DNA of 64,000 nucleotides from Nitrospinota bacterium (GTDB taxonomy: Bacteria > UBA8248), in contig JAZAHK010000003.1 in assembly GCA_036231405.1 (NCBI GenBank), positions 128,001 through 192,000 of the forward strand, written 5' to 3'. The notes under the pieces are model-generated. The model did not search any database. It had not been told where the DNA came from and was given only the letters and a program-made list of their open reading frames with translations. Of the stretch, positions 1 to 64,000 are shown one piece after another. Positions within the stretch are counted from its first letter, which is position 1. Each line of letters begins with the position of its first letter. The position numbers and the translations under genes are program-made.

Positions 1-56
1 CGACTAGGTGCAAAACTTCCATCGACGAGCAGTTTGTCGATCCTCTCTTTTTTCAC
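1..56 (-). CDS. tlyA: TlyA-family rRNA methyltransferase, N-terminal fragment (runs off window)
   Basis: Manual translation from GTG at 56..54, overlapping the dxs TGA (GTGA): MKKERIDKLLVDGSFAPS, a typical TlyA S4-like start. dxs-tlyA is a conserved gene order. Confidence 0.75.
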   Translation of the reverse strand, partial: MKKERIDKLLVDGSFAPS

Positions 57-1966
57 GGAAGAACGCTGCGTATATGATCATTAATATCTATCAGATCACG
101 AGCAGCCTGAGTAATGTCGCCTGTGGTTAGTCCGCAATCCTCTCTCTGGAGGGATGGATTACCATGAGGAATGAAACGATCGGGAATACCTAGTATAGAA
201 ACTGGAATATAGCTCATCTTATTTTCAGAAAGAATTTCTAGAACACCTGAACCCATACCACCTATTTTTGTGCCTTCTTCTATTGTTACTATTCTCTTAC
301 ACAATTTAGCCAGCTCAATTATTTTCTTCTTGTCCATAGGTTTTACGAATCTAAGATTTAGGACAGAAGCTTGTATCCCTATCTCTTCCAGTTGAGAGGA
401 AGCCTCAACCGCGAGAGGAACCATTGGTCCTAGAGCAATTAATAAAACATCCCTTCCTTCCCTAAGTAATTCAGCCTTCCCAATTGGAAGACTCTTTATT
501 TCATCTTGTACTTTTACGCCAGTCCCAGAACCTCTACAAAAACGAAGTGCAGCTGGACCTGGGTATTCTATGGATGTAAGAAGCATGCTTTGTAATTCGT
601 TCTCATCTTTTGGAGACATGACGACTGTATTGGGAAGACACCTTAAATAGGCTATATCAAAGGCACCGTGGTGAGTTGGGCCGTCTTCTCCGACTAACCC
701 TGCACGGTCTATTGCAAATGTTACAGGAACATTCGTAAGACAAATATCATGGACAATCTGGTCGTATGCCCTTTGCAAAAAGGTGCTATAAATAGCGACG
801 ACCGGCTTCATCTTCTCTAAAGAAAGACCCGCGGCAAATGTCACTCCATGTTGTTCACACATCCCAACATCAAAACATCTATCAGGAAAAAGACTCTGAT
901 ACTCCACCAGTGCAGTTCCTTCCAACATAGCGGCAGTTACAGCTACTATTTTAGGATCCTTCTTACTTAATTTGATCATTGTATCAGCAAAAACCTTAGA
1001 ATAACTTGGAGGACCAGGTTTCTTTTTTAAGAATTTCCCAGTATCTGGGTCAAATTTTGTAACACCATGGTACGTAATTGGTTCGGCCTCGCTATAAGGA
1101 TAGCCATGACCTTTTTTAGTAACAACATGAACTAAATTTGGGCCTTGTAATTTTCGAACATTTCGTAACGCAGGAATTAATAAGTCCAATCTATGTCCAT
1201 CTATAGGACCTATATAACGAAAACCTAGTTCTTCAAATAAGATCCCAGGAACAAATAAATTTTTCATAGAATCTTCAAATCTTGTCATAAAGTTGGCTGC
1301 AGATTCACCAAAAACAGGGAAATGAGAAACAATTTTTTGTATTTCATTCCTAAACTTCCTTGCACGATTTGCCCATTCTCCGGTCATAATTCTTGCAAGA
1401 TAAGAACACATTGCACCGACATTTTTTGAAATACCCATCTTATTATCATTTAATATGACCGTTAGATCCCTCTTAGAATCACCAGCATTATTTAATGCCT
1501 CCATTGACATGCCAGATGTAAGACTTCCGTCACCGATAATGGCTACAACACTAAAATCTTCTCCTCTCAAATCTCTTGCAGTAGCCATTCCTGATGCAGC
1601 AGAAATTGAAGTCCCTCCATGTGCAACATTCATATGATCGTATGGACTCTCTAACCGATCAGGGAAACCTGCAATTCCTCCCCACTGCCTAAGAGTATCA
1701 AACTCAGCTTTTCTCCCAGTCAAAATTTTATGTGCGTAAGTCTGATGACCAACATCCCAAATAAGTTTATCGTTAGGAGTTTCGAAAACGTAATGCAGTG
1801 CAACTACCAATTCTGTAGCACCTAATGAAGCTCCAAGATGTCCACCAGTTTTAGAAGTAACACGAACAATAAACTCCCTTAATTCTTCTACTACAGAATC
1901 GAGTTCATTTTCCGATAATTTTCTAAGGTCACTAGGAGAATCTATTTTTTCAAGTTTTATCACCAT
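53..1966 (-). CDS. dxs: 1-deoxy-D-xylulose-5-phosphate synthase
   Basis: GGHLGASLG, WDVGHQ, GDGSLTSG..EALNN and DRAGLVGEDGPTHHG motifs. Confidence 0.98.
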   Translation of the reverse strand: MVIKLEKIDSPSDLRKLSENELDSVVEELREFIVRVTSKTGGHLGASLGATELVVALHYVFETPNDKLIWDVGHQTYAHKILTGRKAEFDTLRQWGGIAGFPDRLESPYDHMNVAHGGTSISAASGMATARDLRGEDFSVVAIIGDGSLTSGMSMEALNNAGDSKRDLTVILNDNKMGISKNVGAMCSYLARIMTGEWANRARKFRNEIQKIVSHFPVFGESAANFMTRFEDSMKNLFVPGILFEELGFRYIGPIDGHRLDLLIPALRNVRKLQGPNLVHVVTKKGHGYPYSEAEPITYHGVTKFDPDTGKFLKKKPGPPSYSKVFADTMIKLSKKDPKIVAVTAAMLEGTALVEYQSLFPDRCFDVGMCEQHGVTFAAGLSLEKMKPVVAIYSTFLQRAYDQIVHDICLTNVPVTFAIDRAGLVGEDGPTHHGAFDIAYLRCLPNTVVMSPKDENELQSMLLTSIEYPGPAALRFCRGSGTGVKVQDEIKSLPIGKAELLREGRDVLLIALGPMVPLAVEASSQLEEIGIQASVLNLRFVKPMDKKKIIELAKLCKRIVTIEEGTKIGGMGSGVLEILSENKMSYIPVSILGIPDRFIPHGNPSLQREDCGLTTGDITQAARDLIDINDHIRSVLP

Positions 1967-2041
1967 AAATAAGTCCTAACGTGATTGCTTCCTTACAAAA
2001 AATAGAACAAAAAGAATTTGCAGAGAAATAAAAATTAAAAA

Positions 2042-2971
2042 CTAGAGACTACGGCAAACCATAAATTTTGCAAGGGACTTCAAAGTTTCAGCATCTTTTC
2101 CAAAGATTTTCAAAAAATCTAGAGATTCTTCTAAAGTAGAATTAGCCATATCCCTTGATTTTTCAATCCCGTAATGAGACAAATAAGTAGTTTTTCCAGA
2201 AGCAAGGTCAGAACCAACTGTTTTCCCTAATAAATTTTCATCTCCATCATAATCAAGAATATCGTCAACAATTTGAAATGCTAGACCTATATGCCTTCCA
2301 AAATTGCTAAGTGCTTCTAATTGCTCACCATTAGCACCACCTAAAATCCCACCTATGCAGACAGATGCGCGGATCAATTCAGAAGTCTTAAGCAAATGCA
2401 TCTGCCTTAAAAATTCAGGATTCATTTTGATAGAATTTGACTTGATATCTAAATATTGACCGCCGACCATTCCTGATGGACCTGCAGCAGAAGATAAAAG
2501 TAAAATAGAATCTATCAATCTCTCCATCTCAAATTTTTCTTTCATGGCATTAGAAGACATAAGTTCAAACGCTTTAGTCAAAAGTCCATCTCCAGAAAGA
2601 ATAGCAGAAGCCTCCCCAAAGGCTTTATGGCTAGTAGGCTTTCCTCTTCTCAAATCATCATCATCCATTGCAGGCAAATCGTCATGTATCAACGAATAAG
2701 AATGAACGCATTCTATTGCGCAAGCAGCAGTTAATAGAACCTCTGTATCTCCTTGTACTGCCTCACATCCTGCTATACACAAAATCGGCCTAATTCTTTT
2801 GCCTCCATTTAAGAGGCTATACGCCATTATTTCATATAGTTCAGACGGCTCAGACCCTTCCTCAGAAAATAAAAGATTCAGTTTGTCGTTAACTCGTCTA
2901 CTCCATTTACTCATATAATCTAAAACATCGAATGATGACGACAACCTATTCTCCCTCACTTTTTTCATCAA
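2042..2971 (-). CDS. ispA: Farnesyl diphosphate synthase (geranyltranstransferase)
   Basis: GGKRIRP, HDDLPAMDDDDLRRGKPT, FQIVDDILD; located between xseB and dxs. Exact start uncertain. Confidence 0.93.
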   Translation of the reverse strand: MMKKVRENRLSSSFDVLDYMSKWSRRVNDKLNLLFSEEGSEPSELYEIMAYSLLNGGKRIRPILCIAGCEAVQGDTEVLLTAACAIECVHSYSLIHDDLPAMDDDDLRRGKPTSHKAFGEASAILSGDGLLTKAFELMSSNAMKEKFEMERLIDSILLLSSAAGPSGMVGGQYLDIKSNSIKMNPEFLRQMHLLKTSELIRASVCIGGILGGANGEQLEALSNFGRHIGLAFQIVDDILDYDGDENLLGKTVGSDLASGKTTYLSHYGIEKSRDMANSTLEESLDFLKIFGKDAETLKSLAKFMVCRSL

Positions 2972-3215
2972 AAGGTTTTATGGAAAATGTCCCATCATCA
3001 TCTATTGTTAGTTCTTCAATTTTTTTCTGAGCAAAATTCAACTGCTCTTGTGTAAATCTAAACAATTTCACACCTTCTTCATACAAAGAAATTGCATCTT
3101 CTAGAGTAAGTTCTCCATCTTCTAGAACTTCGACAATTTCCTCCAAACGGGCAGACGCCTCTTCAAAACTTTTTGGTGAACTCGAAGACGTTTTCCTCTT
3201 TTTAGAAGGACTCAT
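2946..3215 (-). CDS. xseB: Exodeoxyribonuclease VII small subunit
   Basis: SFEEA..RLEEIV..LEDGELTLEDAISLYEEG; coupled to xseA by an ATGA overlap. Confidence 0.95.
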   Translation of the reverse strand: MSPSKKRKTSSSSPKSFEEASARLEEIVEVLEDGELTLEDAISLYEEGVKLFRFTQEQLNFAQKKIEELTIDDDGTFSIKPFDEKSEGE

Positions 3216-4609
3216 TTTATTTCTCCTTTTGGGTTTATTTTTTCAACCGTACAATCCAATTCTCCGTCTGACAATTTAACTCGAATCAATTCTTGACTTT
3301 TTGCTTCCCGAACACTTCGAATTAGTGAATTATCCGACTTTCGATACGTTAAACTGTATCCTCTCCCTAAAATTGAAACCGGGGAAGCAGATTCAAGTCT
3401 AACCATCAGATTTTCATACTCTACATTTTTTAATTGAAACACTTTGTTAATACTGATATGAATTCTCCTAAAACATTCTTCAATTTTTTTGACTTTACTT
3501 GAGTGAAGGCTCAAAGGAGAGACAAACTTAAGTCGAGGGAAAATGGATATAACTTGGTTTTTGTATCTCGATAAAACATAACGTATTTCTCTAAGAAAAT
3601 TTGCATAAAGTGAATCGGTTTTTTGCTCTAGTTCTTCGATAAATAAGGAAGGCTCTTCTAAAATTCTCATCCTCTTTAGAAAAGCTAATCGGTCATTTCT
3701 CTCTTTAAAAATTAGTTTAATAAATCGTTCCATTTCAGAAGGGAATCTAATAAAACGTTCTAAAAAAACATCCCAATCCATACATACTTTTTCGGCCGCT
3801 GCAGTAGGAGTTGAAGAAAAATCATCTGATACTAAATCGGAAAAGGAATTATCTATTTCATGTCCAATTGCAGTTAATATTGGAGTCTTACAATTAGAAA
3901 TTGCACGAACAACAATCTCATCATTAAATGCACTCAAATCTTCATTACTACCTCCGCCTCTTGAAAGGATTATCAAATCAGCAGGAGTACCAATTCTATT
4001 TGCTTCTTCGTCAGCAGCTAAGAGAGCTTTTTCGATTGATTTTGGAGCGAACTCTCCCTGCACAAGAGTATGAATGAGTATTAATTGCACAAATGGAATA
4101 CGATTCGATAAAATTGGTAGCATGTCACGTAAAGCCGCACCTTCACGACTTGTAACTAAAATAATTTTTCTAGGCCTTGTGGGAATTTCTTTTTTCTTTT
4201 CTTTAGAAAACAATCCTTCTAATTCTAGTTTTTCTCTCAATTGTCTAAATCTAACCTCTAGCACTCCCTCTCCTAGAGGTTCAAGAGAGAAAATAGATAT
4301 TTGGAATCTTCCTTCACGTTCAAAAAGGGTAACGCTACATTTAACTAACACTCTCATGCCAACTTCGGGAGTAAAATTAAGATTCTTCCTTCTGCCTGAA
4401 AACATGACAGCATTTATTTTTGAATTAGAATCCTTTAAAACAAGATAGGCGTGGTTCGATGGATAAACTTTCCAACTTGAAATCTCTCCCTCCACCAGAA
4501 TATTATTGAATGCTTGTTCTAAATGAGTTCGAACTTTAGAATTTAATTGAGAGACTGTATAGATTTGATCTGCAGGGGTTTTCGAGGACCCTAATAAATC
4601 AATATTCAA
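3212..4609 (-). CDS. xseA: Exodeoxyribonuclease VII large subunit
   Basis: TVSQLN, VEGEIS, RGGGSNEDL..FNDE, IGHEID, STPTAAAE, ILGRGY. Confidence 0.96.
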   Translation of the reverse strand: MNIDLLGSSKTPADQIYTVSQLNSKVRTHLEQAFNNILVEGEISSWKVYPSNHAYLVLKDSNSKINAVMFSGRRKNLNFTPEVGMRVLVKCSVTLFEREGRFQISIFSLEPLGEGVLEVRFRQLREKLELEGLFSKEKKKEIPTRPRKIILVTSREGAALRDMLPILSNRIPFVQLILIHTLVQGEFAPKSIEKALLAADEEANRIGTPADLIILSRGGGSNEDLSAFNDEIVVRAISNCKTPILTAIGHEIDNSFSDLVSDDFSSTPTAAAEKVCMDWDVFLERFIRFPSEMERFIKLIFKERNDRLAFLKRMRILEEPSLFIEELEQKTDSLYANFLREIRYVLSRYKNQVISIFPRLKFVSPLSLHSSKVKKIEECFRRIHISINKVFQLKNVEYENLMVRLESASPVSILGRGYSLTYRKSDNSLIRSVREAKSQELIRVKLSDGELDCTVEKINPKGEIK

Positions 4610-4621
4610 TAAATTATTCCT

Positions 4622-5491
4622 TTAGGTCAATGAAACATGATCTTCAAATGAATTTACTGTATTGACCATTAACATTGAAATTGTCATAGGACCAACTCCT
4701 CCTGGCACTGGCGTGATTGCTGAAACCTTACCTATCAGTGAAGAAAAATCACAGTCTCCTACCAATTTATCATCTAAACGGTTTGTTCCAACGTCAACAA
4801 CAATAGCACCCTCCTTGACCATCTGTGCATTCACAAAATTTGCTCTTCCCACTGCGGCAATCAAAATATCTGCACTTCTTGTCACCTCCGCAATATTTTC
4901 AGTTCTAGAATGGCAAATAGTTACAGTAGCATTCTCGTGCAACAAAAGAATCGACAAGGGAAGACCAACTATTTTGCTTCTCCCAATTATAACAACTCTT
5001 TTTCCTTCGATTGCAAAATTATAAAATTTCAATATTTCCAGAACGCCAGCAGGGGTACAAGATTTAGGTCCTGGTTGTTTTAAGGATAATTTTCCAAAGT
5101 TTTCCGTGTGAAAAACATCAACATCTTTTCGTGGATCAACTTTTTTCAGTATTTCTGTCTCATCTAAAGTTGAAGGTAGAGGAAGTTGCACAAGAATGCC
5201 GTCAATCCTCGAATCTTTATTTAGTTCTTCTATTAAATTAGATATTTCTAAAAAAGAAACCTCCGATGGTAATCGATAATCGTGTGTTTCTATCCCAATT
5301 TTATCAGCCATCTTGCCTTTTAGGCGAACATAAACTTGAGAGGCAGGATCTTCTCCAACCAAAATTACAGCTAACCCTGGAGATCTTCCTGTTAAACTTT
5401 TCAGTTCTTCAATTCTAGAAATAAGGCCTTCCATTATTTTATCGGATACCGGTTTGCCTTTCATTATTAACGTATCTATCTTTTTATTCAT
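4622..5491 (-). CDS. folD: Bifunctional methylene-THF dehydrogenase/cyclohydrolase
   Basis: DGILVQLPLP, KDVD, GRSKIVGLP, ITPVPGGVGPMT. Confidence 0.97.
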   Translation of the reverse strand: MNKKIDTLIMKGKPVSDKIMEGLISRIEELKSLTGRSPGLAVILVGEDPASQVYVRLKGKMADKIGIETHDYRLPSEVSFLEISNLIEELNKDSRIDGILVQLPLPSTLDETEILKKVDPRKDVDVFHTENFGKLSLKQPGPKSCTPAGVLEILKFYNFAIEGKRVVIIGRSKIVGLPLSILLLHENATVTICHSRTENIAEVTRSADILIAAVGRANFVNAQMVKEGAIVVDVGTNRLDDKLVGDCDFSSLIGKVSAITPVPGGVGPMTISMLMVNTVNSFEDHVSLT

Positions 5492-5645
5492 TTTTTGTTA
5501 ACACCTTTAAAGAATTTATGCCTCTTATATTCTTCGTAATTTTGTTATACTACATTCGTAGGGGAAAAAAATAAATTACATTATCAATTCAAACACCTTG
5601 TTCTAAAGTCAAAATTAGATATGTGTTCTGAAATGTGAGAAAATA

Positions 5646-6314
5646 ATGAAGAGTTTTATACAATCAATTCAATCTGATTTAAATGCAGCTTTGGACAGAG
5701 ACCCTGCAGCTAATAGTAAAATAGAGATTATTCTCTGCTATCCTGGATTTCATGCGATTTTTATACATCGGATATCTCATTTCATTTTCAAAAAAGGGTT
5801 TAAACTAATTGCACGTTTCTTAAGTCACATCAGTCGTCTTATTACAGGAATAGAAATTCATCCTGGTGCAGAAATAGACACCGGTTTTTTTATAGACCAT
5901 GGGATGGGGGTTGTAATTGGTGAAACCTCTATTATAGGGGAAAATTGTACGATATACCACGGGGTAACACTTGGGGGAGTAAGTTTAAAAAAAGAGAAAA
6001 GGCATCCGACACTCGAAGACAATGTTTTAGTAGGTGTAGGAGCCCGTATTCTCGGTCCCCATAAAATAGGAAAAGGAAGTAGAATCGGAGCAGGATCTGT
6101 AGTTATTTCTGATGTTCCGCCTGATTGCACAGTCGTGGGGGTTCCTGCACGAATCGTTTCTGAATCGCATGAAGGTTCCAAAGAAGAACAACCAGAAATT
6201 TCATTTGACCACGATGAACTTCCTGATCCAATAGAAAACTCAATTCTAATTTTGGACAAAAAAATTCAAGAACTTGAGGAGAAAATGAAAGATGGGAGAA
6301 CTCCTGGTCAATGA
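5646..6314 (+). CDS. cysE: Serine O-acetyltransferase
   Basis: RDPAA, TGIEIHPGA, FIDHGMGVVIGET, KRHPT, hexapeptide repeats. Confidence 0.96.
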   Translation: MKSFIQSIQSDLNAALDRDPAANSKIEIILCYPGFHAIFIHRISHFIFKKGFKLIARFLSHISRLITGIEIHPGAEIDTGFFIDHGMGVVIGETSIIGENCTIYHGVTLGGVSLKKEKRHPTLEDNVLVGVGARILGPHKIGKGSRIGAGSVVISDVPPDCTVVGVPARIVSESHEGSKEEQPEISFDHDELPDPIENSILILDKKIQELEEKMKDGRTPGQ

Positions 6315-7474
6315 AAAGAATCTATTTAGACCACAACTCTACAACACCTGTCCGGCCCGAAGTTTTAAAAATTGCAGAACCTTTCACTAAAAATCTTTAT
6401 GGAAATCCAAGTAGCGTTCATTCATTCGGACGTGAAGCTAGAGAAGCGATAGATATTGCGCGTGTTCATATAGCATCAAGTATCAATGCTTCTGACTCTA
6501 CTGAAATTTTCTTTACTTCTGGAGGAACTGAAAGCGATAATCTTGCGATAAGAGGGATTCTTAACAATGAAGATATAGATGCTCATATTATTACGACTCA
6601 AATTGAACATAATGCAGTTTTAGATACATGTGATGCGCTCACAAAAGAAAAATCAATTAGAGTGACATATGTAAAACCAGATAAAAATGGATTAATCTCC
6701 TCAAAAGCAATAAAAGATGCCATAAAAGATAACACAAAATTAATATCAGTGATCTTAGGGAATAATGAGATAGGTACGGTTCAATCAATTTCTGCAATTT
6801 CTTCTTTTTGCAAAGAAATAGGAATATTATTTCATACTGATGCTGTCCAGGCGCTTGGTAAAATTAAAATTGATGTCCAAAAAGACAACATCGATTTACT
6901 ATCCGGAAGTGGACACAAAATTAACGCACCTAAAGGAATTGGATTTCTATACGCAAGAAAGAATACTCCTCTTAATGCCATTCTAACTGGAGGAGGACAA
7001 GAACAGAATATAAGATCTGGCACTGAAAATGTTCCTGGCATAGTTGCACTAGGGGAAGCATGTAGAATTTTGAATACAGAAGGGAAAGAACTCTGGGACA
7101 ATGTCCTAAAGTTAAGGAATCGTCTAGAAAGTGAAGTTTGTCAAAAAATTCCCGACGTCCAAATAATAGGAGATAAAGAACATCGCCTACCAGGGACATC
7201 AAATATCGGATTCTCAAACGCTGAGGGAGAAACTTTATTGATTAGATTAGACCTTGAGGGAATTGCAGTAAGTACTGGTTCAGCTTGTAGTTCTGGGTCA
7301 ACCGAACCAAGCCATGTCCTTCTTTCCATGGATCTGCCGCAAAATCTTGTTCGTGGTTCACTTCGTTTTAGTCTCGGCTGGGGAAGCACTGATGAAGATA
7401 TAGACTATCTAATGAACAAATTACCTGATGCAGTCGAAAAAGTAAGAAAGATTTCACCAAATAATGGACCCTAG
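6311..7474 (+). CDS. nifS: Cysteine desulfurase (NifS/IscS type)
   Basis: YLDHNSTT, FTSGGTESDN, HTDAVQA, SGHK (PLP Lys), STGSACSS (catalytic Cys). Confidence 0.93.
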   Translation: MKRIYLDHNSTTPVRPEVLKIAEPFTKNLYGNPSSVHSFGREAREAIDIARVHIASSINASDSTEIFFTSGGTESDNLAIRGILNNEDIDAHIITTQIEHNAVLDTCDALTKEKSIRVTYVKPDKNGLISSKAIKDAIKDNTKLISVILGNNEIGTVQSISAISSFCKEIGILFHTDAVQALGKIKIDVQKDNIDLLSGSGHKINAPKGIGFLYARKNTPLNAILTGGGQEQNIRSGTENVPGIVALGEACRILNTEGKELWDNVLKLRNRLESEVCQKIPDVQIIGDKEHRLPGTSNIGFSNAEGETLLIRLDLEGIAVSTGSACSSGSTEPSHVLLSMDLPQNLVRGSLRFSLGWGSTDEDIDYLMNKLPDAVEKVRKISPNNGP

Positions 7475-7491
7475 ACTTCAAAGGTATAAAA

Positions 7492-7872
7492 ATGAATAAT
7501 GGAAACTATCACTATAATTCGACTGTACTCTCACACATTGCCTCTCCTCAAAATGTAGGCGTTATAGAGGATGCTGATTTTATAGGAAAAGGTACAAATC
7601 CTTCTTGTGGCGATGAGGTCGAACTCTATATCAAAACAGAAGGAGAAGTGATTGTCGATGCAAAGATTAAAATCCTCGGATGTGGCGCAATAACTGCTTC
7701 AATGAGTTTATTGACTAACTTGCTTATGGGCGAATCAATCTATAATGCAAGAAAAATATCTTCAGAAAATATTGAAGGGAGCCTAGGGGGTCTCCCTAAA
7801 CACAAGCGCCACTGTTCTAAATTAGCATACAGGGTTTTGCAAAACGCTCTTAACAAATCAAAAAAAGACTAA
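7492..7872 (+). CDS. iscU: Fe-S cluster scaffold, IscU/NifU N-terminal type
   Basis: NPSCGD, GCGA, HCS; three conserved Cys; follows nifS. Confidence 0.88.
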   Translation: MNNGNYHYNSTVLSHIASPQNVGVIEDADFIGKGTNPSCGDEVELYIKTEGEVIVDAKIKILGCGAITASMSLLTNLLMGESIYNARKISSENIEGSLGGLPKHKRHCSKLAYRVLQNALNKSKKD

Positions 7873-7873
7873 A

Positions 7874-8335
7874 ATGTCACAGAAAAACACTTTCGAAATT
7901 GAAATCACAAAAAAAAACAAGATAGAAGGTCTAGGAATATGCATTGCAGGGGAAACAACACCTGAAACAATAGGACTGTTAAGAGGACAATTTCTTAAGA
8001 GAACTGACCATTTGAGTATTTTAGACGGAGACTGTTATGGATTACTTTTTCCTAACAACGGCTACAAAGCTTTCTTCTCAAATAAGTATTTTGATTCTAG
8101 TATCGAAAGCTTCAGCAAAATAAAAATAACCGCGGATTTATACGCAATAGGAGTACATGAAGGAAGTTACGGTAATTTATCAGAATCACTCGAGAAAATT
8201 ATTATGGCTATTAAAAAAAAAGGACTTGAAAAAAAGAATCAACCAATAGTGCATCGTTTTATGAATGACCCCAGAAAAACCGTCTCCCGAGACCTAAGGA
8301 CCGAAATATGGATACCAACAATTGAGAAAACCTAA
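7874..8335 (+). CDS. GyrI-like small-molecule-binding domain protein
   Basis: YAIGVHEGSY..L and NDP...DLRTEIWIP C-terminal signature. Confidence 0.7.
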   Translation: MSQKNTFEIEITKKNKIEGLGICIAGETTPETIGLLRGQFLKRTDHLSILDGDCYGLLFPNNGYKAFFSNKYFDSSIESFSKIKITADLYAIGVHEGSYGNLSESLEKIIMAIKKKGLEKKNQPIVHRFMNDPRKTVSRDLRTEIWIPTIEKT

Positions 8336-8352
8336 GAATAAATAAGATATAG

Positions 8353-11301
8353 TTATATTTTATTTATTTTGCATAACAAACTTTTTAAGTTAGTTTGTCC
8401 TGAAATCGGATCTCTCTGATCTCTACTCGTTAAGAAATTAACGGAATACCAGGGGTTATAGGGTTGTCTTTCTCCCCATCCAATTGGGATAAAAATAGCA
8501 TCTTTTCTGATGCCACTATATAGATAAGCTCTGACATTTATTTTACCATGTGCAGATTCAACTTCAATTATTTCTCCATCTTCTATTTCTAATTCTCTTG
8601 CATGTTCTGGATGAATCTGACAAAAAAGATCAGGGCACATCTCTTGTGCCTCCCAGAAATAATGAGTCCAACTGTGGAAATGCGGCGCAGGGGGTCTCCC
8701 AGTTATCAATTCCGTATCAAAACCCTTAGCCCTTAATTCACGAGAAAGACTCTTTTCCTCTATTGAGACTATCTCCGCTTTAGAAGTACCTGTAGGAACA
8801 TCATAAAATGGTGAAATAACATCTAAACTTTCATCATTATCTTTAATTTCTAAAAACGGTAGATCGATCAAAAGTTCAGGATCAGAGTAAAACTCAGGAA
8901 GAGCAGACAAATCTAAACAATTAAATTTCTTCTCTAACTCTTCAGTCCAAAACTCTAGTTTTCCACTTTTTGTTGGGAATCTTTTTCCTTCAGGCTGACC
9001 AACAGCAGTTGTTCCTTCTAGGTAAAGTGTTTCTTGTTCAGGTGAATCTTCATTTGAAACGGGATAGCGAACCCATCTATAAGGAACTGAATGTAAACGC
9101 TTCTGAGTGACACCTCTTAGAAAATCATTTTGGATACACACTTCATCCCAAAAAATTCGTGGGTCTTTAAATTCTTCCCTAAGAACGTCACCAAATCCTA
9201 AACGTTTCCCGAGTTCTATCCATATCCAACCATCTGGTTTAGCTGCACCAGGAGGTTCTATTAATTTATCGATCCATACAATTCGTCGATCATCATTACT
9301 TCGTCCTATTTCTCCTTTTTCAATTCCCGTAGCAGCAGGCAATACATAATCAGCAAACGAAGAAGTCTCATTTTGGAACAATTCAATATGGACAAAAAGA
9401 TCTAGATTTTGGAACGCATCTCTAACATTATTTTGATCTGGCCATTGAGACAATGGGTTGCTAGAGCTTATCATTGCCTTAATTGGATATGGCACCCCAT
9501 GCTTCATTGCCTTTAGCCAACCAACAGGACTTTTCCTTATCTTTGGTCTACTAATCTTTTTTCTTCTTTCCGTGGGAGCATTTGGAGAAATAGGTGGTCC
9601 AGCGGTCATATTGAAATAGGCCCCACCTTTACGTCCCCAATTACCAGTAATAGCGCTTACAAACATCCAAGTTCGATTAGTTTGTAATGAATTCATGTGT
9701 TGATTTATACCTCTACTAGCAAAAATCACACATCCATCAGAATTAGCAATCTCACTTGCGAGTAATTCTATTTCACTTTGAGCTAAATCAGTTATTTTAG
9801 ATGCCCATTGCGGGCTATAACCTTTTTCAAAAATAAACTCTTTCCAGTTTTCCCATCCTAAAACCCAATCATTACAAAACTTCGTATCATGTAAGTTCTT
9901 TGAAAGAATCTCGTGTGCAATTGAAAGCGCTAATGCCATATCAGTACCTGGACGTATGGGTAACCATCTGTCTGCTTTGCTTGCTGTTACAGTCTGTCTG
10001 GGATCAACAACAATCATTTTTGCTTTATTTTTAATTCTCCAATCATTGATCTTTCCAAAATAAACCGGACGTGTTTCTGCCTGATTATCTCCAACATAAA
10101 GGTACATTTCGGCACTACCAAGATCGGTTGGAGTATAACTGTTTCCACTTCCATTAATACCTTGCGTAATTTGATAAGAAATTGTTTTTCCAGAAGCACA
10201 GAACGGGTCAGTACCCTCAATATTATGGGTCCCCCACAACTGACTGAACAATCTAGTGTATCCTTTTTGAGTAAGAATACCGGTCCTTGTCCCAATAAAA
10301 ATTGCGAGTGCCTCTGGGCCCCATTTCTCTTTCATTTGAATTAACTTTTCAGCAATCTCGTCTAGTGCTTGTTCCCAACTGATTTCTTCAAACTTATTTT
10401 CACCTCTTTCGCCTATCCTTTTCAGTGGAGTGCGAAGTCTCTTTTCATTATGATGTAGTTGCAAAGCAAATTGTGCTTTGGGACATAATTTCCCTTCTAA
10501 CACAGGATCTTCATCATTTCCTGTAATTTGAACTAGCTGGTCTCCCTTAAAATGAAACTTTGTAGTACAGCAGTTAAAACAAATATTACAACCACCTGGT
10601 TCAATTCTACTCGCGATCTTTTCATTTTTCTCAAAACCAAATGGGAAATCAGCATTTAATTTTTTAGAACGAAGTGGGCCATTTCCTGAATTAGACTTCT
10701 TAGGACCCTTACCTGTATTAATGAAATTATTATCCATGATTGGAAGAAATGAACTATTTCCTCTTAATTTCTCTAAATAAATTGTCTGCGGTTTTAATAA
10801 GAAGCTATCAATATCTTTAACAACTCTATCTGTATTTTCTGCGATCTTTAATAATTCTGAACGTTCACCGAAAGTAATAGCATATCCAGGACATACACTA
10901 GAACAAGCAGGTTCTATCTTATCTGCACGTCTTTCCGAACAAAGATCACATTTCACCGAATGATGCCCTTCTTCATCAAAACCCATAGCACTATAAGGAC
11001 AAGACAAAACACATTCTCCACAACCCGTACATAATTCTTCATGAACTTTTACTATACCGGTTTCGTCATCTTTCGTTATTGCTTTAGGATTTACAGGACA
11101 TGATCTAAGGCAAGCAGGGCGTTCGCAATGCTGACAAGTTAAGGTAAAAAAATCTATACCCATACTATCTTGATTGCCAAGCCATACAACCTTATTTCTA
11201 AAAGTTCCAGGTTTTAAACGATGCTCTTGTTTACATGCCGCTTCACAACTTTTGCACCCAAAACATCGTTCCAAGTCAATCATTAATGCAACTTGATTCA
11301 A
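8353..11301 (-). CDS. Molybdopterin (bis-MGD) oxidoreductase with N-terminal fused DmsB-like 4x[4Fe-4S] domain
   Basis: N-terminal CFGCKSCEAAC / CQHCERPACLRSCP / CTGCGECVLSCP / CDLC..PACSSVCP, then CNICFNCC..LCPK, PLKRIGERGE, PIRPGTD, ADYVLPAA and a C-terminal molydop-binding domain. Confidence 0.92.
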   Translation of the reverse strand: MNQVALMIDLERCFGCKSCEAACKQEHRLKPGTFRNKVVWLGNQDSMGIDFFTLTCQHCERPACLRSCPVNPKAITKDDETGIVKVHEELCTGCGECVLSCPYSAMGFDEEGHHSVKCDLCSERRADKIEPACSSVCPGYAITFGERSELLKIAENTDRVVKDIDSFLLKPQTIYLEKLRGNSSFLPIMDNNFINTGKGPKKSNSGNGPLRSKKLNADFPFGFEKNEKIASRIEPGGCNICFNCCTTKFHFKGDQLVQITGNDEDPVLEGKLCPKAQFALQLHHNEKRLRTPLKRIGERGENKFEEISWEQALDEIAEKLIQMKEKWGPEALAIFIGTRTGILTQKGYTRLFSQLWGTHNIEGTDPFCASGKTISYQITQGINGSGNSYTPTDLGSAEMYLYVGDNQAETRPVYFGKINDWRIKNKAKMIVVDPRQTVTASKADRWLPIRPGTDMALALSIAHEILSKNLHDTKFCNDWVLGWENWKEFIFEKGYSPQWASKITDLAQSEIELLASEIANSDGCVIFASRGINQHMNSLQTNRTWMFVSAITGNWGRKGGAYFNMTAGPPISPNAPTERRKKISRPKIRKSPVGWLKAMKHGVPYPIKAMISSSNPLSQWPDQNNVRDAFQNLDLFVHIELFQNETSSFADYVLPAATGIEKGEIGRSNDDRRIVWIDKLIEPPGAAKPDGWIWIELGKRLGFGDVLREEFKDPRIFWDEVCIQNDFLRGVTQKRLHSVPYRWVRYPVSNEDSPEQETLYLEGTTAVGQPEGKRFPTKSGKLEFWTEELEKKFNCLDLSALPEFYSDPELLIDLPFLEIKDNDESLDVISPFYDVPTGTSKAEIVSIEEKSLSRELRAKGFDTELITGRPPAPHFHSWTHYFWEAQEMCPDLFCQIHPEHARELEIEDGEIIEVESAHGKINVRAYLYSGIRKDAIFIPIGWGERQPYNPWYSVNFLTSRDQRDPISGQTNLKSLLCKINKI

Positions 11302-11328
11302 TTTTAATCCTTTTTATCCAAGACAAGA

Positions 11329-12108
11329 CTATTTAGACATGTGCCACCAGTATATTTCAGAACCTCCTGATACATACTCTGCAAAAAAAGTTACCACGAT
11401 TATATGGGCAAAAAGACCAAGAAAAAAAGCAATCGACAAGGAAATATGAATTGATCTCCAAAAACGAATTAAAAAACTATGTTTAAAATTTTTTCTAATG
11501 TACGAGTTCTCCTTACGAACTAAGTTATAAAATCGAATCGAAAAAACCGGATACTTAATCCAGTGTTTTAGACAAAGAGAAAAAGTTCCTTCTTCACTAT
11601 CAGGTTCAATAAAGAACAACAATTCCTCTTTTTTTTGAATTATCCCCTCTATCTTTTCTTTGTCATCTGGATTTAGGGTCTGAAAAATTGGAACTTTGGA
11701 AGCAAAAATTTTTGTGTTTCTCTTAGAAATATAAAATCGTGCAAAAATTCCTAACAAAGTGAGACCTAGGAGTGCAACTAAAAGTAAGGCTGGAGCATAC
11801 CTGATATGGCCAGAAGAGTGGATTGTAACTAAGACAGAACCAATAATGGCTGTTACTACATGACAATTAAACCAAAATACCGGATTTTTGCTTGCATGGG
11901 TTCTCTTCAGAAAGAGGAAAACCATTGAAACAGAAAGAAATAAGGAACCAACCACCCCAAAAATATAAAGAACTGGAGAGCCAGGCGTATGCCACAGAGG
12001 CGGCAGAAGATGCAATAATGAGAAATACATAAGCAGGATGAAGAAAGCAAAAAAAATTAGATAGGCTAGCAATTTATCATGAATTGAAAAAGACTTTTTA
12101 TTCTTCAT
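11329..12108 (-). CDS. Polytopic membrane protein with paired His residues (possible heme b anchor)
   Basis: About 5-6 hydrophobic helices; WFNCHV..IHS and WRSIH..AHI; directly upstream of the molybdoenzyme. Confidence 0.6.
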   Translation of the reverse strand: MKNKKSFSIHDKLLAYLIFFAFFILLMYFSLLHLLPPLWHTPGSPVLYIFGVVGSLFLSVSMVFLFLKRTHASKNPVFWFNCHVVTAIIGSVLVTIHSSGHIRYAPALLLVALLGLTLLGIFARFYISKRNTKIFASKVPIFQTLNPDDKEKIEGIIQKKEELLFFIEPDSEEGTFSLCLKHWIKYPVFSIRFYNLVRKENSYIRKNFKHSFLIRFWRSIHISLSIAFFLGLFAHIIVVTFFAEYVSGGSEIYWWHMSK

Positions 12109-12587
12109 TCAAATTCTATTTTAGAAACTTCGACTATCTCAAAAGTTCTAACACCACCAGGCAGTTTAATAACAACTTCGTCTCCAGGCTCTTTCTGCAT
12201 CAATCCTCTTGCCAAAGGGGCATTAAAAGAAATGATACCGCTAGACAAGTCACTTTCTTCTTCCCCAAGGATTTGGTATGTCAGTTCTTCATCCTTATCA
12301 ATATCAAATAGCTTTACCTTTGTACCAACCGAGACCTTATCCCCAGAAATAGGGAGTTCTTCGATGATCTGGGCAGTTCGTATTTTCTCTTTTAGACGCC
12401 TTGCTTCATGTTGAAGATTCCTTTGTAATTCAATCGCTGCTTCCCATTCCGCATTCTCGCTTAAATCTCCAAGATCTGCTGCTTTCCCGATTTCTTTTGC
12501 AACATCATGCTTAAGACGATGTTCTATCTCCTCAACCTTTTCCTTTAGATTCACTAGGCTTTGATTGGTTAAATAAAATGCCATCAT
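12105..12587 (-). CDS. greA: Transcription elongation factor GreA
   Basis: GDLSENAEW, ISFNAPLARGL, LPGG. Confidence 0.93.
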   Translation of the reverse strand: MMAFYLTNQSLVNLKEKVEEIEHRLKHDVAKEIGKAADLGDLSENAEWEAAIELQRNLQHEARRLKEKIRTAQIIEELPISGDKVSVGTKVKLFDIDKDEELTYQILGEEESDLSSGIISFNAPLARGLMQKEPGDEVVIKLPGGVRTFEIVEVSKIEFE

Positions 12588-12628
12588 TTACCTCTCTTAC
12601 GAATTAAAAACACAAAAGTATATTATAT

Positions 12629-13540
12629 CTAAGCCGATAAATTTCTAAAATCAAATCCAGTCTCGGAAACAAATTCATTAATTATCTTTTCCGTAATTGG
12701 TCCAGGGATTGGATTTTTTGGTAAGAATCGGTCAATCTGGTTAACGGGCATTGCACAAATAGCGCTTGATGTTAAAAAATACTCATCTGCCTGACTTAAG
12801 TCATACAAAGTGATGTCCTTTTCTTCTAAACAAATTCCCAAACGTTTTGCCATCTCAAACACTGTCAATCTTGTAACTCCTTGAAGAACATTTTTTTCAA
12901 GTGGAGTATAAAGAGTATTATCTTTGACCATAAAAAAATTAGCTACTGAATTTTCAGCAACATTTCCATATATATCGAGCATTAAAGAAAGCGAACCATT
13001 GGAAGAAGCATCAAGTTCAGCAAGAATTTGATTCATTTTACTAGTCACCTTTGCTCTAGCCTCGAGACATTGGGGTGGAACTCTCCTTGTAGCAACAATC
13101 GATAATTTAACACCTTTGGAGTATTCCTCTAACAATTGACCTGAGGGGGACTCTCTCCAAAAAATAAAAATTGTTGGTCTTTCAGCTTTACTTGCAATCA
13201 TAGAGGGATCATCCATCCCTCTGGTAACCCAATGACCAACTCGGTACATCTTTCCTTTTTCAAGCAAAATTTGATTTACTTTCAGAGTTTCATGAGTCGC
13301 AATTTTCATTTCTTCTAAATCTAAATGACATTGAATTTGCGTATATTTCAAGGATCTATATAGGCGTTTCAAGTGTTCATCGAGACGAAATAATTTCCCA
13401 TTAAAACAAGGAGTGACCTCGTAAACACCATCTCCCCATAAAAAACCACGATCAAAAGGAGAAATAAGAGCTTTACTCTCTTCTATAATTTCCCCATCGA
13501 GATAAACATAACGATCTGCAGGCATATTGAAGACTTTCAA
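12629..13540 (-). CDS. PLP-dependent aminotransferase class IV (IlvE/Dat-like)
   Basis: DRGFLWGDGVYE, HLKRL, AENSVANFF, LQGVTR, ADEYFLTSS. Confidence 0.9.
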   Translation of the reverse strand: MKVFNMPADRYVYLDGEIIEESKALISPFDRGFLWGDGVYEVTPCFNGKLFRLDEHLKRLYRSLKYTQIQCHLDLEEMKIATHETLKVNQILLEKGKMYRVGHWVTRGMDDPSMIASKAERPTIFIFWRESPSGQLLEEYSKGVKLSIVATRRVPPQCLEARAKVTSKMNQILAELDASSNGSLSLMLDIYGNVAENSVANFFMVKDNTLYTPLEKNVLQGVTRLTVFEMAKRLGICLEEKDITLYDLSQADEYFLTSSAICAMPVNQIDRFLPKNPIPGPITEKIINEFVSETGFDFRNLSA

Positions 13541-13596
13541 ATTAAATAATAGAATTTCCTAGATTTTCTAATAATAACAAATTTCTAACTTTATTT

Positions 13597-15195
13597 TCAT
13601 TTTTTCTTTCCCCATCCACCCCCACCAGGAGTCTCTAACCTTATTATATCTCCTTGCTCCAACTCCAAACGTTGTTTGCTCTTACACTTAATGATTTTAC
13701 CATTCCTTTTCAAAACCGAATTCTTTCCTCTTTTACCTGGCAATCCACCTTGCAGAGCCCACGGGGACAATTTTCTCCTTTCAGTCAAGAAAGAAATAGT
13801 AGCAGGACTTAACAGTTCTATTTCTCTAATTATTCCATCTCCGCCTCTCATTAATCCCGCTCCTCCACTTTTTCTTCTCACTCTATATTTTCTAACTCTT
13901 AAAGGATAGGAATGCTCAATCGATTCTATAGGAGTATTCCTTGTATTCGTTAAATGTGTATGAATTGCATTCTCCCCATTTCCCCATTTTCCAGCTCCCA
14001 TACCACCACCAGTGGTTTCATAATAAGCAAAAGGTTTCCCACATTCGTTCCTCGAACGCAAATCAACTCCTCCTACCGTAAGGTTATTCATGGTCCCACA
14101 AGATGCAGAAGGTATTTTTTCAGGACATGCTTTGGACATGGCACCAAGAACTACGTCAACCATCCTTTGGCTAGTCTCCACATTTCCACCAGCAACAGCA
14201 GACGGAAATGTGGAATTTACTACTGTTCCAGATGGTGCAATTACATCGATAGGTTCCATACAACCAGAGTTATTAGGAATTTCGTATGGGATCAGACATC
14301 TAATTGCATAATAGACAGCAGTTCTAGCTATAGACTCAACAGCATTAATGTTCCCATCTGTTTGCGGAGAGGATCCTGTAAAATCAGCAACCATAGAATC
14401 TTCTGTAATAGTAATTCTTACGCTAATTTTTACAGGGTCCTCTGAAATTCCATCATCATCCATAAAATCACTAAATTCAAATTTTCCATCTGGCATCTCT
14501 GAAATTGCAGCCCTAGTCATTCGTTCCGAATAGTGTTGTAACTCTGAAGTATAAAAAGAAGTCTGGCTTAGACTATATTCATGAATAATTTCTTCGATAC
14601 TTCGTTGACCTACCAGATTTGCAGAAATCTGAGATAGCACGTCTCCCTTACGTTCTTCTGGTGTTCTAACATTAGATAAAATTAGGGAGAGTAAATCTTC
14701 TTGAATAACTCCTTTCCGAACTATCTTTACGGGCGGAATAACTAATCCATCTTGAAAAATCTCTTTAGTTAAGCTCATTGATCCTGGTGCTATTCCACCA
14801 ACATCTGCATGATGTGCTCTATTTGCGACAAAATATTGCAAAGTTAATTTTCTATTTTTCTTTAAAAATATTGGAGAAATCATCGTTAAATCGGGTAAAT
14901 GATTACCTCCGTTAAACGGATCGTTAAGGACTACCATATCATCAGGGTTCAAATCTATCGTTTCAATCACATGTTCGACCGACATTGGCATCGATCCAAG
15001 ATGTGCAGGAAGATGAGCAGCTTGCGATACCATTTTTCCGTTCTTATCAAAAATAGCGCATGAATAATCTCTTCTTTCTTTTATATTTGGAGAAAAAGAA
15101 GACTTGCATAAAGCTATTCCCATTTCCTCTGCAACTGAAAGGAAAAGATTTTTAAAGACCTCTAATAAAATCGGGTCTAATCTACGTTTCCCCAT
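13597..15195 (-). CDS. Hydantoinase B / 5-oxoprolinase subunit
   Basis: SPNIKERRDYSCA, PAHLGSM, NHLPD, HHADVGG, ETPGGGGWG. Confidence 0.93.
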   Translation of the reverse strand: MGKRRLDPILLEVFKNLFLSVAEEMGIALCKSSFSPNIKERRDYSCAIFDKNGKMVSQAAHLPAHLGSMPMSVEHVIETIDLNPDDMVVLNDPFNGGNHLPDLTMISPIFLKKNRKLTLQYFVANRAHHADVGGIAPGSMSLTKEIFQDGLVIPPVKIVRKGVIQEDLLSLILSNVRTPEERKGDVLSQISANLVGQRSIEEIIHEYSLSQTSFYTSELQHYSERMTRAAISEMPDGKFEFSDFMDDDGISEDPVKISVRITITEDSMVADFTGSSPQTDGNINAVESIARTAVYYAIRCLIPYEIPNNSGCMEPIDVIAPSGTVVNSTFPSAVAGGNVETSQRMVDVVLGAMSKACPEKIPSASCGTMNNLTVGGVDLRSRNECGKPFAYYETTGGGMGAGKWGNGENAIHTHLTNTRNTPIESIEHSYPLRVRKYRVRRKSGGAGLMRGGDGIIREIELLSPATISFLTERRKLSPWALQGGLPGKRGKNSVLKRNGKIIKCKSKQRLELEQGDIIRLETPGGGGWGKKK

Positions 15196-15235
15196 AAATC
15201 AATCCTCTAAAACAAGAATTATTTCTGATCAAGAT

Positions 15236-17224
15236 CTATTCTTTCGTCAAAACCAAATTACTTTCTTTATCCACTTTACAATTCCATGAAGGGGGAATTA
15301 AAGATGTTGCACTAAATTCGAAAACCAGTGCTGGACCAACAAAACTATCTCCTGGATATAAATCCATACGATCGTAAACCTTTGCTATATAAGATTTCCC
15401 AAGAAAGACCATTTTTTGCGTTTTAATTTTTTTCTTGCTCAACTTTTCCTTTCTTTTACTACTATCCAATTGAACTGTTTTTGTAGAACCTGTAGCTCTC
15501 ACTCTTATATTAACGATTTCTACCTCTCTATCAGAATTTATAGTCAAATACCTTTTTTCATGAAACTCAGTGAATAACGAATATAAATTTTGGCAGAGAT
15601 TTGAAGTAGTTTTTGGAAAAGGAATAGTTAATTCGTGAGATTGACCTAAATAACGCATATCTAAAAATTTTTCTATTTTTAATTTATTAATATCTTCTTT
15701 TTTTAATTCTTCTTTAGCCTGTTTTAAAAGGGGTGAAAACAAGCGATCTAAAAATTTCTTGTTTATATCCTCTAAATTACAAAGAATCGTTTTAGAGTAG
15801 TCTTTGATTACATCAGCCATAAACATCCCTCTCGCTGAAAGAGTTCCTGGATCTCTAGGAATAAGCACTCTTTTCATACTAAGCATTTCTGCGAGAGTAC
15901 AAGCATGCATAGGACCGGCACCACCAAATGCCATTAAGGTGAAATCGCGAGGATCATGCCCTCTTTCAATACTCATAAGTCGAATTGCGTTAGCCATATG
16001 ACCATTAGCAATTCTTAATAATCCTTCTGCAGCCTCTATAGGACTCATATATATATTTTCTGCTAAAAACTTTATTCCTTTTTTTGATCTATCAGAATGT
16101 ATCTTCATCTTCCCACCAAGAAAGTTAGAAGGATCTATCCTACCTAAGAATAAATTTGCATCTGTTACAGTCACATCGTTTCCATTTCCATAACACATTG
16201 GACCAGGGAACGCCCCAGCACTTTTCGGCCCAACAATAAGGGCTCCACCAGGATCAGATTCCCCTATTGATCCCCCTCCCGCACCAACACTATGAATATC
16301 TATTACGGGAACCCGAACAGGACAACCAGATATTTCTGTCTCTGAAGTAAAGCTTAATTTTCCATCAAGAATTGAAACATCTGCACTTGTACCGCCCATA
16401 TCAATCGTAATAAATTTAGATGATTTCGTCCCTTTAGCTACGTGAAGTGCTCCTACAACTCCTCCTGCGGGACCCGATAGAATCGTTCTGACAGCTTCAT
16501 TGCTAGCTACTTCTGAAGATATAATTCCTCCATTACTCTGCATGACACGAAACCGTCTTAGCGTTTCTTCTTTCTCAAGCTTCCCCAAGTAATTTTTCAT
16601 TAATGGGCAAACATAAGCATTAACACAAGTTGTACTTGTTCTCTCAAACTCTCTATATTCAGGGAGAATAAGACTGGATACAGAAACAGGGAATCCTGCT
16701 TTTTTAAAAAAATCAGAGACTTCTAACTCATGTGAATTATTTGCATAAGAATGGAGAAAACAAATCGCTAAAGATTGTATTTTATTCCTCTTTAATTTTA
16801 GAAGTATTTTTTCTAATTCAGTTCTAGGAAGATCCTTTAAAATTTCTCCTTTTTCATTCATTCTTTGATTTATTCCAAAACGATTTTCTTTTTGAACAAT
16901 AGTTTCAGGTCTATGGTAAGATAGATCATATAGGACATCTCTATTCTGACGACCAATTTCAATGATATCTTCAAAACCAGAAGTTGTAATAAGGCCTACT
17001 TTTGATCCCTCTCGAGATAAGAGGGCATTCGTGGAAACTGTTGAACCATGAATAAGATCAATCGCCCTAGTATCTGTGTTTTTTTCATTGATACCTTGCA
17101 TAATTGCAAGTGATGGATTTGAGGGAGTAGAAGGCACTTTATGAACTTTTAACATTCCATTTTCAAGAAAAACAAAATCGGTAAATGTTCCACCAGTATC
17201 AACTGCAACTCGAAAATCTAACAA
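15236..17224 (-). CDS. Hydantoinase A / 5-oxoprolinase subunit
   Basis: DTGGTFTD, SGPAGG, DMGGTS, GAGGGS, FGGAGPMH. Confidence 0.93.
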   Translation of the reverse strand: MLDFRVAVDTGGTFTDFVFLENGMLKVHKVPSTPSNPSLAIMQGINEKNTDTRAIDLIHGSTVSTNALLSREGSKVGLITTSGFEDIIEIGRQNRDVLYDLSYHRPETIVQKENRFGINQRMNEKGEILKDLPRTELEKILLKLKRNKIQSLAICFLHSYANNSHELEVSDFFKKAGFPVSVSSLILPEYREFERTSTTCVNAYVCPLMKNYLGKLEKEETLRRFRVMQSNGGIISSEVASNEAVRTILSGPAGGVVGALHVAKGTKSSKFITIDMGGTSADVSILDGKLSFTSETEISGCPVRVPVIDIHSVGAGGGSIGESDPGGALIVGPKSAGAFPGPMCYGNGNDVTVTDANLFLGRIDPSNFLGGKMKIHSDRSKKGIKFLAENIYMSPIEAAEGLLRIANGHMANAIRLMSIERGHDPRDFTLMAFGGAGPMHACTLAEMLSMKRVLIPRDPGTLSARGMFMADVIKDYSKTILCNLEDINKKFLDRLFSPLLKQAKEELKKEDINKLKIEKFLDMRYLGQSHELTIPFPKTTSNLCQNLYSLFTEFHEKRYLTINSDREVEIVNIRVRATGSTKTVQLDSSKRKEKLSKKKIKTQKMVFLGKSYIAKVYDRMDLYPGDSFVGPALVFEFSATSLIPPSWNCKVDKESNLVLTKE

Positions 17225-17314
17225 TTTTCCTCTCTAAATGTTTAATTTTGAAAACCTAATCGAAGTTCAATGTGACAATTTAAACAAGAACAGAAGTATC
17301 ACTCATTGAACATA

Positions 17315-18481
17315 TTAAGAAAGAGTAGAAAGTGCACCAGAAATACGATGAATCGCTTCCTCTAAATTTTCGATGCTATTCGCAAAACACATACGCAGAT
17401 GATTATCTGCATATCTACCAAAAGCTGAACCCGGTAATGTCGCTACACCAACTTCATCAAGCAAGTAATCAGATAATTTCTCAGCAGACAATGGAATTTC
17501 ACTGACATTTGGGAAAGCGTAAAACGCGCCCTCAGGGAATTTACAAGATATACCATCAATTGAGTTTAATCCATTTATAAAGACATCTCTTCTCCTCTTA
17601 AATTCCGACATCATTTTAATACTATCAGCTTGCTGACCATTTAAAGCATCCACTCCAGCCATTTGTATGAAAGGAGGAACGCAACTCACAGAATTTGTTA
17701 TAAGCTGGGCTAAAGGTTCAGATAACCATGTAGGAGCTGCTATGAAACCTAGCCTCCATCCAGTCATCGCATAAGTCTTTGAAAAAGTCTCCAGCAAAAT
17801 TGTTCTTTCACGCATTCCATCAAGTGTTCCAATCGAAATATGGGAACCCTGAAATAACATATTCGCATATACTTCATCAGATAGAATGACAAAATCGTTC
17901 TCAATGGCAAGTTTTCCTATTTCTTGCAATTCCACTTCACTCAAAGTACCTCCAGTAGGATTATGAGGATAATTAAGAATCAACAATCGAGTATTCTTCG
18001 AAATTCGATCTTTCAAATCATCGATTGTAAATTTAAAATTATTCTCCTCAAGAATCGGAAGGGGAACCGGTTTCGCTCCGGCATATAGTGCAACTGATTC
18101 GTATACTGGGAAACCTGGATCAGGATATATCACTTCATCTCCAACACCAGATGTAGCCATAATCGTATAGTAGAGAAACGGCTTCCCTCCTGGACCAATC
18201 ACAATCTCTTCTGCCGAATATTGCCCACGATTATTTTTCTTAATCCATTCGCAACAAGCTTCTCTAAGTTCTAGGATGCCAGCAGAAGGACAATAATGGG
18301 TGTTTCCAGATTTCACTTGGGTACATACAGCATTCACAATATTTAATGGAGTATCAAAATCTGTATCACCTATTTCCAAGTGAATAATACTTTTACCCTC
18401 CCTCTCGAGTTGATTAGCTTTCGCCAGAACAACAAAAGAGTTTTCAGTTTTCAAAAGACTCATTCTATCAGCTAGACGCAT
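17315..18481 (-). CDS. PLP-dependent aminotransferase class I/II (aspartate aminotransferase-like)
   Basis: NYPHNPTG, SDEVY, FSKTYAMTGWRLG. Confidence 0.93.
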   Translation of the reverse strand: MRLADRMSLLKTENSFVVLAKANQLEREGKSIIHLEIGDTDFDTPLNIVNAVCTQVKSGNTHYCPSAGILELREACCEWIKKNNRGQYSAEEIVIGPGGKPFLYYTIMATSGVGDEVIYPDPGFPVYESVALYAGAKPVPLPILEENNFKFTIDDLKDRISKNTRLLILNYPHNPTGGTLSEVELQEIGKLAIENDFVILSDEVYANMLFQGSHISIGTLDGMRERTILLETFSKTYAMTGWRLGFIAAPTWLSEPLAQLITNSVSCVPPFIQMAGVDALNGQQADSIKMMSEFKRRRDVFINGLNSIDGISCKFPEGAFYAFPNVSEIPLSAEKLSDYLLDEVGVATLPGSAFGRYADNHLRMCFANSIENLEEAIHRISGALSTLS

Positions 18482-19097
18482 TCGGTAACTCCATATTGTC
18501 TATATTTGGAGATATTCCAAATTCTTTTAATACTTTTATAATTTCCTTCAATGGGAATCCTATAACATTAGTGTAACTCCCATTTATCTTATCTACAAGG
18601 AAATATCCTTTTCCTTGAATAGCATATCCTCCAGCCTTATCTAAAGACTCATTTTCTGCAATATACTCCTTAATTTCAATAGGATTGAGTTTTCGGAACT
18701 CTATTTCTGTTACAACATTTTCAACCTTTTGACATTTAGAAGACATGACTGCAAAACCAGTAATAACAAAATGCTGTCTCCCAGATAGGGAGTCTATCAT
18801 TTTAAATGCGTCCTCTAAATCCTTAGGTTTTCCTAAAATTTTTTTTTCTCTTACAACAATGGTGTCTGCAGCTAAAACGACAGATTCAGGAAATATTTCA
18901 AGCATACTAGAAGCTTTCGCTTTAGCAATTTGCATCGCTATTTCTTCCGGATTTCCGCCCTCACGAAACTCTTCCTCAATGGAAGAATCAGGCGGGGCAA
19001 CTCTAAACTCTATTTTTGTCTCGGACAAAAGAGAAATTCTGCGAGGGGATCCTGAGGCAAGTATTAGAGTGTTTTTATTTTTAGAATTGGGAGCCAA
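18468..19097 (-). CDS. maf: Maf-family nucleoside triphosphate pyrophosphatase
   Basis: ILASGSPRR, ADTIV, LGKP, DKAGGYAIQG, NVIGFP. Confidence 0.94.
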   Translation of the reverse strand: MAPNSKNKNTLILASGSPRRISLLSETKIEFRVAPPDSSIEEEFREGGNPEEIAMQIAKAKASSMLEIFPESVVLAADTIVVREKKILGKPKDLEDAFKMIDSLSGRQHFVITGFAVMSSKCQKVENVVTEIEFRKLNPIEIKEYIAENESLDKAGGYAIQGKGYFLVDKINGSYTNVIGFPLKEIIKVLKEFGISPNIDNMELPNASS

Positions 19098-19099
19098 CT

Positions 19100-20086
19100 T
19101 TAAAAATTTCTATCAACTATGAAATCAGCCATATATTTAAGAGAATCTAAATGTTCAGATCTTTCAATAACAGACAAAGAAGATTTTGCCTCTTCCGCAT
19201 AATGTCTAGCTAGATTTCTTGTATATGAAACTGAACCACATTCTTCCATCAATTCCAGAATAAAATTTAAATTCTCTTCATGAAGTTCATCCGATTCTAA
19301 AATAATCTTTTTAAGTCTTTCCTTACGAATTCCATCAACTCTTAATAGAAGATGTAATAGAGGCAATGTTATATTCCCGTCAAGCAAATCACTCCCAATT
19401 TTCTTTCCCGTTTTATTTTCATCTCCCATATAGTCTAGTGCATCATCAATAAGCTGAAAAGAATATCCTATATTCATGCCATAGGTGTTTAGTGCCTCAA
19501 TTATGTGGTCAGGGGAACCACTTAAAATTGCACCTAGTTTACAACTTGCAGCAATTAGAGCAGCTGTCTTTCTATAAACTACTTTAAGATACTCTTCTTC
19601 TGTTACATCTACATTATAAAGATTAATAAGTTGTAATACTTCGCCTTCAGAAAGAAGGGTGCAAGCCTCGGACATAGTTTTCATGATACGTAAATCTTCT
19701 TCAGATGACATGAGTTCAAAACTCTTTGCAAAAAGAAAATCACCCACTAGCACACTTGCCTCATTCCCCCATTTTGAGTTAGCAGAGGGATTTCCCCTTC
19801 TCACATCTGCATCGTCTACAACATCATCATGCAATAAAGTCGCAGTGTGAATGAATTCTACAACACAACAGTGTTTTATAGTTTTCTCACCCTTATATCC
19901 GCAGGCTCTTGATGAAAGAAGAAGAAGTAATGGACGTATCCTCTTTCCCCCTGAAGAACTTAAGTATTCACTGACATCTGGGATTAAAACCACATCGGAG
20001 TGAAAGTTTTTTTTTATCTCTTTCTCAACTTCCTCGAGGTCGGCAGAAAGTGAATTTATAATTTCTGAAAAAATCAAATAAATCAT
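19100..20086 (-). CDS. ispB: Long-chain polyprenyl (octaprenyl-type) diphosphate synthase
   Basis: GGKRIRP, HTATLLHDDVVD, VLVGDFL, FQLIDDALD. Confidence 0.88.
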   Translation of the reverse strand: MIYLIFSEIINSLSADLEEVEKEIKKNFHSDVVLIPDVSEYLSSSGGKRIRPLLLLLSSRACGYKGEKTIKHCCVVEFIHTATLLHDDVVDDADVRRGNPSANSKWGNEASVLVGDFLFAKSFELMSSEEDLRIMKTMSEACTLLSEGEVLQLINLYNVDVTEEEYLKVVYRKTAALIAASCKLGAILSGSPDHIIEALNTYGMNIGYSFQLIDDALDYMGDENKTGKKIGSDLLDGNITLPLLHLLLRVDGIRKERLKKIILESDELHEENLNFILELMEECGSVSYTRNLARHYAEEAKSSLSVIERSEHLDSLKYMADFIVDRNF

Positions 20087-20273
20087 CCTTAGTGAAAAAA
20101 ATAGTTTTCTATATATGGGATTTCAACCATATGCTATGGTATTAGCTCGTATGTAGGAAAGACAACTACAATTAGTAAAAAAAATTAGACCCTTTCGTCA
20201 AAAACAATGGAACATCATACTAAATTGTCTTCTTAAACCATAAGATGGGATAAGAAAGAATTTTTAAATAGAG

Positions 20274-21509
20274 ATGATAATGGAAGCCTTGGTAAAAGAA
20301 AAAAACAAAGAATCAAACTTTGTATTAGTTCATTATAATGAAATAGGAATAAAAGGAAAAAATCGCTATAAATTTATTGACCTACTGATAGATAGAATAC
20401 AAAAAACTTTAAATATATATGGCAAAATTAGTGTAAAGAAAAAAACGGGTAGGATTTTAATTAAATATGACTCAACAATCCCATGGACTAAAATAGAAAA
20501 AAGCTTATCAACCTGCTTTGGTATTGCATATTTTGCTAGAGCTTACAAAAACACAGTCAACCTTCCGTTAGTAAAAGATGAAATCTTAAACTTAATTTCC
20601 GAAAAAGAGATACAGACTTTCAGAGTTCGAACAAGAAAATGCTTCAAAAATATCCCGATAAGCACAAAAGAATGGGACAAGGAAATTGGTGCTTGCATTC
20701 AAGCAGAACGCCACCTCCCTGTAGATTTGAAAGAAGACAACTTTACTATTCACATAGAAGTAATCCCGAATGAAGTTTATATATATTTTGAAAAATTATC
20801 TGGTCCAGGTGGCCTTCCACAAGGGATAAGCGGTCATATGACATGCCTCCTATCGGGTGGAATTGATTCCCCCGTTGCATCATGGAGAATGATGAAAAGA
20901 GGTTGTGAAGTGATTTTTGTTCACTTTCACGGGGCTCCTTATTTGAGCCGTGTTTCTGCAGAGAAAGCATTAGATCTTGCAGAAGTTTTGAACGAATATC
21001 AAATAAAGAGTAAAATCTATCTCGTTCCTTTTGGAGAACTCCAAAAACAAATTGTTCTTTCAACGAAACCTGAGCATAGAGTTATTTTATACCGTCGTTT
21101 TATGCTTCGCATTGCAGAGTCAATATCAAATAAGGAAAAAGTATCTTCGCTAGTTACAGGGGAAAGTCTAGGTCAAGTTGCCAGTCAAACCCTTTCTAAT
21201 ATTTCTACTATTCAAAACGCAGTAGAGATGCCAATTTTAAGACCTCTAATTGGAATGGATAAAGAAGAAATAATAAAACAAGCCAAGGAAATTAATACAT
21301 TCGAAATTTCGATAGAACCGGATCAAGATTGTTGTACTTTATTCGTGCCAAAACATCCCGCAGTCCGTTCTAAATTATTCGTTATTGAAAATATAGAAAA
21401 AAAACTACCTGTGGATGAGATGACAAAAACAGTTCTCGAAAAAACTGAAATCTATTTCTTAGAAAAAGGAAAAAAGAAAACTGAAATTCAGCAAGAAAAA
21501 TTTAACTAA
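20274..21509 (+). CDS. thiI: tRNA 4-thiouridine synthase (THUMP + PP-loop, no rhodanese domain)
   Basis: EIGIKGKNR, GGLP, LLSGGIDSPVA, GESLGQVASQT, DCC. Confidence 0.95.
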   Translation: MIMEALVKEKNKESNFVLVHYNEIGIKGKNRYKFIDLLIDRIQKTLNIYGKISVKKKTGRILIKYDSTIPWTKIEKSLSTCFGIAYFARAYKNTVNLPLVKDEILNLISEKEIQTFRVRTRKCFKNIPISTKEWDKEIGACIQAERHLPVDLKEDNFTIHIEVIPNEVYIYFEKLSGPGGLPQGISGHMTCLLSGGIDSPVASWRMMKRGCEVIFVHFHGAPYLSRVSAEKALDLAEVLNEYQIKSKIYLVPFGELQKQIVLSTKPEHRVILYRRFMLRIAESISNKEKVSSLVTGESLGQVASQTLSNISTIQNAVEMPILRPLIGMDKEEIIKQAKEINTFEISIEPDQDCCTLFVPKHPAVRSKLFVIENIEKKLPVDEMTKTVLEKTEIYFLEKGKKKTEIQQEKFN

Positions 21510-21519
21510 AATAAGTAAA

Positions 21520-22431
21520 CTATTTTGCGTCAATCAACTGTTTCATAGCCTCTGCAGGAAGAGGTTCACAAGACATACAATTCTGTTTAGCCTGTTCTTC
21601 AGTTCTTATCCCAGGAATAACGCAAGAAACATCCGGATTAGAAACACAAAAGCGTATTGCGGCCTCTGCAGGGGAAATTCCTAATTGACTAGAGATGTCC
21701 CTCAGTTTGTTCAATTTACCTTGAAACTTTCTAATATTATCGGCACTTAGGATTCTACTTCTTCTGTCACCCTCAACAAATTCAAACGTTTCATCTATCC
21801 TTCCGGATAGAAATCCCCTCTTAAGAGGAACTCTTGAGATAATTCCGATATTTGCGGACTTTGCTCTAGCAAAAGCTTCTGCAGCTTCCTGACTAATAAA
21901 GTTATATTCCATCTGCAAGCAAGCTGAAGTCCCTTGTTCGGTAACATAATCGCATTCTTCTTCTGTATTTACTGAAACTCCCCAGTGCGCAATCTTGCCA
22001 TCTTGTTTTGCCTTATCCAAAAGAGCATAACTATCTTCCGCCATCATATTATCAATAGTTGGATTGTGCAGTTGATAATAATCTATTCTATCTACACCCA
22101 ATCTTTTAAGACTAGCTTCAAGACAACCTCCTATATACTCGGGTGTATAGTCATACTCCCCAGTTACCATATTGTTTCCACCTTTTGTAAAAACAAGGAT
22201 ATCTTGACGGTCTTGCCTTTCTTTTAAAAAATTTCCTATGACAGATTCACTGTGTCCTTGCCCATACGCATCAGATGTATCAATAAAATTCATGCCATTA
22301 TCTATAGAAGCATGAAGTGCACGATTGCTTTCTGAGTCATCCACAGGACCATAAATCTCTCCGATCGTCATAGCACCAAAACCTATAACCGTGACTTCTA
22401 AACCAGTTGCCCCAAGTATACGTTTTTCCAT
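21520..22431 (-). CDS. Aldo/keto reductase
   Basis: IGFGAM, DTSDAYG.GHSE, TKGG, SLKRLGVDRIDYYQLH. Confidence 0.92.
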   Translation of the reverse strand: MEKRILGATGLEVTVIGFGAMTIGEIYGPVDDSESNRALHASIDNGMNFIDTSDAYGQGHSESVIGNFLKERQDRQDILVFTKGGNNMVTGEYDYTPEYIGGCLEASLKRLGVDRIDYYQLHNPTIDNMMAEDSYALLDKAKQDGKIAHWGVSVNTEEECDYVTEQGTSACLQMEYNFISQEAAEAFARAKSANIGIISRVPLKRGFLSGRIDETFEFVEGDRRSRILSADNIRKFQGKLNKLRDISSQLGISPAEAAIRFCVSNPDVSCVIPGIRTEEQAKQNCMSCEPLPAEAMKQLIDAK

Positions 22432-22728
22432 TTTTCCCCTCCGTAGAAATCCGGTTAAAAATACAAAGATAAAATGTACGGGAAAGTCTTTAAAAATTAC
22501 TTTCCACTATAATATAAAAAATTAGTTGAGACACCAATAATTGAAAAAATTTATTTAAAAAGACCTTTGAAATTAGAATGAAAAAAATTAATTTTGAACC
22601 TTTTATACTTGCTCTATTTAGCTTTTTAAGAGTATCAGGTTTTATTTTTGTTACCCAATAAATTATGCAACAATAAGTAAAATAAAGATTTTTAAATAGC
22701 ACAAACTACTAAAAGGGGTAAAAAACTC

Positions 22729-23154
22729 ATGCCTTATTATAACTTATATGGAATGGAAAAATTAAGAGAAAATGAAACTCCTCTAGCTGAAATCCAGAAA
22801 GTTAAAGGAGAACTTATGAAAACCGGCCTCGTGACTTACAACCAAGGTGGACACCCGCGTCCACATTTTCACCCAAACGAAGAACAATTTGTTTTTATCT
22901 TAGAAGGGAAAAGATATTCAATACTTGGAGATGAAGAAAAATTAGTTGGTCCTGGTGATCTCTTACATATACCCAGAAATACTCGTCACTGCGCTATTAC
23001 CTTAGACGAAAAGTGTATAGCGTACGTTACTAAAAGCCCGGCTGGAACAGGTCATCTCGCACAAGATTACAACGAATCTGATGATGCAGATGAGGTTGAA
23101 AAAAGGCTTCAGGAAAAATTAGAAGAATATAAGAAAACTGGAATTATTCAATAA
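22729..23154 (+). CDS. Cupin-domain protein
   Basis: PHFHPNEEQ..ILEG and GDLLHIPRNTRH metal-binding cupin motifs. Confidence 0.88.
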   Translation: MPYYNLYGMEKLRENETPLAEIQKVKGELMKTGLVTYNQGGHPRPHFHPNEEQFVFILEGKRYSILGDEEKLVGPGDLLHIPRNTRHCAITLDEKCIAYVTKSPAGTGHLAQDYNESDDADEVEKRLQEKLEEYKKTGIIQ

Positions 23155-23181
23155 AAAAACTAATTTCTATGAAAGGAAAAA

Positions 23182-24828
23182 ATGAACTCTAACTTAACTC
23201 CGAACGACCCAGAAAGAGTCCGTAATATTTATCCTTCAGTAACACCCCAGTGGCCTTTCAATCAACCTCCTAAGACGAGAGAAAGTTCTCAACCTATATA
23301 TAATATTCAGTCTGATACAAACTTAAAAATTACGATGAGAGACGATGTAAAAATAGCTGCGGATATTTTTCGACCTAGCTCAGGGGGACAAAAATTCCCA
23401 GCACTGTTAGCTATTTCCCCTTATACAAAAGGACTTCAATCTACGAATGTTCCAATTGCACAAAACGAAGCAGGAATAACTGAGTTCTGGGTACCAAGGG
23501 GATATGCACATATTATAGTTGATTCAAGAGGAACAAATGATTCGGAAGGCAAATTCAATAACAGGCGAGAAATAGAACAACAAGACTTTATTGAATTAAT
23601 AAATTGGGCAGCTAGTCAACCCTGGTGCGATGGTTCTGTTGGTATGGTAGGTTGCTCCTATTTTTCCCTAGTTCAACTTTTATCTGCAAAACACCAACCT
23701 GAACCTCTTAAAGCAATCTTTCCCTATGATGCATGGACTGATAAATACAGACACCTATTTTATCCTGGTGGAATACCTCAAACAGGATATATGTGGATGT
23801 GGTTTTCTGCTATGTCAAATTTACATTTTAATAGTGGGAGATCAAATGATTTATCTGGTCTAGTTGAAATGATGGAAGAAGGGATGGGATTTGAACATCC
23901 ATTTGACGGGGAGTTCCATTGGGCATCATCCCCCCAACCTTTCCTAGACAAAATAAACATCCCAACATACTTGGGATCTGACTGGTCGTTTTATTGGGAT
24001 CATCTCCCTGGAGTTTTTGCAGGATGGGAAGGAATTCAAGGAACTCCAAAAAGAATGTTAGTCGGTCCTAAGCCCTCTCCGTGGAGACCTTTTGCTGCAT
24101 ACCACCAAGAAACTTTACGCTGGTATGATCATTGGCTTAAAGGAATGGATACGGGTGTTATGGACGGTCCCCCCATACAACTTTTCATTCAAGGGACAAA
24201 CGAATGGAGAGGGGAAAACGAATGGCCACTTTCTCGATCAGAATGGAAAAAATTATACCTAGGAGGACCCGCTGGAGGCTTGGAAGGAACCTTAACTGAT
24301 TCAGAACAAAATCAAAGTGACCGTTCATACATAAATGACCCTTTATCGTCCGAGTGGCGTTACGGACACCCTCGACTCGTGTACAGGACTGAAGCATTAT
24401 CAGAACCGATTGAGTTCACAGGACCATTGTCTCTCCATCTAATAGCTCATTCGAGTGTGGAGGACACAGATTGGATTGTTTACTTGCTTGATGAATCCCC
24501 CGATGGAACTACCCGTTTACTAACAAGGGGTTGTCTGCGCGCTTCACATAGAGAAATAGATGTCTCCAAATCAAAGCCAGGAAGGCCTTGGCACCCACAC
24601 GATAAAAAAGTACTGCTTGTCCCAAATCAAATTGAAACTTTTGAGATAGAGATAGTCCCAACAGCTAACGTTTTTCTTAAAGATCACCGGATTCGTCTTG
24701 AAATTTGTAGTTGTACTTCTGCAGTAAAACGTGTTGCATATTTAGATACCCTTGCAGTAAAAGCAAAAAATACTGTAATAGAAGGTAAAAATGGTTCATA
24801 TTTGTTATACTCGTCTATTCCCTCTTGA
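23182..24828 (+). CDS. CocE/NonD-family serine hydrolase (paralogue 1)
   Basis: MRDDVKIAADIFRP, SPY, RGY..DSRG, WCDGSVGMVGCSY nucleophile motif, PepX_C-like C-terminus. Confidence 0.92.
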   Translation: MNSNLTPNDPERVRNIYPSVTPQWPFNQPPKTRESSQPIYNIQSDTNLKITMRDDVKIAADIFRPSSGGQKFPALLAISPYTKGLQSTNVPIAQNEAGITEFWVPRGYAHIIVDSRGTNDSEGKFNNRREIEQQDFIELINWAASQPWCDGSVGMVGCSYFSLVQLLSAKHQPEPLKAIFPYDAWTDKYRHLFYPGGIPQTGYMWMWFSAMSNLHFNSGRSNDLSGLVEMMEEGMGFEHPFDGEFHWASSPQPFLDKINIPTYLGSDWSFYWDHLPGVFAGWEGIQGTPKRMLVGPKPSPWRPFAAYHQETLRWYDHWLKGMDTGVMDGPPIQLFIQGTNEWRGENEWPLSRSEWKKLYLGGPAGGLEGTLTDSEQNQSDRSYINDPLSSEWRYGHPRLVYRTEALSEPIEFTGPLSLHLIAHSSVEDTDWIVYLLDESPDGTTRLLTRGCLRASHREIDVSKSKPGRPWHPHDKKVLLVPNQIETFEIEIVPTANVFLKDHRIRLEICSCTSAVKRVAYLDTLAVKAKNTVIEGKNGSYLLYSSIPS

Positions 24829-24837
24829 GGTTAAAAA

Positions 24838-26160
24838 ATGGAAGAAATTAAAAAAATAGCCCTAGAATTTATTGAGAGCCAAAAAGGCGAAGCGAGAGAT
24901 ATTTCACGTGAAATTTGGAACTTTGCAGAAATTGCTTTGGAAGAATTTAAAAGTTCCGAACTACTGGTTGAAGTCCTGCAACAATACGGCTTCGAAGTCC
25001 AACATGGGGTAGGCGACCTTCCAACTGCGTTTATCGCAACATGGGGTGATTCTGGTCCGACAATTGGGATTCTTGGAGAATACGATGCTCTCCCTCATTG
25101 CGGAAGCCAACACGACAAAAATGGTCACGGATGTGGACATAACTTATTTGGGACTGCGTGTGTTTATGCCGCAATTTCTATATCTAAAGCACTGGAAAGA
25201 ACAAAAACACCAGGTAAAGTTGTTTGCTTCGGATGTCCTGCAGAAGAAACCTTAGAAGGAAAAGTCTATATGGCACGTGATGGTGCTTTTGAAGGAATAG
25301 ACGCAGTTTTGACCTGGCATCCAAACTGGGGAAACTATGCTAGAGGCGGAAGTTCGAATGCAATGGATTCGATGGTGTTCGAATTTCACGGTAAAAGTTC
25401 GCATTCTGCGAGAGATCCATGGAACGGTAGAAGTGCGTTAGACGGAATAGAAATTATGAACTATGGAGTTAATATGATGCGAGAACATATTATAGAAGAA
25501 GCGCGAATACATTACGTGATAAGGGATGGAGGAGTACAACCAAATGTAGTCCCTTCCTATTCAAGAGTATGGTACTACGTAAGAGCTCCGAAACGTTCTA
25601 TAGTTAATGAACTTAGTAGAAGAGTCCGTCAGTGTGCTCAAGCTGGAGCAATCGCTTCTGAAACCGAATTTAAAGAAACTCTTCTAACTGGAGTATATGA
25701 AACTTTACCAAACCTTGCTCTTGCTAATTGTATTCAAAGAAATCTTGAATTAGTAGGTGGACATAAATACAGTCAAGAAGAGAGAGATTTTGCAAAAAAA
25801 CTAGGATTCGAAGAACCGCTTTCTGAAGAAATTCTTCCTCTAAACCTTGAACACATGCGTCCTAGCAATGAACGTGGAAATGTAAGTTGGATCGCTCCAC
25901 TTGGGAGCTTTTACGCAGCCTGTCACGCCCCAGGTACTCCCGGACATCATTGGCTTGCGACCCAACAATATGGAATGGAAATAGGAGAAAAAGGGATGGA
26001 AACAGCATCAAAAACAATTGCCACTTCTGCCCTAGAACTTATTTGCAACCCTGATCTTCTGAGCAAAGTTCAAAAAGAATTTAAAGAAAAAACAAAAAAA
26101 TTTAAGTACGATCCATTAGTGCCAAAGGGTCAAAAACCTAACCCTCTTGGATTTAGATAG
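24838..26160 (+). CDS. M20-family amidohydrolase (AbgB-like)
   Basis: GEYDAL, HGCGHN, PAEE, WHP, GRSALD. Confidence 0.9.
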   Translation: MEEIKKIALEFIESQKGEARDISREIWNFAEIALEEFKSSELLVEVLQQYGFEVQHGVGDLPTAFIATWGDSGPTIGILGEYDALPHCGSQHDKNGHGCGHNLFGTACVYAAISISKALERTKTPGKVVCFGCPAEETLEGKVYMARDGAFEGIDAVLTWHPNWGNYARGGSSNAMDSMVFEFHGKSSHSARDPWNGRSALDGIEIMNYGVNMMREHIIEEARIHYVIRDGGVQPNVVPSYSRVWYYVRAPKRSIVNELSRRVRQCAQAGAIASETEFKETLLTGVYETLPNLALANCIQRNLELVGGHKYSQEERDFAKKLGFEEPLSEEILPLNLEHMRPSNERGNVSWIAPLGSFYAACHAPGTPGHHWLATQQYGMEIGEKGMETASKTIATSALELICNPDLLSKVQKEFKEKTKKFKYDPLVPKGQKPNPLGFR

Positions 26161-26180
26161 ATTTTTATTTTCAAAGAAAA

Positions 26181-26681
26181 TTAGTGACACCCCCCAGTTA
26201 TGCCGCGTTTGAGAAAGTAACTCTGGTGATATTCTTCTCCAGGCCAGAATGTAGTTGCTTTAGTTATTTCGGTAACAATCGGATTAGAGAATTTTCCGGA
26301 ATTATCCCACTTTTCTCGAGAACTCTTAGCTAACTCTTCTTCTTCTTTGTTAGAAAAGAAAATGGCTGACCGGTATTGTTCTCCTGTATCAGGTCCCTGC
26401 CTATTTAAGGTTGTCGGATCATGTAGATTCCAAAAACAATCTAACAACTCTTTATAAGTAATGATTGAAGGGTCAAACTCCACTCTTACAGATTCTGCGT
26501 GACCGGTTTTTGAGTAGCAAACTTCTTCGTATGTTGGGTTTTCCTTATCGCCGCCTATATATCCTACGTCAGTGTTCACGACGCCATTCAGACTCTGAAA
26601 AGTAGACTCCACTCCCCAAAAACAACCAGCAGCAAAAATAGCAACAGACAACTTTAAATCTCCAATTTGATTGTATCCCAA
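26181..26681 (-). CDS. msrA: Peptide-methionine (S)-S-oxide reductase (Cys form)
   Basis: AGCFWG, PTYEEVC..TGHAE, RQGPDTGEQYRS, EEYHQ. Confidence 0.95.
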   Translation of the reverse strand: MGYNQIGDLKLSVAIFAAGCFWGVESTFQSLNGVVNTDVGYIGGDKENPTYEEVCYSKTGHAESVRVEFDPSIITYKELLDCFWNLHDPTTLNRQGPDTGEQYRSAIFFSNKEEEELAKSSREKWDNSGKFSNPIVTEITKATTFWPGEEYHQSYFLKRGITGGCH

Positions 26682-26685
26682 AGTA

Positions 26686-27777
26686 TTATGGACCTACTAT
26701 TACTTCTCCTCTTTCTCCCCCAGCCACTTCCCCTATTATGGCCGAAAAAGAAGAACCAGTTGAAATCAACTGCTGCAGCATTTCCTCCGATTTTGAAGGT
26801 TCCACAGCAATGATTAATCCTCCAGATGTTTGTGCATCATTCAAAACTGCAATCATGTTTTCATCTAATTTTTCTGAGTAGGAAACAAAGGAACGAGTCC
26901 ACTCTCTGTTTCTTTCTCCACCTCCTACTGTACCAGAAACTGCATCGGGCAAAATTCCTTCAAAAATTGGAACATTTGAGAATGAGATTCTTGCGCTAAC
27001 CCCGCTAGCTTCAAGTACATTATGTAGATGCCCCAACAAACCAAAACCAGTTACATCGGTACACGCGTTCACTGGAAACTTTCTCATGACCTCACTGGAA
27101 ATTTTATTCAAAGTTTTCATAGATACAACCGCTTCATCAAAAACCCCTTCCTTTAATTTGCTATTTCCAGATATGAGGGCTTTAGAGATTTTTTTTATAG
27201 ACCCAGTTTTTTTGTTTAAATTTGTGACTATTCCTGTCCCTATTTTTTTCGTCAAAATTAAAATGTCTCCGGGTTTTGCTCCGTTATTTAGAATCATATC
27301 TTTCGGATCTATAACTCCAGTCACTGCGATTCCATACTTTGGCTCTTGGTCATCAACACTATGACCTCCTAAAATAACAGCACCCGATTCACGAACTTTT
27401 TCAGAACCTCCTGAAAGGATCAAACTTAAAATATCCATACCTAAATGACATGGGAAAGAAACTAGACTAAGAGCAGTAACTGGTTTAGCGCCTATAGTAT
27501 AACAATCGCTAAGAGCATTCGCTGCAGCTATCTGTCCAAAATCAAATGGGTCGTCAACGATTGGGGTAAAAAAATCAACTGTCTGCACAATTGCTAAATC
27601 TTCTTTTAATTTATAGACCCCAGTATCATCACAAGGATTTGTCCCGTAGATTAAATTTGGGTCCACAAATGGTTCAAATCCTGACAGTGCTTTTCTAAGG
27701 TCCTCCGGACCAATTTTTGAACCTCAACCACCAGCCTTGACCATGCTTGTCAAAAACACTTTCTTTTCGCTGTTCAT
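26686..27777 (-). CDS. selD: Selenide, water dikinase; selenoprotein form (U18), 363 aa
   Basis: Track ORF 26686..27666 (DDTGVY, DFFTP, GGHS, DVTGFGLLGH, DAQTSGGL) extends in frame to ATG 27777: MNSEKKVFLTSMVKAGG-TGA(27726..27724)-GSKIGPEDL, the SelD catalytic (C/U)xxK motif. Confidence 0.95.
27699..27711 (-). promoter_or_regulatory. Candidate bacterial SECIS hairpin of selD
   Basis: GGUCC-GGA-GGACC begins 12 nt after the UGA; G-initiated loop. Confidence 0.75.
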
Positions 27778-27964
27778 AAATAAACCTCAATAAAACATTT
27801 TACAAAAATATAGTTTTATTATCATAGAAAGAAAAGGATTATAAAACCTTGAAAATTAAATACAGTTCCATTTGTAAAAAAAAACGAAACGAAATGTTTT
27901 TTTTAATTTAATATTAGTAAAATCGATTTTATCAAAAATTGTGAATATATGAGGCAAAGTAGAT

Positions 27965-28933
27965 ATGAAAATTATTATTTCCGATGATTATCAGAGAGCA
28001 ATCGAATCTCTGGAATGTTTTAAAAAGGTTGCACATCACAATGTGACAATTCATAACAATACCGTATATGGAACTGAAGAATTAGCGAAAAGGTTTTATA
28101 ACGCAGAAGGAATAGTGCTTATAAGACAGCGTACAAAGATAAATAAAGAACTCCTATCGAAACTCCCAAATTTAAAAATTATCAGTGCTACTGGCGCAAA
28201 TTATAGAGGTCATATAGACGTAAAAGCGTGTTCAAAATACAAAGTGGCAGTTGCGGCAGGAGGAAGCGGGACACGTTCAACCTGTGAGTTAGCTTGGGGA
28301 CTCATACTCTCATACATGCGATCCATTCCAAAAGAAGTTTTGAACTTAAAAAGTGGTGGATGGCAAAGCACTTTAGGAGAAGATTTGAGTGGAAAAACCC
28401 TGGGAATATACGCTTACGGAAAAATTGGGAAACAAATGGGACAAATTGCAAAAGCATTCAACATGGATATTCTTATTTGGGGGAGAGAATCATCGCGTGA
28501 AAAAGCAAAAGAAGATGGATTTGCATTCGCTGAAAATAGAGAGTTTTTCTTTTCAAACTCCGATGTCATAAGTATTCACTTGCCTTTAAAAGAAGATACT
28601 ACAGGCATTATAAATTCAATTGATTTTTCCCTCATGAAGAAGAATTCTCTTTTTGTAAATACAAGTCGTGCAAAGATCATAAAAACTGGAGATTTAGAGA
28701 AAGCTCTGATAAAAGGAAGACCTGGTTTTGCATGTGTTGATGTCTACGAAGAAGAACCAGTCTATAATTCACAAAATGCCTTGATTCAAATGAAAAATAC
28801 AATATGTACTCCCCATTTAGGATACGTTACCAGAGAAACATATGAGAAATATTTTGGGCTTGCTTTTGACCAGATTAACGCTTTTTGCGAAGGAAAGCCG
28901 ATCAATCTGGTAAACCCAGAAGTTTTAAAATAA
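27965..28933 (+). CDS. D-isomer-specific 2-hydroxyacid dehydrogenase
   Basis: YAYGKIG, VNTSRA, DVYEEEP, TPHLGY. Confidence 0.92.
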   Translation: MKIIISDDYQRAIESLECFKKVAHHNVTIHNNTVYGTEELAKRFYNAEGIVLIRQRTKINKELLSKLPNLKIISATGANYRGHIDVKACSKYKVAVAAGGSGTRSTCELAWGLILSYMRSIPKEVLNLKSGGWQSTLGEDLSGKTLGIYAYGKIGKQMGQIAKAFNMDILIWGRESSREKAKEDGFAFAENREFFFSNSDVISIHLPLKEDTTGIINSIDFSLMKKNSLFVNTSRAKIIKTGDLEKALIKGRPGFACVDVYEEEPVYNSQNALIQMKNTICTPHLGYVTRETYEKYFGLAFDQINAFCEGKPINLVNPEVLK

Positions 28934-28969
28934 AATTACCATACAAAATTAATAGATAGGGGAATAGTT

Positions 28970-30112
28970 GTGGATTTCGAATTTGATGAAAAACAAAAAT
29001 TAATGCAAAAAACTCTGGATGATTTGCTAAAAAGAGTTTGTCCGCAAGAATATTCTATGGAATGTGATGAGAAAGGGGAAGCCCCCATGGAAGCCTATAA
29101 AGAAATGGCTAAAGATGGATGGGTTGGGGTTTCTACTCCAGAAGAATATGGAGGCATGGGGGGAAATGAAATAGATATGTCCATAGTATTAGAAACTGCG
29201 GGTCATCATTATTTGGATTTAGGAACTATGATTTTCCGTAATATCTGCTATGGCTGCGATGCAATTTTGGCAAGTGGCACAGCTGAGCAGAAGAAAAAAT
29301 TTGTTACATCGACAGTCAAGGGAGAAGCTTTTTTTGCGTTTAGTTTAACCGAACCTGATGCAGGCTCTGATGCAGCTTCCATTATTACTCGAGCGGACAG
29401 GGAGCAGAATGTTTTCAAAATTACCGGAACAAAAAATTACACCTCCGGTATGCCTATAGCAACAGACATTTTGGTTGCAGTTCGAACCGATAAAAAAGCA
29501 GAGAAACATAAGGGAATTACAAACTTCATTATCCCCGCAGACAGGGAAGGAATCGTGTGGAAAAAACTTCGTCTAATGGGTCATAGAGCGATGGGAACCT
29601 GCGAAGTTCATTACAATGGGGTCGAAGCATTCGACAAAGAAATTTTAGGGAACCTAGATGATGGATGGAATGGTTTGATGAAATACATTACAACTGAGAG
29701 ACTTTGCCTTTCTGCCGCAAGAACAGGGGCTGCCGCTAATGCTCTTCAAATGGCTATAAAACATGCACAAGAGCGACACCAATTTGGAAAACCTATTGGA
29801 AAATTTCAGGCAGTCAGTCATATGATAACTGAAATGCATACCCTAGTGGATACTGCAAGATTACAAGTATATAGATTCGCGTGGCTTGCATCTGAAGGAA
29901 AGGCTGGAAGATTGGAAGCCGCAACTCTTAAACTTTATGCAGCTGAAGCATATAAGAAGGTCGCTGATTTGGGTGTCCAAGTACTTGGAGGATACGGATA
30001 TAGTGCAGAATTCCCAATGGAAAGACATTATAGAGACGCTCGTCTTGCAACCATAGGTGCAGGTTCGAGTGAAATTCAAAGGAATATTATAGCAAAAGAA
30101 TTAGGTCTCTAG
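28970..30112 (+). CDS. Acyl-CoA dehydrogenase
   Basis: PEEYGG, FSLTEPDAGSD, RHQFGKPIGKFQAV, LGGYGY, RDARLATIGAGSSEIQR. Confidence 0.94.
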   Translation: MDFEFDEKQKLMQKTLDDLLKRVCPQEYSMECDEKGEAPMEAYKEMAKDGWVGVSTPEEYGGMGGNEIDMSIVLETAGHHYLDLGTMIFRNICYGCDAILASGTAEQKKKFVTSTVKGEAFFAFSLTEPDAGSDAASIITRADREQNVFKITGTKNYTSGMPIATDILVAVRTDKKAEKHKGITNFIIPADREGIVWKKLRLMGHRAMGTCEVHYNGVEAFDKEILGNLDDGWNGLMKYITTERLCLSAARTGAAANALQMAIKHAQERHQFGKPIGKFQAVSHMITEMHTLVDTARLQVYRFAWLASEGKAGRLEAATLKLYAAEAYKKVADLGVQVLGGYGYSAEFPMERHYRDARLATIGAGSSEIQRNIIAKELGL

Positions 30113-30154
30113 TAATTATCTATAAAAATCAAAAAATACAGGAGCAAGAAGGAA

Positions 30155-30622
30155 ATGCCGCTTGATATGAAAGTACTAGATATGGATTTCCCTGAATTTG
30201 AAATTTTAGTTGAAAGAGGAAAAATCAGGGAATACGTATCAGTTTTAGGATTGGAAGATCCAGTTCACTTTGATGTGCAAGCCGCAAAGGATGCAGGCTA
30301 CAACGACTTGTTAGCACCTGCGACTTTTACGAGACAATTCTGGCATGAAAATAACGAAAACGACCCTATGCAACATTTAGGATATGATCCTAAAAGACGA
30401 CTGCACGGAGAACAAGAATTTGAGTACTTCAAACCATTAACTGCAGGAATGAAAATAATTGGGAAAAATGTCATCGTCTCCCATAAAGAAAAAGAAGGGA
30501 AACGGGGAGGAAAAATGACCTTTGTCGTAATTGAGACTAAATTTCTAGACGAGTCAGGAGAACTAGTGCAAATAGCAAGAAGAACTCTGATTGAAACGGC
30601 TGCTCCTCCAAAAACTGAATAA
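30155..30622 (+). CDS. MaoC-like hot-dog protein, N-terminal/HadA-type subunit
   Basis: VERGKIREY, APATF, LHGEQEFEY..PL.AG. Confidence 0.85.
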   Translation: MPLDMKVLDMDFPEFEILVERGKIREYVSVLGLEDPVHFDVQAAKDAGYNDLLAPATFTRQFWHENNENDPMQHLGYDPKRRLHGEQEFEYFKPLTAGMKIIGKNVIVSHKEKEGKRGGKMTFVVIETKFLDESGELVQIARRTLIETAAPPKTE

Positions 30623-30636
30623 AGGAAATTTTTACA

Positions 30637-31062
30637 TTGGCTTTTCATAGAGAAAAAAACACATGGGATAAACTTAAAGAGGGTGAAGAAAAGGAACTTA
30701 CCGTAGGTCCTATAACCAGAACGGATCTGGTGAAATATGCGGGGGCAAGTGGAGATTTCAATCCTAACCATCACGACGAAATTTACTCGATTCGTTCTGG
30801 TTTTAAAAAACCATTTGCACACGGTATGCTACAGGGAGGTATCCTTAGTCGTTTGATCAGTGATTGGTTTGGCGTAGGGGCATTGCGTTATTTTAAATTA
30901 CGTTTTAGTGCACAAACTTGGCCAGGTGATACGATCATTTGCAAAGCTAGAATAATTAAAAAATTGGAAGACGAAAAATATTTAGAAATAGAAGCAGAAG
31001 CAAAAAACGAGGATGAAATGATCTTAATCAAGGCTTCTGCAAAAGTGGAAATCAAAACATGA
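30637..31062 (+). CDS. MaoC-family dehydratase, catalytic HadB-type subunit
   Basis: YAGASGDFNPNHHD..AHGM hydratase-2 motif. Confidence 0.9.
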   Translation: MAFHREKNTWDKLKEGEEKELTVGPITRTDLVKYAGASGDFNPNHHDEIYSIRSGFKKPFAHGMLQGGILSRLISDWFGVGALRYFKLRFSAQTWPGDTIICKARIIKKLEDEKYLEIEAEAKNEDEMILIKASAKVEIKT

Positions 31063-32261
31063 AGTTTTTGGAAGATTACAGGATTATAGATCTAGGACAA
31101 GTGATTGCAGGAACCATTGGCGGACTTATCCTCGCCGATTTCGGAGCAGACGTTATAAAGGTTGAATCGCCAAGCGGAGATATAGGTAGGAATCCTAATA
31201 TCGCAGGTGTTGGCGATGTTTCAGGTATCTTTCTTACCTTTAATAGAGGTAAAAAAGGAATAGTTATTGATCTTAAAAGTGAGGATGGAAAAAAAGTTTT
31301 CCTAGATTTGGTTGCTGTATCTGACGCTGTTATTGCAAATTTCCGACCTGGAACACTAGACCGTCTCGGAATAGGTTTCCAAGAAATGAAAAAACACAAT
31401 TCTGAAATAATATTTATAGACTCTAGCGGATACGGCGAAGAAGGTCCCTGGAAAGACAAACCTGCTTTTGACGTTGTTGAACAAGCCATGAGCGGCCATA
31501 TGGCTATTACAGGAGAACCAGGAGGACCTCCGTTAAGAAATGGATCTCCCACGGCAGATATTTCAACTGCCCTATACACGGCTATAGCGTGTATGGCAGG
31601 ACTGCTTGGGAAACAAAAAGGAAAGGGAGCAAAACATCTTGAAGTACCTATGTTTGATGTACAACTCGCCATGCTTGGATACATCGCTACAATGTATCTA
31701 AACAATGGAGATATACCTGAACCACCAGGAAGTGCACACGAATATATGGTCCCCTATCAAGCGTTTCCAACTGCAACCATTCACATTGTTTTATCTCCAA
31801 GGGAGGAACGTTTCTATAAGAAAATGTGTGAAGTTATGGGAATCCCAGAATACGCTACTGATCCACGATTTATTACCAACGATTTACGTGTAAAAAATAA
31901 AGACGAACTGTTGCCTAAAATAGAAGAGATTCTTCTCCAAAAACCTGGAGAAGAATGGTGCATATTGTTCGAAAATGCTGGGGTACCTTCCGCCCCTGTA
32001 AATACACTTGATAGGGCACTTGATAATGAACAAGTTGAAAAAAGAGATTTGATTAAAACTTTTCAATACCCTGGTTCTGGGAACGTAAGAGTTGTTGGAA
32101 ATCCAATCATGGACATCGGCAGTGAAAAGAGTTCCACATGTGAACCTGCCCCATTACACGGTGAACACACAATACAAATCTTAAGAGAGACTCTCGGATA
32201 TGAAAAAGAAAAAATTGATACTCTTATAAAACAAAATATCGTCCTAACCACAAAAAAATAA
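31059..32261 (+). CDS. CaiB/BaiF family III CoA-transferase (paralogue 1)
   Basis: LADFGADVIKVE, NRGKK, NFRPG, catalytic D in PTADI, APLHGEH. Confidence 0.92.
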   Translation: MKFLEDYRIIDLGQVIAGTIGGLILADFGADVIKVESPSGDIGRNPNIAGVGDVSGIFLTFNRGKKGIVIDLKSEDGKKVFLDLVAVSDAVIANFRPGTLDRLGIGFQEMKKHNSEIIFIDSSGYGEEGPWKDKPAFDVVEQAMSGHMAITGEPGGPPLRNGSPTADISTALYTAIACMAGLLGKQKGKGAKHLEVPMFDVQLAMLGYIATMYLNNGDIPEPPGSAHEYMVPYQAFPTATIHIVLSPREERFYKKMCEVMGIPEYATDPRFITNDLRVKNKDELLPKIEEILLQKPGEEWCILFENAGVPSAPVNTLDRALDNEQVEKRDLIKTFQYPGSGNVRVVGNPIMDIGSEKSSTCEPAPLHGEHTIQILRETLGYEKEKIDTLIKQNIVLTTKK

Positions 32262-32285
32262 ATTTACAAAAATTCAACTTAATAT

Positions 32286-32711
32286 TTATCCTTGAGGCAC
32301 CGCAATTAGTGTGCCAGTTACGAGCCTTGTACTTACATGATTCAGTACCTCTGTGTCCATTTCAATTAAATTTTCACCTGATTCCTCATATTGTTTCGTT
32401 ACTGTGGCTTTACAAGTTAAGATATCTCCCGGCCAAGCCTGCGAAACAAAACGAACTTGAAATTTCCGAAAAGATGTAGGACCAAGATTCTGATTTAACA
32501 TTCTTGAAAGATACCCTACTGAAAGCGGTCCCATGGCAAACACCTTGTCAAAACCACTTTTGATCGCAAAAATTTCATCATGATGATTAGGATTAAAATC
32601 CCCTGAAGCACCTGCAAATCGAACAATATCTGTTCGTGATAAAGGCCCCACATTCAATTGAAGCTCCGAACCTGGCGTAAGTTCATTCCACTTTTTATAT
32701 GCATATGGCAT
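32286..32711 (-). CDS. MaoC-family dehydratase (paralogue of 30637..31062)
   Basis: FAGASGDFNPNHHD; start placed at ATG 32711 behind GGAGAG (track starts at 32726). Confidence 0.88.
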   Translation of the reverse strand: MPYAYKKWNELTPGSELQLNVGPLSRTDIVRFAGASGDFNPNHHDEIFAIKSGFDKVFAMGPLSVGYLSRMLNQNLGPTSFRKFQVRFVSQAWPGDILTCKATVTKQYEESGENLIEMDTEVLNHVSTRLVTGTLIAVPQG

Positions 32712-32726
32712 AACTATCTCTCCCAA

Positions 32727-33176
32727 TTAAACTGTTTCAATCAAAGTGCGATAATCAATTTGAACAAGTTCTCCATTTTCACTTCTAAACTCAGTCTTGA
32801 TGACCACAAAAGTCATTTCGCCGCCTTTTCTTCCTTTTTTTACTTCCGAAGAGATAACAGAATTTTTCCCAATCAGGGTCATACCAGCAAAAATTGGTTT
32901 GAAGTATTCAAAACTATATCCTCCTAATAACCTTCGGCCTAAGTCAAAACCGAGATGACGCATTGGATCGTTGTCATCATTATCAAACCAAAATTGTCTA
33001 GTAAAAGTCGGAGGAGCAACTAAATTTGGGAATCCGGCTTTTTTTGCAGCCACCACGTCAGTATAAACAGGATCCTCTAAACCTAATGCCTTAGCATATT
33101 CACGAATCTTTCCAGTCTCTACAACAAACTCAAACTCCTTAAAATCTCTCTCCATTACTGATTGATCAAAAGACAT
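32727..33176 (-). CDS. MaoC-like N-terminal/HadA-type subunit (paralogue of 30155..30622)
   Basis: VETGKIREY, APPTFTRQFW, FEYFKPI.AG. Confidence 0.85.
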   Translation of the reverse strand: MSFDQSVMERDFKEFEFVVETGKIREYAKALGLEDPVYTDVVAAKKAGFPNLVAPPTFTRQFWFDNDDNDPMRHLGFDLGRRLLGGYSFEYFKPIFAGMTLIGKNSVISSEVKKGRKGGEMTFVVIKTEFRSENGELVQIDYRTLIETV

Positions 33177-33222
33177 ATATAATTCCTTTCTTACAAAATC
33201 AGGTTACCCTAATTACTCAAGA

Positions 33223-33771
33223 TTAATCAGAAAGACTTACGATATCTCCGTTAATTTCTAATGTGCTGTCGATATCTATCGGATTTTTTAACGTCCACTC
33301 CGCAAAACAACCACCCTTTGCATTTTTAGCGAGTTTCGTAATTTCTTCGAGAGAAGCATCAGTATCAATCGACAAAAAAGAACGAAAACCCGTACAACCA
33401 CTTTCCACCGTACCTTTTAGAACAGATCCACGGAGAAAAAAATCATATTCAATTCTACATTTCGCTTTTTTGAAAGATATTTTCATCATGTGCGCGTACC
33501 GCGCAACTTGTGTTAAAAGTCAAAACCCAACTCCAAGAGCAAAATAATTTAACGGTTGTGGATACTCTCCATCACCACCCAATCTTGCCGGTTCATCGCA
33601 ATAAACCTCAAAATCTCCACTCTTTCCAATTTTCAACTGTCCTTTCCCTTCTATCGTTTCTACTTCTGCCACTATTGTATTCATATATCCTTGAGGTGGA
33701 TGCTCAGGTTGATCAATAACTCTCTCTCCCGGAATACTACTTTGCTCTGATGCAGTCGTAGGTTTAACCAT
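33223..33771 (-). CDS. OsmC/Ohr-like selenoprotein (U84), 182 aa
   Basis: Track ORFs 33520..33771 and 33223..33489 share a frame and are separated only by TGA 33522..33520 plus 10 sense codons: DEPARLGGDGEYPQPLNYFALGVGF-U-LLTQVARYAHMM...GGCFAE. TGA is at the first OsmC catalytic Cys position and the second Cys is retained. Confidence 0.88.
33490..33507 (-). promoter_or_regulatory. Candidate SECIS hairpin of OsmC-like gene
   Basis: G-(U bulge)-UGCGCG-GUA-CGCGCA-C starts 12 nt after the UGA; GC-rich in an AT-rich gene; resembles the E. coli fdhF SECIS upper stem. Confidence 0.8.
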
Positions 33772-33812
33772 ATAACCTCCTTGTTTTTAAAAGATTTACA
33801 AAAAACTTCCCT

Positions 33813-34301
33813 TTAATTTTTCCTTCTGAATTTTCTCCATTTCCATGGGGCTATAGAATCACTCCTACTCCAAACCCCTATCTTTTTTGCTCTTGCATCT
33901 GACTCTGCACCTTTTAAAGCAAGATCATGTCTTGCATATTTTTTATACCACCGACAAAAACCTTCAGAAACAAGCTTTAAACCAAGGTCAATATCTCCTT
34001 CGACAAAAACTCTTCCCACCATTCTTCCATAACGGTCATATCCCTTGTTCTCAACAATTATCTTTTTGTTAGAGATTAATTCCTTGGCCCTCTTTTTTGC
34101 ATATATTCCGCCTGGCTGCTTAATCTCAGGACAATCAATTCCATACAATCTAATTTTGATCTTTTTAAAATTTTTGTTAATGTGAATGGTATCCCCGTCT
34201 GGAACATGCAACACATATGCAGATGTAGGCTCACAAAAAATAAAGGTTGAAGGAAAACAAAAGAAAATCAATACAATAAGAATAAATATTTTTTTCATCA
34301 T
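33813..34301 (-). CDS. Secreted thermonuclease (SNase family)
   Basis: Signal peptide, DGDTI, IRLYGIDCPE..Q, DRYGR, PWKWR; start placed at ATG 34301 behind GGGGAG. Confidence 0.92.
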   Translation of the reverse strand: MMKKIFILIVLIFFCFPSTFIFCEPTSAYVLHVPDGDTIHINKNFKKIKIRLYGIDCPEIKQPGGIYAKKRAKELISNKKIIVENKGYDRYGRMVGRVFVEGDIDLGLKLVSEGFCRWYKKYARHDLALKGAESDARAKKIGVWSRSDSIAPWKWRKFRRKN

Positions 34302-34399
34302 ATCTCCCCACAAATAGAAAAGATTCAAAAACTAATCTTTATATAAATATTAAATACCTCACTCAAACTAAAAAGAAAAGAGCCCGAGTAGGGGAAAAA

Positions 34400-34427
34400 T
34401 TGACAAAAAAATTATGTCAGGTATTCT
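34400..34427 (+). promoter_or_regulatory. Candidate sigma70 promoter containing an inverted repeat
   Basis: TTGACA-16 nt-TATTCT upstream of the AGGAGG RBS of 34474; TGACA-N9-TGTCA overlaps the -35 box and spacer. Confidence 0.45.
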
Positions 34428-34473
34428 GTGAAATAGTTATTGTAGACACATTAAATAATTACAGGAGGAAGTC

Positions 34474-34959
34474 ATGAAATTGTATAAGTTCACTTTTTTG
34501 ATTTTTTTATCCCTTACTTTCATAGGAAATTACTTCATTGCCGAATCTACATTCGCTCATAAAAGAACCAAAAAATACAATAAAAAACATTGGAAAAAGG
34601 GGATCCCTCGTAAAATGCTTTTTGATCGCGTGCTATTACACAGGATCAGATTAGGTCTTAATAAATCTCAAATCTCAAAATTAGAAAATATAAAAACTAA
34701 TTACATAAAAAATAGGTATATGAATAGAGCAAAACTACGAATCAACGGTGTAGATTTAAAAATGGCAATACGCGCAGAGTCTATTAATATGAAAGTAATT
34801 GAAAAACTAGTAAAAAAAATGACGTCACAAAGGGAAACAATGTGGCTGTCCGCTATTAGCGCCATTGCAAAAACGAAAACGATTTTAACTAACAAACAAT
34901 TAGAAAAAATGAAAAAGATTAGGCACTCTAGAATGATGAGAAGAAAATCTCGTAGGTAA
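34474..34959 (+). CDS. Exported Spy/CpxP-like (LTxxQ) protein, very basic
   Basis: Signal peptide; LGLNKSQ and ILTNKQ motifs; helical; AGGAGG RBS. Confidence 0.7.
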   Translation: MKLYKFTFLIFLSLTFIGNYFIAESTFAHKRTKKYNKKHWKKGIPRKMLFDRVLLHRIRLGLNKSQISKLENIKTNYIKNRYMNRAKLRINGVDLKMAIRAESINMKVIEKLVKKMTSQRETMWLSAISAIAKTKTILTNKQLEKMKKIRHSRMMRRKSRR

Positions 34960-35052
34960 TGTAAAATAAATTTTTAAAAATAATAAAGTGTAACTAGGCA
35001 ATTACGTATTTGTTTTGCTCATGTTCATAAACTCTAATTCAATGGAATCTTA

Positions 35053-36747
35053 GTGAATACAGAAATCAAAGAAATTTCGTGTGACGTTCTCGTCATCGGT
35101 GGAGGTGTAGCAGGAATGCTCGCCTCAATTGAAGCCAAAAAAGAAGATGTCGAAGTTATTCTTATAACTAAAGCAACCTTCCCTTCCGGAAGTTCTTCAA
35201 TGGCTAGAGGTGGATTCTCAAGCGCTTTAGGACATGAAAATAAGAGAGATAACCCGAGAGTACACTGGCATGACACCATTAAAGGGGGGTACGAAATTAA
35301 CAACCCCAAACTAGTTAAAGTTATGACTGAAGAAGTGATCGAACGAACGTACACCATAGATTCTTGGGGCTTAGGTTTAATTAAAAAAGAAAATGGAAAC
35401 TATGATCAACGAAAAAATGCAGACGACACATACGCTCGTTTCCTGCATTGCGCAGGAATGATTGGGAAACCTCTCATGTCTGCTTTATCAAAAAAAGTAA
35501 AAGAACTAGGCGTGAGAGTTGAAAGTAATGTTTTTATTATTGATTTAATTTTAGAAAACGATGGATCAATTGCAGGAGCATGGGGAGTAAAGCATAAAGA
35601 AGACATTGCAGTGATGATTTCTAGTAAAAGCACAGTCCTTTGTTCAGGAGGAGCACCACAATTACATGAAGTCAATGATTCTCCCCCACAGGTAACTGGA
35701 GATGGATATGCAATGGCTTTTAGAGCAGGCACAGAACTACTGGATATGGAAATGATTGACTATCAACTTATGACTGGATGGCCAAAAAAGATGATCGGAT
35801 ATAATCCTTACGCCACTGGTTTCATCAGAATTGGATCCCACCTGAAAAACAAAGATGGATTTAGATTTATGCAAAAGTGGAATCCTAATGCCCCTAATCA
35901 GTGTTATGAACAAACTGCGCGTTCTCTTTTCAATAGAGGAGTAGGTTTTGAAATTTTCGAAGGTAGAGGAACAGAACACGGGACAGTATACATGGATGCT
36001 TCCCATTGTATGAATATAGACCACGGAGGAGAAATAGAAATCATCAAAAGAGCTTTTAAAAATGGAGGCGTGGATATCACAAAAGAATCCATGGAAGTTT
36101 GTAGTGGGCCACATACTTTTCTAGGAGGCATTCGCATAGACGAATTTGGGAGAACAAATGTTCCTAGTCTTTATGCAGGAGGTGAGGCAGGAGGAGGTAT
36201 CCATGGTTCAAATCGTCTTTCTGGAGCTGCACTAGCGGATAGTTTCGTTTTTGGTTCACGTTCAGGGAAAAATGCAGCCAAAGATTCAAAAAGAAGAAGA
36301 TTGGCAAAACCAAAAAAATCAAACATTTTAGATAGACTCTCTTCTCTTTTCAACCGAATTCAAAATTCTGGAAATTTGACTGCCAAAGAGTACCGTCTTT
36401 CTCTTCAAAAAAATGTTTTCACTAATATTGGACAAATACGGTCTAAAGAAAAATTACATATTGGGCTCGAAAAACTAGATGATTTAAAGAAAAATTCTGT
36501 TTCAATTTTAAATGAGAAAGAAAAGCCAATATCTAAAATCAATGAACTAAAAAGCATTGTTGAAACTGATAATTTAATAGAAGTAGCGAAAATGCTTGCG
36601 ATCTCAGCACTAACAAGAGAGGAAAGCCGCGGAGGTCATTATAGATGCGACTTTCCGGAGACAGATAACGACAACTGGAAAGCGAACATTGTCATTTCCA
36701 AGAAAATTGGCACGGAAGAAATTCAAACAAGAGTGAATCAAATATAG
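35053..36747 (+). CDS. Stand-alone SdhA/FrdA/NadB-superfamily flavoprotein
   Basis: GGGVAG, TGDGYAMAFRAG, HTFLGG, LYAGGE, HGSNRL, REESRGGHYRCDFP. Confidence 0.88.
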   Translation: MNTEIKEISCDVLVIGGGVAGMLASIEAKKEDVEVILITKATFPSGSSSMARGGFSSALGHENKRDNPRVHWHDTIKGGYEINNPKLVKVMTEEVIERTYTIDSWGLGLIKKENGNYDQRKNADDTYARFLHCAGMIGKPLMSALSKKVKELGVRVESNVFIIDLILENDGSIAGAWGVKHKEDIAVMISSKSTVLCSGGAPQLHEVNDSPPQVTGDGYAMAFRAGTELLDMEMIDYQLMTGWPKKMIGYNPYATGFIRIGSHLKNKDGFRFMQKWNPNAPNQCYEQTARSLFNRGVGFEIFEGRGTEHGTVYMDASHCMNIDHGGEIEIIKRAFKNGGVDITKESMEVCSGPHTFLGGIRIDEFGRTNVPSLYAGGEAGGGIHGSNRLSGAALADSFVFGSRSGKNAAKDSKRRRLAKPKKSNILDRLSSLFNRIQNSGNLTAKEYRLSLQKNVFTNIGQIRSKEKLHIGLEKLDDLKKNSVSILNEKEKPISKINELKSIVETDNLIEVAKMLAISALTREESRGGHYRCDFPETDNDNWKANIVISKKIGTEEIQTRVNQI

Positions 36748-36789
36748 AAACAAAATAACATCTAAAAAATTTCTTATAAATCAAAATAT

Positions 36790-37866
36790 TTATCTATTTT
36801 TTTGAATGAAATTGCAAAGTACGTCTCCAACTTCTCTCGTATTTAATTTGCCCCCAAGATCTCCAGTAACTGAATTTTCTGCAATTGCGTTTTTCACAGC
36901 ACTCAGAATAATATCTGCCGATGCATCAAAACCAAGTGTCCCAAGTAAAATACGTGCGGTAAGAGTTGTTGCGAAAGGATTTGCAATACCTTTTAACGCA
37001 ATATCAGGAGCAGTTCCATGAACAGGTTCGAACATTGAAACTTTCCCCGGATGTATACAGCCTGAAGGAGCCATTCCTACTCCGCCAACTAATCCAGCGC
37101 ACACATCACTCAAAATATCTCCATACATGTTATTTGTAACAATTACCGAAAATTTTTCAGGATGCTGTATCAAGTCCAAACATAAAGTGTCTATGAAGTA
37201 GTGTTCCCCTTCAACTCCTGGGAAATCTTCGTTAACTTGCCAAAAGACTCTCTGCCACAAATCATGCGCATGGACCAGAGAACCAAATTTATCCGCCATC
37301 GTTACTTTTGGATAATTTTGTTTTTTTGCATATTCAAATGCAAATCGACATATTCTTTCTACTCCTTTATAGGTATTCACATCTTCCTGAATAGCCACTT
37401 CATCACTTGTTCCCTTTTTAAAATTTCCTCCAAGTCTAACCATCACTCCTTCCGTATTTTCACGTATTACTGTCAAATCAATAGGGACTTCTTTTCGAAG
37501 TGGACTAAAGCTTGGATCAAATAAAAAAGCAGGACGTAAATTTACATAAAGATCCAATTCTAGTCGAAGAGCTCTAAGAAGATCTCTGCAATTAACATCT
37601 GGAGGAATACGAGGATCTAAACCCGCACTCCCGAATAATATAGCATCATGTTTACTAGCGAGATCACGCACTAATGCAGGGACATCATCAGGAAGAGGAG
37701 ACCCTTCCTCAAGATATCTTAGCGCTCCATAGTTGTATATTGTAGGCTCTACTTGCACTTCGTCCGCCAGTGCTGCTTCTTTCAAAACTTCTGTTACAAC
37801 AGGCAATACATCATGACCTACACCATCACCTAAAATAACTGCTAAAGAAAGTTTCTTATCATTCAT
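36790..37866 (-). CDS. Beta-decarboxylating dehydrogenase (3-isopropylmalate/tartrate dehydrogenase family)
   Basis: GDGVGHDV, LDLYVNLRP, RENTEG, NMYGDILSD, FEPVHGTAPDIA; start placed at ATG 37866. Confidence 0.9.
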   Translation of the reverse strand: MNDKKLSLAVILGDGVGHDVLPVVTEVLKEAALADEVQVEPTIYNYGALRYLEEGSPLPDDVPALVRDLASKHDAILFGSAGLDPRIPPDVNCRDLLRALRLELDLYVNLRPAFLFDPSFSPLRKEVPIDLTVIRENTEGVMVRLGGNFKKGTSDEVAIQEDVNTYKGVERICRFAFEYAKKQNYPKVTMADKFGSLVHAHDLWQRVFWQVNEDFPGVEGEHYFIDTLCLDLIQHPEKFSVIVTNNMYGDILSDVCAGLVGGVGMAPSGCIHPGKVSMFEPVHGTAPDIALKGIANPFATTLTARILLGTLGFDASADIILSAVKNAIAENSVTGDLGGKLNTREVGDVLCNFIQKNR

Positions 37867-37983
37867 TATTTTTCTCTCTAAAAGATGTCTGACAACTTTC
37901 ACTCTTTGTACTTCATCACTACCTAAACACCCTCGTTTACCGCTACAACCATATTGGCATGTGGAACACGAGCATTTTTAAAA

Positions 37984-39585
37984 CTAACTAGATAAAGATG
38001 GAGCGGAAACTGGTGTCCACCATTTATCAATCTTCAAATCTTCACATATCGCATTTGCCGCATTATAACCAGGCGCGCCATTAAGACCACCCCCATGACA
38101 ACTAGAACTACATAAATAAAATTTCTCCAATGGAGTCCTCATTCCAGAAAGTAAGGGATGGGGTCGATTAACACCTAATTGACTTGGCGTATAGGCACCC
38201 ATTCTCACAGCACCCTCTACGATATTTTTGTTTCTGCGGTTTAGATCATTGGGAGAATACAATTTTGCAGCCCTTACGACATCACCTTGTAAATTAGGAG
38301 CGTATTCTCTCCAAATATCAAGCAATTGTTGAGTCATTGGTTCTTTTATTTCATCCCATTTCGATGGATCATCTCCATCTATTCTATAAGGAGCACCAGG
38401 CCACCAAAATGCAACATGACCATCCTCAGGTGCATAACTTGAGTCAAAAAGACTATTACAAGAACCATTGCCCATAGGCATTGAAGGAAATTTTCCGCTT
38501 CGTCTTTCATCAGTGTTATTCGTAACCTCTTCATCTGTATCAGCACCAAAAATTATGTTAAACGATTTTCCTACATCAGGGTCATAATTCTCAGCCAAAT
38601 ATTTCGGTGGCTCACTTAAAGCTAAGTGCAGGGTCATCAATGAATGAAATCCCCAATCCCAATTCCTCATTTTTTCATTTACTTCCTCTGGGAAAGCATC
38701 TTCTCCTGCAATACGGATTGAAGTTGGAGCATTTAAACCACTTGCAACAAAAGAATTGGCAGATATCTTTGAACCATCAGAGAGAATAACTCCCGCAGCA
38801 TGTCCATTTTCTCGATAAATTTCTTCTACCTTGCAACCTCTAAAAACCTCCCCACCATGAGACCTAATCAAATTCTCAAGAGATTTTGGTAATTCACGTG
38901 CACCTCCAACAGGAAGGCCTAAAGTTGTCTGCGATGAAAAAAGGCTAGGCAAAAACATCCCTGTTCCTGGCTCATCTTCTACGGTTATTGCATGTGCAAA
39001 CAATTTAAACAAAGTTCTCATTTTCGAATGTTCAAAATAAGTATCTATTGCCTCTCCGATACTCATTTTAGCAAAGGAAAGTAACTCTTTTCCTTTTTCT
39101 CCAGTTATCCTATTACCAATTTCTTCTGGAGGAAGTGGGACATGAAAAAGAAAACTGCGCAAAAGAGGGGCTAATTCTACTGCGTAACGGTTAAATAAAT
39201 ATCGATAAGATTCTGCATCACTCTTTGAAATTCGAGAAATAGAAGAAACACTTTTTTCTACATCTCTATGGAGAACTACTGATGTACCGTCCCTAAAAAC
39301 TGCAGCATGTTGCACCTCTGGTGTTACCGATTTAAAACCATAATTGGATAGTTCCAAATCACTAACTATCGGAAAATCTTCTAATCCGATAAAGAAGTTC
39401 GCATGCATATTCGACTTATATCCGGGCAAAAGAAATTCTTCAGTCGATGCAGCACCACCTATTTCTGATTCTGACTCATACACGGCTACCTTCAGACCAG
39501 ATTTCGCCATATATGCTGCACAAACTAAACTGTTGTGACCAGCTCCAATCAAAATACCATCATACCTATCCACTTTAACCTCCAT
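37984..39585 (-). CDS. Phytoene dehydrogenase-like FAD-dependent oxidoreductase
   Basis: IGAGHNSLVCAAY, EIGG, RTPLEKFYLC, GAPGYNAA. Confidence 0.88.
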   Translation of the reverse strand: MEVKVDRYDGILIGAGHNSLVCAAYMAKSGLKVAVYESESEIGGAASTEEFLLPGYKSNMHANFFIGLEDFPIVSDLELSNYGFKSVTPEVQHAAVFRDGTSVVLHRDVEKSVSSISRISKSDAESYRYLFNRYAVELAPLLRSFLFHVPLPPEEIGNRITGEKGKELLSFAKMSIGEAIDTYFEHSKMRTLFKLFAHAITVEDEPGTGMFLPSLFSSQTTLGLPVGGARELPKSLENLIRSHGGEVFRGCKVEEIYRENGHAAGVILSDGSKISANSFVASGLNAPTSIRIAGEDAFPEEVNEKMRNWDWGFHSLMTLHLALSEPPKYLAENYDPDVGKSFNIIFGADTDEEVTNNTDERRSGKFPSMPMGNGSCNSLFDSSYAPEDGHVAFWWPGAPYRIDGDDPSKWDEIKEPMTQQLLDIWREYAPNLQGDVVRAAKLYSPNDLNRRNKNIVEGAVRMGAYTPSQLGVNRPHPLLSGMRTPLEKFYLCSSSCHGGGLNGAPGYNAANAICEDLKIDKWWTPVSAPSLSS

Positions 39586-39635
39586 TTGATTAATTTAGAT
39601 CAAATACAGTTGGAATCTAGATATAGGTTACACAG

Positions 39636-40760
39636 CTATTTCGTAAGTTCAGACTGCAACTCTTCAGGATCGATTGGAAGGGCCAAGGGCGCCTCCATTT
39701 TGGCAGACAAATCACAAGCCATCGTCAACATGAGATTCCTGTGCCCTTCTTCAGCTGTACAATGAGGGGTATTTACTCCCGCATAAATTCTCGCAAGCCA
39801 AGAATTAGTTTCCTCCCGCATAGGACCCCAGAATTGACCTCTAGAAATATCGCCAGGAGGATAACTTGCAAGAAAATTGACATGTCTTTCGTCCCCACGA
39901 TGAGCAACCCAAGGTTTCTCCGTAGCCATAACCATATCTCTATGCGTATCATCTATAGTAAGAACACCGCCCGTTCCAACTATCCCAATCTCAAGACTGT
40001 AAGTTGATGCAGGCCAGACAACGGGTAAACCCCAACTGCAAGACATACTCCATAGAGTTCCATCTTCAAAAGTAAAGATACTAAATGTAGAATCTTGTGT
40101 CCCCAGTCCAGTAAGTGCTTTTGCAACCGAGCGGGCATAAATCTCAACTGGTTTTTTACCCTCGCCCAAAACCCAGAGAATAACGTCTAGCGCGTGAGTC
40201 CCCGATATAACCATTGGCGTTAAAAATGAACGATCCTCGTTAGCCTCTAGACGCGTAATTCCTACCATACGATTTAAAAAAGCTCTTGTTGTGGCCGAAG
40301 TGATATCCCCCAACTGACCCGAAGCGACTTGCTCTCTTGCAACTAACCATTTCCTTCTAAATCTTTGTGTATAACCAACAACAAGATCTATATTTTGATC
40401 TTTAGCTGCTTTAACTATATTTGCAGATTCTACTACATTTGTGGCTAGTGGCTTTTCTGCAATAATCCTATGTCCATGTTCTATAGACTCGAAAAGTGTC
40501 TCTGCATGTACGTTTTCATCCGTTGCTAGAACAGCAGAGTTCACTTCTGATCGTCTCAGTAGTTCTCTATAGTCGGTAGTAAAAAAATCGGCATTTAGAT
40601 CTTCAGCTAATTGTTTTCCTTTTTTTTTGTCAACATCACAGCAACCGATCCATTCTGATCCAGGATATTCTAATGCACAACGACCTCGGATCCTTCCCAC
40701 ACGCCCACAACCAACTATTCCTAATCCGATTGGTATCTTTTCTTTATCATTCCCATGCAC
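39636..40760 (-). CDS. Gfo/Idh/MocA-family oxidoreductase
   Basis: GIVGCGRVG, EKPLA, GYTQRF, GTHALD. Confidence 0.9.
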   Translation of the reverse strand: MHGNDKEKIPIGLGIVGCGRVGRIRGRCALEYPGSEWIGCCDVDKKKGKQLAEDLNADFFTTDYRELLRRSEVNSAVLATDENVHAETLFESIEHGHRIIAEKPLATNVVESANIVKAAKDQNIDLVVGYTQRFRRKWLVAREQVASGQLGDITSATTRAFLNRMVGITRLEANEDRSFLTPMVISGTHALDVILWVLGEGKKPVEIYARSVAKALTGLGTQDSTFSIFTFEDGTLWSMSCSWGLPVVWPASTYSLEIGIVGTGGVLTIDDTHRDMVMATEKPWVAHRGDERHVNFLASYPPGDISRGQFWGPMREETNSWLARIYAGVNTPHCTAEEGHRNLMLTMACDLSAKMEAPLALPIDPEELQSELTK

Positions 40761-40915
40761 TTTCTTTTTCCTTCATTTTATGCAAAGAAATATATATACA
40801 TTTTTCAACACAAGTTTGAGTTTATTGGTAATATTTATGTTACAAGTATATTGCAAATCTCACACAAAATATAATTAAAAGTGGGAAAATAAGTTTTATT
40901 TCAGAGGAGAGGACT

Positions 40916-42589
40916 ATGTCTGAGATGATAGGAGCGAGATATATTGGAGAGTTCTTAGTTAAATACGGTGTTAGCACCTTCTTTTTCAAACCATCGATAC
41001 TCAGTAAAACACTAGCACAGATGGATGATTTGCCAATTAAAAGAGTTTTAACTCACGGGGAAAAAGCTGCTGCTTATATGGCAGATGGGTACGCAAGAGC
41101 AAGTGGAAAACCAGGGGTGTGCGGTGCACAAACAGTGGGTGCGGCAAATTTGGCTGCTGGACTTCGTGATGCCTATATGGAGAATAGTCCTGTTATCTCA
41201 TTGACAGGAGGAAGATTCTCACATTCAAAGCATAAAAGACCATATCAAGAAATAGACGACTATCCATTATTCGAACCACTTACAAAGGCAAATTTACAAG
41301 TAGACCAAGTTGAGAGAATACCAGATCTCATGAGACAAGCATTTAGAGAAGCTACTTCAGGGACTCCAGGTCCAGTGAATCTTCAATTTTTGGGAAATCA
41401 TGGAGAAATTGAAAACGATATTGCAAACCTTGATATGATTGTAGAAGAAGAATACAAACAAACACCCTCTTTCCGATCGAGACCAGATCCAGAATTGCTT
41501 GAAAAACTAATCGTCAGATTGGACAATGCCAAACGACCAGTAATCATAGTGGACTCAGAGGCAAGAAGATCTGGTGCGGCGAAAGAACTATGTGATCTTT
41601 CCTCTAAACTTTCTATCCCAATTGCAACCTCTACTGGAGCTTATGCGCTTGTACCTGAGAATCACCCCAACTATATAGGTGTACCAGGCACTTATTCACG
41701 ATCATGCACGAACCAAGTACTCTCAAAATCTGACCTGGTACTATTCGTAGGCAGTGAAGTCGGAGGACAAGTAACACACTTTTGGAAACTTCCTGCTGCA
41801 GGAACAGATGTAATCCAGATTGGGAACGATAGCAACGAGTTTGGAAGAACTTATCCAAATTCACTTTCCATCTTGGGAGATGTAAAAGTTACAATTCAGG
41901 AGTTGATAAAGAAGATCCTTAAAGACAAAGAACCTACTTCCTGGCTTTTAGAAACAAGAGAAATTGTAGAAAAATGGAAAAAAGAACAATCTTCCCATAG
42001 GAACTCGAATGCTTCGCCTATAAGACCTGAAAGAATTATGAAGGAACTGAGTCAGTCCCTTCCTGAAAACGTCCTCTTCGTTTGTGATACTGGACATTCG
42101 GCCTTATGGGCAACACAACAATTATGGATAAATAGTGAATCCTGGGATATGATTCGATGCGCTGGTTCTCTCGGTTGGGCATTTCCCGCATCCATAGGAG
42201 CAAAATGTGCCTTTCCAGAACGTCCAGTAGTCTGCTTCACTGGAGACGGTGGTTTTTGGTATCACCTTCAGGAAATTGAAACTGCTGTAAGATGTAAAAT
42301 CCCGTCTGTAACAATCGTAAATAACAACCATTCAATGAACCAAGAAAAAAATGTTTATACGCCTGCATACGATGGAAATCCATCTGACAAATGGGGAGAT
42401 ATGTGGATCTTTTCTAAGGTTAACCTCTCTAATATCGCAGAAGAAATGGGGGCCCAAGGTATACGTATTGAAGACCCAGGACAAATATCATCTGCTTTAG
42501 AAAAGGGGTTTAATTCGGTTGACCGCCCAACAATTATAGAAGTAATTTCAGATATAGATGCAATGGCACCAAAAACATGGATGCCATAG
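40916..42589 (+). CDS. ThDP-dependent enzyme, acetolactate-synthase-like (paralogue 1)
   Basis: THGEK.AAYMADGYARASG, PGPV, GDGGFWYH..NN. Confidence 0.92.
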   Translation: MSEMIGARYIGEFLVKYGVSTFFFKPSILSKTLAQMDDLPIKRVLTHGEKAAAYMADGYARASGKPGVCGAQTVGAANLAAGLRDAYMENSPVISLTGGRFSHSKHKRPYQEIDDYPLFEPLTKANLQVDQVERIPDLMRQAFREATSGTPGPVNLQFLGNHGEIENDIANLDMIVEEEYKQTPSFRSRPDPELLEKLIVRLDNAKRPVIIVDSEARRSGAAKELCDLSSKLSIPIATSTGAYALVPENHPNYIGVPGTYSRSCTNQVLSKSDLVLFVGSEVGGQVTHFWKLPAAGTDVIQIGNDSNEFGRTYPNSLSILGDVKVTIQELIKKILKDKEPTSWLLETREIVEKWKKEQSSHRNSNASPIRPERIMKELSQSLPENVLFVCDTGHSALWATQQLWINSESWDMIRCAGSLGWAFPASIGAKCAFPERPVVCFTGDGGFWYHLQEIETAVRCKIPSVTIVNNNHSMNQEKNVYTPAYDGNPSDKWGDMWIFSKVNLSNIAEEMGAQGIRIEDPGQISSALEKGFNSVDRPTIIEVISDIDAMAPKTWMP

Positions 42590-42640
42590 AATAGGTGCTT
42601 ATAATAAATAATTTAAATTAAATTTCCATACGAGGGGAAA

Positions 42641-43834
42641 ATGTCTGAATCTAGTCTACCATTATCAAAATTTAAAGTTCTCGATCTAACAACAGCTCGA
42701 TCAGGTCCAACGGCAGTTAAACAGTTGGCTGATTGGGGTGCCGATGTCATTAAAATAGATCCTTCAAGAAAAATTATAGATTCTGGTGGCGGAGCAATCC
42801 AACGAGATAGACATGGATACGAGATGCAGAATCTTCATCGAAACAAACGTGGAATGACACTGAATCTGAAGAGTGAAGAAGGTAGAGAGATTTTCTACAA
42901 ACTTGTTAAAGAATCGGATGTTGTCATAGAAAATTATCGACCGGACGTTAAAAATCGTCTCAAAATAGATTATGAAACCTTAAAATCTATTAATGAAAAA
43001 ATAATACTAGGCAGTATCTCAGGTTTTGGTCAATCTGGACCATACTCTAAACGTCCAGGTTTAGACCAAATCGCCCAAGGACTGAGCGGACTGATGTCTG
43101 TCACCGGCATGCCTGAAAATGGACCAACCAGAGTAGGTGTTCCAATTGGGGATCTAACAGCCGGAATGATGCTTGCGCAAGGCGTTCTTATTGCTTTGCT
43201 CGAAAGAGAAACATCAGGTAAAGGACAATGGGTACACACATCTTTATTAGAGGGGTTAATTCAAATAATGGATTTGCAAGCAGCTCGTTACCTCATGGCA
43301 GGAGAGGTGCCTAAGCAAGTAGGTAATTTACATCCCGTATATCTTCCAACTGGAGTTTTTCCCACTTCAGACTCTTCTGTGAATATACAATCCCCTGGCC
43401 AACTTTTCTGGAAAAGATTAAGTACTGCTCTTGGAAAGCCTGAACTTTTTGACGACGAAGATTTCAAAACCCCAGAAGACCGTTGGGAAAACAAAGACAG
43501 ACTAAACAAAGAAATTTCAGAACTAACTATGCAAAAGACAACTGATGAATTGGTTCAGATCCTAAATGATGCTGGAGTACCTTGTGGTCCAATTCATAAA
43601 GTTAACGAAACGTTTGCAGATCCTCAAGTACAACAATTGAATATGAATCCGGAAATTGAGCATCCAGTAATTGGGAAAATAAATGTCGTAGGCCAAGCTT
43701 TTAAACTAAGTAGGACTCCTCAAAAAATGCGATTTCCCACACCAGAAATTGGAGAACACAACGAAGAAATATTGTCTGGATTAAATTATAGTGAAGAAGA
43801 AATTGAAGAATTAAAACAAAAAGATATTCTATAA
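42641..43834 (+). CDS. CaiB/BaiF family III CoA-transferase (paralogue 2)
   Basis: LADWGADVIK, RNKRG, ENYRP, PIGDL, GEHN. Confidence 0.92.
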   Translation: MSESSLPLSKFKVLDLTTARSGPTAVKQLADWGADVIKIDPSRKIIDSGGGAIQRDRHGYEMQNLHRNKRGMTLNLKSEEGREIFYKLVKESDVVIENYRPDVKNRLKIDYETLKSINEKIILGSISGFGQSGPYSKRPGLDQIAQGLSGLMSVTGMPENGPTRVGVPIGDLTAGMMLAQGVLIALLERETSGKGQWVHTSLLEGLIQIMDLQAARYLMAGEVPKQVGNLHPVYLPTGVFPTSDSSVNIQSPGQLFWKRLSTALGKPELFDDEDFKTPEDRWENKDRLNKEISELTMQKTTDELVQILNDAGVPCGPIHKVNETFADPQVQQLNMNPEIEHPVIGKINVVGQAFKLSRTPQKMRFPTPEIGEHNEEILSGLNYSEEEIEELKQKDIL

Positions 43835-43838
43835 AAGA

Positions 43839-44609
43839 TTAGACCATAACAATGCCGCCATTAACGTCCAAGGTTACGCCTGTAATGTAACCTGATTCTC
43901 GACTGCATAAAAACAGAATAGGCCAAGCTATTTCCTCAGGGTCACACATTCTACCTAGTGGGGAATTTGCCTTAATTTTATTCATTTGTTCTTCCGTCCT
44001 CATTGCAATGGTCCGTGGGGTATTAACATTCGCAGGAGCAACAGAATTTACAGTGATTCCATACGGGCCGAATTCTTTTGCAGCCTGCCTTGTAAGAGAA
44101 AGTATCCCGCCCTTAGAAGCCGTATAATGTGGGGAATGTGCAGCTGAACGTGCCGCAGCACTAGAGAGAGAAATAATCCGCCCGTAGTTATGTTTCTTCA
44201 TGACTGGAGTAACCGCTTTGAGCAACAAGAAAAAAGTTTTCAAATTGTTATCAACAATGCCATCCCACTGATTGACGGGAAGATCTGTAAGAGAGATATA
44301 TTTAGGAAAACCACCTGCACTATGCACTAGAGAATGAATTTGTCCTATCTGGTTTTCAATTTTCTTTATGGCGTCTTCTACAGCTACCCAATCTGTTAAA
44401 TCAACACTGGAAATTATTGTCTCTCCTCCAGAACCAGAGATTTCATTTGCAACTCTACTTACGCCTTCTTTATCGAAATCCATAAGAACAACCTTGGCAC
44501 CTCGTGAAGCGAATAATTTTGCACACATCTCCCCGATACCCGTTGCCGCACCAGTAACAACTGCACACTCTCCATCAAAGTTCATAACTGATGAACCAAT
44601 TTTTTTCAT
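43839..44609 (-). CDS. Short-chain dehydrogenase/reductase
   Basis: TGAATGIG, YTASK, VNSVAP, ITGVTLDVNGG; start may be the later Met (MNFDG). Confidence 0.92.
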   Translation of the reverse strand: MKKIGSSVMNFDGECAVVTGAATGIGEMCAKLFASRGAKVVLMDFDKEGVSRVANEISGSGGETIISSVDLTDWVAVEDAIKKIENQIGQIHSLVHSAGGFPKYISLTDLPVNQWDGIVDNNLKTFFLLLKAVTPVMKKHNYGRIISLSSAAARSAAHSPHYTASKGGILSLTRQAAKEFGPYGITVNSVAPANVNTPRTIAMRTEEQMNKIKANSPLGRMCDPEEIAWPILFLCSRESGYITGVTLDVNGGIVMV

Positions 44610-44621
44610 AATACTCTCTTT

Positions 44622-45515
44622 CTAATCAAACCTCTCTGGCAAACCCGCCATTTTTCTAAGAACTTCAAAAACTGCTACAGAATCTCTCTCAGCGTGACCA
44701 TTTTCATACGCATTTTGGGCCAATTGCGACCATATACCTGTCATTAACATAGGAGAACCGAATCTTTGTCCTTGTTCCAGCATCAATCTTGAATCCTTTA
44801 AGGAAATCTTTACTAGCCCTTCCGGACTATAGTCCCCATTTATCATCTTTGGCCCTTTATCAACCATTGTTTTTGAAGAACAAGCACCATCCTGCAGTAC
44901 CGCTAGCAAGTTATTCAATTCCATTCCCGCTTTTGTTCCTAAAGATAATCCCTCGGCAAGTGCAAGTCGATTTCCTGCAAGCACTAAGTTAATGATTAGT
45001 TTCGTAAGAGCACCTGAACCGACCGGACCCATCAAATAAGAAGCACGACTAAAACCATCAAAATATGGCTTGCAAGCCTCGAAATCTTCTTGGTCACCTC
45101 CTGCAATAATAATCAAATCTTTTTTCCAGGCCATTGCACTTGTCCCGCTAACAGCAGCATCCAGAAAACGAATTCCTTTTTCTGCTAATTCACTCCCTAG
45201 ACGCTCTGAATCCTCAGGCCTAGAGGTGGTGGCATCTGCTAGGATTAAACCATCTTGAGCACTTGCCATAATTCCCTTATCACCAAAAATGACTTCACGA
45301 ACTATATCGCTTGTGGGAAGCGAAGTTATTAACCAACTAACTCCACTTGCAGCAGCAGAAGGAGACTCTGCAGGTATTCCACCTCTCTCTACAAATTCAT
45401 CAACTCTTTTCCCGTCTATATCAAAACCTTGCACTTCATAACCAGCCTCAAGAAGATTTCCGGAAATAGCTGAACCCATCAATCCGATTCCAACTATACC
45501 AACTCGTTCTGACAT
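44622..45515 (-). CDS. Beta-hydroxyacid dehydrogenase (3-hydroxyisobutyrate/GarR family)
   Basis: GIVGIGLMG, DAAVSG, KLIIN, KD. Confidence 0.9.
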   Translation of the reverse strand: MSERVGIVGIGLMGSAISGNLLEAGYEVQGFDIDGKRVDEFVERGGIPAESPSAAASGVSWLITSLPTSDIVREVIFGDKGIMASAQDGLILADATTSRPEDSERLGSELAEKGIRFLDAAVSGTSAMAWKKDLIIIAGGDQEDFEACKPYFDGFSRASYLMGPVGSGALTKLIINLVLAGNRLALAEGLSLGTKAGMELNNLLAVLQDGACSSKTMVDKGPKMINGDYSPEGLVKISLKDSRLMLEQGQRFGSPMLMTGIWSQLAQNAYENGHAERDSVAVFEVLRKMAGLPERFD

Positions 45516-45566
45516 ACGTTAACCTCCAAGTATAAGAAAGCTTTCAAAAAAACTTTAAGAAGGGAC

Positions 45567-47195
45567 CTATCTAGGAATAAAAGGAATAATTAATCTGGAC
45601 TGATCCTTCCCCGTTAAAATAATGTTAGTAACTGTCCTGGGAATTGGATCATGCGTGTAAATTAAATTTGTGACAGGATCGCAAGATGAAATCTCCAACT
45701 TTAGTGAATGTCCCTCAAGGAACAAATTACATGTAGGCACAATTTCAATCTCATATTCATACACTTCCCCAGGTTCTATCAATTCTACCTTGTCATGAGG
45801 ATGCCATGGCCTCCAATTTTTACTTCTTTCTGAATCTAACGCTCTGTGTGAAGCTTTTAAAAAACCACGAGTTAGGATTTTTTCAGAACCGTCTGGAGAT
45901 TGATCTTTGATAAAGACAAACCAATCGGTATCATCCTGATCGGAAACTGCAAATAATTTTAGAACTAAAGGACCCGTTATTTCAAAAGGTTTTTCGGCAG
46001 GGGTCGTTTTGAAAACTAACTTTGGTTCCCCAAGCTTTGCTTTTGGAGTCCCGGGGACAAATTTATAAACTCTTTCTCCCGAAGAAGAAACATTTTCAGT
46101 AAGCTTTTCGCCGTCAAGATAGAGTTCCTTCCATGTTGTTCTTTCTAATGGCCACTCTTTCTCAACTCTCCAAGTATTTTCTCCTTGGATAAATAAATTA
46201 ATTGGAGGGCCGTCATTAACTCCCGTATCTAACCCTTTTAAGTAATGGTCATACCAACGAAGAGCTTCAAAATGGTAAACTCCAAAAGGTCTTCTTGGTT
46301 GAGGTTCAGGACCAATAAGCATCCTTTTTGGTGTACTTTCAGGAATTAAATCCCACCCCTCGAACGCACCTCTCAAATGAAGACCATAAAAATTCCAATC
46401 ACATCCAAGATATGTAGGGATTTTTATTTTCGGCAAGTTCCGCCATGAAGATCGCTCTTGAAAGTACTCCCCATCAAGAGAATCCTTCCCGCTAAGAACA
46501 CGATTAAAGTGATAATTAAAACCTGAAAGATCTTTGACACGACCACTAGTATGATTTAAAAACATTAAACTCGTGAACCAAAAACGAGCCCAAGCAGAGT
46601 AAATCCCGCCATGATAGTACGCATCACGATATAAATCAGTCATTGCGTCATATGGGAAAATTGCTGAAAGTCCTTCTGGTTGTTGTTCGGCTCCTAGCAA
46701 TTGACTCATCCCAAAATATGAACAACCAATCATACCTACCTTTCCATTACACCACGGCTGATTTGCAATAAATTCAATCATCTCTTTTAAATCTTTTTGC
46801 TCTTCAGGACCCCAATGATCCCATGAACCACCAGAATCATTAGACCCTCTAACATCAGCAATAACTTGTACATACCCCCTAGGCACCCAAAATTCTGTCA
46901 ATCCTGCTTCGTTTTGTCCTATAGGGACGACCGTTGGTTGCAACTGCCTTGTATAAGGGGACCAAGAAAGAAGCGTAGGAAATTTCTCGCCTGAGACATT
47001 GGGTCGATAAATATCATAATAGAGGTCTATACCATCTCTAACTGTAAATTTTTTAGAATTTTCTGTAAAAATAGAGTATTTAGGTTCAGAAGTTTCCCTG
47101 GTAAGAGGAACTTCATTATAAGGATATTGTGGCCAGGAAGATGGATTTACAGTTCGAATACTTTCAGGATTAACTATCGGAGTTGGACTCACCAC
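45567..47195 (-). CDS. CocE/NonD-family serine hydrolase (paralogue 2)
   Basis: RDGIDLYYDIYRP, SPY, WCNGKVGMIGCSY; clearly similar to 23182..24828. Confidence 0.92.
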   Translation of the reverse strand: MVSPTPIVNPESIRTVNPSSWPQYPYNEVPLTRETSEPKYSIFTENSKKFTVRDGIDLYYDIYRPNVSGEKFPTLLSWSPYTRQLQPTVVPIGQNEAGLTEFWVPRGYVQVIADVRGSNDSGGSWDHWGPEEQKDLKEMIEFIANQPWCNGKVGMIGCSYFGMSQLLGAEQQPEGLSAIFPYDAMTDLYRDAYYHGGIYSAWARFWFTSLMFLNHTSGRVKDLSGFNYHFNRVLSGKDSLDGEYFQERSSWRNLPKIKIPTYLGCDWNFYGLHLRGAFEGWDLIPESTPKRMLIGPEPQPRRPFGVYHFEALRWYDHYLKGLDTGVNDGPPINLFIQGENTWRVEKEWPLERTTWKELYLDGEKLTENVSSSGERVYKFVPGTPKAKLGEPKLVFKTTPAEKPFEITGPLVLKLFAVSDQDDTDWFVFIKDQSPDGSEKILTRGFLKASHRALDSERSKNWRPWHPHDKVELIEPGEVYEYEIEIVPTCNLFLEGHSLKLEISSCDPVTNLIYTHDPIPRTVTNIILTGKDQSRLIIPFIPR

Positions 47196-47222
47196 GCAGA
47201 CCCTTCAAAAATTTAAGTATTT

Positions 47223-48911
47223 CTAAAATTCAGAATATGCTCCAGGAGCAAGTGCTTTAATATCTGTAACAACATCGACAATAACTGGACCAGTTTTTGT
47301 TTTTAAAGCAGTTTGAAGTTTTGTCTTCAGATCTTTTGCTCTTTCAATTCGTATTCCATTTGCGCCCATAGATTTTGCGACTTGGACGAAATTCGTTTTT
47401 TCAAAATGCCATAATTCATGTGCTTTTCCATGTTGTTTTCCTCCATAGGCATTATCGAAAATTTTCGTTTCCTGGTTTTGAGAACTATTATTGTTCACAA
47501 GGAGAACAATGGGGATCTTCCACCTCACAGCAGTTTCAATTTCCCCAATGTGATACCAGAATCCAGCGTCTCCAGTAAACAGAACAACTGGACGATTAGG
47601 AGCAGCGCATTTCGCACCCATAGCAGCAGGAAAACCCCATCCTAGATGACCTGCAGCACGAATGAAACTCTGTTTATCTCCGTTTAAATCTAAAAAACCC
47701 CCTGTCCACATCCCAGAGTGTCCTGTATCAGACAAAAGAATTGCATCATTAGGCAGAATATCAGAAAGAACCTGGCATACCCTTTCAGGTCGTATCGGAT
47801 TCTTAGACGAATTTAATAAGGGAGAAAACTCTTTTCTCCAGTCGGAGACAATTTTTTTAACTCTTTTATTCCAATAAACTCTCTTCTCGTTCTGACCATC
47901 ATCACAAAGGTCAATCAATTTCGACAAGGAGACTTTTGCATCTCCTTGTAAAGAAGCTTTTAACGGATAATTTCTTCCAAGTTCTTCGGGATCAATATCT
48001 AATTGCATGGAGGGAACCCCAATCTTAGGGACCTTCCAGAAATGTGTTGTCATCCCACCAGTTTGTGTCCCTACAAAAAATACAAAATCTGCTTCTGAAA
48101 CCACCTGATTAGCACTTCTTCTAGAGTAACTACCAACCACACCAACAGATAAATCATGGTTTCCTGGGATTATTTCTTTACCATTCATAGAAGTAGCAAC
48201 TGGGATAGAAAGTTTTTCTGCAAGTTTGACCAACTCATTATGGGCACCAGAAACACGTACCCCTCCGCCACATACAATGACAGGCTTTTTACTAGAAGAA
48301 AGTATTTTTACCGCTTTTTTTAAGGAATCAATACTAGGTTCAGGACGATAGGCGGGGGTACTTGTGAAATCCTCCTCAACGACAAGTTTAAGATTAGCTA
48401 TTTTCTGTTCAATTTGCCCTAAATTACCTGCAAATCTTAAATGGACTGGGCCGGGCGTACCGGAGGTTGCCACTCTAAAAGCTTGTCTTAATAAATCTGG
48501 AAATCTTTCTACATCGTCGACATATGCATTGAACTTTGTGACCGGATCAAAAGCAGAAATATCCTCTACCTCTTGATATGGATTCCTGTAACGGCTCGAA
48601 GGAGTTGTCCCACCAGTAAAAGCTATTACTGGAGAGCAGGCCAAATAAGCCTCCCTAAGTCCTGCTGCAAGATTTACTCCTCCCACAATCTGTGCCATAC
48701 AAATACCGGGTCGTCCAGAAATACGTGCATATGCATCAGCCATATATGCAGCAGATTTTTCCCCATGTGTGAGAACTCTAGAGATACCTGTATTTTTTTT
48801 GTCCATTTGTGCCAAAGAATGACTCAAAATTGTAGGGACGAAAAAAATATGTGTTACACCGTATGCCTTCAAAGCATCTGCTATAAATTCGGCACCAGAC
48901 ATCCTTGGCAT
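47223..48911 (-). CDS. ThDP-dependent enzyme, acetolactate-synthase-like (paralogue 2)
   Basis: THGEKSAAYMADAYARISG, GDAGFWYH..NN. Confidence 0.92.
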   Translation of the reverse strand: MPRMSGAEFIADALKAYGVTHIFFVPTILSHSLAQMDKKNTGISRVLTHGEKSAAYMADAYARISGRPGICMAQIVGGVNLAAGLREAYLACSPVIAFTGGTTPSSRYRNPYQEVEDISAFDPVTKFNAYVDDVERFPDLLRQAFRVATSGTPGPVHLRFAGNLGQIEQKIANLKLVVEEDFTSTPAYRPEPSIDSLKKAVKILSSSKKPVIVCGGGVRVSGAHNELVKLAEKLSIPVATSMNGKEIIPGNHDLSVGVVGSYSRRSANQVVSEADFVFFVGTQTGGMTTHFWKVPKIGVPSMQLDIDPEELGRNYPLKASLQGDAKVSLSKLIDLCDDGQNEKRVYWNKRVKKIVSDWRKEFSPLLNSSKNPIRPERVCQVLSDILPNDAILLSDTGHSGMWTGGFLDLNGDKQSFIRAAGHLGWGFPAAMGAKCAAPNRPVVLFTGDAGFWYHIGEIETAVRWKIPIVLLVNNNSSQNQETKIFDNAYGGKQHGKAHELWHFEKTNFVQVAKSMGANGIRIERAKDLKTKLQTALKTKTGPVIVDVVTDIKALAPGAYSEF

Positions 48912-48959
48912 TAACTACTCCTTAAAATTACAAAAAATTTCATAATCTTTAATTTACAC

Positions 48960-49754
48960 TTACAGACCTATCATTGCCTTAGCTTCGTCAACTGTAGCAA
49001 TTTCTCTTCCCAATAATTTTGACACATTTGCTATTCGTGAAACATGTTCGGGATTATCTCCAAAAACACCAGAACTTAGAAATGGTTCATCTTCTGTACC
49101 AACACGAACATGACCACCATGCATAACTGCCATAGTCTCTAAATGAAGATGGGTATTCCCTGTCACACTAGTTATATAAATCGAATCCTCAGGCAAAGCT
49201 GAAACTCTGTGCAAGAATTCTCGCATAGTAGCTGGAGACCATGCACCACCAGGCCTTCCGAAAAATACTGTCATTAAAACTGGTGTTTGTATAAGGTCTT
49301 TCTCTAACAAATCATTAATCATCCATAATTCTCCAATACTAAAAACTTCAAACTCTGGCTTTACATTGTAATCAGTGCAAAGCTTCATCATATCTGCAAT
49401 TTCCTCACGGGGATGTAACATCATTACATCTCCCTGAATGAAAGCCATGTTATGAGCACCTACAGCGACAGACATCATTTCAGGTTGAAATTTTACAACC
49501 TCACGCCTTTGTTCAAGGGTCTGCGTAGAAATTCCGTATTGCAACATCACAGGGCAACAATCACGAATTGCCTTGGTATGATTTTCCCATGCTTCATAGT
49601 TTGTAGGAGGCGCATGAATGTGTGCAATACAAGACCCTTGCTCCCATCCTTTTTTAACTGAAGTCGCTAAAACTTCTGAATCATGGAATCTCTTCTCTAC
49701 ACCTTCGTGCATAGAAGTATCCGCAGCACAATTCACTATCATAAGCTTTGACAT
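48960..49754 (-). CDS. Beta-keto acid cleavage enzyme (BKACE/Kce, DUF849) family
   Basis: HIH zinc motif, KPEFEVF, GGHVRVGTED, GREIATVDEA. Confidence 0.85.
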   Translation of the reverse strand: MSKLMIVNCAADTSMHEGVEKRFHDSEVLATSVKKGWEQGSCIAHIHAPPTNYEAWENHTKAIRDCCPVMLQYGISTQTLEQRREVVKFQPEMMSVAVGAHNMAFIQGDVMMLHPREEIADMMKLCTDYNVKPEFEVFSIGELWMINDLLEKDLIQTPVLMTVFFGRPGGAWSPATMREFLHRVSALPEDSIYITSVTGNTHLHLETMAVMHGGHVRVGTEDEPFLSSGVFGDNPEHVSRIANVSKLLGREIATVDEAKAMIGL

Positions 49755-49775
49755 TAAAAATTCCTCATCTTTAAA

Positions 49776-50579
49776 TTAATTAAGTCCTAGAATTTTTTTT
49801 GTTTCCTCAACAGTTGCAGGTTCTCTTCCAAGTTCTTTTCCAATCCTAACCATTCTTGAAACTAATTGGGCATTATCTTCCGCTAGAACACCTTTCGTAT
49901 AATAAGGCTCATCTTCTGTACCAACACGAACATGACCACCTTGGATAATGGAAACTGTTTCTAAAGCAACATTACTTAACCCAGCAGCGCTTACTGAAAA
50001 AACAGAATTGTCAGGAAGATGTTCTATGCGATGCAGAAGTTCTTTTAATGTGGCAGGAGACCAAAATCCACCAGGCCAACCAAAAAAAATTGTTAATACG
50101 ACAGGGCTTTTCACTAAGTCCTTCTCTAAAAGCCATTCCAGATTCCACAAATGACCTAAATTGAAACATTCAAATTCTGGGTGTACACCATTATCATTAA
50201 ATAGTCTGACTTGATCTTCAATTTCCTGCCTTGAATGTTCGACTAAAAGATCAGCATCCACAAACGCAAAATCATGTGAGCCCAAAGCAATCGAAGCCAT
50301 ATCAGGTTTTAAATGGACTATTTTTTTTCTTCCTGGAAGTCCCATAGCAGCAATTCCAAATTGGATTAAAATCTCTGGACAGGCTTCGCGAACTGCATTC
50401 GTAAAAGGCTCCCAACTTTCTAGTTGCATAGGAATCCCATGAATATGAGCTATAGAAGCACCTGCTTCATAACTTGCTTTAATTTCACTCGCAAGAGTAT
50501 CAGCAGTTTGGAGACGCTTAGGTACACCAGGGTGCTTACGACTATCTGCCGCACAATTAGTTATTATTAACTTTTCGAT
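49776..50579 (-). CDS. BKACE/Kce family protein, 267 aa, apparent ATC start
   Basis: Track ORF 49776..50429 extends 50 codons upstream without a stop: (ATC)EKLIITNCAADSRKHPGVPKR...GASIAHIHG, collinear with paralogue MSKLMIVNCAADTSMHEGVEKR. Confidence 0.8.
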   Translation of the reverse strand: MEKLIITNCAADSRKHPGVPKRLQTADTLASEIKASYEAGASIAHIHGIPMQLESWEPFTNAVREACPEILIQFGIAAMGLPGRKKIVHLKPDMASIALGSHDFAFVDADLLVEHSRQEIEDQVRLFNDNGVHPEFECFNLGHLWNLEWLLEKDLVKSPVVLTIFFGWPGGFWSPATLKELLHRIEHLPDNSVFSVSAAGLSNVALETVSIIQGGHVRVGTEDEPYYTKGVLAEDNAQLVSRMVRIGKELGREPATVEETKKILGLN

Positions 50580-50620
50580 CTTAGCTTCCCCCTGAAATAA
50601 AAAAATTGATAATAGAATAA

Positions 50621-51391
50621 TTAATCAATACTACTTTCCGCGTACAACAAACCTCTAATTTTCTGACTCAAAGCAACGAATGCAGGATCTCCCATTGTTT
50701 TAAGATCTCGGGGCCTTTCAATATCTACGGTTATTACCTCTGCAATTTTCCCTGGTCTGGCAGTCATCACCACAACGCGATCTGCCAAAAATACAGCTTC
50801 TGGGATACTATGAGTAATGAAAAAAACCGTTTTTTTACTTTCTAACCAGATCCTCTGGAGTTCAAGATTCATTTGTTCTCTCGTCATAGCATCTAGCGCA
50901 CCAAAAGGCTCATCCATAAGTAAGAGACTGGGGTCATGTATTAAGGCTCTAATTATAGCGTTACGCTGCCTCATTCCTCCAGACAATTCATGAGGATACT
51001 TGTCTTCGAATCCGTCTAAACCAACTAACTTAATCAATGCTTTTGCTCTTGGAATTGTGACATTAGAATCAAGGTTTAAGATTTCAGAAGGAAGAAGCGT
51101 ATTTTGCAGAACAGTCCTCCATAAAAGAAGAACAGGATCTTGGAACACAATCCCTACATCATTTCTTGGACCTTCAATTGGAGTATTTTTTAGACTTATA
51201 CCCCCCGAGGTCTTCGTTAATAGACCACCTAAAATTTTTAATAACGTACTCTTGCCACATCCACTAGGGCCGACAACTGAAACAAATTCACCTTCAAAGA
51301 TTTCCAAGTTTATATCAGACAAAGCGTGAACAATTTCACCACTAGCAGTAATGTATTCCTTCTCTAAATTTTTTACAGATATATAGGACAT
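50621..51391 (-). CDS. ABC transporter ATP-binding protein (NitT/TauT type)
   Basis: GPSGCGKST, LSGGMRQR, DEPFGALD, THSIPEA. Confidence 0.95.
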   Translation of the reverse strand: MSYISVKNLEKEYITASGEIVHALSDINLEIFEGEFVSVVGPSGCGKSTLLKILGGLLTKTSGGISLKNTPIEGPRNDVGIVFQDPVLLLWRTVLQNTLLPSEILNLDSNVTIPRAKALIKLVGLDGFEDKYPHELSGGMRQRNAIIRALIHDPSLLLMDEPFGALDAMTREQMNLELQRIWLESKKTVFFITHSIPEAVFLADRVVVMTARPGKIAEVITVDIERPRDLKTMGDPAFVALSQKIRGLLYAESSID

Positions 51392-51426
51392 TTTTCATTT
51401 TCAAAAATTAAGTTTTATAAGTAAAA

Positions 51427-52380
51427 TTAAGACCCCATGGTCTGTTCTGTTTCAGGAGCCCAAAAAAGAATTTTCTTTTTTGTGACCTGGACTATTTTAT
51501 GCATTCCCAAACCCATGAAGGAAAGTAAAATTAAAACAGCAAATGTTCCCGTCGTATCTGCAGAAAAACTCATTTGCATCAAAAGAACACCTAAACCGCA
51601 TTGTCCTCTTCCGCCCCACATACACATTCCAGCTCCTACAAATTCTCCTAAAATTGCCCCAAGCAAACTAAAAACAACGGCTATCTCAAGTCCCGCGAAG
51701 ATAAAAGGAAGGGCATTTGGAAATTGTAGTTTTCTAAAAGTGGTCCACCTTGAAGCCGATAAAGAACGAAGCAAGTCTAATTGATCCTGGTCAGCAGATC
51801 TCAGCCCTACCATGGTATTCACTAAAAGAGGGAAAAATGCTACTAATCCTGCAAGAAAAACCTTTGACTCAACTTCATATCCAAACCAGATAATAAAAAG
51901 AGGCGCAATAGCTAACTTAGGGAGAGTTTGAAAAGCTACGACATAAGGCATAATAATAGCCTCTATCCATTTAGATTGCATAAAAACTAGGCCAAGCCCA
52001 AGACCAATAATACTCCCTATGATAAAACCAAGGACTGCTTCAAAGAGAGTATGACTGATATGCAGATAGAAACTGTGTTGCATAACACTAGAGAAATCTG
52101 CAGTACCTGACTGTGGACCCGTTTCGATGAAAACCAAACCTCTCAGGAGAGCTTCAGCTACATCAGATGGAGCTGGAAAGATGAAATCATCAATATCAAA
52201 ATAAACAACTATCCACTCCCAAAGACTAACGAATATAATGAAAGAAACGGGAAAAAGCCATAGATTTCTCTTGTTAAAAAGAACGGTCGAAAAAGAAGGC
52301 TTAACGGACTCCACAACGTCCTGCGAAGGATTTGTGGAGTCCGTTTTTACACTATCAGGTTCATTGATTTTATTTTGCAT
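51427..52380 (-). CDS. ABC transporter permease (NitT/TauT type)
   Basis: PAPSDV, PKLAIAPLFIIWFG, ALPFIFAGL, GEFVG. Confidence 0.93.
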   Translation of the reverse strand: MQNKINEPDSVKTDSTNPSQDVVESVKPSFSTVLFNKRNLWLFPVSFIIFVSLWEWIVVYFDIDDFIFPAPSDVAEALLRGLVFIETGPQSGTADFSSVMQHSFYLHISHTLFEAVLGFIIGSIIGLGLGLVFMQSKWIEAIIMPYVVAFQTLPKLAIAPLFIIWFGYEVESKVFLAGLVAFFPLLVNTMVGLRSADQDQLDLLRSLSASRWTTFRKLQFPNALPFIFAGLEIAVVFSLLGAILGEFVGAGMCMWGGRGQCGLGVLLMQMSFSADTTGTFAVLILLSFMGLGMHKIVQVTKKKILFWAPETEQTMGS

Positions 52381-52390
52381 TTTCTTTTAA

Positions 52391-53545
52391 TTACTTATAC
52401 TTTTTCATTAAAGCTTTATATTTCTTAAGCTCTTTTTGGATATCAAATTTTTTAGCTCTTCTAATTACTGCTTCTTTATCGAAATTATTGACTTCAGCAA
52501 TAAGATCATTAGTCCATAGTTTACTTACTTGCGCATCAGACAATTTTTTGTCTAAACCAACAAACTTGACGTACTCGGACCATTCACCTGCATGGTGAGC
52601 CCCAAATCGCTTATCCTTCTCATCATCAACTCTTAACTTAGGTGCACGTGCTCTTAAAACTTTAATCATTTTCGCCGTTGCAGCCTTACGACTCATCCCC
52701 TTAGGGATAGACTCAGGATAAAGAACCCAGTGCGCTTCTAATGCAGCATCTGGATTCGTATAAAAGAAGAGACTTCCTTTCGCAAGTCCTTTCAAGAAAC
52801 CTACAACAGTTTTTCTGTTATTTTTTAGAAACTTAGTATTAAGCCACACCACATTCCCAAATAAATTCTTTGTCCAGCTTTTTTGATAAGGGATAATATT
52901 AAATTTGAAGCCCGCAGCTTGAGCAAGAGTATACTGAACATCTACATTTGCCCAAGCTTCAACTCTCTTCATTTTCATGGCAAGTGCAGCTTTATTAACA
53001 GGACCTACTGGTAGGTACGTAACATTTTGCTTGTTTAAAGGTATCCCACATGTTTCAAGAGCTTTCCTAACAAAGTATGGACCTGAATCTCTTGCACTCA
53101 TAACACCTATTTTTTTCCCATTAAGATCACAAACAGTTTTGATAGGACTGCCAGGAGGAACAGCAACACCATCTGCATAAATAGCATCTCTATTTAGAAT
53201 ATAGACACCTGTAACTGGAGGCCATTTTTTACCTCTTGCAGCCTTAAAAAGAATAGGAATAGGCCTAGGAAGACCAACGTGTGTTCTGCCAGCTAGAACC
53301 CAGCCCATTGCTTGCGCCCCACCCTGAGCAGCTACAAATTGTGCATCTACACCCTCTTCTTGGTAGTACCCAAGAAAATTACCTATCCACAAAAAAGAAA
53401 TCCCAGGATTAAAAAGTGGATTAGCCATTGTAACTTTTATGTTAGAAAGCTTTTTTGCCGCAAAAGAATTGCCACCTGGTACAAGAAAAACAAAAAACAA
53501 ACTAAGTACTAGAAAAACTCTTAAAAAATACTTACTCATAATCAC
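52391..53545 (-). CDS. ABC substrate-binding protein (NMT1/SsuA-like)
   Basis: Signal peptide, GYYQEEGVD, DLNGKKIGV; adjacent to permease and ATPase. Confidence 0.88.
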   Translation of the reverse strand: MIMSKYFLRVFLVLSLFFVFLVPGGNSFAAKKLSNIKVTMANPLFNPGISFLWIGNFLGYYQEEGVDAQFVAAQGGAQAMGWVLAGRTHVGLPRPIPILFKAARGKKWPPVTGVYILNRDAIYADGVAVPPGSPIKTVCDLNGKKIGVMSARDSGPYFVRKALETCGIPLNKQNVTYLPVGPVNKAALAMKMKRVEAWANVDVQYTLAQAAGFKFNIIPYQKSWTKNLFGNVVWLNTKFLKNNRKTVVGFLKGLAKGSLFFYTNPDAALEAHWVLYPESIPKGMSRKAATAKMIKVLRARAPKLRVDDEKDKRFGAHHAGEWSEYVKFVGLDKKLSDAQVSKLWTNDLIAEVNNFDKEAVIRRAKKFDIQKELKKYKALMKKYK

Positions 53546-53578
53546 CCCCCTTTATGAAATGAGAAAATCAATTGAAAA

Positions 53579-54346
53579 TTAATCTTCAATAATCGCAACA
53601 GGTCTAACCCAAGCACCACTTGCATCCTTAATATTTATTGGAAAACAACAAAGCTTAAAACCATGAGGTTTAGGAATTGCACCAATGTTTGCTACCTGCT
53701 CTATTTGAAAATACTCACGCTTTCTTCCTAATATATGGTGACATGGCATCAATGACTCTCTTTTGCCAGCTTTAAATTCAGGGATTTGATTATTAAATGG
53801 TCTGTCAAATCCAAATGCATCAATACAAATCACTCTGACTCCACGATCTAGTAAAAATTCGGTAGATTCAATACTCATACCAGGGTGTAATTCTGAGTAA
53901 TTTGGGTCATCTCTTTTTTCATCAGTACCAGTCCAAAGAAGAACTATATCACCCTCTTTTACTTCATATTCTATTTTCGTTAAACATGACCCAATATCAC
54001 TTGCTGTAATCCAATCCCCTGTATTTTTATGACGCAGATCTAGTACGACGCCATCACCGTAACACCACTCTAAGGGTATCTGATCTACTTTTCTAGAAAC
54101 CTCTCCCGCAACAGTTGGGCCATAGTGCCAGGGGGCATCCATATGTGTAGCAGAATGAGTAGATACGGTTACCATTTCTGCTGCACCACCAACTCCGTCG
54201 TGTATATCTTCTAAATTAACACCCCATTTTTTTGCAGAGTTAGTTCCAAACTCCTTATGGTCCATGTAGGTTATTTCTGGTGGACGAGGTTCATAAGAAC
54301 CATTCATCATCGGAGTACTAAGATCAATGAATTGAGTTGCACACAT
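53579..54346 (-). CDS. Cyclase-family metallohydrolase (kynurenine formamidase-like)
   Basis: IDLS, THSATHMDAPWH, GDIVLLWTG, GAWVRPVA. Confidence 0.9.
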   Translation of the reverse strand: MCATQFIDLSTPMMNGSYEPRPPEITYMDHKEFGTNSAKKWGVNLEDIHDGVGGAAEMVTVSTHSATHMDAPWHYGPTVAGEVSRKVDQIPLEWCYGDGVVLDLRHKNTGDWITASDIGSCLTKIEYEVKEGDIVLLWTGTDEKRDDPNYSELHPGMSIESTEFLLDRGVRVICIDAFGFDRPFNNQIPEFKAGKRESLMPCHHILGRKREYFQIEQVANIGAIPKPHGFKLCCFPINIKDASGAWVRPVAIIED

Positions 54347-54383
54347 AATTTTTTCCCTTATTTCTAAATATGATCAAAAAATT

Positions 54384-55619
54384 TTAAACTACCCAAAGCT
54401 TTCTTTCTTGTGGATATATAAAATCATATCCATCTTTTGTAACCACTACAGTCTTTTCAATTTGCGTTCCACCAACACCAAAAACCTGACAAGGATTTTC
54501 AATGCAAATAGTAGTTCCCTCTTCAAGGGGGAAATCACTGGAAGATGGAAGGAAAGGACTGTTCATTGGAGAAGGATCAGAAAGAACATAAGGAACTTCT
54601 CTTTGCTCAAGACCAATCGCATGACCTGCAAAATTTCCATTATGTTCTAGCAAACCGCCATCTTTTGTCCCCTCAAGCAGTGCCCTATAAATCTCAGAAC
54701 CCAAAACACCAGCTTTCACTTTCAAAAGACCTGCATCAAATCCCGCTAATGTTGCCTCCCATATTTTCAATTGCTCACTTGTAGGTTCACCAAGAACTCC
54801 ACCCCAACCAGTATCAGACTGATAGTTTCCAAGCACCAGTCCTGCATCAAATTTCCACATTTCTCCTTTATTTATTTTCTTATCAGTCGGAGGGAAAATT
54901 CCTGTTGCACGCCTACCTGAACAAAAATGAAACCATTGCCAAATTCCACCACCTCTCCCAACCTCACTTCGGAAGACAGAAGCAACTTCTTGCTCAGTCG
55001 CTCCTTCCTTTACAGCATTAGATGCCGCAATACATGAACTTTCATTTAAAGCGGCGGCCGCTTTCATAGCATTAATTTCATCTTTCGTTTTCACCATTCG
55101 AATCAAACGGAAAAGATCACTAGCCTCGATTATTTCTGCCTCAGGAAGAGCAACTTCAATTTGCTTTCTAACAGTCGGATTTACCCTCTCTTGATCAAGA
55201 GCCAATCTTCCTTTATCAAGACCTCGATCGCGTAGAGCCATAGCAAGAGACGACCCTGGACTCTTTTCCCTTTTCGAATCATTGTTATACATTCCTAAGT
55301 ACGTCTCTTCTTCTAAGGTTTCAGCCTTTTTATCAGGAGGTTGAATAAGCGCACTTTTTCCTCCAAAAGTGTAATGTTCCTTGATCCATGACTGTTGCAT
55401 AGAAACATACGTCACCTCCTGGCCTGGCACTATCAAAGCAGGAGATATAGATTCATCAACTGCAAAAAGTGCAAACATATGAACCGAGTACGCATATACT
55501 TTATTAGACCAACCTACGGTTCCAGCAAGATAAGTAACATTTTCAGGAGTACTGGCAATCAGGACGTCAACATCAAATTCCTTCATCAACTTTCTTGCAC
55601 GACTTTCGTTCAAATACAT
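54384..55619 (-). CDS. M24 (Xaa-Pro peptidase/creatinase-like) metallohydrolase
   Basis: PENVTYL, RMVKT.DEI; metal ligands D(FDAG), D(SDTG), H(GHAIG), E(IENP), E(IEKT). Confidence 0.9.
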   Translation of the reverse strand: MYLNESRARKLMKEFDVDVLIASTPENVTYLAGTVGWSNKVYAYSVHMFALFAVDESISPALIVPGQEVTYVSMQQSWIKEHYTFGGKSALIQPPDKKAETLEEETYLGMYNNDSKREKSPGSSLAMALRDRGLDKGRLALDQERVNPTVRKQIEVALPEAEIIEASDLFRLIRMVKTKDEINAMKAAAALNESSCIAASNAVKEGATEQEVASVFRSEVGRGGGIWQWFHFCSGRRATGIFPPTDKKINKGEMWKFDAGLVLGNYQSDTGWGGVLGEPTSEQLKIWEATLAGFDAGLLKVKAGVLGSEIYRALLEGTKDGGLLEHNGNFAGHAIGLEQREVPYVLSDPSPMNSPFLPSSSDFPLEEGTTICIENPCQVFGVGGTQIEKTVVVTKDGYDFIYPQERKLWVV

Positions 55620-55804
55620 AGGAACAACTCCAAAAAAAACCCCTAAGCAAAGATGCTAAATGGGAAAAATATGTAGAATTTTTTAATGTTTTTAAATTAT
55701 CACTTTTTTGATTACTTCGTAAATACGAAGTAGATAAAAAACTTAAAAAATGGTAGTTATTGTCCTCTATAGAAATAAAAATTCTCACGATAGGATGCGC
55801 AGAA

Positions 55805-56986
55805 ATGCAGTCAAATATACCACGAGTTAGTAGTGAATTAGAAAAATGGCTCGAAATTTCAGATAAACTCAGTAGAAGCAGATTTGCCTCACGAGCAAAG
55901 GTTATAGATGAAGAATCTCGTTTCCCAGAAGAAAATTATAATGATTTAAAAGAAACAGGGCTATTGGCCCTTTCTGTTCCTAAAGAATATGGGGGAATAG
56001 GAGCAGATGCTCTCACTTATGTAAAAGTGTTATCAAATATAGCACGAGGATGTGCCTCGACCGGTCTTACTTTTAACATGCATAGTGCAGTTGTAGATTT
56101 CATGAAACAGCTTGCATCTCCAGAACAACAAGAGGAGTATTTCAAAAAAGTCGTAAATGACGGGGCGATTTTTGCTTCTATTACGAGTGAACCAGGAAGT
56201 TCTTTCAGAGACAAGTTATCCGTACGCACTTCAATTAGAAAGTTCTCAGATAATAAGTACAAGATTCATGGGAAAAAACATTTTTGTTCTTTATCTACCG
56301 GGGCAGATTTCTACTTCACATGGAGTTTTTTAGATGGTTCGAAAAACATAGAGGATGGCCTATACAATGTAATGATTCCATCTACTCGAAGTGGAATTGA
56401 AATATTAGATGACTGGAATGCCATTGGAATGAGAGGTACTGCATCTAATTCAGTGATGTTTAATGATGTAGAAATTTATGAAGAAGAAGTGATTGGGGAT
56501 CCAGGCAGCATACTTGGCAAGGACATGAGTATGTGGTCTCTGGGTTATACTGCGGTCTATATAGGCATTGCAGAAGCTGCTTATGAATTTACATTAGACT
56601 ATGCCATGAATAAAAAATCTGGATTGGGAGTTCCCTTGCCTGAACTTGAGAGAACTCAGAGACAAATTGGAGAAATGTCAATGATCCTTGAAAATGCACG
56701 AAGAGCTGCTGAAAAGCTTGGAATGCTTAGAGGAAATATGAATAAAATGGAATTAACTTTTATGTTAAATCAGGCAAAATATTTAGCAACTGAAGCCGCT
56801 AGAGAATTAGCTGAAAAAGGTATCCGTTTATGTGGTGGTCTTGGTCTCCAGCGCGACCTCCCACTAGAACGACATCTCAGAGATTCAATTGCAGGAATTG
56901 TCATGCCACCATCCAATGATCGTTGCCTTGAAACAGTTGGACGGATCGCTCTTGGACTAGAAGCGAAAACACTTGATTTTCAGTAA
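55805..56986 (+). CDS. Acyl-CoA dehydrogenase-family flavoprotein
   Basis: VPKEYGG, NMH, SEPG, WNAIGMRGTAS, LERHLRD; start placed at ATG 55805 (track starts at 55760). Confidence 0.88.
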   Translation: MQSNIPRVSSELEKWLEISDKLSRSRFASRAKVIDEESRFPEENYNDLKETGLLALSVPKEYGGIGADALTYVKVLSNIARGCASTGLTFNMHSAVVDFMKQLASPEQQEEYFKKVVNDGAIFASITSEPGSSFRDKLSVRTSIRKFSDNKYKIHGKKHFCSLSTGADFYFTWSFLDGSKNIEDGLYNVMIPSTRSGIEILDDWNAIGMRGTASNSVMFNDVEIYEEEVIGDPGSILGKDMSMWSLGYTAVYIGIAEAAYEFTLDYAMNKKSGLGVPLPELERTQRQIGEMSMILENARRAAEKLGMLRGNMNKMELTFMLNQAKYLATEAARELAEKGIRLCGGLGLQRDLPLERHLRDSIAGIVMPPSNDRCLETVGRIALGLEAKTLDFQ

Positions 56987-57059
56987 GATGCAAAATAGTC
57001 CGAAGAAATAAGAAAAATTCTGATTAAAATTTCTTTATCAAAAAGGAAGTTAATACCTT

Positions 57060-57929
57060 TTGCCCATTGAAACTCTTGCTATTATTTCAGGCTTTTTTTA
57101 CGCGGTAAGTGCGGTTTTAACTCGTTTAGGACTTGATAAAAGTACAAGCCAAACAGGAAGTTTTGTGGTAGCAGTAACGTATCTTGTAATTACTATACTT
57201 GCTCTTCCTTTAGATAGCAGCCCACTATCACAATTATCTTTGAACGACATATACTTTCTCGCCGCAGGTATTTCATCCCCTGCTTTTTCTGTGCTCTTTC
57301 TTTATCGTTCTATAAGTTTTATCGGTGTTGCTCCAACGACCGCCATAGTGAATACGAATGCCATATTTGGAAGTTTCCTCGCTTTTTTTATTCTCCAAGA
57401 ACGTCCTTCAGATTTGTTTTGGATTGGGCTTGTCATTGTTCTTTTTGGAATCTTTTTAATTTCAGAAGGTCTGGATAAAATGCAAGGAAAATACAAATAT
57501 ATACTTATCCCACTTTTGTCAGCAATTTGCTTTGGACTAGCTCATACCTTTAGAAAACTTGGGTTTGAAAACAGCCAATCGTCTTTCTTTACAGGTGCTT
57601 TTTTACAGGGGCTATCAGCATGCATTGTTTTGCCTTTGATACTTAGAGTCAGTTCAAATAAAAATACTAAAACTTATGTTTTTAATTTAAAATCTCTTAA
57701 ATATTTCATTCCTGCTGGTGTTGCGGTAGTACTTGGTCAATTCTTAATTCTCTATGTCATCAAGCACGGACAAGTATCACTTGTATCTTCCATATTAGCA
57801 ACCAATCCACTTTTTGGTTTGTGGTTAACTCATCTTTTCCTAAAGAAGAAGGAAAAGTTAACCCCTAAGATTATTTTTGGCGTCTTAACAATAGTCTCAG
57901 GAGTAGTAATTCTTACATTTTCAAAATAA
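57060..57929 (+). CDS. EamA/DMT-family transporter
   Basis: About 10 TM helices in two repeats; LAFFILQE and LFLKKKEKLT repeat ends. Confidence 0.88.
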   Translation: MPIETLAIISGFFYAVSAVLTRLGLDKSTSQTGSFVVAVTYLVITILALPLDSSPLSQLSLNDIYFLAAGISSPAFSVLFLYRSISFIGVAPTTAIVNTNAIFGSFLAFFILQERPSDLFWIGLVIVLFGIFLISEGLDKMQGKYKYILIPLLSAICFGLAHTFRKLGFENSQSSFFTGAFLQGLSACIVLPLILRVSSNKNTKTYVFNLKSLKYFIPAGVAVVLGQFLILYVIKHGQVSLVSSILATNPLFGLWLTHLFLKKKEKLTPKIIFGVLTIVSGVVILTFSK

Positions 57930-57955
57930 CTTTTTTTATTTTTAAAGGGGATTCT

Positions 57956-58127
57956 ATGGAATGTCAAAATAATTTTTGGCCATGGTTCTCAAAAAATGAG
58001 TATGAAGCCAGATATGCGAAAATAAGAAAAGAAAGGGGTATGGATAGGCGACACTTCCTTGGTAACTGAAGGAGGGGTAGAGAATTTACATAAATACCCT
58101 TTATCGGAATTGCATATAATTTCCTAA
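57956..58127 (+). pseudogene. Internally deleted M24 peptidase/creatinase-like remnant
   Basis: After an AGGGG RBS, ATG 57956 gives MECQNNFWPWFSKNEYEARYAKIRKE; the +1 frame from about 58032 gives KGVWIGDTSLVTEGGVENLHKYPLSELHIIS-TAA. These resemble M24 N- and C-termini. Confidence 0.65.
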
Positions 58128-58270
58128 ACATTTCAAAAGTAAAACTATACAACCAAAACATCTGACAGAACTGAATTCATGTTCTATTCATAATTGCTTC
58201 ATCATCTCTCTTTGAAAAGAAAATACAATTTGAAAGTGAAAATTTATTTCTTTTACGAAGGAGAGCCAAA

Positions 58271-59668
58271 ATGGGAGGAGCACTTGCTATATTCTTGTTC
58301 TTAACTGCACTACAATACTTAGAAATTGATTGGGATACAGGCAAAGAAAGGACTTTCATAAATACAGAAAAAAGAAAAAAGATTTCGAAAAACGAGTCTT
58401 TTAAAATCGCAGAAATAATCAATAAAACAAAAAAAAATACAATAAACAAGAAAGAGATTAACAAGCAGACTGCCGCGTTTAAAGAATTAAAAAAATATAT
58501 ATACCTCTTGAATGCTATTTCAGGGAAAGCTGAAACAAACTATTGTTCAAAAGAAAGCTTATCTCGAGCAGAGATAGGCCCTGAAATCGAATCTCTTCTG
58601 TCACGACCCGAAAAAATAAAGATAAATAGAAAAAACAAAAAAATATTAGAAATACTGTCTAAGGAAGAGCCGAAAAATATTCTATCTAGCAATGCAATTA
58701 AACATCAGATCATGGGAGATTACATGAGACTATGGTCTAATGAGTACCAATGGAATCGAGTTAGATATGAAGAAATAATAAAAGCCTACTTAAATTCTTT
58801 CATAGAAATAAAAAGCCATTTTTCTTCCGTACATAAAATGCCGGGGCAAGAAGCATCCCTCCAATCTATCAATCTTCTCAACAGAGTTTTATCTAGTAAT
58901 ACGAACTCCTACCCACGGAATTCAGGAATCCACTATTTAGGAATGTTTGCCCCGGTAAAAAAGCTTACAAAAGACCCAATATATCTCTCTCTCACCTCTC
59001 AAAAAATTGATCCAAAAGTATGGGTAAAACAAGCTGATTCTCTATTTGATAGAAGTATATTCAGTAAAAGAGAAGCTCTTAAAATTTCTCTTCTCAATAA
59101 TCAACCAGTTGAAGTAATCAATTGGTTAATTAGAAAAGGAGCGCTTGAGGAAAACAAAGCAACTTCGAAACAAAGTACCGAAAATACAACCCGCAAAGAA
59201 GAAACTCCTATCTTCTACGCTATTCACTCTTCTGCTTTTACAAAATTAATTCTAGAAAATCAAAAAAATGTGAGAGATTCAAATCATTTCAACAAGTCTG
59301 CTCTGCATTATGCGATTCAATTTGAAAATCAAGAAACAACAAAATTACTCATAGACCATGGGTTCGATATAAATCAAAAAACGACAAAAATTGCAAAGTG
59401 GCCAGAATGCACGAAATCTTCTAAATTGTACTCCCTTACTCCAATAATGTACGCGGCCAATCATAATAAAACAGATAAAATAATAACCTTATTACTTAAT
59501 GCTGGAGCACAAATAAAGCATAAGGATTCTACAGACAGAAAATTTTCAGATTACCTAAAAGAAAATAAAAATATCTCGTTAGATGCAAAGAAGAAAGTTT
59601 TAAATAGAGTTAATAGAAAAATGGAAATACAGCTAGGGAAGATGATTAATATGGAGAAACAAAGATAA
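58271..59668 (+). CDS. Ankyrin-repeat protein with N-terminal hydrophobic segment
   Basis: TPIFYAI, SALHYAI..LLIDHGFDIN, TPIMYAA..LLLNAGA. Confidence 0.82.
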   Translation: MGGALAIFLFLTALQYLEIDWDTGKERTFINTEKRKKISKNESFKIAEIINKTKKNTINKKEINKQTAAFKELKKYIYLLNAISGKAETNYCSKESLSRAEIGPEIESLLSRPEKIKINRKNKKILEILSKEEPKNILSSNAIKHQIMGDYMRLWSNEYQWNRVRYEEIIKAYLNSFIEIKSHFSSVHKMPGQEASLQSINLLNRVLSSNTNSYPRNSGIHYLGMFAPVKKLTKDPIYLSLTSQKIDPKVWVKQADSLFDRSIFSKREALKISLLNNQPVEVINWLIRKGALEENKATSKQSTENTTRKEETPIFYAIHSSAFTKLILENQKNVRDSNHFNKSALHYAIQFENQETTKLLIDHGFDINQKTTKIAKWPECTKSSKLYSLTPIMYAANHNKTDKIITLLLNAGAQIKHKDSTDRKFSDYLKENKNISLDAKKKVLNRVNRKMEIQLGKMINMEKQR

Positions 59669-59735
59669 AAACGCCCTAAGCGACATAATCACAATTTTTG
59701 AGACATTTATCATTCGGTTTTTATATTTTTTTACT

Positions 59736-59777
59736 GGATGAGGGGGTAGACAATAAGGCTGTCCCCTCACCTTTTTT
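59736..59777 (+). terminator. Candidate intrinsic terminator
   Basis: TGAGGGGGTAG-loop-CTGTCCCCTCA hairpin followed by CCTTTTTT, downstream of the ankyrin gene. Confidence 0.6.
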
Positions 59778-59819
59778 AAAATAAACAAATATTGTATGTT
59801 GTATTTTAGGAGAAAATAA

Positions 59820-60524
59820 ATGCCAAAGATTTTGGTTCTAGAAGACGACAAAGAACAGTTAAACGACCTAGTTACCTATCTGGAAACATGGGATTTTGAG
59901 GTGATACAATTCGATAATTTAAAGAGCGCGAAAAATAAAATTAAAGATACAATTGATTTTGACCTAGCTATTGTTGACGTAATGCTGGACTCAAACGATC
60001 AAGGGAATAAAGACGGATTCAGATTCGCAAAAGAACTGCGGTTAAAATCCAAAACTATACCTATCATATTCATTACAGCACTTGAGAGTGATATGAATAT
60101 GATTTCAGGCCAAAAAATTGTATGCTGGAACTATATAGTCAAACCCTACAATCCAGAACTGGTGAGGACTTCTATACATTCAGCCCTAGAGTACGCAGAT
60201 GGTTTTAAGACAGACAATCTCGAAGCACAAGATATCGTATACGGTGACTTGATCTTCAGAAGATCTGAAAGTGAAGTCGAATGGAAAGGAAAAACAATCG
60301 AACCCACAATCACAGAAAGTTTGATTTTAAGTAAGCTTTTAGTTAATCCTGGAATTGTAATAAACACGGAAACTCTCTTAGATCATCTTATAGAATCAGA
60401 TAACTACAGTGCCGTTCACGCACAGATTAAGAATATAAAGAAAAAATTCAAAACCGTTGATCCAGAATTTGATCGCATAAAAACTATCTATGGCGCCGGT
60501 TATAAATGGGTCAAAGATTCATAA
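59820..60524 (+). CDS. OmpR-family response regulator (ChvI/PdsR-like)
   Basis: LEDD, AIVD phosphoacceptor, PIIFITA, KP, winged helix ending IKTIYGAGYKW. Confidence 0.92.
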   Translation: MPKILVLEDDKEQLNDLVTYLETWDFEVIQFDNLKSAKNKIKDTIDFDLAIVDVMLDSNDQGNKDGFRFAKELRLKSKTIPIIFITALESDMNMISGQKIVCWNYIVKPYNPELVRTSIHSALEYADGFKTDNLEAQDIVYGDLIFRRSESEVEWKGKTIEPTITESLILSKLLVNPGIVINTETLLDHLIESDNYSAVHAQIKNIKKKFKTVDPEFDRIKTIYGAGYKWVKDS

Positions 60525-60548
60525 GATCCAATTTCTTGGAAGTAAACT

Positions 60549-62525
60549 ATGAAAAAATTTGGCTTCCACACCTCCAGCATTACCTTTAAGGCTCTATGTG
60601 TCTTCCTCCCAATACAAGTCATTATTCTTGTTGCAGGATATGTTTTCGTTAGCGATTTAATTGTTCAAACAAAAAACGAACGGAAGGAAAAGTTTGCAAT
60701 CAATAGAAATTCACTAGAGAAAACATTAAAAGAAAATCCATCTTTACGACTCACAAAATTTAGTAACCCAAAAGACATTTCTGCTCCAAATACGTTCCCA
60801 ATTTTTTTGAGAACAAAGAAAATAAGAAGCGGGCCTGATATTCAATGCAAGGATCAGCAAAGCGCTTCAATGACCGATAGGTACTCGTACAAAAATAAAT
60901 TTAAATTTAGAGTTTCTATTATCGGAGACCTGCTCATCTTCTTCGGAGGTTTCGAAGGTTATGACGTACACTCTGAAGAACATTTCCTGAAAATCGATTT
61001 TTTAGATAGAAATAAAAATTCCTCCACAATTAAGGCTATTTTTGTAGCCAAAGATTCTGACGATTCTGAAAATCAAATTAAGCAAATTAAGGGAAATTTT
61101 GTTTTAGAAAAAGAAACAGAGTGGTCTATCAATCAAGACAGATCATATTGGAAAAGAAATGGAGCAGATGGAGAATTCGTTTATGGAACATTTAGTCTTT
61201 TCTTAAAAAGAAAGGAAATTCTTAGGAATATACAAAACATTAGATTCTCTTTACACGAAGACAATAATATCCTCTGCCAGACTTCTCCTAGATATAAAGT
61301 TTCCTTCTTCTTAACTGATTCGTTACAAGAAAAAATGAACAAGATACAACAAATGAAACATGGGATTCTATTTAGAGACTTGAATGAAAATATTATTTTC
61401 AAAAAAGAAGAATATAATCTACCACTTCGAGAGAGATTAGAAAAACAATCGTTTTTTGAATGGGTTGGAGAAAAAATTGTAGGTAGGCAAAAAGCTGGAC
61501 TACCGAGCGTGTGTGCTAAGTTGCAAAAAATCTTAAAGAAAAACCTAAGCGAATTATCAATGTGTTCATCTCTTTTCGATGAAACAGTTTACATCTGGTC
61601 CCAAGAGAGGAACTGGCAAAAGGAGAGCCTATACCCAATTTACAATATAGCAGCTATTGGATTTATAATCGTTTTACTCACGATTTTCCTACTCTGCAGT
61701 CTAATTTTTTATCTCAAAAATCGCTTGAGCAATTTACAAAGAGAAATAGAAAAACACGTTTCTAGCGACGGAGAAATTCTTCCAACCATAGAAAAAATGA
61801 AAGGTACCCAAAATGACGAATTAGGACTTTTAACAAAACTACTCCAATTAAGTTTTTTAAAAATTAGGGATCGAAATACATTTTATAGAAAAATGTCGGA
61901 TTTTCTAAGACACGAACTCGGACAACAATTCTCTAAATTACGTCTTAAAATAGCGAATATTAATTCTAATCCGGAACAAGTAGAAATCAATAAATCATTA
62001 ATAAAGACTTTAGAATTATCGGAAAAAACTCTCCAAGATTTCACAAGTGCTAGTAACATTATTTCCGCACTCAACGCAGGGAAAAGAGAACAGATTGATC
62101 TATGTTCGTTGATGAAAGAATTTGTCGAATATTTCGAAACACCCGATTCTAACATAAGACTAGAAATAAGAACGGAGAATGTTTTTGCAGAATGCGTCCC
62201 TATTGCACTAGAACGTGCATTCTCTTCTATATTTGAAAACGCAAGTGATTTCAGGAAAAAAGGCACAGAAATTACATGTATTCTAGAAACAAAAGATTCT
62301 GGGAAAAGAATTACTATAAAAAATGAAGGTAATTTAATTGATGAAAAAAATTTAACGAATATTTTTGATCTTGGATTTTCAATAAGAGAAACTCAAACCA
62401 AGGGAATACACCAGGGATTTGGTCTTTTCCTTGTGAAAGCAGTCATAGAATTTCATGGATGGAATATATCTGCAAACAACAACTCGGAACCTCCTGGGGT
62501 CGAATTTGTTATAGAAATACCCTAA
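60549..62525 (+). CDS. Membrane sensor histidine kinase
   Basis: Two TM segments around a large extracytoplasmic domain; HAMP-like DELG; RHEL H-box; ENA, NEG, IFD and GFGLF boxes. Confidence 0.9.
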   Translation: MKKFGFHTSSITFKALCVFLPIQVIILVAGYVFVSDLIVQTKNERKEKFAINRNSLEKTLKENPSLRLTKFSNPKDISAPNTFPIFLRTKKIRSGPDIQCKDQQSASMTDRYSYKNKFKFRVSIIGDLLIFFGGFEGYDVHSEEHFLKIDFLDRNKNSSTIKAIFVAKDSDDSENQIKQIKGNFVLEKETEWSINQDRSYWKRNGADGEFVYGTFSLFLKRKEILRNIQNIRFSLHEDNNILCQTSPRYKVSFFLTDSLQEKMNKIQQMKHGILFRDLNENIIFKKEEYNLPLRERLEKQSFFEWVGEKIVGRQKAGLPSVCAKLQKILKKNLSELSMCSSLFDETVYIWSQERNWQKESLYPIYNIAAIGFIIVLLTIFLLCSLIFYLKNRLSNLQREIEKHVSSDGEILPTIEKMKGTQNDELGLLTKLLQLSFLKIRDRNTFYRKMSDFLRHELGQQFSKLRLKIANINSNPEQVEINKSLIKTLELSEKTLQDFTSASNIISALNAGKREQIDLCSLMKEFVEYFETPDSNIRLEIRTENVFAECVPIALERAFSSIFENASDFRKKGTEITCILETKDSGKRITIKNEGNLIDEKNLTNIFDLGFSIRETQTKGIHQGFGLFLVKAVIEFHGWNISANNNSEPPGVEFVIEIP

Positions 62526-62571
62526 GTTTTTTCCTTTAAGTCACGGAAAAACTTCTATGTTCATAAAAAAA

Positions 62572-63114
62572 TTATTTCAAAAAACTTGCGATAAAGTCTG
62601 GATAGACTGCCTCAACCTTTTCCCTTATTTCAGCCTCTTCAGAAACGGCCACTGGATGCTGAATCGCAATAAATGGAAGTTCAAGGTACCCCATTGCCTT
62701 CTGTTGTGCTTTAGCAATTGCTAAAAAGGCGGTGGTAATAACACACACCGATGGAATCCCTGATTTTTCTAAATTTACCGCATCCCTGAAACTCCAGGCT
62801 GTACAACTACCTCATTCTCCAAGACCTGTAACAGCGGCATCGGCATGTTCAACAACTTGTTCCAAAATATCAGGTCTGGCTGGACGAGTAAAAAAAGGTT
62901 TTTTCACGTGTATAACGTCTTTAACCCCATTTTTTGCCTTGAGTAAATCTCCCATCAAAGAAAAATATTTATTGTAAGGCTGGAGTTTATTATTATCTAA
63001 AAAAACAATAGTCTTACCTTCAAGGGTATCCAGTTTAGATGAAACGGACCCTCCTTCAGGAAATTTTTCTGCCATAGGATTTAGAACAAAGAAATTACCC
63101 TTATCTTTTGGCAT
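62572..63114 (-). CDS. UGSC-motif selenoprotein (U101), 180 aa
   Basis: Read-through of TGA 62814..62812 gives ADAAVTGLGE-U-GSCTAWSFRDAVNLEKSGIPSVCVITTAF...IQHPV...FLK-TAA(62574..62572); ATG 63114 has a GGAG RBS. Confidence 0.9.
62785..62798 (-). promoter_or_regulatory. Candidate SECIS hairpin of the UGSC gene
   Basis: CCUGG-AGUU-UCAGG begins 13 nt after the UGA; G at loop position 2. Confidence 0.6.
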
Positions 63115-63133
63115 TTTTGCTATCTCCAAGCAA

Positions 63134-64000
63134 TTAGAAAATGATTTTCTTCGTGACTGCACGAGTTCCCCAACCAGGCATAAAAACTGTATGACGTCCT
63201 TTCCCACCAGCAACTAAAACTAAAATATCATCAGGAGTTCTAACTATAGGGATAAGTGTCTCTTCATTCTCTCGATCCACCCAGCGAGGCCAAAAATTTT
63301 TCTTATACTCTTTTCCATACATCCCATTATATTTAAGTTCACGAATTGGTTGCCGAGCATTTTCCCACAAAAAATATTTAACGTCTTTTTTTTTCCATCC
63401 CGCACTTGCAATACTTTCCGCATGTTCAGGACAAAGTACAACCATTGTATCCCCCATTACGTAGAAATTGTTATGGCCTGTCCCTTTCATTGCCCCAGCT
63501 ATCCCATACAAAATACCGAAAGGATCTCCTTCAGCATGGTTATTTACATTATGGGGTGGTTCACAAGAGTACGCGGTAATCGTACTTTCTTCAGAGTCAT
63601 AACCAAGATCAACATGTAAAGGATCCCATGGAGATTCCTCTTCATTTTCGGCAAAAAGATATGAAAACTTTCCAGGATGGCCAAAGGTCGCCTTATCTGT
63701 TTCTCCTGGTATTCCACCACCTAGATTCATCATGATAAGTCTCAATGCACGACCGATTGTTGCGTTTGCACGAAAACCACTACCCAAACAACCCGACTTT
63801 GAATTCACCCCTAGTTCATTGGCAATCGGGCCGTTGACTATAAATGCTGGCGTACTCATATGTGTTGTAGACTGTACACCTTGCAAGTTGAATTTTTCGT
63901 CAAGCATAGTCTTTAGACCGGCAACTACCAACGGCATATAGCTCGGGATACAGCCAGCCATAACGGCATTTATTGCAATTTTTTCAATTGTCGCACCTCC
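63134..64000 (-). CDS. Conserved uncharacterised protein, partner of the UGSC selenoprotein (5' end outside window)
   Basis: Frame is open to the window edge: GGATIEKIAINAVMAGC.., STTH, GFRANATIGRALRL, TFGHPGK, AENEEESPW; ends 19 nt before the UGSC gene. Confidence 0.8.
   Translation of the reverse strand, partial: GGATIEKIAINAVMAGCIPSYMPLVVAGLKTMLDEKFNLQGVQSTTHMSTPAFIVNGPIANELGVNSKSGCLGSGFRANATIGRALRLIMMNLGGGIPGETDKATFGHPGKFSYLFAENEEESPWDPLHVDLGYDSEESTITAYSCEPPHNVNNHAEGDPFGILYGIAGAMKGTGHNNFYVMGDTMVVLCPEHAESIASAGWKKKDVKYFLWENARQPIRELKYNGMYGKEYKKNFWPRWVDRENEETLIPIVRTPDDILVLVAGGKGRHTVFMPGWGTRAVTKKIIF

Follow-up and report, generated by a model that had tools for sequence, protein, structure and literature searches.

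Near the end of the stretch of Nitrospinota DNA analysed here (64,000 nt in all, referred to as the window), a short open reading frame (ORF) that stops at a TGA follows a larger gene on the same strand. Two questions arise from this arrangement: whether the TGA is a stop or a selenocysteine (Sec) codon, and what the products of the two genes might do together. According to the original prediction, the small gene encodes a "hidden" selenoprotein of the UGSC family, which forms an enzyme complex with the product of the larger gene, here called the partner.

The in-frame TGA of the UGSC gene

Under translation table 11, the ORF of the UGSC gene terminates at ...GLGE. When TGA is translated as Sec (U), the coding frame is 62575-63114(-), with 180 codons and a single internal TGA at codon 101, which gives the motif U101-G-S-C104; 79 sense codons then lie between the TGA and a TAA at 62572-62574 (Table 1).

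Table 1. Features of the UGSC-partner locus, in window coordinates
Feature	Position	Strand	Details and basis
Partner gene	63134..64000	-	last 288 of the 348 codons and the stop; first 60 codons lie past the window end (contig C3, to 192180); ORF lists
GGAG ribosome-binding site	63124..63127	-	9 nt before the UGSC ATG (63112-63114); direct sequence reading
UGSC-family selenoprotein gene	62572..63114	-	180 aa plus TAA stop; Sec is residue 101, Cys is residue 104; translation with TGA=U
In-frame TGA read as selenocysteine (U101)	62812..62814	-	TGA in 68/71 and TGC in 3/71 homologous UGSC genes beside partner genes
SECIS-like hairpin	62778..62806	-	begins about 9 nt 3' of the TGA; loop AGUU closed by the upper stem CCUGG/UCAGG; predicted by folding the 45 nt that follow the TGA

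By comparison with its homologues, this frame is a real Sec gene. Read-through is beyond chance because the match to the Pfam model PF24696 (UGSC; 146 bits, E 1.6e-42, cut-off 25; residues 10-177 of 180) spans the TGA, because residues 3' of it (D111, E116, G119, F130, and H153-P154) show complete or at least 90% conservation among 25 aligned UGSC homologues, and because nearly all homologous genes carry TGA at this codon (68/71). The continuation past GLGE-TGA for 79 further codons, as originally claimed, is thus confirmed by translation and by the Pfam match; homologues do extend beyond the TGA position with conserved residues, and forms with Cys in place of Sec exist. Exactly one TGA is present in each of the 150 UGSC matches listed for the phylum. 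The NCBIfam model NF041046 gives the window protein 118.9 bits, slightly below its curated equivalog cut-off of 125. Position 107 is Trp in the window protein, and many homologues have a third Cys (UGSCxxC).

A hairpin had also been claimed to follow the UGSC motif. Taken alone, the window hairpin is not better than shuffled sequence (-6.8 kcal/mol and z -0.32 for 45 nt; z +0.5 for 71 nt), but a SECIS hairpin at this place is supported by covariation across the family. At the same columns, 81% of cells are paired; with the pairing slid, this share never exceeds 49%. C-G occupies pair 21-27 in 48 sequences and is replaced by G-C in 18. The covariation score was reached by 0 of 500 shuffles in a set of 68 genes, in which coding constraints and the relatedness of the sequences partly confound the signal. 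The machinery for Sec insertion is complete in the genome, with selA and selB on contig C6, tRNA-Sec on contig C3, and selD, which has an in-frame TGA of its own, inside the same window.

If the TGA simply terminated translation, the 79 codons after it would be unrelated to the 100-aa ORF, or the gene would be broken. The ending at GLGE under table 11 and the unremarkable energy of the window's own hairpin would suit such a reading. It is already contradicted by the Pfam match across the TGA and the conserved residues downstream, by the presence of TGA or TGC at the orthologous positions, and by the SECIS covariation together with the complete Sec machinery; its probability is close to nil.

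The window gene is a member of the UGSC family (PF24696, NF041046; the "UGSC-containing protein" of the Sargasso/GOS papers), with which it shares a full-length Pfam match, the motif, the Sec position, and the family hairpin, and from which the protein itself does not differ. The term "hidden" has to be withdrawn, given that the family already has Pfam and NCBIfam models and that its fusion to an unnamed domain ("Unknown_1") was mentioned in 2008 (PMC2398784); this domain may be the partner, which the papers found on UGSC do not otherwise describe. In ocean and freshwater metagenomes, UGSC ranked within the top three to five selenoprotein families by abundance, with 255 Sec genes in GOS (PMC2398784, Table 2). 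The view that it is a predicted selenoprotein family without demonstrated function agrees with the literature: the available text of PMC2398784 and PMC13188914 gives no function and calls UGSC probably thioredoxin-like, and the latter, a 2026 review, places it among selenoproteins with largely uncharacterised functions.

The partner and its pairing with UGSC

In full, the partner gene encodes 348 aa (L001:5137-6180(-)). Its stop codon at 63134-63136 precedes the UGSC ATG by 19 nt on the same strand, and its product contains the motifs NAVMAGC, RANATIGRALRL, GHPGK, and AENEEESPW; the gene is therefore as it was first described. Relatives of the partner are numerous, at least 7994 at E<=0.001, and none of the 120 homologues listed bears a functional name. 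No Pfam or NCBIfam family was found on the protein itself, nor at E<=1 for 24 members of its alignment; a sequence profile search of the PDB returned 0 matches, and the ESM Atlas returned unnamed clusters only.

The AF2 model of the partner (pLDDT 85.8) appears to represent a fold without a solved relative. Its top Foldseek matches belong without exception to the class I (Fe-S) fumarate hydratases, at E 4e-4, a probability of 0.4-0.8, and a weak TM of 0.25-0.30. With VIA, the fumarate hydratase 7xky_A is matched over 184 residues at an rmsd of 5.4 A and a Z of 5.7, which is below the level that the tool treats as informative, and the best match, a chorismate-mutase/Rid-like subdomain, is also weak (Z 7.3). 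The conserved polar residues of the partner are N139, R144, E178, and E180, together with C77 and/or C175, R137, and H253.

C77 is the Cys of the MAGC motif, whose distance from U101/C104 the original prediction had suggested measuring. It is kept in 80 of 83 copies, as is C175, and copies that lack one of the two keep the other: the window copy has L175 and C77, and three others (L041, L042, and L080) have Ala at 77 and C175. C77 is therefore common in the partner but not universal. An obligatory role of C77 as redox partner of Sec was rejected, as L041 and L042 have Ala at this position and yet retain Sec in their fused UGSC. Sec in the partner family itself was also considered for an orphan paralogue, L125, and rejected; its in-frame TGA falls where conservation is low and resembles damage.

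The association of the two families, in neighbourhoods and in fusions, is extensive. Among 80 partner loci from many phyla, 71 have a UGSC gene beside the partner on the same strand (48 downstream and 23 upstream; 68 with TGA and 3 with TGC). In five of these 71, UGSC and partner form a single frame with a Sec codon, and three of the five have been translated; Cys-form fusions also occur (P0124 and P0125), and PF24696 is present on 78 of the 120 long partner homologues listed. Viewed from the UGSC side, a partner lies within 1.5 kb in 29 of 30 loci examined. Of 51 genomes surveyed in the phylum, 43 contain both families and the remaining 8 contain neither. Four complete genomes contain 20 UGSC genes; for 17 of these a partner gene is at most 220 nt away, and a run of four tandem partner genes lies 2.7-5.0 kb from the remaining three.

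The genome studied here contains three UGSC-partner pairs, all with TGA, and the per-genome maximum in the phylum is 9 UGSC and 17 partner matches. Partners are more numerous than UGSC genes (37 vs 20 in the four complete genomes, where for 7 partners the nearest UGSC is over 5 kb away), and 5 of the 80 partner loci lack UGSC despite ample flanks. Consequently, some partners function without UGSC.

Similarity to selenoprotein B and the predicted fold of UGSC

When 25 UGSC sequences were compared with NCBIfam, sub-threshold matches to the selenoprotein B group (TIGR01917/TIGR01918/TIGR04483 and related models) were obtained: TIGR01917 (GrdB) in 14 (best E 6.7e-6), GrdF in 8, PrdB in 6, TIGR01918 in 5, and GrdH in 5. 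The window protein itself, at 17.1 bits, does not reach the curated TIGR01917 cut-off of 602.2; its residue 101 falls on profile position 346, and the GrdF/B-like protein of this genome has U346. An hhalign comparison of 60 UGSC with 11 selenoprotein-B-like sequences of the phylum, the PrdB-like genes among them chosen by BLAST, gave a probability of 92.4% and an E of 5.3e-7 over 96 columns. The alignment matches Sec with Sec and C104 with the U-P-L-C cysteine, and the HP motif is aligned as well. UGSC is thus detectable, at the level of sequence profiles, as a remote homologue of the GrdB/PrdB Sec domain, a relationship newly found here. What had been proposed as a loose analogy to the Sec subunits of glycine and proline reductases is stronger than was claimed.

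Other features are shared with these reductases. D-proline reductase (PrdA/PrdB) and protein B (GrdE/GrdB, GrdG/GrdF, and GrdI/GrdH) are likewise encoded by a gene for a larger subunit followed by one for a Sec subunit; the UxxC motif occurs in PrdB-like proteins, and PrdB is given as UxxC in Table 2 of PMC2398784. A classical GrdG-like/GrdF-like pair of this genome adjoins CoA-transferase genes and in this respect resembles the window pair, which itself comes after a CoA-transferase gene. There are also clear differences. UGSC, with 180 aa, is smaller than PrdB (~240) or GrdB (~435), and the hosts of UGSC pairs are, to judge from named matches, Nitrospinota-like bacteria and members of other lineages, most of them aerobic. 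The partner is unlike the pyruvoyl proproteins GrdE, GrdG, and PrdA, having no Pfam or NCBIfam match at E<=1 and no similarity to this genome's own GrdG-like protein (hhalign E 0.92). Therefore, although PrdA/PrdB offers a mechanistic precedent (available portions of PMC11229817), a Prd-type mechanism is not simply transferable.

The AF2 model of UGSC (pLDDT 95) is a (beta-alpha)5 structure in which helix 102-117 has Sec at its N-terminal end. Its matches among the 46 Foldseek and 50 VIA rows listed are flavodoxin/CheY/PBP-like chains, with no thioredoxin-fold chain among them. By sequence, only chance-level matches to the PDB were obtained (E >= 0.29). The model suggests that UGSC is flavodoxin-like rather than thioredoxin-like. 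It resembles the thioredoxin-fold UxxC/CxxU selenoproteins (Trx-, Prx-, and DsbA-like) in having UxxC at the start of a helix and in being linked, by context and fusion, to thioredoxin-reductase-type flavoproteins; it differs from them in its (beta-alpha)5 model, where they have a mixed four-stranded sheet in the order beta-alpha-beta-alpha-beta-beta-alpha, and in its obligate pairing with a large partner. The fusions concern the partner: a thioredoxin-reductase-type domain with CAxC is present on 24 of the 120 long homologues listed (CAxC in 24/24; partner domain N-terminal in 23), and one homologue has an AhpC/thioredoxin-like domain with CPTC. A cluster of thioredoxin-reductase-like genes is found in 4 of 80 partner loci and DsbA-like genes in 3 of 80; no thioredoxin-reductase-like gene lies beside the three pairs of this genome.

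A candidate two-subunit selenoenzyme

Since UGSC is adjacent or fused to the partner, the two probably form one selenium-dependent reductase. The outcomes that the original prediction had named as refuting it all turned out the other way: homologues extend past the TGA, the Sec genes are present, and the two families co-occur and fuse. From comparative genomics we infer that they bind each other and act together in catalysis; that they are subunits of a single oxidoreductase recycled by the thioredoxin system is the reading we favour, with somewhat better than even confidence. UGSC would be the small subunit, a pared-down relative of the Sec domain found in selenoprotein B, with a flavodoxin-like alpha/beta fold that would expose U101 and C104 where a helix begins. 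The partner, unrelated and belonging to no known fold family, would bind the substrate in an active site shared with the Sec loop. By analogy with PrdB, the selenolate would attack or reduce the substrate held by the partner; C104 would then resolve the adduct, leaving an Se-S bond, and a thioredoxin-reductase-type flavoprotein, with or without thioredoxin, would re-reduce this bond using NAD(P)H. The role of Sec, the type of reaction, and the electron donor in this organism are all presumed.

The neighbouring genes bear on the substrate. In the window, a gene of the acetyl-CoA hydrolase/transferase family lies upstream of the pair on the same strand, and VOC, 2-hydroxyacid dehydrogenase, and SDR genes are divergent; genes for an enoyl-CoA hydratase and an acyl-CoA dehydrogenase come after the second pair of this genome. 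Across the 80 loci, the neighbours include luciferase-like monooxygenase (13), CoA-transferase III (8), TctC (7), and FMN hydroxy-acid dehydrogenase (7). These come from Pfam scans of 46 of 55 cluster representatives; excluded were the partner, two antisense clusters (1 and 4, which are ORF-calling artefacts of GC-rich loci and were dropped before the scan), an overlapping fragment of UGSC, and five ORFs, short or overlapping, that had not been screened. The neighbours point weakly to carboxylic acids or acyl-CoA esters as the substrate class, weakly because no third gene is conserved (the commonest neighbour cluster occurs in 13 of 80 loci) and the neighbourhoods are highly varied. The many paralogous pairs, three of them here, suggest several substrate specificities.

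Two other roles for the pair have to be weighed. In an antioxidant or repair system, UGSC would be a selenoprotein that reduces peroxides or disulfides, with the partner serving as its scaffold, target, or regulator. The UxxC motif is characteristic of thiol/selenol oxidoreductases, and UGSC is placed among redox proteins in the available portions of the papers from 2008 and 2026 (PMC2398784, PMC13188914). The thioredoxin-reductase-like fusions and the AhpC/Redoxin-like one would suit such a role, as would an AhpC/TSA gene ~0.85 kb upstream of the second pair and VOC/glyoxalase genes near the first and second pairs. However, the high numbers of UGSC and partner matches per genome, and catabolic contexts that vary by locus (CoA-transferases, acyl-CoA dehydrogenases, hydratases, and transporters), fit substrate-specific enzymes better. 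Moreover, the only remote relatives of UGSC detected outside its own family are selenoprotein B, i.e. substrate reductases, and the invariant N/R/E/E set of the partner resembles a small-molecule site. We regard a purely protective role as unlikely.

Alternatively, the partner could be a metal- or cluster-dependent hydro-lyase or isomerase, for which UGSC would supply Sec/Cys ligands or reductively activate the centre while doing no chemistry itself. The class I fumarate hydratase alpha subunit (Fumerase N-domain) is the best structural match of the partner model; C77, C175, U101, and C104, often with the third Cys of UGSC, could make four ligands, and partner copies missing one Cys retain the other. 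The fold match is weak, however, and there is no sequence match to this subunit or, by Pfam or NCBIfam at E<=1, to any Fe-S or metal family. Class I fumarase requires three Cys ligands in one chain, whereas only C77 and C175 are conserved in the partner, and the window pair, with L175 and W107, is left with only C77, U101, and C104. A metal centre of this kind is quite improbable.

The two-subunit reductase can be extended to a broader, more tentative proposal, which we think could well be wrong. UGSC and partner might constitute a large undescribed class of thioredoxin-driven selenoenzymes, an aerobic and marine counterpart of the Stickland-type selenoprotein B reductases, in which a minimal GrdB/PrdB-like Sec module docks on a new catalytic fold for the reductive cleavage or reduction of small organic acids or CoA esters, each paralogous pair having its own substrate. 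If true, this would be the first function for one of the most abundant environmental selenoproteins. With one unnamed partner family, a GrdB/PrdB Sec-domain ancestry, and partner fusions to thioredoxin reductase, the orphan UGSC protein becomes part of a testable two-component enzyme. Cys-form pairs occur in the cultured strains Parapusillimonas granuli and Candidimonas nitroreducens, and because of this, expression in E. coli should be feasible.

The UGSC gene as a selenoprotein gene

In the window, the UGSC gene and the gene for its 348-aa partner both lie on the minus strand. Under translation table 11 the UGSC ORF terminates at ...GLGE; as the original prediction held, translation through the TGA recovers the motif U101-G-S-C104 and 79 further codons, and the larger ORF with the motifs quoted there was confirmed, its stop lying 19 nt before the UGSC start. 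A 438-aa acetyl-CoA hydrolase/transferase-family gene is located 56 nt upstream of the partner gene on the same strand, and VOC/glyoxalase, D-2-hydroxyacid dehydrogenase and SDR genes are divergent from the partner/UGSC unit. An imperfect inverted repeat between the convergent UGSC and histidine-kinase genes (AAGTTTTTCC...GGAAAAAACTT, read by eye) could be a shared terminator.

Coordinates of the features discussed (window positions unless a locus, L, or a genome and contig, G and C, is named; L001 is the window's own locus and G000 its genome)
Feature	Position	Strand	Basis or remark
UGSC frame, TGA read as Sec	62575-63114	-	translation; 180 aa
In-frame TGA, codon 101	62812-62814	-	translation; sole internal one
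UGSC stop, TAA	62572-62574	-	79 sense codons between TGA and TAA
GGAG ahead of UGSC gene	63124-63127	-	read from sequence
Partner gene, full length	L001:5137-6180	-	348 aa; ORF in genome, extends past window end
Histidine-kinase gene	60549-62525	+	convergent with UGSC gene
Imperfect inverted repeat	62526-62571		read by eye
selD (selenophosphate synthetase)	26791-27753	-	TIGR00476, 334.7 bits
Classical-type GrdG/FarE-like + GrdF/GrdB-like pair, L127 (G000:C40:2327-6625)	genes 112-1449, 1501-2802, 2879-3829, 3795-4298	+	
MGMT-like ORF	L093:3395-3829	-	145 aa
Four tandem partner paralogues	G014:C1:1430050-1434243 (L126:984-5252)		
Four tandem partner paralogues	G023:C1:383037-387213		
Four tandem partner paralogues	G035:C1:2943021-2947213		
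Orphan partner paralogue	L125:2251-3330 (G035:C1:2513317-2514294)	+	in-frame TGA near residue 306

The small gene is a genuine selenoprotein gene. Pfam family PF24696 (UGSC) covers residues 10-177 of its product, TGA included (146 bits), and the NCBIfam model NF041046 scores 118.9 bits, slightly below its 125-bit equivalog cut-off. Across 25 aligned members K72, U/C101, G102, S103 and F130 are invariant, conservation is 90% or higher at C104, D111, E116, G119, H153 and P154, and the majority of the conserved residues fall downstream of the TGA. At codon 101, 68 of the 71 homologues adjoining partner genes in other genomes have TGA and three have TGC; each of the 150 UGSC matches listed from the window's phylum contains exactly one TGA. 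C-G-[S/G/A]-C is present in 123 of 150 representative relatives drawn from 1.84 billion proteins, a comparison that writes U as C and in which Sec and Cys forms are indistinguishable. The genome (2.09 Mb, 36.8% G+C, 48 contigs) encodes the Sec machinery, namely selA, selB, selD and tRNA-Sec. The selD gene, which shares the window with the UGSC gene, has one in-frame TGA and thus encodes a Sec-containing SelD.

Taken alone, the window's hairpin is not above chance (45 nt after the TGA, -6.8 kcal/mol, z -0.32), nor is a 71-nt fold (z +0.5). Over 68 Sec genes (the window plus 67 loci), the mean fold energy of the 45 nt following the TGA is -15.9 kcal/mol, versus -12.9 and -10.9 in two control windows of the same genes (Wilcoxon p = 1e-5 and 1e-7; mean z -1.49). 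In an ungapped 48-column alignment, 81% of the cells of a helix joining columns 14-21 and 27-34 are paired, versus 19-49% when the helix is slid, and its covariation score was attained by none of 500 shuffles. Forty-eight sequences have C-G at pair 21-27, 18 have G-C and two leave it unpaired; the switch ties the third position of a Cys/Trp codon to that of the hydrophobic codon two places on. The window's hairpin keeps four of the five core pairs in the family register; shifting that register by one base gives it five. Because the sequences are related and coding, these statistics are support for, not proof of, a SECIS-like hairpin.

UGSC was listed as a selenoprotein without known function in 2007 (PMC1976440). 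In 2008 it was ranked with the commonest selenoproteins of the GOS data, at 255 Sec and 21 Cys genes, and a fusion with an unnamed domain, 'Unknown_1', was noted (PMC2398784, Figure S1A). It is a prominent marine selenoprotein in a 2022 report that gives no COG or Pfam domain for it (PMC9312934), and in 2026 it belonged to a group whose 'biological functions remain largely uncharacterized' (PMC13188914). In the available portions of the full-text literature on 'UGSC' outside subscription journals, we found no description of the partner family, of fusions to thioredoxin reductase (TrxR) or of a relationship to GrdB/PrdB.

MGMT is also among the selenoprotein families tabulated in PMC1976440. 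An ORF at locus L093 matches solely positions 2-51 of the 81 of the MGMT DNA-binding domain PF01035; since MGMT is so tabulated, this ORF too may be truncated at a Sec codon.

Pairing and fusion of UGSC with the partner

A scan with the partner alignment, using one genome per GTDB species, matched at least 611 relatives, and 80 loci were kept. A same-strand UGSC gene adjoins the partner in 71 of these (48 downstream, 23 upstream). Four of the remaining nine have a contig end near the partner (L024, L039, L063, L080), and at five UGSC is absent despite ample flanks (L013, L025, L048, L089, L092). At five loci (L033, L041, L042, L044, L045, three of them translated) UGSC and partner are encoded in one continuous frame that includes the Sec codon. 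Fusions in Cys form (P0124, P0125), as well as a degenerate fusion (P0126), are present in the protein database. Domain counts from 120 of the 283 longer partner homologues at E ≤ 1e-10 give PF24696 in 78.

Within the window's phylum, UGSC occurs in 43 of 51 genomes and the partner in the same 43, the same eight being without either; these genomes are kin, and the counts are not independent. The partner is at most 1.5 kb away at 29 of the best 30 UGSC loci. In four complete genomes a partner gene lies within 220 nt of 17 of 20 UGSC genes, and two of the 17 fall in open frames whose lengths, 542 and 555 aa, are enough for fusions; for the other three, four tandem partner genes form a block 2.7-5.0 kb away. 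Thirty of the 37 partner genes in these genomes are in UGSC-associated clusters and seven are alone. The window's genome has three pairs, on contigs C3 (the window's own), C33 and C18, each with the partner first and TGA as the UGSC codon (UGSCTAW, UGSCTLC, UGSCSSC).

Relationship of UGSC to selenoprotein B

TIGR01917, the model for glycine reductase selenoprotein B, gives a weak match to the window's UGSC protein (E 0.002): residues 89-166 align with profile positions 334-411, and residue 101 with position 346. Of 25 UGSC proteins, 14 match this profile (best E 6.7e-6), eight GrdF, six PrdB, five TIGR01918 and five GrdH; all non-UGSC families matched by more than two members belong to the selenoprotein B superfamily. 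A profile of 60 UGSC proteins aligns Sec on Sec (E 0.013) with one protein of the window's genome, a full-length GrdF/GrdB-like selenoprotein that has U346 in U-G-T-G, without a resolving Cys. With hhalign, UGSC against 11 selenoprotein-B-like proteins of the same phylum gives 92.4% probability (E 5.3e-7, 96 columns); Sec falls on Sec, C104 on the cysteine in the U-P-L-C motif of the PrdB-like proteins, and an H-P motif is in register. Together, the profile matches and the Sec-on-Sec alignment indicate that UGSC is a remote, minimal relative of the selenoprotein B Sec domain. Membership in the selenoprotein B family itself was ruled out, the scores being far under the cut-offs.

At locus L127 of the window's genome, a GrdG/FarE-like gene is followed by that of the 434-aa GrdF/GrdB-like selenoprotein and two 3-oxoacid CoA-transferase-like subunit genes. 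Loci L132-L141, from the genomes of four relatives (G014, G023, G035, G040), contain several PrdB-like selenoprotein genes (frames of 288-371 aa, motif V-U-P-L-C), the products being between UGSC and GrdB in size.

The AF2 model of UGSC (pLDDT 95.0) has five beta-alpha units, with Sec opening helix 102-117, and the structures closest to it are of the flavodoxin, CheY and periplasmic-binding-protein types. The predicted fold thus disagrees with the 'likely Trx-like fold' proposed in 2008 (PMC2398784). The top neighbour, 8s7v_H (Z 12.7, 130 residues, rmsd 2.6; others about Z 10), is chain H of a methyl-coenzyme M reductase activation complex, about 2 Z above the generic flavodoxin/CheY-like matches.

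The partner and a candidate two-subunit selenoenzyme

The partner has at least 7994 relatives at E ≤ 0.001 in a set of 5.8 billion proteins. The best 120 (49-96% identity) span Nitrospinae/Nitrospinota, Tectimicrobiota, Chloroflexi, Methylomirabilales/NC10, Burkholderiales and Ammoniphilus, among others; the nearest named relatives, at 77% and 65% identity, belong to Nitrospinae/Nitrospinota MAGs, and none of the 120 carries a functional name or Pfam domain. Pfam and NCBIfam gave no match for the partner or for 24 aligned members even at E ≤ 1, a PDB profile search gave none, and the ESM Atlas returned unnamed clusters only. Foldseek and an all-against-representatives search found no clear solved relative of its AF2 model (pLDDT 85.8, pTM 0.87): every top Foldseek match is a class I fumarate hydratase, with a TM of just 0.25-0.30, and the other search gave a small subdomain at best (Z 7.3) and fumarate hydratase at Z 5.7, both in the range that the tool labels common arrangements. 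Among 83 copies from the 80 loci, N139, R144, E178 and E180 are invariant, and C77 (80), C175 (80), R137 (79) and H253 (77) are conserved. Six copies lack C77 or C175, and all six keep the remaining cysteine; the window's partner has L175.

The best-supported reading is that UGSC and the partner constitute a two-subunit selenoenzyme. UGSC would bind the partner and supply a Sec/Cys redox pair of the GrdB/PrdB type, the partner would supply the substrate site, and the oxidised Se-S form would be regenerated by the thioredoxin system. There is precedent in PrdA/PrdB, where Sec attacks a substrate held by the larger subunit and the U151C variant has no activity (PMC11229817). TrxR-type domains (PF07992 and related) are present in 24 of the 120 long partner homologues listed; the flavoprotein part keeps CAxC in all 24, and the partner is N-terminal in 23. 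One has an AhpC/Redoxin/thioredoxin-like domain (motif CPTC), and three have other domains. A further 14 lack any Pfam domain, and in at least 10 of these two partner domains share a chain. The main cautions on the two-subunit reading are the partners without UGSC, the varied contexts, and the lack of likeness to the pyruvoyl proproteins: hhalign detected no relationship between the partner and the GrdG-like protein of this genome (E 0.92).

Over the 80 loci no third conserved gene was found alongside the pair. The commonest neighbours are luciferase-like monooxygenase (13 loci), NHL-repeat (10), CoA-transferase III (8), TctC receptor (7), FMN hydroxy-acid dehydrogenase (7), SDR (5) and TPP enzyme (5) genes; acyl-CoA dehydrogenases, enoyl-CoA hydratases, thiolases and TRAP transporters are rarer. 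TrxR-like genes are neighbours in four loci and DsbA-like genes in three; neither was found beside any of the three pairs in the window's genome. There, the window's pair (pair 1) is downstream of the CoA-transferase gene, genes of the enoyl-CoA hydratase and acyl-CoA dehydrogenase types come after pair 2, and pair 3 faces a 3-hydroxyisobutyrate-dehydrogenase-like gene. Together with the wider contexts, these neighbours loosely suggest organic acids, or CoA esters of them, as substrates.

Each block of four tandem partner paralogues has a single UGSC gene at 2.7-5 kb, and some proteins, such as P0278 and P0284, have two partner domains within one chain; the blocks and double-domain chains hint that the partner may act as a homo- or hetero-oligomer. 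The TGA of the orphan paralogue at L125 sits in a degenerate stretch where the family shows WPRW, and probably marks a damaged gene rather than a Sec site.
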